DNA from: Octopus vulgaris
Taxonomy: Eukaryota
Length of the DNA stretch: 64,000 nt
Direction: 5' to 3'
NCBI GenBank assembly: GCA_951406725.2
Contig: OX597833.1
Location: 71,052,001 to 71,116,000, forward strand
The stretch's first letter is position 1. The number at the start of each line of letters is the position of its first letter. The notes under the pieces were generated by a model, which saw only the letters and a list, made by a program, of their open reading frames with translations, made no database searches and was not told the origin of the DNA. Made by a program: the position numbers and the translations under genes. Below, piece after piece: positions 1-64,000 of this stretch.

Positions 1-14076: not shown

Positions 14077-14859
14077 CGTTTTCGATTCGTAATCTTTAAA
14101 CATTATATGCTTTAAACATATACATCCAAAGAAACTACAATCATTTTGGTTGTACTCAATAAATTCCGACTCTATTCTATAGGGATGCCCAATTCTTTCC
14201 AAGAAAAATTTAATAAAGAAGACTTCAACCTAATCATATGATACTCGTTGTTTTATTTAGTTTCCAGTCAACCACGAAGGAATGACCCATGGTCAAAGGC
14301 ATTTCAGCCACGACCTTCCTGACTACTGTTAGCTGGTGCGTCCTTTTTCATTTGAAGACATAACAGTGGGTTGAGAAAAATTTAGCTGTTATTTCTAACA
14401 GGCTTAGCAGCAATGTGAAGGATCCTTCGTAGAAACGGACGGTCGTGGGCCATCGGAAAGTTGTCTTTGCTATGGACACTGTACAGCGCCGGTCATACAA
14501 TTCCTTGGCTTACTACAACAGCCAATTCCTACAAAGAAAACCAGATATTCCACACCGTTTCAATATAGACTACACACATTCCGAGGTTAGGTTGTTTTAC
14601 TTCGAAGTTCACCAAACTGTGAGTATGCAGGTACTTCCAGATGGGCTGACATTACAGTCCACCTTTGTCGAGCTGAGTCCGCTCTGTACTAATAATGTAA
14701 AGCGTGGTTGTATACGATTTAACACCCAAAGGTGTCAAATGTTGGGCTGAAAAATGTTCACGTCTCTCGCTCGCGATTTCTTTCTACAAATTTCTGAAAA
14801 TTCTTTACCAATGAATAAAATGAATAAAATGTGTTGAATTTGAATATTCAGACTTTTTT

Positions 14860-15200
14860 TTACATACATAACACGGAGTCATAGTGCTAGTGCATGCATA
14901 TTACAGCTGCGTGGGTGCGCGCATACACACGAATACTGTCCAAATCTCTGACCAATCACATACAGCTAGCTGGCATTCAATTGGCGTATCAAGTTTCAGG
15001 CATTTTGATTGGGTTTGGGATAGAAAATTCACAAAAAAGTCACTTCTATTGATTTCTTAATGGCTTTGCGGGGTGACTGGGGAAATGTAAAGATGTGCAC
15101 GATCACCCTTGGACGGTTTTGAATGACCATAGAAAGTGCGAGCCCTCTAACTGTGGATTTGTATAAAGGACATGCACACAGACATTTTGCCGTTTATATA
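14860..15200 (-). mobile_element. Helitron-like 5' fragment
   Basis: Minus strand begins tatatataaacggcaaaatgtctgtgtg, the same style of 5' end as 15877. 3' end not identified. Confidence 0.35.
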
Positions 15201-15234
15201 TATATATATATACACACATACATATCGTGGCACT

Positions 15235-15609
15235 ACGTCGGTTACGACGACGAGGGTTCCAGTTGATCCGATCAAGGGAACAGCCTTCTCGTGATATTAA
15301 CGTGCAAGTGGCTGAGCACTCCATAGACACGTGTACCCTTAACATAGTTCTCGGGGAGATTCAGCATGACACAGAGTGTGACAAGGCTGACCCTTTGAAA
15401 TACAGATACAACAGAAACAGGGAGAAAGAGTGAGAGAAAGTTGTGGTAGAAGAGCACAGCAGGGTTCGCCACCGCTCCCCTGCCGAAACCTCGGGGAACT
15501 TTAGATGTTTGCGCTCAATAAACACTCACAACGCCCGGTCTGGGTATCGAAACCGCGATCCTACGACCGTAAGTTCGTTGCCCTAAGCACTGGGCCATTG
15601 CGCCTCCAC
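15235..15609 (-). mobile_element. SINE family B
   Basis: Homology to 1-213 and 22328-22660. Confidence 0.85.
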
Positions 15610-15876
15610 TACACACACAGAGCAGTAACCTGGGTCTCTAACTCGCAGCTATAGAAAGTAAGGGCACTGCTGTCTGAAAAGCATTAAAGACCCCGGGGAA
15701 ATAGGTGATCTGGGCTCTATAGCACTTATTTTTTAAGCAAACCACAGCAGACATAGATCAGAATTGGGTCCCCATACCCTTGAGCTCCTTGGGCAACTGT
15801 CCAGTGTATCCATGCTCTAAAATGGCACTTTCCTTAGGGAATTTCATTCTGCCTTGTTTTTATGTAACCCAGGTTA

Positions 15877-16279
15877 TCTTTATATATAAAAGTGAGGTTG
15901 TGTGCTGTCTGTCTCCTACGATTTAGATTCCTAACTACTCCCACATTTTGCGGTGCAGTGTAACCAATACCGGGTATCTTATAGTCGTGATTCATATCGA
16001 GCCCTTCTGGGTATTAGCGCGCGTCTACGATGAGTCTACGATTTTTAAAATAATTTACCATAATTTTTTTTCCATTTTAATGCATTTTTTCGCTATTATA
16101 TAAGGGAAGTAACTCTCTAAAAATGTCTACGATGAGTCAACGATTTTTAAAAAAATTTACCATCATTTTTTTCCCATTTTTAATGCATTTTTTTTGCTAT
16201 TTTTTTGGCTATAACTCTCTAAAAATGCTTTATAGTTATTTCCCTTACAAACCCGAGCAACGCCGGGCGATACTGCTAG
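15877..16279 (+). mobile_element. Non-autonomous Helitron (complete)
   Basis: 5' TC (a|TCtttatatataaa), 3' hairpin cccg-agcaacg-ccggg then CTAG|t, inserted between A and T with no TSD, internal tandem subrepeats. Confidence 0.8.
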
Positions 16280-17684
16280 TTAAACATATAATTACGATAT
16301 TATACTAATAAGCTAAAGGCGGCGGCGACTGCCAGAATCGTTCGCCCCAATGTGCTTGGCGACATTTCATCCAACACTTTATGTTCTGAGTTCAAAACCG
16401 GTCGAGTTTAACTTCGCCTTTCATGTTTCAGTGTCGATAAAATACAATTGCCAGTCAAGTATTGCGATCGATGGAATCGATTAACTCCCTCACCCCTCCT
16501 CCTATAATTGCTGGCCATATTCAAACATTCGAAGCTATTATGCAACGATCACGAGCAAGTTACTGAATGGTTAAAAAGTATTGATTTCTTTTTCTTTCTA
16601 CAAAAATTGTTTTTTTTTAATTTTATTAAAATAATTGTAATTTACACTTTCGAAAATATATCACTGAAAATATTCATAAAAATTATTCAAAAAGCTATGA
16701 GAAAATATATCGAGTGGGGGCACTAAACTGTAGTTATACCGGTTGGTGTGGCAATTAAATGTCATAAAATGATTTTTATTTCCTTATTCATAGTTCTTTA
16801 TTTCATATTCCAATTCTGCGATGAATTTATAACATTTGAGCACTTTTAATCTTTTCCCTTATATTTTCACCGGCTTTTTGCAGACTTCAGCAAGAATTTA
16901 TTGTATGTTTTTTCTTAAAATTCTAAACAATTTATCAGTTCGACTGAACATCTGTTTGTTTGTGTATAAAGGTGTATATAAAGTTTATGCCATAGCGACT
17001 CCTCTGGGAACTACACTAACCCCACATGGTTTATAAACGGTAATATTGTTTCTAGCTTCGTAGGTTTCTTGAAGTACTAAAAGCACGAGAAAATTATGTT
17101 TAGAATAAAATCTTACTACGAAAGGATCCCTACAAAGTCATTTCCCCTCACAGAGGCAGGAAGGCTTGACAAAAGGTTATCTTTTCCAGAAAAGGATGGT
17201 AGACAACCTTATTCTGTGTGTTGCTTGTGATGAGGCAATAACGTGGAGTGGTGTCCAGCTATCATAAAGTTTACGGTCGTAGGGAATTGTCCTTAAAAAT
17301 GAAAGTAGATTACGACAGGAACCGGAAGTGACGACAGTGGTATCCCTTAATACGATACAAACAATACGTAACGTAACCGATGTAAAAATGTAGAATGTAG
17401 AAATATAAAAACCGTCCATATATCTAATATATATAAGAGTTTATGTGTGCGTGTGTGTGCACGCATGTTCCTTATGCATTCGAAATGTGAGATGCCGATT
17501 TTGACGTATTAGGTATCAAAAGATTCAGTAATGTTTCGGCTACCAAATAAACTTTATTTTCATTTACATATTTTCTACATTCTCTTAACAACCAGAATTA
17601 TTTGAAAAATACTACTCTACAATCGGAATTAGTCACATCTGTACCATGATAAAGAAAGTTGCTTATAATCTATCTATCTATCTA

Positions 17685-17758
<74 letters not shown>

Positions 17759-17844
17759 TTAGAGACAAAACCACTATTTTGCAAAACAAACAAGGAAAGA
17801 CTTAATCAATACATAAAATTTTAATAAAAAGTCAAAAAAAACCG

Positions 17845-17887
17845 CCACTACAATTGTTTCTTGTCTTGATCGACAATCTTCAGGTGG
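17845..17887 (-). ncRNA. Minimal type I hammerhead ribozyme motif (intact core)
   Basis: Minus strand CCAC-CUGAAGA-UUGUC gaucaa GACAA-GAAA-C AAUU G-UA^-GUGG: stem I CCAC/GUGG, core CUGANGA and GAAA, 5 bp stem II, palindromic stem III, GUA cleavage triplet. Confidence 0.85.
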
Positions 17888-17940
17888 ACTTCCAATCTAT
17901 ATATATATATATATGTATGTCTCTCTCTCTCTCTCTCTCT

Positions 17941-18275
17941 TTTTTACTTGTTTCAGTCATTTGACTGCGGCCATGCTGGATCACCGCCTTTAATCGAGCA
18001 ACTCGACCCCGGGACTTATTCTTTTGTAAGCCGGTTTCTTTTGCCGAACCGCTAGGTAACGGGGACATAAACACACCAGCATCGGTTGTCAAGCAATGCT
18101 AGGGGGCAAACACAGACACACAAACACGCATACGCATATATATGATGGGCTTCTTTCAGTTTCCGTCTACCAAATCCACTCACAAGGCTTTGGTCGGCCC
18201 AAGGCTATAGTAGAAGAATTGCCCAAGGTGCCACGCAGTGAACCATGTGGTTGGTAAGCAAGCTACTTCTGCGCC
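17941..18275 (-). mobile_element. SINE family A (small internal deletions)
   Basis: Homology to 4493-4890. Confidence 0.85.
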
Positions 18276-18523
18276 TATGTATGTATATATAAAGATATAT
18301 ATATATACTTTTATTGCGCCCCTTCGTCCTGTCAACTAAAATCTTGAAAACACTACATATGACAGTAACAAATGACATTGACAAAAGGAAAGAGTTTTCA
18401 ATGAGATGTTAACAGTGCGAAAAATCAATGATATCTATGAATGAACAACTTTTAAAAACTAAAGTCGATAGAGACCTAGAAATTCACAGATGTCTATTCT
18501 AAATAAGACACCTGGGACGTGAA

Positions 18524-18595
18524 GGGGATGTAGCTCAGTGGTAGAGCGTTCGCTTCGCAAGTGAAAGGCCCCGGGTTCGATCCCCGGCATCTCCA
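18524..18595 (+). tRNA. tRNA-Ala(CGC)
   Basis: Same body as the other copies but the anticodon loop is TT-CGC-AA. G3:U70 present, T-run downstream. Confidence 0.93.
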
Positions 18596-18663
18596 TTGAA
18601 AATAATTTTTGCTTTGGCTTGTTCTAAAAGTTTGTATTGTGTATGCATAACACGTCGCGTTTT

Positions 18664-18696
18664 TTGCATGTTATGTGAAAGGTCCCGGCCTCTCCA
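18664..18696 (+). pseudogene. tRNA-Ala 3' half relic with T-arm deletion
   Basis: tttgcatg-tt-atgtgaaaggtcccggcctctcca matches TTTGCATGTGAAAGGCCCCGG[GTTCGATCCCCGG deleted]CATCTCCA. Confidence 0.6.
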
Positions 18697-18764
18697 GGTG
18701 GAGTATTTTTATTTTGTATATGATGTACAATGAATTCACTAATGTCGTGTATTTTTTTTGTGAC

Positions 18765-19095
18765 CCCCTTCGGTCAGACACTGACCATGGGTTTGCACCT
18801 AGAGAGTTACCCTCTGAGGCACAGGTCTGGGCAAGGTTTGTTTTATGGAAGACCAGCAGTCGCCCATGCATACCGGCCTCCCCTCTCCATGTCACCGATG
18901 TCATCCAAGGGAAAGGCAAAGGGGCCGATACAGCTTGGCACCTGTGACGTCGCAATTCATTTCTACAGCTGAGTGAAGTGGAGCAACGTGAAATAAAGTG
19001 TCTTGCTCAAGAACACAACAAGCAGCCCGGTCCGGGATTCGAGCTCACAACCTCACGATTGTAAGCTCGACGCTCTAACCACTGAGCCACGCGCC
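18765..19095 (-). mobile_element. tRNA-derived SINE, family D
   Basis: Minus-strand head ggcgcgtggctcagtggttagagcgtc...gctcgaatccc. Second copy at 60125-60380. Confidence 0.8.
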
Positions 19096-20694
19096 CACGC
19101 GCCAGTGAAGGCGCGTGGCTCAGTGTCGTGTATATCATTAAATTAATTGACTATAACATATCGCCAGAAGTTAACCTCTCCACCTTCATCATCATGTTCT
19201 AAATTCGGATACGACTGAGGGTGGACTTGAGGCCGGCAATATATCGACTGATGACACACATGGCTGCTGTTGTCATGGGGTTTACGACCGTGTAGGACCT
19301 GCTATTCTGTTTTAAGTATTACTTCAAAATAAACCGACACACTTTTAGCTATTTCTATGCCTTATTAATATTTATTTTTGAGCGTGGATTCTTAGTTTTA
19401 AGAAGAAATAATGACGGGGTCTCTGATTAAGTACCCACATCTTCAGGGAGAAAGGAAAGAATAATGTTTGTCTTCGATTTTTGGCATCCCTACGATTAAC
19501 GCAATGGAAATTATGATTCTGAAAGAATTTTTCGTTTTTAAATTTTTAATTGTTAAGAAAAATTTACTTGATGTCAATTAGACTGGTGAACCTTTTATGA
19601 ATTGGGTATAACGATCAGTGCAATATCTTGGAGGACAGACAGGTAGATAAAAGGTGGAAGTTAGACAAGTCAAATAGCCAGCTTTAATGAGGAGAAATTC
19701 CAAAAGTAGCAATATATAAAAAAAAAAGAATGAAGCGACAGCATGTATATAGGTGAGCAATTCCAAGCCAGTTAATTGGGTGGCCATTTCTTTTTCCTTT
19801 TCTAGATGCAATCTCATGTGTCTGTCTGTATGCAGTAGCAACTCCCGTCCCAGATATGGTAATTGTACTTAGGACTTGAATAGATTTCGGAATTGTCGAA
19901 AGCAGAAGCATTAGGTGGCTTCAAAAGAAATGATCAGTGTTTGGGATACAGTTTTTTATCGTTTTTTTTTTTGTCTATGATATGGATACAAGTTAATTAA
20001 TGTTTGTCTGACGTAACTTGTGATTTTCATACATTATCGTTGCCCATGATTTAGGGTGGTGAGGTACACGATGGCTTCCTTGATACGTGTAGTGGTCGTA
20101 GAAGGCGATAAGATTGGAGATTTTTTTTTCTTTTGTGGTGTCTGTTCAATGAAGCAATGTAAATTTAGTGCGAAGTGTATCGGTGGCATGTGGACAGTGC
20201 ATATATGCGGAAGGCTAGGAAGGAATGAACAGTTATATATGTATCATTTAAGGTGACAGCAAGGAGGAATCGTATGGGTGACATAGATGAATCTTGGGGT
20301 ACGCTAGAGTTAATGGACTGTGATTTGGTGGTGTCGGCTAATTCAAAAACTAAAAAGAAGGATAGAACCCATATTGAGGCAGTTCAGCTTGAAAATTGCC
20401 ATGACAGATAAAGTGAACTCGGGGTTGAATAACGAAAGGATCACAGTTTGCCCACGTCTCTCTTTATCTCTGTCTTTTCCTCTCAAAAATTGAGCCCCTT
20501 CGCCTTGTCTACTAAAACTAAGTACTACACATGAGAGAAATAAGCGACATTGACAAAATGAAAGAGTTTTTAATGAGCTGTAAACAACGTGAGAAATCAA
20601 TGTTATCAGTAAATGAAACACGTCAAAAGCTAAATTCAATGGAGTCCTAAAAATTCGCAGATGTTAATTTTAAATACAGCACGTTTGACGTGAC

Positions 20695-20766
20695 GGGGAT
20701 GTAGCTCAGTGGTAGAGCGTTCGCTTTGCATGTGAAAGGCCCCGGGTTCAATCCCCGGCATCTCCA
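20695..20766 (+). tRNA. tRNA-Ala(TGC), T-loop TTCAATC variant
   Basis: Full cloverleaf, B box GGTTCAATCC, T7 terminator. Confidence 0.95.
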
Positions 20767-20991
20767 GATCGGTTTTTTTCTTTCCCCAACCATAAATTTT
20801 TGTATTAATATATAATAAATACGCTACACACAACACCAGTAAATACACAGAATATCGTTTTTACAACTAAGCTGCCATTGTTTATAAGAAACGTCTCGAG
20901 GTAGTATCCTGACCCCGGCTCTTTTCAAATGGTGTACCTTGTTCCACTGGACTCTGCACGACTTGTTGAACCGCAAAGCTGTGGGACAGTT

Positions 20992-21377
20992 ACTTTTTTT
21001 TTACTTATTTCACTCATTTGACTGTGGCCATGCTGGAGCATCACCCTTAGTCGAGCAAATCGACCCCAGGGCTTATTCTTTGTAAGCCTTGTACTTATTC
21101 TATCGGACAATTTTGCCGAACCGCTACGTTACAGGGACGTAAACAAACCAGCATCAGTTGTCAAGCGATGTTGGAGAGACAAACACAGACACACAAACAT
21201 ATACACATACATATATACGACGGGCTTCTTTCAGTTTCCGCCTACCAAATCCACTCACAAGGCTTTGATCGGCCCGAGGCTATAGTAGAAGGCACTTGCC
21301 CAAGGTGCCATGCAGTGGGACTGAACCCAGAACCATGTGGTTCGTAAGCAAGCTACTTACCACACAGCTACTCCTAC
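20992..21377 (-). mobile_element. SINE family A
   Basis: Homology to 4493-4890. Confidence 0.85.
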
Positions 21378-22917
21378 GGGTGGATTATAAAGACAGCGGC
21401 ACCTCTGCCCAGGCAGTGACAATGTATAAAGACAGGCAAACCAACGAACGATTGCCAATAAACACACGCGGCACCTACACACACTTCCGCTGTTCGACCA
21501 ACTGAATGACCTTTCTACTAGAACAGTATCAAAGCAATGTTTTTTTCTTGTTTTTGCTGCAGCTCAGGCGTATCTATGTGGGTAAGAAGCTTGCTTTATA
21601 ACCATTTGGATTTGGGTTCAGTCCCACTGCACAGCATTTAAGGCAAATGTCTTCTACTATAGCACCAGGCTAGCTAAAACCTTGTGAGTTGATTTGAGAT
21701 GGAAACTGAAAGAAGCCTATTGTATATATATAAGACCGTTTTAGTTCTTTTAGTCAATGGACATGCTGTGGCACCACCTTGAAGTCAAACAAATCAGCCT
21801 CACCTCTTATTTTTAAAGCCTGCTACATATTCTCTGTCACTTTTCATGAACCATTAAGTTACGGGAACATAAACAAACCAATACATATTATCAAGCAGTA
21901 GGTGAGCTACAAGCACAACACACATCCAGGCTTCTTTCAGTTTCTGTCTGCCAAATCTACTCACAATGCTTTGGCCGGCCTAAGGCCACTAGCATAGCTA
22001 GGGGGTAGGGCAGTCTGTCCTGGGCAGCACTTTTGGGTCTGCTGTAGGCAATATATCTCTTTTGTGGGGTCTGGGGTCAACAAACAAAATTCTCCTCTCC
22101 CGGATGGCACACACTCTAGCTATGCTAATGCCCAAGGCTATAGTGAAAGACACTTTATCAAGGTACTTCATAGCGAGACTGAACAGAAAATCCCCATGGC
22201 TGGGAAGCTAACCATGTCAAGTCAAACTGGAGCCTGGTGCAGCTCCCCCAGTTCTCCAGTTTCCAGTCCAACCCATGCCAGCATGGGAAACAAACATTAA
22301 GTGATGATGGTCATGATGTTGAAGCAGTCCGTCGGTTCCGACGACAAGGGTTCCGGTTGATCCGATGAACGGAACAGCCTGCTCGTGAAATTAACGTGTA
22401 AGTGGCTGAGCACTCCACAGACACGTGTACCCTTAACGTAGTTCTTGGGGATATTCAGCGTGACACAGAGAGTGACAAGGCTGGCCCTTTGTAATACAGG
22501 TACAACAGAAGCAGGAAGTAAGAGTGAGAGAAAGTTGTGGTGAAAGAGTACAGCAGGGATAACCACCATCCCCTGCCGGGGCCTCGTGGAGCTTTAGGTG
22601 TTTTCGCTCAATACGACCGCGAGTCCGCTGCCCTAACCACTGGGCCATTGCGCCTCCACATATACACATATAATCTATACATGGCTGTGCAGTTAGGATA
22701 TATCATCATCATCATCAAACGTCCGCTTTCCATGCTGGCATGGGTCGGACGATATATATCATTTAACATACACAGTATTTGTATTTGAGCTACTTATAGT
22801 TTCATGCTGTGGATACACAACTTGGCATGCATTAGCCTGAAGGATCGCTTCATGACACAATATATAAATCTGCCAAGTTATTGAGTTTCCACCACATTAG
22901 TAGCTCGTGATAACTGT

Positions 22918-23226
22918 ACGTAAAAAGCACCATCCGAACGTGGCCGATGCCAGCGCTGCCTTGACTGGCTTCTGTGCTGGTGGCACGTAAAAAGCACCAA
23001 CCGATCGTGGCCGTTGCCAGCCTCGCCTGGCCCCTGTGCCGGTGGCACGTAAAAATCACTCACTACACTCACGGAGTGGTTGGCGTTAGGAAAGCATCCA
23101 GCTGTAGAAACACTACCAGATCAGACTGGAGCCTGGTGCAGCCTCCTGGCTTCCCAGAACCCGGTTGAACCATCCAACCCATGCTAGCATGGAAAACGGA
23201 CGTTAAATGATGATGATGATGATGAT
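22918..23226 (+). mobile_element. Non-LTR retroelement 3' end with internal ~50 bp subrepeats and (GAT)n tail (family E)
   Basis: ggcacgtaaaaagcacc subrepeats, then ...catgctagcatggaaaacggacgttaaatgatgatg. Copies at 28262-28510, 29380-29640, 51900-52292, 52680-52925 and 56545-56880. Confidence 0.75.
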
Positions 23227-26200
23227 ATTTATTTACATTATTTTCATTTGAAGGATATTTGCCCTCATCTTGTTTGTTGTTAACACGTTTCAGCTGATGT
23301 ACCCTCCAAGACTTTATCAGGTGTCTTGGGGAAATTTCGAACCTGGGTTCTCATTCCTAAGGTATTTTTTGCTGTTGTTGTTGTCATTATTATTTCCCAT
23401 ATGCTTACAGCTGTTTCATAACCTTCAAAATTATGTGACCATGTGTGCATCAGTATGTATACTCAGCGTTATACAATACAATGTTATATTCGTGAATGAA
23501 TGCAAGTAAAGTTAATTCATCAAATGAGTGGAACTTTATGGTCACATCTACAATTGAAGTCTCAGAGTATCTATCACTTCCTGGACAATCAGAACACCTG
23601 TTACACCACAGAGCATCGGTCACTTCAGTTCCTCAAATTAGGTCCTAAAAATGCGTTTATTCTATTTCAAATGTACTGCGCTCTCTATCACCATTATAAT
23701 TCATCAGTGACTAAGCAACAGCAGAATAGGTTATTCTGCCGTTACGGTCTGAGTTCAAATTCCGCCGAGGTCGACTTTGCCTTTCATCCTTTCGGGGTCG
23801 ATAAATTAAGTACCAGTTACGCACTGGGGTTGATTTAATCGACTTAATCCGTTTGTCTGTCCTTGTTTGTCCCCTGTGTTTAGCCCCTTGTGGGCAGTAA
23901 AGAAATAGAATAGGTTATTCTGCTACGGTCAACTTTGCCTTTCATTCTTTCGGGGTTGATAAATTAAGTACCAGTTACACACTGGAGTCGATTTAATCGA
24001 CTCAATCCGTTTGTCTGTCCTTGATTGTCCCCTCTATGTTTAGCCCCTTGTGGGCAGTAAAGAAATAGAATAAGTTATTCTGTTAATGCACAGCAGAGTG
24101 GAGTATCTTGTTTCAGTTCAAATATTTGAGATAAGAAACAACTCAATGAATCTAATTATGGATTAATTACTGAAACTTTTGGAGGTTATCATTAACAAGA
24201 CTGAGAAGATCAACAAGTTAATCTCTTGACCAACGGGGGGGGGATAAAACATTTCTTTATCACTATCCTGTCGGTTTCCATTTTCTGCTGCAAAATTGGT
24301 GTCTGATGTCACCTCTAAGTTACTTTTATTCCATGTCTTTAGATCTTCTTGCTTACATCACACAACTATAGTTAAATACGGTGAACCAACAAGGAGACCT
24401 CTCAGTGTGGTTGCTTGACCTGCTACAAATAACAGCGAGATCTCACTCAAATCATACCATGTTAAAAAGAATGGAAGGATACCTTAATGTTATCAGACAC
24501 ACCCTGAAAAAAAAACATAAGAAATTGGGGTAGTCAAACCTGGAAAGTCTTTTGCTTTTTAGTAGATGAGTCAGTAGGGAGTTGGATGCGGTGCTTGGGA
24601 CCATTTCCAGGGCTTTTGAAACTGGCGAGAGGAAAGGAGTAAGTTATACTCAAACTGAAAACCTGGCTTCAGTTCTTTTGACGGAATGAACCTCACTAGA
24701 GAACCACAAAGAAGTGATAAGCTGGGTAACATTAAACTACCACCTCTCAGTCTATTTGATCAGGGTTGGCCATGGATGGAACAACAGGAACTAATGAAAA
24801 TACCAAACACTTACTTTATCATAATTATCATCATTTTAATGTTCCTTTTTACATGGCTAAGGATGAAGCAAATTTCCTACAGCCAGATGCCCTGCACCTT
24901 GCAAACCCTGATCTGTTTCCAAGCAAAATAATATTTCTCCAGACATGTCTACATAAAAGACTGGAACTGAAGAACACCGCCAATATGACAATGGTATTTG
25001 TTTATGACTATTGGTAGATCTCAAGGCATAGAGTGGTTGGCATGTTCTTGAGCAAAACACTTCATCTTTTTCACACCTGACACGTGGTACTCTGTGCTAA
25101 TGTACATCTGATCACTATATTAAAAAAAGTCATTTGTGCAGGTTGATTGGCTAAAGTTGAATGCTCATACATTGTCTTTGATGGTCCTCCTTTTCCTCCT
25201 CATCATCTCTGACTCTGTAAAGAAGGGGTCACCAAACTCTTTTCAGGGCGGGTCATACAACTGAGAGAATAATGAGCGTGGGCCACATAACCATTTTGAT
25301 CAATACAATATGTAGGAAAGGAGATGGAAAAAAATTTTTTCCATCTCTTTTCCTACATATTGAGAAGGGGCCATTTACCTGATGCAAAGAGAGTTTTATC
25401 TTCTTTCGTATCATCTCTCTCTCTCTACATATATATATATGTGTATATAAGTACTTATGTATGTATATTTGTATACGTGTGTGTGTGTGTAGTTTACATA
25501 CGAATACACACACACATATATATATGCATCTACATACACACACTCTTATCTGTTTAATGTCTAAAACAATAAACACAGCTGAGAACAATACAAATTTCAC
25601 CCCCTTGTTTCCAATTCTCTGACTGAGTTTCCTCCCTCTAGCCACCAACTCCTAACAGGACTTGCTTCATATTTTATCTTCTCAGCAAATTCCTTCCCAG
25701 CAGCAATCATCAGCTTCCCCTTTTTTTTTTTATCTTCCTCTCTTACCACCCCCACCCCTCACATCCCTTGTAATCTTTCTACTTTCATTAAACCTTTCAA
25801 AGGCCAATTTTTAATGATTCCTGCCAACACATCTTTGCAAAGTCCTCTATAAACATACATCAGTTTACTGGAGGAAAAAAAAAACTAATAATTTAGTAAT
25901 TAGGAGAGGATTTAAAAAGAAATCAAATCATCATCATCATCGTTTAACATTCGTTAAATTCCACACAACCCAAAGTCGTTGATTTCATCTTTTACTTTCC
26001 TAAGTCATTAGAAGTGGCCATGCTGGAGCACTGCCTCAAAGTATTTTAGTCGAACTGACCCCAATACTTATTTGTTTTAAAGCCCGGTACTTATTCTGTC
26101 AGTCTCTTTTGCTGAACTGCAAAGTCACAGGGACGTAAACACACCAACGTTGGTTAAGTGGTGGTGGGAGACAGACGCAGATACAAACACTTATATGTAT

Positions 26201-27026
26201 ATATTTGTGTGTGTGTATATTTGTGTCGTTACGTTCTGAGTTCAAATTCAGCCGAGGTCAACTTTGCCCTTCATCCTTTTGGGGTCGATAAATAAAGTAC
26301 CAGTTTCGCACTGGGGCGATATAATCGACTCAATCCCTTCGTCTGTCCTTGTTTGTCCCCTCTATGTTAAGCCCCTTGTGGGCAGTAAAGAAATATATAT
26401 ATATATATATACACACACATATATATACTTTTATTTGTTTCACTCATTTGACTGCAGCCATGCTGGAGCACTGCCTTTAGTCGAACAAATCACCCCCCAG
26501 GGTTTATTCTTTGTAAACCTAGCACTTATTCTATCAGTCACTTTTGCTGAACTGCTAAGTTATGGGGATGTAAACTCACCAACATTGGTTGTCAAGCAAT
26601 AGCGAGGGAGGAGGGACAAACATATACATATATATATGATGGGCTTCTTTCAGTTTCCCTCTACCAAATCCACTCACAAGGCTTTAGTTGGCCCAAGGTT
26701 TTTAAATTTGTTTACAGGAAACGTTTTGAATATTCAAATAAATCTATTCAATTATGCTGGCCACAGTGTAATGATGCTGACAGATGAACCAGGGTTTTGG
26801 TGCTGCGTCAAGCCTTACCGATAGAATGTAGGGTAAATACGGTAATAATAATAACAACAATAATCTTTGGATGGAATCTATGAACATTGAAGGCATTGCT
26901 ACATGCATTGCCACAAGTCACATTTCTCTTAAAATCATGGAAACATGATTTGTGGAAAAGCACCAAGTAATGCAATTAAATGTTTATAAATTCCACCCAA
27001 GGATTATTGTGATTATTATTATTATT

Positions 27027-27414
27027 AGGAGTGGCTGTGTGGTAAGTAGCTTGCCTACCAACCACATGGTTCCGGGTTCAGTCCCACTGCATGGCATCTT
27101 GGGCAAGTGTCTTCTGCTATAGCCCCGGGCCGACCAATGCCTTGTGAGTAGATTTGATAGACAGAAACTGAAAGAAGCCTGTCGTATATATGTATATATA
27201 TATATGCATGTGTGTGTCTGTGTTTGTCCCCCTAGCATTGCTTGACAACCAATGCTGGTGTGTTTACGTCCCCGTCACTTAGCGGTTCGGCAAAAGAGAC
27301 CAATAGAATAAGTACTGGGCTTACAAAGTTGATTTGCTCGACTAAAGGCGGTGCTCCAGCATGGCCGCAGTCAAATGACTGAAACAAGTAAAAGAGAGTA
27401 AAAGAGTAAAGAGT
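27027..27414 (+). mobile_element. SINE family A
   Basis: Homology to 4493-4890, flanked by opposite-strand copies at ~26430-26697 and ~27622-27972. Confidence 0.88.
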
Positions 27415-28623
27415 ATAGGGGTCACATTCTGAGCCTGTGATGTTGTCTCACATATCAAATGTCTATTCAAGCTTAGATGACAGATGGTTATGTCCGGAAT
27501 TTATGAAAACAGAAACGTGCACACGGGGCAAGTTCAAACAGGTTTCTTACAGCAACTGTTCACACCAACAGGTTCTTTGTTTGGGAATCTGTCAGGCACA
27601 GAACTATGAATGAATATATATTCTTTTACTGGTTTCAGTCATTTGATTGTGGCCATGCTGGGGCTCTGCCTTTAGCTGAGCAAATCAACTCCAGGACTTA
27701 TGACATAAGCACACTAGCATCGGTTGTCAAGCAATGTGGTGGGGACAAACACACGTGTGTGTAAATATATATATATATATATAGATAGATATATATATAT
27801 ATATGTATATGATGGGCTTCTTTCAGTTTCCATTTACCAAATCCACTCACAAGGCTTTGGTCGGCCCGAGGCTATAGTAGAAGACACTTGCCCAAGGTAT
27901 CACACCGTGGGACTGAACCTGGAACCATGTGCTTGGCAAGCAAGCTACTTACCACACAGCCACTACTGCACCCATATATATAAGGCTTGCCAAGGTGTAT
28001 AAAAGAAACAGAAGTCATATACCCAACCCTTGACTTTTAAAGGAAGAACATTCATATTGTTATAGATACACTAAAGCTTGAATGTCTGCTTGGTTGAATT
28101 CAAAATGTTAATTTTTACTCTGGGTTACCTCAAACACTGATGTTTAACCATTAACTTTTGTCAAGCACAGGTCTTTCAGCATATTTTTTTTCTTCATTCT
28201 CTACTTCTTTGTGCTTAAATGTTACAATTTAGAATGCAATCAATCATCGTCATCATTTAACGTCCGCTTTCCATGCTAGCATGGGTTGGATGGTTTGACT
28301 GAGGACTGGCGAACCAGACTCCAATCTGATCTGGCAGAGTTTCTACAGCTGGATGCCCTTCCTAATGCCAAACCACTCCGAGAGTGTAGTGGGTGCTCTT
28401 ATGTGCCACCAGCACGTGGGCCAGTTTGGTGGTACTGGCAACAGCCACACCCAAATGGTGCTTTTTATGTGCCACCTGCACTGGAAACCACCTCGCTCGA
28501 ATGTTTCACGTGCTTAAAATAAAAAAATATTCATAATTCTTCAAAGAATTGCTTATAATTATCCACCCTTTAGCATTCAGATTACTCTTGAATTTATTGT
28601 TTTGAATTAACCATGCATCACCC

Positions 28624-28924
28624 CAGGGGTTCTCAAACGTTTTGGGCCACTGTCCCCACCTCATGGCCACATAATACACTCAGTACCTCCAACCCTATTT
28701 TTATGTGTAAATATTTTACCAATCTATATATATTATAAATCCTTTGATATTTAATATATAATTTGTATAAAACACTATAACTACATAATAAATTCATAGC
28801 GGCCCCAATTCATTGTCTTCCTCTCAACCCCTCCTTTTTTCTCTACGCTCCCTGAGGCACCAGTGCCCACCTGGACCGTCTCAATACCCACTGGGGGGGA
28901 TAGCACCCACTTTGAGAACCTATG
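28624..28924. mobile_element. hAT-type MITE nested inside a TTAA-type MITE
   Basis: TIR CAGGGGTTCTCAAAC / CTTTGAGAACCTATG with an imperfect 8 bp TSD catcaccc/cattatcc. The host MITE runs ~28562-29030. Confidence 0.65.
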
Positions 28925-31900
28925 CATTATCCCCTAGCTTTGAAATTTAAATGATGTAATTGTTTATCTTTAGAATGGCATCTCAAGGCCAGGTGCAAGA
29001 GGTTGGATGTGGTTGCCTTGTACATAAAACAGTTCAATTACTGAATTAAATTAGGACATTGGGGAACCCAGGGATGAAAATACAACCCCAAAAAAATTAT
29101 GATAATGTAGTCCAAGATACCCAAAGGGTTGGAATGCCCATCTGTGGCAGGGCTGATTAGAAGCGTGTTTACTCGGACTAACTAAGGGTAAAATGTGAAT
29201 AGACTCATCAGCAGAGAATCAAGCTGTATAAGCAGCAAGCTTTACAACTGGACAGGATACCCTTTACTTGCCACAAGTCTACCTTACAGCAAGTTCCTAC
29301 CAACAGCAGACCAGGACAGTCCTGGGCCACACTGATTTTACTTAACGACTTGATGATACACTTTTATTTAATAATAATAATCATCATCCTTAAAACGTCC
29401 ATTTTCCATGCCAGCATGGGTTGGATGGCTTGACTAGGGTCTGGGAAGCCAGGAGGCTGCACCAGGCTGCAGTCTGATCTGATCTGGCAGAGTTTCTACA
29501 GCTGGATGCCCTTCCCAACACCAACCACTCCGAGAGTGTAGTGGGTGCTTTCTTACGTGCCACTGACCACGATTGGTTGGCGCGTATTACGTGCCACTGG
29601 CACGGAAGCCAGTCAAGTCAGTACAGGCATTGGCCATGTTCAGACGTTCTCACTGAGCATCAAGAGAACCTTTACCCGTCCAGATTAAAAGAGAAATCAG
29701 ATCATCAGTTGCCAGAATATTGGAAGTTTTATGTGCAGTAGCGAAATACTAGTGCCACTTGGAAAGTTCCTGGCGGTGCTTCCACTAAAAACCTGTTGTT
29801 GAAAAGTACCCAGCAGATACTCTGTAAAGTGGTTGGCATTAGGAAGGGCATCCAGCTGAAGAAACTATGCTAAAAGAGAGAACCAGTACCAGGTGCATCC
29901 CTGCAGCTTGCCAGTTCCAACCCATGCCAGCATGGAAAACGTATATTAAATGGTGATGAGTATACATATACACGACGGGCTTCTTTCAGTTTCCATCTAC
30001 CAAATCCACTCACAAGGCTTTGGTCAGTCCGAGGCTATAGTAGAAGAGGGACTGAACCCGGAACCATGTGGATGGGAAGCAAGCTACTTACCACACAGCC
30101 ACTCCTGCACCTAATGAAATGCAAAAAACCAATCACTCAGTTGAAAGATTCGTCTGAGAGGAAGAAGAAAAAACCCAAACTCAGTGTCACAAATTCAACA
30201 TCGTTAGTCCTAAATTATAATTACCTGCAAATATCTTGCCTAATGTAGAGATTATGTTCTTATTCAGTAAAATTTGTATGGTATGAAAATCCTAAAAACC
30301 ACTACATTTTTTTTTTAGTCGGTGTGGCAAGTAGCTTGCTTACCGAGCACATGGTTCGGGGTTCAGTCTCACTACGTGGCACCTTGGGCAAGTGTCTTCT
30401 ACTATAGCCTCAGGCTGACCAAAACCCTGAGTGGATTTGGTAGACAGAAACTGAAAGCCCATCGTATATATATGCATATGATTGTGTGTCTGTTCACCCA
30501 CCATTGCTGGTGTGATTATGTCCCCATAACTTAGCAGTTTGGCAAGAGAGACCAACAGAATAAGTACTAGACTTACCAAGAATAAGTCCTGGGGTTGATT
30601 TGTTCGACCAAAAGGTGGTGCTCCAGCATGGCTGCAGTCAAATGACTGAGACAAACAAAAGGATGAACCCTATTTGCGTCCTTCTGAAGAACCAGGCAGA
30701 GAACACCTGCATTTTCGCCTCCCATCAATACACAAGACTTACCAAATATCCATTCTTTGCTGATGCAGACAACCAGTAGTCTGTGTGGTCTTAAATATGT
30801 CAGCAATCTCGTGAATTTAAATCATGCTTAGAAATCTCAACTTACCCTTGTGAAGAAGCTATTCCAGAGACAATCCGTCCATTGTTAGGCAGGTCATTAG
30901 ATCTAATAGCAGCTCATCATCTTTAATTACATCTAAACACTGACAAAATCTCTCCAGCACAAATAGGTTATTTGTAGAACAATCACGAAGCAGAGACGAC
31001 TGAATGGACAAAGGCAACTGGCCAAAGGTTCGTGTGCCATTGTATTGTGTCCAAGAAATCCAATGCTTAAAAAGCTACAATGGATGGAATTAATCTGTTT
31101 AACCCTTCAGGTACCCACCGACCTGAAGCTTGCCCCCAATTCTAAGACAAAAACTCTCCGTTTTATTGTGATCAAAATTGAAATTTCAGATCAAAATTGC
31201 AGGTTAATTTATGCTCTTAAACACTACCTTAACGAGTTGTTTTACTAAATTCATATTTGGAAAATAAATTGAACCAAAGGCAGAGTTTTACAACAGAAAT
31301 ATAACAACAAAAGGATTAAAGGAAAGAAGGAAAAACCCAAAAAGCAATCTTTTTTTATTGAAATATTATCAGTAAATATAAGGTATCCTAACATTAGGCG
31401 CAGGAGTGGCTGTGTGGTAAGTAGCTTGTTTACCAACCACATGGTTCCGGGTTCAGTCCCACTGCATGGCATCTTGGGCATGTGTCTTCTGCTACAGCCC
31501 CGGGCCGACCAAAGCCTTGTGAGTGGATTTGGTAGACGGAAACTGAAAGAAGCCTGTCGTCGTTGCTTATTGATGTTGCTGTCTTGGAAACAGGTGGAAA
31601 ACTGTAGCAAGAATACTAGGTGCACGCAGCCTTTATTTAAGTAAAAGCTGTTTATTTACTTACCAAACAAAGGACATATCTTAAAGTGGCAAACAACAGA
31701 GAATAAATATATTCTGCTCAGCAACTTGAGGTGATTTTAAGGTAAAAAAAGAAGAGCAGAAAATGTGTCACCCGGCTTCCATTCTTTTCCAGTTGATAAC
31801 TGTTATGGAATTTTTAAAAAATCAAAGAACTTACCATATTTTGTGTTTATAATACACATACTTCCAGCAGAAGGGTGAACATTGCAAAAAGGGTCAATGT

Positions 31901-32517
31901 TTTTTTTTTATCCATGGCCAAAAGTCATCAAGTATAAAAACAAAGCAGACACAACACAAAGTGACCAGATCACAGAGTGCTGCCAGGCTTTCTGACCGTT
32001 GGCCAACACTACTTATATTTATTTAACTAAAGCAAACCCATGATTGTCCAAATTCCATCTGAAGGATACAAAAAGCAAACACTGAAATGCTGTTCTTCAT
32101 TCTTTATTTGTAAGTGTTCCCCGCAAGAGTGTAATTGGTCAAGGTTGTTTAGTATCTTACTAGCACATGGAAAGGGTTCAGAAATATATTGGGAGACTGC
32201 AGCAGACCCAAAAAAACAGTGAAGTGGACTTTCTGTTTATAAGCCTCAGTATGGTGGGTCTCTACTGTTCCGTTGTCAGTGGGACCAACAGAAAAGGTAC
32301 ACCTTACAGTCAGAGGTATTGTTTCATAAAGACAACATTGAAGTGTGAGCTACCGGAAGTTTCATGCCTCTGGTAAATACAAAGATGAGACATGCCATGT
32401 AGTTTCAGGAAATCGCTTAGAATCTGATGTGTCTATAAAGGCGTATCTGACCAAGGAATTTTCAGAAACATCAAACTAATAACAGTTTGCATTTAAATCC
32501 TTATGTATGTGTGTATA

Positions 32518-32574
<57 letters not shown>

Positions 32575-32928
32575 ATATGTGTGTGTTGTGTATATGCGTG
32601 TGTATTTGTTATTTATATATATATATATGCAAGTGTGTGTACTGGCACAAGTGCCAATTTGCGTGACACCAGTAACTGCCACGACTGCGATTTTGCTTGA
32701 CTCAATTGGGTCTTCTCAAGCATGACATAAAGCCAAAGGTTCCAGTCGTTGCCTCTGAGGCCCAACACTCGAAAAATGCAGGTGTGTATAATATATATAT
32801 ATGCTACTAAATTTTGATTCAATAACCTAATAACGGATAATAACAAATGTGTTCCCGCCATGACCATCTGGGAAAATATAGGATTTTACATAAAAATATT
32901 TTATTCTACTGAAGTGCATAATTCATCT

Positions 32929-33148
32929 TTAACCCTTTAGCATTCAAACCGGCCAAAATATTTAACCTGTTTTATATTGAAACTGACCAGATCTCACCTC
33001 TCACCCCAGCCCTACCATGTCATTCTAAAACTGAAAAAATCCCATCACTGAAATCTCTAAATTACAAGATAATGCAGGATTAATTCAAACCATTTTCAAA
33101 AAACAAACATCACATTCGACAGAATAACCTGAACACTAAAGGGTTAAA
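32929..33148. mobile_element. piggyBac-type MITE (TTAA|CCCTTTAG ... CTAAAGGG|TTAA)
   Basis: TIRs with TTAA TSD. Same family at 33431-33640 (inverted), 34471-34626, 37522-37740, 41939-42168 and 28562-29030. Confidence 0.75.
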
Positions 33149-33430
33149 TCAACCAGCATCACCAAAACAAAAAGGGAAAATGCCAGCTTCTGTATCCCTG
33201 ATGATCAAAAGACAAATCCAAAGAAGGAAAAAAAAGTATCTTTTCTCAATTGTGGCAAAACATAACTAAAAATTAGTTAATTTGAGATAAGTTATTCCAG
33301 ATAAGGCCATCACATTAGATAACTGGTCTAATTTCCTAACAGCTCATTTAAGACATTTAAATAACTTTATTAATAGTAACACTGTTAGTAGTAAGACATG
33401 CCTTATCTAATTAAAAAGTAGCTCATCATG

Positions 33431-33640
33431 TTAACCCTTTAGTGTTCGCATTATTCTACCAAAATTAATGCTTTTTCATCCACATTGCCTTGAACTAATC
33501 ATGCATTATCTTGGAGCTATGAGATTTTGATGAGGTAGCTGTTAATTTTTAAGATGATATTGTAGGCTTGGTGTGTTTGAACATAAAACAGGCAGAATAC
33601 TTTTGGCCGGATATGGTCGGTTTAAACGCTAAAGGGTTAA
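33431..33640. mobile_element. piggyBac-type MITE, inverted relative to 32929-33148
   Basis: ttaaccctttagtgttc...gtttaaacgctaaagggttaa. Confidence 0.75.
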
Positions 33641-36600
33641 GTAAATAAAAATATTCACAAGATTTTGGAAGGTGAGAGAGGGGGAAAAAACTGGTGGAAG
33701 TAGGAATGGCTGTGTAAAAAAGAAGTTTGCTTCCCATCCACATGGTCCTGGGTTCAGTCTCACTGCCTGGCTGCTTGGGCAAGCGTCTTCTACTAGAGAG
33801 CCTTGGATTGACCAAAGCTGGAATCTCCAGTCTTTGAACCCATGAAAACCGACAAACATTTTGGGAAAAACAAATTAAAATAGTCAGTGGTGCATGAGCA
33901 ACTAATTTTGAAGGACTTGAAATTCCAGAAAGCTTAAAAAAAATTTTTTTAAATTTCATTATTGATGGTATCCTTTTTAATCAGGCTGTTTTCTTCAAAG
34001 ACGACTCCGAAGTCAAAGTGAATTAGACCTGGCATTTCAACTCTCCATGACTGAGTGGTTAAAGGGTTTGTATCACAACCATGAGGTCCCCAGGTGCCAA
34101 GCCTTCTCAATGAAATTAGGTGAACGGAAGCTACCTGTAAATCAACCATTCAGGTACAATTCTGCTTGTCCCACTATCACACTCCAAACTTTTGCCTGGT
34201 ACACGGACACTTCTCTTAGTTCCACTCCCTCCCTCAGCTGAAAGGGCCTTGCTTTGAAAGTTACTTGGTGACTCCGACACTGGTGGGTGCGCCACAACAG
34301 GAACCCCCAATACATTCTGTAAAGTGGCTGGCATTAGAAAGAACATCCGGCAATTGAAACCCTACCAAAACAGACAACTGCAGCTTGATGCAACCATCCA
34401 AACCCTGCCAGCGAGCCCATGAGTCTGGAATACTCAGCCACTTCACTTAGGTTGCCCATTTGATTAATTATTAACATTCAGATTACTCTGTCAAATGTGA
34501 TGCTAATTAATTCACACTGCTTTGAATTAATCATGCATTAGGTCATAGCTGCAAGATTTCAACGATACGATTATTTTGAGAATGACATTGTAGGGTAGGT
34601 GGGAGAGGCCAGACATGGTGGGTTAAACAGACAAAAGCAACAAAATACAGTCATTACGGGTTTCTATTATAATATGGAAGCGGCTTTTGTTAGGACATTG
34701 CCTGAAATCCATCAGTGGTAAACTATGGCCTGCAGGGTTTCCTAAATGGCACACACCGATGAAAAATTTGGGTCTGCAATGCATGCGTGAGACAGCAAGA
34801 TTCTCTGAAACTCAAAAATGGACCTTGAACCAGCTTCAATTGCAACAAATATACACACAACCTCATGATGTGTATATTTAGAGACAAAAGGAACAGGGTT
34901 CTTGATATAGCTAAAAAAAATAAATAAATAAAAAAGGGTTTACATAAATGTGGATGTGGAGGGAAAAAAAAAATGATAAAATGTCAGTCACAAAACAATG
35001 TATGTTGAAACGAGAGAAATTGCTTGGAAGCTTTTAATGCTAGGATCAGTCACATAAGAGCAATCCAATGCAAAAGAATTTTAACTGATTGCAAATGTAC
35101 ACATTGACAGACATAAAAATAAAACCCCAATTAAGAAATACTAATTAGTTTTATGACCGATTCAACTAATTAGGTGGATTATTTCTGCAGGAATATATTA
35201 CGTTGTGAACCTCTTGGAAAATTAAACTTCAGGGAGTTTGTGGAAACACCCATCAAATCAACCCACAAATAACAGCCGATATCATCCCACCGGTAATGCC
35301 CTTTTATTCCATTTTAGTGACGTAAGCCCTTTCATTACCATTCTTCTATTGAAATAAACTTCCTTTGTTTCAGCTAATTTTTAGAATAATTAAGAATTTG
35401 GTAAAATAATTGTTGTTATTAAGTTGCTGTTGTTTATAGCAGTGAAGCCGGCAGAATTGTTAGCATGTTGGATAAAAGGCTTAGCAGTATTTTGCCTGCC
35501 ACTAGATTCCGAGTTCAAATTCTGCCAATGTCAACTTTGCCCTTCATCCCACTGGGGGTTGATAAAATAAGTACCAGTCGAACACTGGGGTTTGATGTAA
35601 TTGACTCAACACCACCTCCCTCTGTGGTAAAAATTTGAAATAATTATTAAGGTGCTGCTTGAAACATTAATTAAACATTGAAATTTTGATGGAAAATTTT
35701 AATTTTTTATCACTTTGAAGTGATCTTCGGCAGTTTGATAACAAAAGGGTTAAATTAAAACCCGTCAAAATTTCACAATTTATATTCCAAATATCAGCTT
35801 AACAATGGACAAAGCTGTTTTCATAAATTTCATATCTTCCTTGAAACAATAAGCAGTAGATTGCAACAGACCAGAATAAACTTGAAATAAGCATCAGCTA
35901 AAACGAGTGAGTGCACGTGCACAGCTGGATACAAACCAGTGGGCAGTGGTTATACACTGCCAACTGAAGATGGGTTACAACACCACAACTAGACAAGTGG
36001 CAGTCTTCAACTTTGAAAATATGAAATTTCCATAGTTTACTAAATTTGTTTCCACTCCAACTAACCATCAAAATACCTGTACTGTAGGTGTTTCAAGGTA
36101 AGCAAGCTAAATGCTGCCAGCTAAGAAAACCATGTATCAGGTAACAAGTAATTCCTTTTAAAATGCAGACAATATCACAAGACTTAAAAATTCAAGTAGC
36201 TCAGCTGAGAATGCAACGCCTGGTCTTTTACTCAAAATCTTGCTGAGATTGCAACAAACAGTCAAAAGTGAATTTAAATTATATATATATATAACTACAG
36301 CTTGTAGATCCATCAGGGAATGGCTGTTGAGATGCATCTTGTAGTTACTTGCTAAGTGAAATATTCTATGAATAAAGGAGATTCACAAATAAGGAAACCG
36401 GTAAAAGAAGTTCAGCAAAATGGTACTAGACAAGAGTTTCGAAAGAACGGGAGAACTGATGAATCTTGGCCAAGGACAGATACTGTATTTTTAAAATTGT
36501 TCAACTGCCAAAACAGTTTGCTTCTATTAACTTCCAGGAGGATTCCACATTTTGCAATCTGGTAGTAGAACGGTAAAACAAGCAACATTGATGAGATTGA

Positions 36601-39600
36601 GACTCCAATTGAAATGTCATATCAGGATTGGCAGCAACAAACCTAAGTATGGAGGAGTGGGTTCAGTAGAAATTGAGCCATTGCTCCCCACTCCACCACT
36701 ATCGGTTCCTTTGGCAAGAATCCAAGAGAGTCTTCTGATATATCAATAACCTGCATATTGTAGAATCTGTTGACAAGCAACACAAATGGTCTGGAATCAA
36801 TAGTTAATGCAGTAAGAACTGGCAGAGTTGACATAAAAACCAAAAAACTTGAATATCACCCAACCAGCTGATAATCTTGGCAGAAGGCCATCAATTTAGG
36901 GGAAGTGAAATACATTTGATGACCCCCTCCCGTACTTCTTAGTTCGTTGACTGGAAGAGATGATAGGCAAAGTTGACCTTGGTGCAATCTGGACTCAGAA
37001 CATGAAGACAAATGAAATGCTGTTTCTTCTAAAGGCACAAGGCCTGAAATTACATCAACCCCAAAAGGATCAAAAGCAAAGTCGACCTCGACAGAATTTG
37101 AACTCAGGAAGTAGCAACAGGTGAAATACTGCTAAGCATTTCGTCCAGCACGCTAACAAGTATGGCAGCTTGCTGCTTGAATAACAATAGTAGTAGTAGT
37201 AGCAGCAGCAGAATAATATCTGAACGACATGATTTGCTTAGTGCGAGACGTATTAAAAGTAAAACAGTCTGGGGGATGCATCCCAAGAGTGAATCTACAA
37301 CGGCATACGACTGCATCTGTTGAAACACAGCTATTCAAGGTGGACAAGGCTTTCAGAGAGGTAAGCGACCCTTTCATCCAGCATCTACAGATCTGCTTGG
37401 TTAAGCATTTGATGGTAAGACTCTGAATTAAGCATATTACCAGAAATATTACAACTACGAAATATATGCCCACCACAATGGCACAGAGAAAACTGGGCCA
37501 AGCTGCAACATTTGACCGCAGATTAACCCTTTAGCATTTAAACCGGCCAAATGTGTTCTGCCTGTTTTATGTTCAAACTGGCCATATCTGGTCTCTCACA
37601 CCAACCCTACAATGTCGTTTTAAAAATTAACAGCTACCTCATCAAAATCTCAAAGCTACAAGATAATGCATGATTAGTTCAAAGCAATGTGGATAAAGAA
37701 GTATTAATTTTGGCAGAATAATGTGAACACTAAAGGGTAAATTGATCTTCAGGAAATTTAGCATAAATTAAATGTCAAACTGAGTCAACTGGTTTGCCAG
37801 ACCTCAGTCAAATCGTCCAACCCATGCTAAATGGGTTAAATGATGATGATCTACTCTATCATGATTGATCTGTTGATGTGAGGTTCTTCTTCCTATCAGT
37901 GGAGTGTTTTGTGCTAAGACTTTGCTCCATCACCATTATCTGCTCTCACTTATCTTTGCTACAGGAAGCTTATAAATGTGAAAGGTAATTTAAGAGTAGC
38001 GTAGACAGGGCTATCTGTTGATGAAGGTCCACTGATCTTATTGAAGCAATTAAAGTCTTGTCAATTTCTTCTGTTCAACCTCAAACGGGATGACTTGAAA
38101 ACTTGAATTATATTGTACAAAAGCCAGGATGGTCAAGAACCACTTTCATATCCAAAACCTGAAAAACCTTTTTATAAATCAGATTCAGTTTTCATTTTTG
38201 AGTGATGTGCAAGTTTAAGACAAATAGAACTGAATCCCAGTTGGCCAGTGTAGTTGAGGACATCCATGGCCAAAATATATGAAACCAATGTGGTGCTGCA
38301 GCCATTGTGATTCTCCAAGAGTAGCAGACCTTTGAGATTGGAATGTAGGTGCTTTCACAAATTCAAAACATTATAGACATCAAATCAAAAGCAACATACC
38401 AGGCAATTCACTATTTGGACAATCACTGATTGTTCACAACCGTTTTTCTCTCTTTCCATTCCTCTTACATTCATCACAATAGAAACTCCTGATTGAACAC
38501 CTCTGTAAAACTTTCGTCAAAGCTAAATTACATGATTTAGGAATCCTAACCAACAAACCCTCCTCTTAACACCACTGGTGGATACGACATTATATTATGC
38601 TGGAATCTTGATGCCTTTTACAGGGTGTTGGTCACTCAGTAAGTGGAGAAGTCCCCGGTAAAGTGAAAACCTGTCATCAAGATGAAACCACAGCAAATCG
38701 ATTTACGTCACATCTTAGATGGGCGCCTATGTTAGAGTCTTAAGAAGCTAGCTAGGATTCCCCTGACCTATGAGAGCCTACAAAAAAAAAAAAAAAAAAA
38801 AAGGGACTGAACACAATATAAGTCGAGGGTCAACAATATGGCAATGCTGCATGTTTCACTTAATATCATTACTTTAATGTCCATTTCCTTGAGCTTTGCA
38901 CGGATCAAACGGAATACATTGAGGGAGATTCTCCATGGCTCAACCCTTGCCTGTTTCCCAGCAATGTAATATTTCTCCATGGTCAAATGTTTTCACAGAA
39001 TACACTGGAAATGAATGACACTTGCCCGCTTTAAGAGAGATAAGTCGACAAACCTCGTGTGATGTCAAAACAAGAGCAGATGTACAAACATATAGAAGAT
39101 TTGTTCATGGGTTCATACAGGGTGGAAGCAAGGCCCTTAACCCTGCACTTTTATATTCCATGTCCAGTATAATCGATGGTCTTGAATGGTCCAAGAATAT
39201 CAATGCAAATTTGCAAAACCCATTGTATCATTACAATTATACAAGTGAATTCTTAAAGAATAAGAATTCTTTGAGAATCAATTATTCCATGACCAAAAGA
39301 GGCAGGAACCATTTCTATGTTTAACTTAACGTGTTCACTTTAGAGTTACTGAAACTAAAGAAGAAAAAAATAGGTGCCTAACATCAGAAATAAATGAAGA
39401 CGAAGATTGCATTTGATAATTAAAAGCACACAAACCACCAGCAGTAATAAACTGTGATAATTACCTACCAATAATCGCTGTTCTCAGAGACAAAACTACT
39501 TTTAGGAATCCCGGAAGAAAATCAAAAAACTTGTGCATCGATTAATGAGAAAGTTTCAAAAGTCATCAAGATACAAAACGAAAGAAGTTTTGATTTCTGC

Positions 39601-41499
39601 ACTTTATTTTTGGTTTTTTTTATCTGTTTTTATTTCAGTAAAACATACAGGTGTAAGATTACTGTTTTGTCAGGCTTATTGCATTTATTTTTCGAACAGG
39701 TTTAGATGTTGTTGGTAGACAAGAGCATGGCCTTTAAGAAGAATCCATCGCCGGACCAAGAGGATACAAAAACGTTTTGATCGGACTGAAGCGTTTAACA
39801 AGAAATACCTCCAGCAAACCCATAACATTTGTAATGGTGAGAGACTGCTCCTTCGACATGGGGACAGTCAAAGGGTGTGGTGGATCATTAGGAAGAGAGA
39901 AATATTGGATTCAGTTTGTTTTATACGGTTTAACATTATTGCAGGTTTATCTTTCTCCTCTTACAGAACTAGAATTTGCAGCATTGGCCTGAATACAAAG
40001 TAGACAACATTCTTGAGACTAATTTACAACTTTGCCGATATATATATTTTGGGAGTATTCATCATATAACAGAGTCGACTACTACAAGGAACAAGTGTAC
40101 TTTTCCAAGAGGAAGGAAAAAAAAAAACAGAACAGAAAAAAAAGGCCACCCGCTGCCAACCGAGGTCACCAAAGCAGCCTGTACTCTTCAAAATATACCA
40201 ATAGACAGAATATATATATATAAAAAAAAAACAAACAAAAAAACAGCTTCAACTGGCAGGACTATCTAAGAACTATAACAGATTCTCTGGCTTTGAAAAC
40301 TTTAAAACCTATTTTAAATGTTTTCATGTCCAGAACTTTTACAGTCCATATAAATTTGACAAAGTGTTGTTGACCATGAAGGGTCAACATTTTGCAAAAA
40401 AAAAAAAAAAAAAAAAAAAATCAATTTACGCGACATAAGATATTGTACTGTGAAAATATTAAGGGATGAGGAAAATAAAAGAAACACCAAATTTGGCTTA
40501 TTAACTAAAGAGGATCGTCACAATCCCGCCTAAATTCATCCATAGGAAAAGAGAGAAAAAAGATTATCCAGTCAATTAGATAAACCGAGGTGTGATCAAA
40601 TACAGAACCTCGCTGTTCAAAAGGCCTCCTCACAACAGAAGAAGACTGCTAGCAACAAGACTTTTTATTCAGCCAAAGGGTAACAATTAAAATATCAGTT
40701 GCTTGGTTAAGTCACCCCCACCACCATTGAGTGAGAAATCTGTAAAAGTGTGCACAAATTACCGGCAACGAAGCAGGTTCCAGACATAAAATCTTAGCAG
40801 CATGAGTAACCTAATATAAAGGCTGTTAAACTATATATTTACCACCGCCACCACGCTGACAGGAGGTGTTGTAAATCTCAACATATTTGACGATAATGCT
40901 AGCAGGGAGGTTCACACGAAACACACAACGCACATTAAAAGGATATTTTAAGGGAGAGAGAGAGAAAGAGCAAAAGAAAGAAAAAAAGCTTAATGTTCAA
41001 TCAGAATTATATCTTCAAACTAACATCAAACTCGAGTGAACTTTGGTCAGAATTCTTTTTCACCCCGAGATTAAATCAAAAGTTTGATCAGAAACTGCCA
41101 CGCACTTGGTTTTATCTCAGAAGTTGCCATTCGATACTTCAAGACCAAAATTGGGCAAATTTGCAACTTTAGAGTAAAGAAAAAAAAAAATCCCAGTCGT
41201 TAATATCTAAATTAAACCCCGAGATTAAACCCAGTCTATTGCGAGACATCGGGACAAGAGCAGAGAGAGACTTTAACTATCGTGGACAAATTAAATCCAT
41301 GAAAAGATTAACATAACAGCTTAACACATACAATGGAGAAGAAAAAAAATGTTTTTAAATGGTATTTCCCCCCTCAATACTTGTATTAGGTTCCTTAAAA
41401 ATTTATACCGATTTCCCTATAATCTTTACTAGGCCTCACATAAATAAAAACCCGCACTGGTCCGGCCCTATTTGTGTACAACTAAGCTGAATGATTTCA

Positions 41500-41590
41500 C
41501 CGTAGCCACATAACGTCATCTCTTTTCGCGCTCCATATCACGGTCGCGCATGCGCACAGTGCAACACTGCTTGTGTGACCACAGCCATCG
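41500..41590. promoter_or_regulatory. NRF1-like (GCGCATGCGC) and CRE half-site (ACGTCA) cluster
   Basis: taacgtcatc...ggtcgcgcatgcgcacag in a TE-free, locally CpG-rich segment. Confidence 0.35.
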
Positions 41591-44499
41591 ACTGAGCGTG
41601 CAAATGTGTTATACAAGAGGAGGCATTCCTTGAGACAGCATACCAAAGGGCATGCATTCACTCGAATAATAAAAACACATGTGGAAAGGCCACGAAGTTG
41701 CAAGAGAGAGAGAGAGTGTGTGTGTGTGAAAGGGGACTGAGGCGAAGGGGCTGTCTGTTAGAACTATCTGCGTCCTAGAAAAAGGCCACCTTAAAAGACA
41801 CAGAAAATGATTATTGAGGTTTGCCAATGGTCCCCTGGATGAAGAAACATCGTTTGTAGAAGATATGACAAAGAGAAAGCTTCACTTTGAGGACCTGCCC
41901 CAATCATTCAAACGATACAAATTCTTCTGAGAAGCACTTTAACCCTGTAATGTTCAGATTACTCTGTTAAATGTAATGCTATTTTCACTCAAATTGATTT
42001 GAATGAATCATGCATTATCTCATAGCTTTGAGGTTTCAATGATGTGATTGTTTATTTTTAGAATGACATTGTAGGTTAGGTGTGAGAGGCTAGATATGGC
42101 TAGTTCAAATATAAAACATGTAGAATATTTGGGCCAGAAATGGCCGGTTTAAACACTAAAGGGCTAAGGGGGAGATGAACCTATAAATGTTAGTTCTGCT
42201 AGTAATGGAATCCAATAACATGGTAAGGGGGAAAATAATCCTTAGTAAACTATTGATGAACATCAAAAGGTTAAGGCTAATTGCAATTAGGTTGCCATGC
42301 ACTTTGCCAATGTTGCACTCTGAAAATTTTGTTTTTGGGAGTGAAATTCCTGCATTGTCACAGGAGGCCTTGGGGGTTTTTTCAAACTGTAAAAAGTCAA
42401 TTCGAAGTTATGAATGTTTGCTGTGAAAAGTTCAATGTGCCATCATTTAAAAACAAACAGAAAACCATTTTGCTAACCGGGATGAATTAAAGGCACACAA
42501 AACGAGTGACCTTGGCGTCCACTCATCTCCAGAGTTTTAAGTATTGACGTAAACAGAATCCGATTAGGAAAGAAACCTAGTTTAATGTAATAAAATTTTG
42601 TAAACTCCATTCTACCATACTGCATGCAGTAAATTAATCGAAGGATTGTAACCCCTGTGTAGCTTTTTAAACCCTACCTCTTAAAAAATTCCATTCCAGT
42701 GTCTCCCACCAAAGTGCAACAACTCCTTGTCTGGCAGCCAAGAACCGCAGAATTTAATGTGACACGATCGAAGAAACCCAGTGGGTTTTAAGGACAGCTA
42801 AACTCCAAGAGACCCATCTCCGTTTAGGGAAAGAATGAGTTGTCAATCAAAATGCTAGCAACATCAAGTGTTTACGAAGATATAACCTAAACAATCCCCT
42901 CCACCCACAATGAGTAATATACATGTCGAACGCATTAATAATTCCACGTCACCCACGAAGAACAAGGTCCGCAAATCGTATGAAATTGCAGACGAAAAGC
43001 AAGACAGGTTTAGAATCCGAACACACCTTATGATGAATAGTGTTGCGAAGACTGAGAGGCAATGGATTGGATGAAGAATAAAAACGACGCAGATGACAGA
43101 GTAACCAGCATTGGGCATTAAATATGTCCAACAAGATGAATAAAAGTATCAAAGAATCACAATTGACTGCCCATCCTTACCAAATTCGTTTCATATCCTT
43201 CAGAGTCATAAGCTATTTGCTCTAGACTTAAATAAAACAATTTATAGCGGAGTTACATTCAATATTACCGGCAGATCCTATTTATAAATTTTGCCCCGTC
43301 CTATAATGGTCCTTTAAACCGCGATTTGTCTATAACACGAACCCTTTCTGTGGAAAAAACCTAACCAGTCACCATGTCAACAGGGGACAGTTTGTCATTA
43401 ACATGCAAGGGATATTACAGGTCGTATATCCTATTAAACTAAGACATATATACATGAACAAAGATGGAAAAAAACAAACAATATTTCCTCCGAGCTAGGC
43501 AGACGACCGCCACCTCAGACAGGAGACGAAGCAAATTCGAACGCATTTGGACAAGACAACGCCATCGGTAATTCAAAACATTTACTCTGTGAATGTCTGT
43601 GTAGAGACGGATGGAGGGAGGTCGGGGGAGATTAGAAGCAACTGGAAATATTTAGAGGAATTCTTTCGGACAATCCATCTCTGTAATAAAGCATTATTTG
43701 TTAAAATCAAAACTGCTACGTAGATCAATCTGTACACTAAGATATGGTAGTAGTCTTGTATGACTTATGTCCAAGTCACAAAGATTATGTGACTAATTCT
43801 GTTGGGGCCTAAGATGACCAGAAAAAAAGTGAACAATGAAAAGAAACACATTCCACGAATTAACCCTTTTGGCAATTAAAATGTAATTAATTATATTCAC
43901 CGGGGATAATTTTCCAAAAAAAATCAAATCATAGTGATTATCACAATGTATATATATACACGCCTCTGAACTTTTTAAGAATCTTTTAGACAACATGTTG
44001 CTAGGACATCACGCGTGGGACCAAACACCACCAGTGTCTGTCCACGGATGTTCCACTAAGAATATACCCGAAACAAACTTTTGAGGGCTTCAGTAAGATA
44101 AATTATAGCGAGACTCAGTTATTAAATCAGAAGCAAACCCTGTAAATTTAAGGAATTATAGGAAACATTAAGAAAAGCAAAACCGTCATATTGAAAGTGT
44201 AAGGGGGTAGAAGAAAAGCCACGTGGAGAGGTTGGCTGTCTGACAGAACGGTAGAAGATTATCGTGACAGATATTTCATTAAGAATTGAAGAAAAAAGCT
44301 TTGCTTGTTATATTTAAGCCACATTAACATACACGGGCCAGAATAATTTTATCCATTTTGCAGGTAAGTTCCAACAAAATAACACCACCCTTCCTCAACC
44401 TATAAACGATGCCGGTACCTAACTATATATTAAAAACCGGTCTCTATTAAATAAAAAAAACTGTGACAAGTAAGCTTAATTTAAAGAAAATAATTGGAA

Positions 44500-44920
44500 A
44501 TTCGTTGGTTGCTCGTCTAAATAAGTAATAAATGCTGCCATATGTTCCGGAACATACGGCCATCTTTGGAGGCATTGATGCCAAGAAAGAGTGGAAGCAG
44601 CAAAAGAGACACCGACAGAGGCTTGGGACTCGGCCACAGCCACAACGAATATGGATAAGGAATCATTCGGGTAGAAATTAATAAATCCATACAAAAGTTA
44701 AGGCGGCGAACGAAGAGAATGCGAGAAACGAGCGAATAATAACAGTCGTCTGGTTTTTCTCTCTGTCGTCTCTCTAAACGCGCCACCATTGATTAATGCA
44801 GCACTGTTGCACTGACCAGATATGGGAAGAGAGATTCCGGCAACGCACGAGCGCGCGACTCGGCTGTTTCCGTTACGAATCGCTCGCCACTCGACGAGAA
44901 ACGGAGCGGTCGATATACAA
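44500..44920. promoter_or_regulatory. CpG-rich promoter-like segment
   Basis: Local CpG enrichment (gcgcgcg, cgctcgcc, aaacgcgcc) and a minus-strand YY1-like aagatggccg. No ORF of note. Confidence 0.35.
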
Positions 44921-46857
44921 CGAAATATAAAAAAATAAATAATAAATAAAAAAAAATTTAAAAAAAGAGGGAAAAGAAAAGAGGAAAGCGAATGGAGAAG
45001 AAGAGAAGGAAAAAGAAAAAGGAGACTTCATTCACACATTTTAAATGAGTGGAGATATTTAAAGCTAAGAGAAAAATGTATAGAAGAACCCTCCAGACTA
45101 AAATTCGATTCAGTCAGCAGCGACTGAGTTCGGTGCAGAGGCCGGGGGGGGAATAATTAGTGGTGGATTTTTAATTATATAAAAATCCCATGTCTCTCTG
45201 TCTTTCCTCTCTGCCACAACGAATTTTTAAAGAGAAACCCGAATATCCATTCATTTATGGAGAGAAATAGAAGAGACAGAGCAAGATATAATGTGTGAGA
45301 GAGAAAGGCCGACGACGTGTCATAGGGAGGGAAAGATAAAGAAGAAGAAAGTAGGTCAGATACTGGGTGATGAAAATGGCTTTTTCAATTAAATCTCTTC
45401 ACATGCGGCTTTTTGCAGAGGCTCCCACGAACGGAGAGAGAGGGAAACGATGATGTCATTTAAAGTGGACAAAGCGGGATGAGAAAACGGCTTTCAACAG
45501 CAAAAAATCGCTTTAAAATAGTCAGAGAAAAGAGAGAGAAAATATGAAGATTAACGATTTCCCCGCCCAACGCCATATCTGAAAAATGTAACGAAGATTT
45601 CGAACAAGATGAAGAGAGAGCGTTGCCGAGGGAAGAAAATAAGCTTTAATTTATAATAGTCTGGTGGCCGAGGGTTCTACTAGGCTTTGTTAATTAATAA
45701 AATGAAGCATCCACGGCAAGGAAACCGCTCTGATCTGTGTAGAAAATGTATAAAGTATTTAGTGTTTCTTATGCAAGAAGAGAAATGGTCGCCCGACGGA
45801 AATCGAGACCGGACGATTTTAGATTAGAGGAGAAGAGAAAAAGACCCCACACAGGCCAGGGAAAGAGGATTCTTTTGGTAGAAGAGAGATTCCATTATTA
45901 ATTAAATACATCAGAACTATAAAACATTGAATCAATGACTAATAATACAGAAGGAAAAAAATGAGGTTTGAGGGTTTTAAGGTGAAAGACTGGAAATATT
46001 AAACCTGGGTAAAATGAATGGGAGTATGAAAAAAATTACAAAAAAGAGAGATAGATCGACTTAATGAGTCGTTAATTAATAGTTTCTAGGTGTTTCTTCA
46101 GGTAGATTTAGGCTGAGGGGAGAGAGAGATAGACAGAAAGGTGGCCGGCCCTGCTTGTTAAGTATTGTACCATGTTGGAAAGCGAACCACGAGGTCCACA
46201 AAATGTAAGAGGAATCGCTTTGAGAAAAGGGAGAGAGAAAAGGGAATAATAAAAGGAGGCAGAACACAATGGGTGAAAAAGGGTATTATTATGGCCAGTA
46301 AAAAGGATATGGGATGAATAAAATTTAGCTGCGATGACGAGAGAATAGATTATTGTAATGAAATCAAGAGAAAAATGAATAAAATAGGGGGGGATTGAGC
46401 AAGAAACCTTCGCTCCCCCCCAGTCATTTCTGAAATGGTTTACTCAGGGGTCCATCTCAAAGTTTTCCACTTTCCTTACAAAATATCTCAACTAAATCTA
46501 AAAGAATGTAATGTATATATATATAATTGTGTGTCTGTGTGTGTGAGTGAGTGTACATATATAATATAATAAATACTATATATAATTATTATACATGAAG
46601 CATTTTAAGCAACTGCTATGGTAAGGGTGTTGAATAAAATGTTACCAAGGCCAGGCTCTACTGTTAAAGCAGCTGGAAAATATAACCATCATCATCAGGG
46701 AAGAAAGAAGAGAGAGACCAAGTGGAATAGAAAAAATGTAATTAATTAATAATAATAATTGAGAAAAAAAAAGGATAAAAATGAAAATCACGTGTTATGT
46801 TCAATTCTTTTTTAATATAACTCAAATGTTTGGCCCTTAGGAGAAAATACAAACCAC

Positions 46858-46863
46858 TTTATT
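46858..46863 (-). terminator. Candidate polyadenylation signal for eIF5A (3'UTR ~1.5 kb)
   Basis: Minus strand ...ataaatAATAAAgtggtttgtattttc followed by U-rich downstream sequence. Confidence 0.45.
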
Positions 46864-48354
46864 ATTTATAAGAGGAAGGAAGGAGGAAAAAAAAATACAA
46901 AAGAGAGAATGTTACATATATATATATCATATATAACATATATATATCTATATATACACATATATATATCTATATATATACACATATATATATATGTGTT
47001 GTGTTAAAGCATGCATAAATGTTCAAGCAGGTCAACCAAAACACTCCAAGGAAGTCTTTGAGACCACATTTTTGGAGTTTTTCTTTAAAAAAGCCATTTA
47101 GCCTTGTTAAGTTAAAGTTCCCACCTTTACTTATTATGAACAGCCTATATTTCTTTTTTATACAAATTAAGAAATATGAAGATGGATATATTCTTTTGTT
47201 ATGTGATAATATATCAATAATTAATTAAAAGGAGGTGTTTTCTGGTTTTTTTTTTTCTTTCTTTCTGTGTGTGTAAATCTATAGTTAGTAGTAGTAGTAG
47301 TAGTTAAGTAGTACTAGTAGGTAGTAGTAGTAGTAATGTTGGTTAGCCTTTTTACGACTGATTCGTTATCAAATCTGAGCTTTTTGTCTAGAAATGAGGT
47401 GATCAGTCAAATAATATTTAAAAAAAGGAAGGAAAAAAGGGAAAAAAATTTGGTCTATTACAGAACTGATACCCCATAATTAAAGACTAAAGCGTACAAG
47501 AGAGATTCATAACAATTTCCAGTTGTAACAAACGGAACATACCAAGAAATCCGTGGATTTTTCTGCACTTTTTCTTTCAATTTATGTTGAAGTATTTTGA
47601 AGAAGGAGAGAGAAAAAAAAAAAAATCATTTTTTTTCTTTTTTTTTCCAAAAAAATCATTTTTTTTTCTTCCCATCGTCGTCGTCGGATCGTGAAATATT
47701 CTTCAGTTTTCATTTTTTTTGTGTGTCTTTCTTCTCTCTCTCATAAATGAATGGCAATTTTGGAAGAAGAAGAAGAAGGAGGCAACTTTCAGAGTTTTGG
47801 AAAAAAAAAAAAAAAAAAAAAAACAGGTGAGGGCGATGAAGATTTTTTTTTTTGAAATCCTTGACTTGTTGAGGGTTTTTCCATCAACTCACATCGCTTT
47901 TATCCCCTTTTTTCTTTTGTGAGTGTCTCCATTTACTTTGCGCCGTTCCCTGCTTGATTCATTTGCTTTTTTTTTTTTCTTTTTTTTTTTTTAACTTGTG
48001 TGTTTTTTTCCTTCTTTAAAAATAAATATCTTTGGCTCAATTTAAGATTGTTAAGATTTTAATTAAACTACGGCTGAGTGAGTGAATGTGTGTGCGAGCG
48101 TGCGCGCATATATTCAAGAGATTTAGAGTAGAGAGAGAAAAATAAGAGACAGATAATTAGAAAGAGAACCTGCCAATAAGTCTATTAGCTGCTATCATTT
48201 ACAGTATTATATTGAGAAAATAAAGATTGTCCTTTAACTGTTGACGAGGAGAGATTAATTATTGTGTGTTGGTGTTTAATTGCTTCAGTTTATAGTGTAA
48301 AAGTGACCATAGCTTGCATAGGTTCAGTTTTTTTCCTCTTGGCTCATTAATCCA

Positions 48355-48825
48355 TTATTTATTATTATCCAATTTATAACTTACTACTTGTTCTTCACCC
48401 ATAGCTGATAACACAGTAAGAACAAGGGCCTGATCGCTTTTGTGCTTATCGCTTATTTCTTTGCCGATGTCAGTAGTTGGTAGGTTTAAATCGTCTTTAA
48501 TTGCTCCGTCATCTTCCAACAGGGTCAAGTAGTTATTCGCGTCGATATCAATCAAAAGGTAGTCCTTTCGCTTCACGTTGGGCACCTCCATATTGTGAGT
48601 GGAGGGACAAATATCTTCGTACTTTTTGCCGCTGAACAGGTCCAGGCCAACGAGATGAACCTTAGCGTGACCATGTTTGCCGGTTTTCGACGTGGACATA
48701 TCTACGATTTTACACGGTCTGCCTTTCAGAAGAACGTAGCCATTCTTGCGTAAGCTGGAACATTGTTGCGGATAGGTCTGCGATGCTCCTGCATCTCCTG
48801 TATCGAAATTCTCTTCAGAAGCCAT
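48355..48825 (-). CDS. EIF5A: Eukaryotic translation initiation factor 5A, intronless CDS, 156 aa
   Basis: Translation MASEENFDTGDAGASQTYPQQCSSLRKNGYVLLKGRPCKIVDMSTSKTGKHGHAKVHLVG...EDICPSTHNM...TVLSAMGEE contains the invariant hypusination motif STSKTGKHGHAK. ATG at 48825 (context ttgtcATGg), stop TAA at 48355-48357, no frameshifts. Confidence 0.97.
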   Translation of the reverse strand: MASEENFDTGDAGASQTYPQQCSSLRKNGYVLLKGRPCKIVDMSTSKTGKHGHAKVHLVGLDLFSGKKYEDICPSTHNMEVPNVKRKDYLLIDIDANNYLTLLEDDGAIKDDLNLPTTDIGKEISDKHKSDQALVLTVLSAMGEEQVVSYKLDNNK

Positions 48826-49004
48826 GACAAAATAAAAATCGGTGATGTTATTTTCGAGTTCTTGAGTTGTTATTATAAGTTGTTGTTTTTTTTCTGTTGT
48901 TGAGCGCGATTCCTCGAGGAAGACGAGGTTTGCAGTCCAGCAGATGTGAATGAGAATGGAACTATATACACAGTCGTTCACCTGCTCTTCCACGAGAGCA
49001 ACTT

Positions 49005-49015
49005 GAAAAGAAGAG
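49005..49015 (-). promoter_or_regulatory. TCT/5'TOP-like polypyrimidine initiator, candidate eIF5A transcription start
   Basis: Minus strand reads tag-CTCTTCTTTTC-aag about 190 nt upstream of the ATG. TCT initiators are typical of translation-machinery genes. Confidence 0.5.
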
Positions 49016-52000
49016 CTAGGCAAGGGACATAACTACTAAAATGCCGCTTGACACCGCAAACAATTATAGCCTCCACAAAAATAACATTTCCATTAATAAT
49101 CACCAAAAATATATTCAGCGACGCATTAAAAAAACTACAATCACATTCACTAATTTTTTAAAATGCTAAAACATCAGATACAAAATATAAATTCTTCGTT
49201 AATGCTAATACAAATTAATATTTTTATTTTCAGCGATTTGAGCGATCGCATCGAATGTACCCTGACTATGAAATAGTTAAAAATAGAAATATTCTCTATT
49301 TTATTATAATTTTATTTTTTAATATAAACTTCAGAAATTGAAGTTATATTTAAATAGTTTCCTAAAATATTAGTCGATAATAAATAATATTTTAGTAGTT
49401 TTCAAATCGTATTCATATATTAATTTATTTCACAAGAATAGTTCTGCACATAGAGTTGAGTCATTTCAAAAACCACCCTGGAACACGTGAATCTGAAATA
49501 CGTATATACAAGTTATACAGAACTAAATAATAATACTTATAATAATAAATTATCAAAATGGAAATATGATATCGTAATATATTTTTATATTGCACATTCA
49601 ATATTAAATTGATATTTTAATTTTGCTAATAAATTAAATTAGTCCGAAAGAATATATTTAAGATGAAAACTCCCACACTTTGAAAGGACGAACTGAATCC
49701 CCGAAACTCACTTTCAATAAATGACTGCATAATGTTTATAGGGAACAATTCCAAATCATTCCAATTAGAGTTTAAACATAATACTAAACACGATATCACT
49801 TCAGTATTTTTTTTGCCCTTCAATTGCAGAAAATTAATTTTCGTAGATCGTCAGTTCCATTCCGGATTTTGTATGAATTCAATCAAAAAATAAAACGTTT
49901 CCTCTCCAAATTGTTGAAGTAATCCAAGAAAATTTCTTCACATGGTCATCCTGAAAGTCAATTGTTGATTGCTTTTGTTCTTTCTTTCCCGTTTTTTTTT
50001 TTAACTGATGACAGTAATTCATTTAAATTGTATCGTAAAGTTTTTAAAAATTATTTTTTAAATACGCGAAACATTTTTTTGTCCCAGAACTGAGTCCAGA
50101 AATTTTAAAATGGTTAATTTATTGAGACTAACAAAATTTCGGTGCCAGATTTATGTCGGTAACTCACTCCCTCAGTCTCCTAAGAAATACAAATATATAT
50201 ATATATATACGTCTACATGTGTGTGTGTGTATATATATATATATACGTCTACATGTGTGTGTATATATATATATACGTCCACATGTGTGTATACATATAT
50301 ATATATATAATACACATGTGGACGTATGTAAGGTTTTTGTATATGCCTGTATATAATATAATGTTTATATATATATATATGTGTGTGTGTATTATATGAA
50401 TGGAATTGTATGCCGTGCTCATGTGCACTATACGAAGCTGGGGTATACTCGGTCGCTACTCCGAGTTTATCCTTCAATACGATTGATTCTATAGTTCACA
50501 GTGAAATTGAAATAGAGCGAATTGAGTGAGAAACTGAATGGTAACAGAGGAAATGTCTAACTATTTACAAATATATACTCTACAACATGTAACGAGTACT
50601 CTTTTGAATAAAAGAAAAAGCGTTTGTAATATATATATATACATATATACACTCACACAAATATATGTGTGTGTGTGTGAATAGTAATCTTGTCGAATAC
50701 GTTCGTAATTAGAGGGTCCTTGACCTTCAGTACAAAACATTAGCGACCTAATTGAGTCAAGGTTAATAATTAAGCACATTCTTTTACTTGTTTCATGACT
50801 GCGGCCATGCTGGAGCACCGCCTTTAGTCGAACAAATTCAACCCCCGGGACTTATTCTTTTGTAAGCCTAGCACTTATTCTATCAGTCACTTTTTGCAGA
50901 ACCGCCAAGCTACGGGGACGTAAACACACCAACATCGGTTGTCAAGCGATAGTGGGTGGGGACACACGACCTGCTTCTTTCAGTTTCCTTCTACCAAATC
51001 CACTCACATGGCTTTGTTCAGTCAGAGGCTGTAGCAGAAGACACTTGCCCAAGGTGCCACGCAGTGGGACTGAACCCAGAACCATGTGGTTGGGAAGCAA
51101 GCTACTTTCCACACACTAACTCCTCTGCTTATATATATATCTTTTTTTAAAAAAACTCAGCAACAGATCATGCTCTAAAAAATTTATGTATATTTATCTG
51201 TTAGTGTATATTCATGCTGGTGTGTTTACATCCCCGTCACTTAACTGTTCGGCAAAAGAGACCGATACAATAAGTACTGGGCTTGCAAAGAATAAGTCCT
51301 GGGGTCGATTTGCTCGACTAAAGGCGGGGCTCCAGCATGGCCGCAGTCAAATGACTGAAACGAGTAAAAGAGAGAGTAGTGTTGCCATGACAATGGTTAG
51401 GGTCAGGGTTAGGGTTGTCATATCTTGCAGCAAATTGTGCAGTTCTCAATGGAAAATCTGTTGTGAATGTATTCGTCAAGGTTATCAATATATTCGTATA
51501 AAGTCAATGCTTCACTTCTTTGGTACTCAGAGTTTCCCCATAACCCGCTCATTCAGGGTTTAGGAAACCCCAACAGACATATTACTGGCAAACCACAGAA
51601 GATAGGAAGGGAATCTTCCATTTTGTAACAATAAATGAAACTTACTGCCTCTGACTTTCTCATTTGAATATTCAAACTTGTGTCATCGTTATCTAACATC
51701 TGTTTTCTGTGGCCGGCATGGGTCAAACGGCTTGATTGGCACTGGTCAGGCCAGAGAGCTGCAGCAGACTCCAGTCGTCTGCTTTGGCTTGATTTCTTAC
51801 AGCTGGATGCCTTTCCTAGTGCTGACCACTTTAAACAGTGTGCCAGTGGAGCACTAAGAGTACCATATGAGTGAGATCGTTGCCAGAGCGACAAGCTGGC
51901 CTCCGTGCCGATGGCACGTTAAAAACACCATTCGAGCGTGATCGTTACCTGCGTTGCCTTACTGGCACTTGTGCTGGTGGCATGTGAAAAAACATTTGAG

Positions 52001-53782
52001 CGAGTTCATTGTCGTTGCCAGTGCCGCTAGACTGGCTTCTGTGCAGGTGGCACATAAAAAGCACCATTTGAGTGTGGCCGTTGCCAGTACCACCAAACTG
52101 GCCCTGTGCTGGTGGCACGTAAAAGCACCCACTACACTCTTGGAGTGGTTGGTGTTAGGAAGGGCATCCAGCTGTAGAAACTCTGCTAGATCAAGATTGA
52201 AGCCTGGTGCAGCCATCTGCTTCACCAGCCCTCAGTCAAAATCGTCCAACCCATGCTAGCATGGAAAGCAGACGTTAAACGATGATGATGATATATATAT
52301 CCCTCTCTCTCTTTCGGAGAGGCACTGAGCAGCTATATGCACACATACACACACGGCAGTAACTTCCACCTATCGAATTCAATCACAAAGCTCCGGTCGG
52401 CTCGGGGCTATAGTGGAAGACACCTACCCAAAGTGCCACGCAGTGGGACTGAACCCGAAACCATGTAGCTAGGAAGCAAGCTCCCTAACCACATATATAT
52501 ATATATATAAACAGATATGCCTCACATGACCATACTAGTTCTGTCTTCTCTCTTGCACACAATATCTGATGCCTCTTATACCTAATCATTTCTCTTAAAA
52601 CATACTCTGTCACACATGCACAGGGACATTGCACATCCAGTAGAGCATGCTGGCTTCATTTCTTTTAAGCCTTCACATGTCGGTGGCATGTGTAAAAAGA
52701 TTTGAGTGAGGTGGTTGCCAGTACCGCCTGACTGGCCCCATGCTGATGGCACGTAAAAAGCACCCACGACACTCTTGGAGTGGTTAGTGTTAGGAAGGGC
52801 ATCCAGCTGTAGAAACTCTGCCAGATCAAGATTGGAGCCTGGTGCAGCCATCTGGTTCGCCAGACCTCAGTCAAAATCGTCCAACCCATGCTAGCATGGA
52901 AAGTGGACGTTAAACGATGATGGTGTTGGTGTCCTCTGCAGTCACAGCCCACATTTCACTGCCGTTTGGCTGTTTGTACACAGACTCCATACAATCTGCC
53001 TTTCACTCTGAGAGAGAGAGGCTCTTTCTAACCAACAAAAGTAGAAACTCTCTGAACTTTGCCCATTCTTATTCCTGCAGTTACACTCTTAGAACATCCT
53101 CCCCCTACACTGCTGACTTGGTCACCTAGGTAACAGAAACTATGTACTGTTACTACGTATCTCCCTCGGCATTTGATGAAGTCTATTTTCTATGCATTCC
53201 TAGTGTTTATTGCACCTCAACATCTCAAGATGGAAGGCCAGCTGCTATAGCTTTGGCTGCTTTCAGTGACTTTATTTTGTTTTTTACCTTCTTTTGGATG
53301 AAATGGGTTCTTTATTAGAAAGGCTTTCATCGAAAGATGAGGGTCCTCTGATCTCTTACTCTTGTTTTAATCACAATATAATGTCATGTTCATCCACCCA
53401 ATCTCTGTGACAATAGTGAACCCAAAAACCAGCTGGTGTTTTCTCTCTCCCTTTGCTAATATTTTGCTCTTAAAGTATCATCATCATTTACCGTCCGCTT
53501 TCCATGCTAGCATGGATTGGACGATTTGACTGAGGTCTGGCGAACCAGATGGCTGCACCAGACTCCAATGCCTTAAAATTTGTCCCATTTGATTTACTTT
53601 AAATTGAAGTTCAGTTTCTTATCAAAAACATTTGGTTTTTTTTTTTTTTCATTCAGGCCTGGATGTTTGTCTTCACAGCGAAAGAAAAACAGCTGGAAGA
53701 AATAAGAAAAAGCAAAGCACCCTCTGGGTTTGAGGTGAGGAGAAGAGGAAGTGTGTAGGGGAGTGGATGGAGGGTGGGTAGG

Positions 53783-54158
53783 GGAGTGGCTGTGTGGTAA
53801 GTAGCTTGCTAACCAACCACATGGTTCCGGGTTCAGTCCCACTGCATGGCATCTTGGGCAAGTGTCTTCTGCTATAGCCCCGGGCCGACCAAAGCCTTGT
53901 GAGTGGATTTGGTAGATGGAAACTGAAAGAAGCCTGTCGTATATATATATATATGTTTGTGTTTGTCCCCCTAGCATCACTTGACAACCGATGCTGGTGT
54001 GTTTACGTCCCCGTCACTTAGCGGTTCGGAAAAAGAGACCGATAGAATAAGTACTGGGCTTACAAAGAATAAGTCCCGGGGCTCGATTTGCTCGACTAAA
54101 GGCGGTGCTCCAGCATGGCCGCAGTCAAATGACTGAAACAAGTAAAAGAGTAAAGAGT
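53783..54158 (+). mobile_element. SINE family A
   Basis: Homology to 4493-4890. Confidence 0.88.
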
Positions 54159-55407
54159 GAGTGAATATTATGAACAAAAGTTGAGGAATGATAAGGAGAT
54201 AGGGGAGAGTGGGTGACAACTGTAGAAATTAGGGGTAAGGTTGAGGGGTGACCGACGAAGCATGAGTTAGGGAATGTCAGGGAGTGGAGATGATTGACAG
54301 TGCAGAAAAGAGGGTGGTGGGAAAGACTAGTAGAATAATGATAAAGAGCACTCAGAGAGCACAGACCTCCGCCAAGGCAACACCAACATCCTCTCGACAA
54401 TTAGATGAAGATGATTTTTAAAATGAGAATATCTGAGATAAACTCAATTGCTCTCACGAACATGAATACTAAAAATGAACCTGACCACTCTCAAAGATTA
54501 AGTAAAATATCCGGAAAAATAATCGTCCAGTACTAGATTGACCCCAAAATCTAATCAGTTTGTGCCAGTCACAAGGCCAAACATCCCTGAAAGTTTCATC
54601 TGAATCCATCCCGCAGTTCTTAAGATATCTTGTCCACAAATACAACTGAAAACAATACCTCCACCTTTGCTAAGGCAGAGGTTATAATCCTTTCTACTAT
54701 AGGTACGAGGTCTACAAATTTGAGGGGAGGGGTAAGTTGACTACATCGATCCCAGTGTGCAACTGCCACTTATTTTGTCAACTCTAAAAGTATAAAAGCC
54801 AAGCCAGTCTTGGAGGAAATTGATTTTGGAACATCAAGATGGACAAAATTCCACTGAACAGTTTGTCCTACATGCTAACAGTTCTGCCAGAAGAGAGAGA
54901 GAGAGGAATAAAGAAATGAAGGGAGATATGTAGTTAGATAGGTTGAAAGAGTGTAACCACATGTAATGAATGAAGGAGGGGAGATGGACAATGATGGGTA
55001 ATCACTGTAAAATGTGAGTGGAGATGGACAATGATGGGTAATCACTGTAAAATGTGAGTGGAGAGGACTATTAAGAATGAAAGATGGATAAAGCGAAATG
55101 GTTCTGGTTAATAAGAGGGATAGGAGTGCGGGTAAGTGGTATCAAGGAAGCATACAGTTCTGTTCGCATTTAATTACAGCAGCAACAGAATAGTGCAGTT
55201 AGAGAGATGATAAGTGGTGGGAATGTCTTCAGGAGGAAAGAAGCCCATTATATATATATACACGCACATACATACTCTCTTATACACACACACACGCACC
55301 TTTGTGTTGGGGGCACCTTCGTTTTGGAAGTCACTTGACCCTGTTATTTCCCCTGCTGTCCCTCTAGCGTCTGACCTCTGCCCGAAGTCAGAACGGCATG
55401 ATAGATC

Positions 55408-55590
55408 GTTAGCTCCTACACGCATTTTTTTTCTCTCCTTGTTTCTTTTCTGTGTATCTTTCTGTCGAAGAGCATAGGCTCGAAACGTAAAAGACTTTTT
55501 CTATTTCTATTCCTGAGCGCCATACTAATACATTTGTTTGTTTGTACTCCACCTGCCTTCGTCTTTTATTTATTTTCGTAAACCTTCCCG

Positions 55591-55592
<2 letters not shown>
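55408..55592 (+). mobile_element. Short (TA)n-associated element with degenerate hammerhead-like motif (copy 1)
   Basis: TCTTT-CTGTCGAA-GAGC atag GCTC-GAAA-CGTA-AAAGA, then a ~100 nt U-rich tail ending at (TA)n. An inverted homolog lies at 59205-59382. Confidence 0.6.
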
Positions 55593-55628
<36 letters not shown>

Positions 55629-55859
55629 GGCACTGTAAATTTAGGGTGAATACTTTATAAGTGTAAGCACCTGTGTATGCCAGATAGTGGCAGAGGTGAG
55701 AGAGAATATATCAAAATAAAATTAAAAACAGAACACAAAGGATATTGTGATACATGATATCCTAATACACTGATGTAATAACAGATTGTTTATAAAGCTT
55801 GAAACAGGTGTACTGCGATATCCTTTGTGTTCTGTTTTTAATTTTAGTTGATATATATG

Positions 55860-56380
55860 TATGAGGGTGAGTCAAAAAGTAATGCCATTTTGTTTAGGAT
55901 AGGTATAATCACTAACACAGGAACATGTAATCATACATCAAAATGGAGCTGGTCCTCTGTGGATCACATCTCTACTTCTCAACATAGTCACCATTTCTCT
56001 CAAGAGCAATGTTCCACCTTCGAATGAGAGCATGTATCCCTGCCCCGTAAAATTCTGTTGACTGTTCTTTGAGCCACTTCTTCACTACAAAGTCAAAGGG
56101 ACAACACCTTCTTTTGAAGGCTCGTAACAGGTGATGAAACGTGGGCTCATCATTATGAACCGGAATCAAAGAGGCAGTCAATGGAATGGTGCTACTCTAC
56201 GTCACCAGCTGGAAAAATCATGGTGACTGTCTTTTGGGATGCTCAAGGGGTCATTCTGGTCGATTTCTTGCCAAAAGGAAAAACAATAAACTCATAATAA
56301 GCTTCATGTTGATGTCTGATATATGTTCCTGTGTTGGTAATTATATCCGTCCTAAACAAAATGGCATTACTTTTTGACTT
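55860..56380. mobile_element. Mariner deletion derivative with internal inversion
   Basis: TIRs gagtcaaaaagtaatgccattttgtttagga / tcctaaacaaaatggcattactttttgact. Minus strand gives the C-terminus WLKEQSTEFYGAGIHALIRRWNIALERNGDYVEK*; plus strand gives LVTGDETWAHHYEPESKRQSMEW and KIMVTVFWDAQGVILVDFLPKGKTINS. Confidence 0.88.
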
Positions 56381-57125
56381 TTAGTTTCTGTCTACAAAAT
56401 TCACCAACAAGTCTTTGGGTCAGCCTGAGCTGAGGTTATAGCAGAAGACACTTGCCCAAGTGCCACACACTGGGACTGAACCCAGAACCATGTAATAAGA
56501 AGCAAACTTCTTATTACACAGCCACGCCTGTTCCTATACATCCTCCTCATCATCATCATCATCATCATCATCGTTTAACGTCTGCTTTCCATGCTAGCAT
56601 GGGTTGGACGGTTCAACTGGGGTCTGGGAAGCCAGGAGGCTGCACCAGGCCAGTCAGATCTGGCAGTGTTTCTACAGCTGGATGCCATTCCTAATGCCAA
56701 CCACTCCTAGAGTGTAGTGGGTGATTTTATGTGCCACCGACACAGGTGCCAGACGAGGCTGGCGAACGGCCACGCTCGGATGGTGTTTGTTACGTGCCCA
56801 CAGCACGGAGGCCAGTCGATGCGGTACTGGCTACGACCATGTTCGGATGGTTTTCTTATATGCCACTGGCACTGGTACCACAAAGGTACAAATTCCATTG
56901 ATGTTCATCTATTTTGATTTGGTAAAGATGATTAATAAAACAAAACAGTCAATACTTTCCTTTCGTTTTTTGTTTATTTCCTCAATTTCTAATTTTAAAA
57001 GCTAGTTTTGTTGAACTTCCTCTGTGGAGTAGAGCAACCTCCAGATGATAAAACCGAGTCAATAAGAACGAGAGGCAGAGATGCAGAGAAGCTCATTGAT
57101 TAACTCTTTGCTGATGTGTGGGAAT

Positions 57126-57378
57126 TGTAACGAGGGTCTCGACGACCGACCAAGGCAGCCATGTTGAAGTTGGTTGATTGATTGATTGTCTGATTGACTG
57201 ATTGCTAATGAGCGCAGCAAAGAAACAACACAGTTGGATTAGATGTGAGTTGTCTGCTGGAGAATGTCTGGCATATTTATTATATTCCTTAACGACCACC
57301 TGACGATGGAGGGATTCAATGGTGGCTGTAAAGTGAATTCATACTGTACTGGTCGATGGTTTTAACAGGACTTTTACA
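57126..57378 (-). mobile_element. Possible solo LTR
   Basis: TGTAA...TTACA termini, internal TATA/AATAAA-like motif on the minus strand, no clear TSD. Confidence 0.3.
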
Positions 57379-57406
57379 GTGTGTGTGTGTGTGTGTGTGT
57401 AATCTA

Positions 57407-57796
57407 TACTCTTTTTACTCTTTTACTTGTTTCAGTCATTTGACTGCGGCCATGCTGGAGCATCGCCTTTAGTCGAGCAAATCGACCCCGGGACTTATTC
57501 TTTGTAAGCCCAGTACATATTCTATCGGTCTCTTTTGCCGAACCGCTAAGTAACGGGGACGTAAACACACCAGCATCGGTTGTCAAGCAATGCTAGGGGG
57601 ACAAACACAGACACAAAAACACACACACACATACATATATATGACAGGCTTCTTTCAGTTTCCGTCTACCAAATCCACTCACAAAGCTTTGGTCGGCCCG
57701 AGAGAAGACACTTGCCCAAGGTGCCACGCAGTGGGACTGAACCCGGAATCATGTGGTTGGTTAGCAAGCTACTTACCACACAGCCACTCCTGCGCC
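57407..57796 (-). mobile_element. SINE family A
   Basis: Homology to 4493-4890. Confidence 0.88.
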
Positions 57797-57914
57797 TATA
57801 TATATATATTATCTATATATGTAATCTATATATATGTATGTGAGTATAAATAAATAAATAAATATATATATATATGTGTGTGTGTATAAATAAATAAATA
57901 TATATATATGTGTG

Positions 57915-58486
57915 TGTGGTCCGATCAATAAATATCCAGACTGTTGCTATAGTAACGAAGCTAAACTGTGTCGGGTGAAGTCACTTGGCACAGGTTGACC
58001 TTGCACTCGGCTGTGCATGTGTACTAAGTTTCAAAAATTCTAGCTTACTTTTGCTGTTTACAGCAGTGCTTGGAAGGAAGGTGTGTAGTATGCACATCTG
58101 CGATGATTTTCTCAGTTCTGCTGGTTGCGAGTCTCCCAGAAAATTCGTCACTATTGGCATTTTTTCAGCCATTTTTGAAACATCTGAACCACTCTTACAC
58201 ATGTGTGTGGCTCATACACTCCTCTCCATACACTTTCTGCAACTTTCCATAGGGCTCTGAGCAGGTATTGCCATGACAATTTTCTGTCATGGTCAATGTG
58301 ATGATCCCACGCTACACACCTTCCTTCCAAGCACTGCTGTAAACACTAGAAGTGAGCTAGAATGTTAACACTTAGTACACGTGCACAGCAGAGTTCAATG
58401 TCAGTCTGTGTCAAGCAGCTTCACTCTGTGTGCTTTAGCTTTGTTACTATGGCAACAGTCCGGATACTTATTAGTCAGACCTTGTA
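57915..58486. mobile_element. Mariner-derived MITE with ~175 bp inverted arms
   Basis: Long TIRs (ccagactgttgctatagtaac...ggaaggaaggtgtgtag / ctacacaccttccttcc...gttactatggcaacagtccgg). Internal minus-strand peptide SEPYGKLQKVYGEECMSHTHV*EWFRCFKNG resembles the mariner HTH. Confidence 0.8.
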
Positions 58487-58496
58487 TATATTTATA

Positions 58497-58676
58497 CAAA
58501 TGTTTCTGTACCAACTCTATTTGCCAGTTTACGCAAGCATGTAGCAGCTCACCTTTGATGCAAGTCTGAGGATGTACCTCTTCAATGTCTAAAACCGCAA
58601 ACATTATGTAAATTTTCACTTAGAAGTTTTGCGTAAACTAGCGATGGAATTAGAGAGTTGGTACAGAAACAATTTG
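58497..58676. mobile_element. Small MITE-like inverted repeat
   Basis: tgtttctgtaccaactct...agtttacgcaa versus ttgcgtaaact...agagttggtacagaaaca. Confidence 0.55.
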
Positions 58677-58830
58677 AACGAATCATTAATGAATTTTCTT
58701 TGTCTTCTTCTTATCATTTAGATTACATTATTCTTTAGCAAGAATGTTGTTGACAGTGAGTTCGAAGCTCTGGCCGATGTATATACATATATATATATAT
58801 ATGCATGTATAAATATATATGTATGTATAT

Positions 58831-58895
<65 letters not shown>

Positions 58896-58896
<1 letters not shown>

Positions 58897-59122
58897 TTTA
58901 TTTAAAGCAGCAGAAAATTCAACAAAGCCTGTTACTCTGAGTTTCCGTTGCCGTTCATCGGACAGTTTTTGCTAGAAAAAACTGTCCGATGAACGGCAAC
59001 GGGAAACTCAGAGTAACAGGTTTTGTTGAATTTTCTGCTGCTTTAAATAAAGCATATTACTCTACCACTGGTGTTTGAGTACTCTTTTTTTCCACCTTGT
59101 TTCACATTTATGTGTTTACTCC

Positions 59123-59125
<3 letters not shown>
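58896..59125 (+). mobile_element. Penelope-like/retrozyme-like 3' end with inverted duplication, inserted in (TA)n
   Basis: ~75 bp near-perfect inverted arms (58896-58970 / 58977-59052), hammerhead motif, AATAAA and U-rich tail, with (TA)n on both sides. Confidence 0.6.
58982..59019 (+). ncRNA. Minimal type I hammerhead-like motif (U4C core variant)
   Basis: CUGU-CCGAUGA-a CG gcaa CG g-GAAA-CUC a GAG-UA^-ACAG: stem I CUGU/ACAG, GNRA-capped stem II, GUA triplet. A second copy lies on the minus strand in the left arm of the palindrome. Confidence 0.7.
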
Positions 59126-59204
<79 letters not shown>

Positions 59205-59207
<3 letters not shown>

Positions 59208-59382
59208 CGGGAAGGTTTACGAAAATAAACAAAAGACGAAGGCAGGTGGAGTACAAACAAACAAATGTATTAGTATAGCGCTCAGGAATAGAAAAAGCCT
59301 TTTACGTTTCGAGCCTACGCTCTTCTACAGAAAGGGACACAGAAAAGAAACAAGGAGAGAAAAAAATGTGTTAGGAGCTAAC
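59205..59382 (-). mobile_element. Short (TA)n-associated element with degenerate hammerhead-like motif (copy 2)
   Basis: Reverse-complement homolog of 55408-55592: CCTTT-CTGTAGAA-GAGC gtag GCTC-GAAA-CGTA-AAAGG. Confidence 0.6.
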
Positions 59383-59508
59383 AGTCCATCATGGTGTTAT
59401 TGGTTTCTCTTGATGAACTGGTATGTTACAGGGACATAAACACGTCAGTATGGGGGTCAAGCAGTAAAGGGGAACAAACAGACACAAAGAGAAACACAAC
59501 ACACACAG

Positions 59509-59539
<31 letters not shown>

Positions 59540-59997
59540 CACACATACGACGGGCTTCTTTCAGTTTCTGTCTCCCAAATCCATTCACAAGGCTTTGTTC
59601 AGCCTGAGGCTATAATAGAAGGCACTCGCCCAAAGTGCCACTCAGTGAGACTGAACTCGGAACCATGTGGTTGGTAAGCAAACTCATCACTGCACACCCA
59701 CACCCAAACCTCACCATTATTATCATCATTTTAATGCCAACTTTTCCATTCTTCCATGGCTTTGACAGAATTTGTTGAGACAGATTTTCTGCAACTGGAT
59801 GCCCTTCCTGTTGCCAACCCTCAGCTGTTTCCGAACAATTTAATACTCTTTTTGTAGCTAAAAATGTTATTCTTGAAAGATTGGAAATGAAGGACACTGC
59901 TTGTATGACAGTGAGGATCGTTTACAACTATTATGTGACATGAAGACAAGAAGCACACAAATACACAAACACACATACACATGATATATATATATAT

Positions 59998-60035
<38 letters not shown>

Positions 60036-60039
60036 ACAT

Positions 60040-60119
<80 letters not shown>

Positions 60120-61487
60120 GGAGACCCCCTTTGGTCACGACACAGACCATGGGATTGCACCTAGAAAGTTACCCTCCTAGACACAAGTCCGGGCAAGGTT
60201 GTTTATGGAAGGCCAGCAGTCGCCCACGCATACCAGCCTCCCTCTCCACGCCACCAGTGTTATCCAAGGGAAAGACGAAGGTCGATACAGCTTGGCACCA
60301 GTGACGTCGCAACTCATTTCTACAGCTGAGTGAACTGGAGCAACGTGAAATAAAGTGCCTTGCTCAAGAACACAACACGCAAAACATTTGCAGCGTGGAA
60401 GGTGTTTATAAGCCATTTTAAAACACACAAAAAACTGTTAGATTCACTTCAAGAGAGGACAGGTCATGGTTTTTGCCAACATTCAAGACATTCTTTGGAT
60501 TTGATCAATGATTCTTTCTCTTACAAACACCATTAAATTGTGTTCCATACAATGTAAACTGCTCTGGTGTAGATATTGTATTGATATGAATTTATTTCTT
60601 CAACTGTTCTGTCAGATTATTTAGAAATCCATTGAGAGGAAAGTGAAGACCACATGCAGATATTCATTCACTGAGAGCCACAATCATTGTCTGACTGAAC
60701 AAATGAATTAATAATTCTGTTTGCCTGCCATGTTTAATGACTTAACGAGGTAAGCTCCGTTTATTGTGGCTAATCTTAATTATCTCCATTCTCTTTAAAT
60801 CATCCATTTTAGTTGTTTGTGTATTTTGACAGATTTCACTCAGGTCAATGCTGGAGCATTAACCTTCAATGGATTATTTTTAGTTGGTCTTAAAGGGATG
60901 AAAAAAACCCCTCAAAACCCTCCCCCCCAAAAAAAACCATGGCCTTCACTCACAAATGAGTATGACTTGGTGGCAGCAGGTACCATGCTTTGGTTAACTG
61001 TTTCAGGTACCCATGATGTACCTTGCCTTTGTTAACTGTTTCAGGTATCCGTGTAATCATGAACACACATAAACACCTTGTCCTTCCCACTCTTGATCCA
61101 ACAGAAAACATCCAGGATGTGGCAGTTGGAAGGGGCAAAGGTGGCAGCAGGACTGGGCCGGGATTCCTTATCAGATGACTAAACTGAAGCTAATGGGAAG
61201 CAAATTGTCTCATTCAAGGACATAACATGCTGCTCCCGTGGCTGGACCCACAACTTAGTGATCATGCACATAACGCCCTAGACACAAGGCCATGCACCTC
61301 CACTTAATCATTAAGAACCCCAATAATTATTTCACCCGGGTACTTATTTTATTGATCTCTATTTATCGAATGGCTAGGTTACATCACTTTTGCAATAAAG
61401 AAATATATCTTGACACTTTGGTTTACACACACACATCATCATCATCATCATTTGACATCCATTTTCCATGCTGGCATGAGTCGAACG

Positions 61488-62930
61488 GTTTGGACATCTC
61501 TCACCAAATGCTTGTCTATCCCTAGTTTCCACATTGCCCACAGGATAACAGAATGGGTGATCCAGTCAAAGGTCAGCAAAAGCCGAGTACAGTGGCGGTA
61601 GTGGTGGTGGTGGTGGTGGTGGTGGTGGTGGTGGTGGTGGTGGTGGTGGTGGTGGTGGTGGTGGTGGTGGTGGTGGTGGTGGTGGTGGTGGTGGTGGTGG
61701 TGGTGGTGGTGGTGGTGGTGGTGGTGGTGGTGGTGGTGGTGGTGGTGGTGGTGGTGGTGGTGGTGGTGGTGGTGGTGGTGGTGGTGGTGGTGGTGGTGGT
61801 GGTGGTGGTGGTGGTGGTGGTGGTGGTGGTGGTGGTGGTGGTGGTGGTGGTGGTGGTGGTGGTGGTGGTGGTGGTGGTGGTGGTGGTGGTGGTGGTGGTG
61901 GTGGTGGTGGTGGTGGTGGTGGTGGTGGTGGTGGTGGTGGTGGTGGTGGTGGTGGTGGTGGTGGTGGTGGTGGTGGTGGTGGTGGTGGTGGTGGTGGTGG
62001 TGGTGGTGGTGGTGGTGGTGGTGGTGGTGGTGGTGGTGGTGGTGGTGGTGGTGGTGGTGGTGGTGGTGGTGGTGGTGGTGGTGGTGGTGGTGGTGGTGGT
62101 GGTGGTGGTGGTGGTGGTGGTGGTGGTGGTGGTGGTGGTGGTGGTGGTGGTGGTGGTGGTGGTGGTGGTGGTGGTGGTGGTGGTGGTGGTGGTGGTGGTG
62201 GTGGTGGTGGTGGTGGTGGTGGTGGTGGTGGTGGTGGTGGTGGTGGTGGTGGTGGTGGTGGTGGTGGTGGTGGTGGTGGTGGTGGTGGTGGTGGTGGTGG
62301 TGGTGGTGGTGGTGGTGGTGGTGGTGGTGGTGGTGGTGGTGGTGGTGGTGGTGGTGGTGGTGGTGGTGGTGGTGGTGGTGGTGGTGGTGGTGGTGGTGGT
62401 GGTGGTGGTGGTGGTGGTGGTGGTGGTGGTGGTGGTGGTGGTGGTGGTGGTGGTGGTGGTGGTGGTGGTGGTGGTGGTGGTGGTGGTGGTGGTGGTGGTG
62501 GTGGTGGTGGTGGTGGTGGTGACGGCAGTGGTGGTGGTGGTGGTGGTGGTGGTGGTGGTGGTGGTGGTGGTGGTGGTGGGGGTTATTTTTGGCCAAGCGC
62601 TTCTGCTGCGGCTGCCTCACCTGGAAGATAGCTTTGGTAGTGTTTCTTTCAGGTACAAAAACCAAGCTGCATCTCACCTAGGTTAACTCTTTTCCTAATT
62701 AATTGACTCGTTACTCTTTCTGTAACTTTCATCACCTGTTCCAGTAATTGGATGACTCTGTAATTACTTCTGTCCAAGGTATCCCTTTTACCTTTACAGG
62801 AGTGACTCCCTTGTGGACAACCTGACTAACTCTATGGGTGACAAGCTCATATCCCACTCCACCAGATATTTTAAGCGTCTCAGTGGTGATTCCTGATGGG
62901 CCAGGAGCTTTCTGTGTACCATACTTCATG
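61488..62930 (-). mobile_element. RTE-clade LINE reverse-transcriptase relic interrupted by (GGT)n
   Basis: Minus-strand peptides KAPGPSGITTETLK, ERNTTKAIFQVRQPQQKRLAKNNP, PLYSAFADL and FDWITHSVILWAMWKLGID match RTE RT motifs (KAxGPxGI, STxDAIFxxRQLQEK, PLYxAFVDLEKAFD). Frameshifted. Confidence 0.8.
61601..62579. repeat. (GGT)n trinucleotide tract, ~980 bp
   Basis: Essentially pure GGT from 61601 to 62521, one short interruption, then more GGT. Confidence 0.98.
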
Positions 62931-63004
62931 TGTGTGAGTGTGTATTTCGTTTTTGGATTTGGTTTGCAAGATTCTTTCTGTGAGATCGTGTGTTGAAGCA
63001 TATT

Positions 63005-63120
63005 CTGTTGTGTCTGGAGAGAGTCATTTTCTTTTTGTGACTTATAATTTAGCAAACTCACCAGTGACTGTGTTAAATTATAAGGCACCAAAAGAGAATG
63101 ACTCTCCCCAGACACAACAG
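63005..63120. repeat. ~116 bp imperfect palindrome (mini-MITE-like)
   Basis: ctgttgtgtctggagagagtcattttc...cttataattt / aaattataag...gagaatgactctccccagacacaacag. Confidence 0.7.
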
Positions 63121-63156
<36 letters not shown>

Positions 63157-63684
63157 CTTACTTGGAGAAGAGAAACGACGTGTGCGTTCAGTCATATAAT
63201 AACAATATAATAAATAAATAAAATATATGCATATATACATACGCATATGTACATACTTACATCTATATGTATATATACAAGCATATATATATATATGAGT
63301 ACAGGACACCACAAATAAACGTAGAACACGAGAAATGAAAACAAAATCAAACAAGGAAATGGACCTTTTTTTAACAACGAAAAAACAGAGTACAGGACAA
63401 ACAATACAAGGAATATTCCCCTGCATCAGCTGCCCCTGGTTCGACTCAATGCGTGTTTTTGCAATTCACCTGACTGGTTCCCATACAGTTTCACCTGCAT
63501 TACACTTACAAGCTATGGATGGACCAGGGACTACAAAAAGTGACATTTGCCCAAGATGCCATACTGTAGGCTTGACCTCACGATTGCAAAGCAAACTTCT
63601 TCACCACAGCCCCATATCATGCATCTCTTTTGTATTTCCAATATTTAATATTATGCGAGAGATTTCTAACATAGGATCAAAGCT

Positions 63685-63904
63685 TTAACTCTTCCGATAC
63701 TGTATTTATTACTGTGTTTCTTTCAATTACTTTAAATATAACAAAGAATTTAGTAAAACAACTTCGTTATCATTCAGCTAGTATTAGGAACATAAATTGT
63801 GACTAAGGTTTGGTGGGAGATTTTAATTCAAAACTTTTGAAAACAAGACATTTGTATTACAGAGCCAGAGGCGGTTTCAGCCGGGTTGGTATCAAAAGGG
63901 TTAA
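63685..63904. mobile_element. TTAA-flanked MITE (second family)
   Basis: ttaactcttccgatac...gtatcaaaagggttaa. Related sequence at ~35330-35752 and ~31099-31330. Confidence 0.6.
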
Positions 63905-64000
63905 TTTGCAGATTTTGTTTCACATAGTTGTTTGACTTGTTAGAAATAGCAGCCAAATCTTGTGCAAATTGAAAACATATTTGACTGACTGTCTTTAACC

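What the first reader, a model, noticed from the sequence alone, without database searches (positions are those of the whole stretch)
17845..17887. Textbook-intact minimal hammerhead ribozyme between two (TA)n tracts inside the tRNA-Ala cluster
Minus strand reads CCAC CUGAAGA UUGUC-gaucaa-GACAA GAAA CAAUUG UA GUGG. All invariant core nucleotides are present, stems I and II pair perfectly, and stem III is the palindrome CAAUUG, the signature of dimer-dependent minimal hammerheads. The only deviation is a U-A rather than G-C pair at 10.1-11.1. Predicted cleavage falls between 17849 and 17848.
Basis: partly seen in the sequence, partly recalled or inferred. Interest (0 to 1): 0.8.

Follow-up and report, generated by a model that had tools for sequence, protein, structure and literature searches.

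The report
Hammerhead tail of Penelope-like retrotransposon
This hammerhead ribozyme motif is real but of a known kind: it is the leftover end of a jumping gene with hundreds of copies in this genome, it likely cuts only when two copies pair, and its many intron-less sister copies indicate that the element likely copies spliced sense RNA.

Summary
The 43-nt motif at 17845-17887 (-) is exactly as described and more than chance (3 of 300 shuffles). It is not a tRNA-cluster feature. It lies in a ~150-bp, 5'-truncated terminal repeat (pLTR) of a young Penelope-like retrotransposon inserted in (TA)n; the genome holds 492 exact copies. Full-length copies read pLTR/hammerhead, ~840-aa ORF (telomerase-like RT, C-terminal GIY-YIG motif), long 3'UTR, pLTR/hammerhead, with the diagnostic motifs of the Hydra clade. 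Minimal hammerheads in Hydra-clade pLTRs are published, including non-G-C 10.1/11.1 positions. The stem III palindrome (ACAAUUGU) is kept through compensatory changes in subfamilies, and two copies co-fold into a double hammerhead, so dimer-dependent cleavage is likely but untested. This solo copy is probably inert. The less ordinary result is at family level: a GT-AG intron ends 9 nt before stem I, and 314 exact spliced junctions stand beside 296 unspliced ones. Spliced arms stop at a likely start site and never reach the ORF; the two arms of head-to-head pairs share splice state (0 of 45 mixed) and end at two fixed sites. This bears on the open question of Penelope intron retention. Verdict: new member of a known kind.

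The parts
17748..17899 (-). 5'-truncated pLTR copy of a Hydra-clade Penelope-like retrotransposon (about 150 bp; both ends blur into TA repeats by a few bases)
   Evidence: 100% identical over 133 bp to copies at G000:C17 and C3; 95% to both pLTRs of the full-length copy L101, the only match of the window to the element
17845..17887 (-). minimal type I hammerhead ribozyme motif; predicted cut between 17849 and 17848
   Evidence: sequence; descriptor and shuffles; 492 exact copies in the genome
17877..17883 (-). core CUGAAGA (C3-A9)
   Evidence: no recurring variant among 86 arms collected without using the core (per-position counts)
17861..17876 (-). stem II UGUC/GACA with loop GAUCAA, flanked by the variable 10.1 (U) and 11.1 (A) positions
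17850..17857 (-). 8-nt palindrome ACAAUUGU, predicted intermolecular stem III of a double hammerhead
   Evidence: co-fold; other palindromes in subfamilies
17896..17899 (-). inferred 3' splice site: TAG (17899-17897) then first base of exon 2 (17896), 9 nt before stem I; this copy starts here
   Evidence: GT-AG intron and precisely joined copies; only 3 nt match the intron end, so the splice state of this copy is not settled
17687..17752 (.). (TA)n tract at the element's 3' end: insertion target, overlapping the main 3' end site (+136 from C3)
   Evidence: 40 of 94 copies end at +136 and run into TA repeats
17898..17915 (.). short (TA)n tract at the element's 5' side: other half of the target
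   Evidence: sequence

Best explanation
The motif is the minimal hammerhead in the terminal repeat of a young Penelope-like retrotransposon (Hydra-clade motifs), left here as a 150-bp truncated copy in a (TA)n tract; in the parent RNA two copies likely pair through the stem III palindrome and would then cut after UA, while this lone copy is likely inert. Shown: the copy, its family, the element's layout, the ORF, the TA target, two fixed 3' end sites. Inferred: the element is transcribed from a start site in the upstream pLTR, a 5'-UTR intron is spliced, the GIY-YIG domain nicks (TA)n, and the RT primes inside the RNA about 100 or 185 nt downstream of the hammerhead cut site, on uncleaved RNA, giving short copies like this one when it stalls or when it primes at the 5' pLTR. 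Inferred from the literature: cleavage is slow and needs a second copy or the element's protein, and trims or regulates long element transcripts rather than being needed for insertion.
For: 492 exact copies, control 0; 1,665 with a relaxed pattern. L101 has hammerheads at 1636 and 7946 around an 841-aa open frame and ends in (TA)n. 12 of 115 protein matches are >=95% identical with open frames of 820-862 aa and no stop in the matched part. The model's best folds are telomerase RTs (ranks 1-8, E 4e-9 to 7e-8). Motifs SDKT, CxCx5C, VVY..YIG, CxxC, CxH are in the protein and its homologues and are the Hydra-clade marks (PMC8557442 section 11). 90 of 94 copies end at +125..140 or +212..226 in TA repeats. 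Co-fold MFE of two copies is the double hammerhead, -22.0 kcal/mol against -6.5 per monomer. Palindrome states ACAATTGT, ACGATCGT, ACGTACGT, ACACGTGT and the wobble form ACGATTGT occur in subfamilies; L190 also swaps stem I to TAAC/GTTA.
Against: No cleavage or expression data here. Published minimal PLE hammerheads cleave weakly even as dimers (PMC4209133). In natural flanks the monomer misfolds. 0 of 149 copies in hand begin at the cut site (+36), though that sample is enriched for intact motifs. In L193 and L194 stem I pairs only 2 bp and L196 has a non-palindromic ACATTTGT in both pLTRs. Pfam finds neither RT nor GIY-YIG in the protein or 14 homologues and no solved structure matches by sequence. 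The unit is 6.3 kb, not <3 kb as is usual for Hydra elements, and the RWK motif reads KWK. No tree was built.
Confidence: 0.88

Rival explanations
1. The motif is kept mainly as an RNA pairing or folding signal (dimerising element RNAs or regulating the adjacent splice site) and cleaves little or not at all in vivo. Compatible with the same element identity.
For: All 492 exact copies span the cut site, so their templates were uncut; none of 149 copies starts at the cut site; 10.1/11.1 are unconstrained; in the anole element, ribozyme mutants did not affect insertion (PMC11167929); the splice acceptor is 9 nt from stem I.
Against: The catalytic core is kept across subfamilies whose loop II, N7, stems and flanks change (these were found with core-based patterns, so this is partly circular); among 86 arms collected without the core, recurring variants fall only in loop II, one wobble-compatible stem III site and the flank. 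The anole hammerhead does cleave when protein is present.
Confidence: 0.25
2. The short copies form a self-propagating non-autonomous family (retrozyme- or SINE-like) descended from one spliced master, and the window copy belongs to it.
For: Short ORF-less copies are very numerous; animal retrozymes are reported to derive from PLE pLTRs (bioRxiv 10.64898/2026.07.22.740005).
Against: No head-to-tail tandem of short units was seen; pairs are head-to-head. Spliced arms carry the same lineage variants as ORF-bearing copies (stem III A>G in 14 of 86, loop II A>G in 7 of 86), use two donors 4 nt apart and occur in an older subfamily with its own exon 1 (L151), so they arose repeatedly from full-length elements.
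Confidence: 0.07
3. A stand-alone host ribozyme that processes transcripts of the tRNA-Ala cluster.
For: It lies 640 bp from a tRNA-Ala gene and is intact.
Against: It is on the strand opposite to all five tRNA genes and upstream of the nearest; no other tRNA unit has one; it is intact because the insertion is recent (100% identical to copies elsewhere); no partner copy lies in the 64 kb.
Confidence: 0.02

Closest known systems
Hydra clade of Penelope-like elements and their hammerheads (Craig et al. 2021, PMC8557442; e.g. Hydra-2_Amil, Hydra-1_cRog, Hydra-1_Obim)
   Same: C-terminal endonuclease, DKT, CxCx5C linker, CxxC and CxH, (TA)n target, hammerhead near the 3' end with CUGANGA-U, 4-bp stem II, variable base before GAAA and palindromic stem III. 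Homologue P0005 (35% identical to the ORF) is by eye nearly the same as the printed part of Hydra-2_Amil.
   Different: A different family from Hydra-1_Obim (protein start and hammerhead differ). Unit 6.3 kb with a 3.5-kb 3'UTR holding a 1.1-2.4 kb intron; Asn-rich insert in the ORF; RWK reads KWK; stem III has no loop base; hundreds of near-identical copies.
Minimal hammerheads (min-HHR) of metazoan PLEs (Cervera and de la Pena 2014, PMC4209133)
   Same: 4-bp stem I, extra base after A9, palindromic helix III, solo and opposite-strand pairs, intron ending just before helix I as in Drosophila virilis Penelope.
   Different: Lacks the G10.1-C11.1 pair that paper calls highly conserved; palindrome is 8 nt; very low sequence variation in the young subfamily.
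Poseidon element of the green anole, PAc (Frangieh et al. 2024, PMC11167929)
   Same: Two internal 3' end sites downstream of the hammerhead ('tail'), AT-rich target, uncleaved RNA as template.
   Different: Other clade; here the tail is about 80-90 nt (usual 30-40), both sites lie upstream of the start codon, and nearly every inverted pair uses one of each.
Non-LTR retrozymes of animals (PMC7229834, abstract only; bioRxiv 10.64898/2026.07.22.740005, first part read)
   Same: Type I hammerhead, short non-coding copies, pLTR-related.
   Different: Retrozymes are head-to-tail tandem repeats; this copy is solo, sisters are head-to-head, and full-length coding parents exist.

Membership tests
Type I minimal hammerhead ribozyme | Core C3 U4 G5 A6 N7 G8 A9, G12 A13 A14 A15.1, U16.1 H17 | tested here: met
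Type I minimal hammerhead ribozyme | Stems I and II closed, open ends in stem I | tested here: met
   pairs listed; stem I swap in L190; but not the favoured monomer fold in flanks
Type I minimal hammerhead ribozyme | Short palindromic stem III allowing a double hammerhead | tested here: met
   co-fold MFE; four palindrome states and a wobble form
Type I minimal hammerhead ribozyme | Site-specific self-cleavage | not testable with these tools
   needs in vitro assay or RNA end mapping
Canonical hammerhead as modelled in Rfam / with G10.1-C11.1 | Rfam score, and purine-pyrimidine G10.1-C11.1 pair | tested here: not met
   no hammerhead family at E<=10; U-A here, variable in relatives. Not filed under the canonical families.
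Penelope-like element (EN+) | Single ORF with telomerase-related RT | tested here: met
   852- and 841-aa frames; YRDD; fold ranks 1-8 are TERTs; Pfam silent
Penelope-like element (EN+) | GIY-YIG endonuclease in the same ORF | tested here: met
   by motif and homology only: VVY..VYIG conserved in the alignment; atlas neighbours carry PF01541 in 26-50% of members; no Pfam score
Penelope-like element (EN+) | Direct and inverted pLTRs, optional tail, hammerhead in the pLTR | tested here: met
   L101, L103, L111 direct; 45 inverted pairs; two 3' end sites
Hydra clade | DKT in place of DKG; CxCx5C linker; CxxC and CxH around E and N; no CCHH | tested here: met
   SDKT, CTCRDKSNC, CYLC, CRH read by eye in P0001 against PMC8557442 section 11
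Hydra clade | N-terminal RWK motif | tested here: inconclusive
   reads RIKWK; homologues read RWK, RWR or KWK in the same column
Hydra clade | Insertion into (TA)n | tested here: met
   flanks of 90 of 94 copies
Hydra clade | Groups with Hydra in an RT phylogeny | not tested
   reference sequences not available as tool inputs; nearest evidence is P0005, by eye close to Hydra-2_Amil
Non-LTR retrozyme | Head-to-tail tandem short units, each with a hammerhead, no coding parent | tested here: not met
   solo in the window; pairs are inverted; coding parents exist

The most novel reading that the evidence does not exclude
This family keeps a genomic record of how Penelope-like elements move: about half of its hammerhead-bearing arms are copies of the spliced, sense, uncut RNA, running from an internal RT start to the transcription start and ending as dead-end minis, while only priming at the downstream, still unspliced pLTR gives long copies. 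Each head-to-head pair is made from one template at two RT start sites, one per target strand. Intron retention and head-to-head inversions then need no antisense template, which answers a question left open in PMC3846280 and PMC8557442.
Probability: 0.55. Interest if true: 0.62.

Novelty: new member of a known kind. Interest (0 to 1): 0.4.

Why it matters
The motif itself adds one more family to a published class. The family matters more: it is young, has at least 12 near-identical full-length reading frames, and its insertions can be sorted by splice state, start site, RT start site and lineage variant. That makes two standing questions testable from genome sequence alone: why Penelope-like elements keep introns, and how their inverted ends form. 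It is also a clean system for asking whether the pLTR hammerhead ever cuts in vivo. For annotators, it explains some 1,600 hammerhead-like hits in this genome as transposon ends.

Tried and rejected
Rfam at gathering threshold (whole window) and at E<=10 (801 bp): no hammerhead. Pfam on the ORF and 14 homologues, and a profile search of solved structures: nothing useful. First clade guess Naiad, from the TA target: rejected, since the endonuclease is C-terminal and a hammerhead is present. A link to the tRNA genes: rejected (strand, single copy, recent insertion). RNA evidence: no RNA holder listed, and no reads could be laid, so expression, splicing in RNA and cleavage in vivo remain untested. 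Footprint of cleaved templates: 0 of 149 copies in hand start at the cut site, 22 start elsewhere inside +1..+180; the sample is biased to intact motifs and a genome-wide count was not obtained. DNA-level deletion as the source of the intron-less copies: rejected, since the joint is exact GT-AG without a direct repeat and a second donor 4 nt away is also used. One search had an off-by-one acceptor and is superseded; the group labels for +19..+28 are off by one, so only per-position counts are used. My descriptor missed hammerheads with long stem II (L190, L193, L194) until read by eye; 12 of 20 divergent ORF loci showed none within the 9.9 kb fetched. Earlier findings of this scan: none returned. 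Lunse et al. on dimer cleavage was not held; Arkhipova 2003 was not read; Repbase and Dfam could not be searched, so the family may already be catalogued there.

Full report
Observation. The minus strand of 17887-17845 reads CCAC CUGAAGA U UGUC GAUCAA GACA A GAA ACAAUUGU A GUGG. This is a type I hammerhead layout with all core letters, a 4-bp stem I, a 4-bp stem II flanked by U and A, and an 8-nt palindrome as stem III; the predicted cut is between 17849 and 17848. The core letters alone are common, but the full descriptor is met once in the window and in 3 of 300 shuffles. Rfam does not recognise it. Alone it folds no better than shuffles (z -0.48), and in nine natural contexts stem I has probability 0.014 or less; two copies co-fold, as their minimum-energy state, into the double hammerhead at -22.0 kcal/mol. 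Below, positions are counted from C3 = +1 (17883); the cut is after +35.

What it belongs to. The 133 bp between the TA tracts has 940 first-look candidates in the genome, of which 40 were scored, most at 98-100% identity. The 43-nt motif has 492 exact copies (control 0) and a relaxed pattern 1,665. One copy is followed, 270 bp downstream on the same strand, by an 852-aa open frame. A search with its RT part returned 115 matches from 113 of 13,917 candidates scored; 12 are at least 95% identical with open frames of 820-862 aa and no stop in the matched part. Locus L101 shows the whole unit: hammerhead at 1636, 841-aa frame, 3.5-kb 3'UTR, hammerhead at 7946, then (TA)n. The window holds only the terminal 150 bp and no coding part. 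Pfam and a sequence search of solved structures are silent on the protein, but its model (mean pLDDT 78.9) matches telomerase RTs at ranks 1-8, and it carries SDKT, YRDD, CxCx5C, VVY..YIG, CxxC and CxH, conserved in 14 homologues. These are the marks of the Hydra clade of Penelope-like elements (PMC8557442, sections 11, 12, 15 and passages read), which insert in (TA)n and carry hammerheads. Its supplement (parts searched and part 2 read) lists Hydra hammerheads of the same build, many with U.U at 10.1/11.1, and an octopus family, Hydra-1_Obim, that differs from this one in protein and hammerhead. Differences from the clade description: 6.3 kb rather than under 3 kb, and KWK for RWK. No tree was built.

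Is the ribozyme under selection? Across subfamilies N7, loop II (2 to about 50 nt), the 10.1/11.1 letters and the flanks change. Stem III stays self-complementary as ACAATTGT, ACGATCGT (L199, L194), ACGTACGT (L193) and ACACGTGT (L190), with a wobble form ACGATTGT in ORF-bearing young copies; L190 also has stem I as TAAC/GTTA. Against this: stem I pairs only 2 bp in L193 and L194, both pLTRs of L196 have ACATTTGT, and these copies were found through their cores. Among 86 arms collected by splice junction only, variants seen in several copies lie at loop II (+18, 7 copies), the wobble-compatible +29 (14 copies) and the flanks; the core shows three single changes (per-position counts). This fits selection for a dimer helix and an intact core in source elements, as published for minimal PLE hammerheads, which cleave weakly and only as dimers (PMC4209133, parts 1-2 of 4 read; review passages in PMC6765202). 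In the anole element the hammerhead cut only with protein present and was not needed for insertion (PMC11167929, parts 1-2 of 4).

Ends. Of 94 distinct copies with 400 bases of flank in hand, 52 end at +125..140 (40 at +136), 38 at +212..226, all running into TA repeats, and 4 continue into the ORF. The window copy ends at +136. Both end sites contain TATA-like words, so priming by pairing with the nicked target is a plausible inference. None of 149 copies begins at the cut site, in a sample biased to intact motifs; every exact copy spans the site, so its template was uncut or rejoined.

The intron. Two sequences are found upstream of the motif. In long copies it is ...TTTTAG|ATTGG; in short ones ...GACTT|ATTGG. 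The second is the exact joint of a donor GACTT|GTAAGT 1.1-2.4 kb upstream with that acceptor (1,845 nt in L200), and 3 copies use a second GT 4 nt on. The acceptor lies 9 nt before stem I, recalling D. virilis Penelope (PMC2377424 passages). Exact junction counts are 314 spliced and 296 unspliced; these are arms, not insertion events. Among 169 arms in hand (70 of the 314 spliced places were fetched on purpose), 100 are spliced, 59 unspliced, 10 too short to class. 97 of 100 spliced arms carry 23 nt or less of exon 1, 16 of them stopping at the A of a TCACT word like the initiator noted in PMC3846280; the longest is 50 nt; none passes +226. Unspliced arms extend 35 nt to 7 kb, median about 1.5 kb. 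Of 45 head-to-head pairs, 29 are spliced/spliced, 12 unspliced/unspliced, 4 undetermined, none mixed, and 41 have one short-end and one long-end arm; no inverted intron lies upstream of 96 spliced arms. Both arms share lineage variants: 0 of 45 mixed at +18 and +29, 1 of 42 at +54. Gene conversion between palindrome arms could also give shared variants, and two RNAs from one source locus are not excluded. An older subfamily shows the same spliced palindromic pair (L151). The window copy matches only 3 nt of the intron end, so its own splice state is open.

Mechanism. Shown: layout, copy number, target, two end sites, spliced and unspliced classes, paired arms. Inferred: a promoter in the upstream pLTR gives a sense RNA with a short first exon; the protein nicks (TA)n on both strands and primes at the two internal sites; priming at the spliced 5' pLTR yields 150-260 bp dead ends, priming at the downstream pLTR, whose intron copy is evidently not spliced in the templates used, yields long copies; the two cDNAs join by short homology to give the inversion. 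The hammerhead most likely cuts slowly, as a dimer or with protein, and is dispensable for insertion. The window copy lacks promoter, partner and ORF and lies opposite to and upstream of the nearest tRNA gene, so it is most likely inert.

Novelty. Hammerheads in Hydra-clade pLTRs are published; this is a new family as far as the papers read show, and Repbase and Dfam could not be checked. PMC3846280 (discussion read) argued that head-to-head palindromes and intron retention suggest an antisense template and left the matter open; PMC8557442 calls the significance of intron retention unknown. Five full-text searches and two on octopus found no report of abundant spliced genomic PLE copies; the library lacks most subscription papers, Arkhipova 2003 and Lunse et al. 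among those not read, and one supplement of PMC4209133 was not searchable. Score: motif alone about 0.2; with the family-level record, 0.4.

Noticed in passing
G000 genome-wide; e.g. L242, L064, L004, L151: Hundreds of short head-to-head pairs of spliced pLTR copies with near-perfect palindromic joints centred on AATT or TTATT words in exon 1.
   Followed up: partly
L100:6113 and 7322; L111:396; L179: The 3'UTR holds an internal duplicate of exon 1 whose donor GT is changed to GA; one spliced copy (L179) appears to use the GT 4 nt downstream of that duplicate.
   Followed up: partly
L180-L187 (e.g. G000:C2:168270830, C8:21324090): A second young family, 54% identical in RT, with open frames up to 962 aa; L182:9753 has a hammerhead CTGTG/CACAG with stem III ACCG-TT-CGGT that may be its own.
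   Followed up: partly
L046:3190-3550 (P0001 residues about 494-614): Asn-rich low-complexity insert of variable length between RT thumb and linker, like the N-rich inserts of rotifer Penelope ORFs.
   Followed up: no
L101:4870-5640: Within the 3'UTR a roughly 0.8-kb AC-rich block lies in a GT-rich surround and looks like an inverted piece of the UTR itself.
   Followed up: no
L038:8459-8531: An unrelated hammerhead-like motif (CATG CTGATGA G...C GAA ACGCGT A CATA) with a G-C pair at 10.1/11.1, probably of another element.
   Followed up: no
window 17939-18268 (+): A SINE-like repeat with about 20 relatives in the window; it resembles octopus SINEs (recalled, not tested). With the 2.8-Gb size and a partial hit to an Octopus bimaculoides protein this suggests an octopus, as a lead only.
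   Followed up: no
window 48355-49032 (-): One open frame holds what looks like a whole eIF5A coding sequence without introns (name recalled from the sequence); possibly a retrocopy.
   Followed up: no
window 61592-62583: A (GTG)n tract of about 330 units at 98% identity.
   Followed up: no
window 8963-20766 (+): Five tRNA-Ala genes (4 TGC, 1 CGC); those at 18524 and 20695 share about 280 bp of upstream flank at 81% identity, pointing to local duplication.
   Followed up: no
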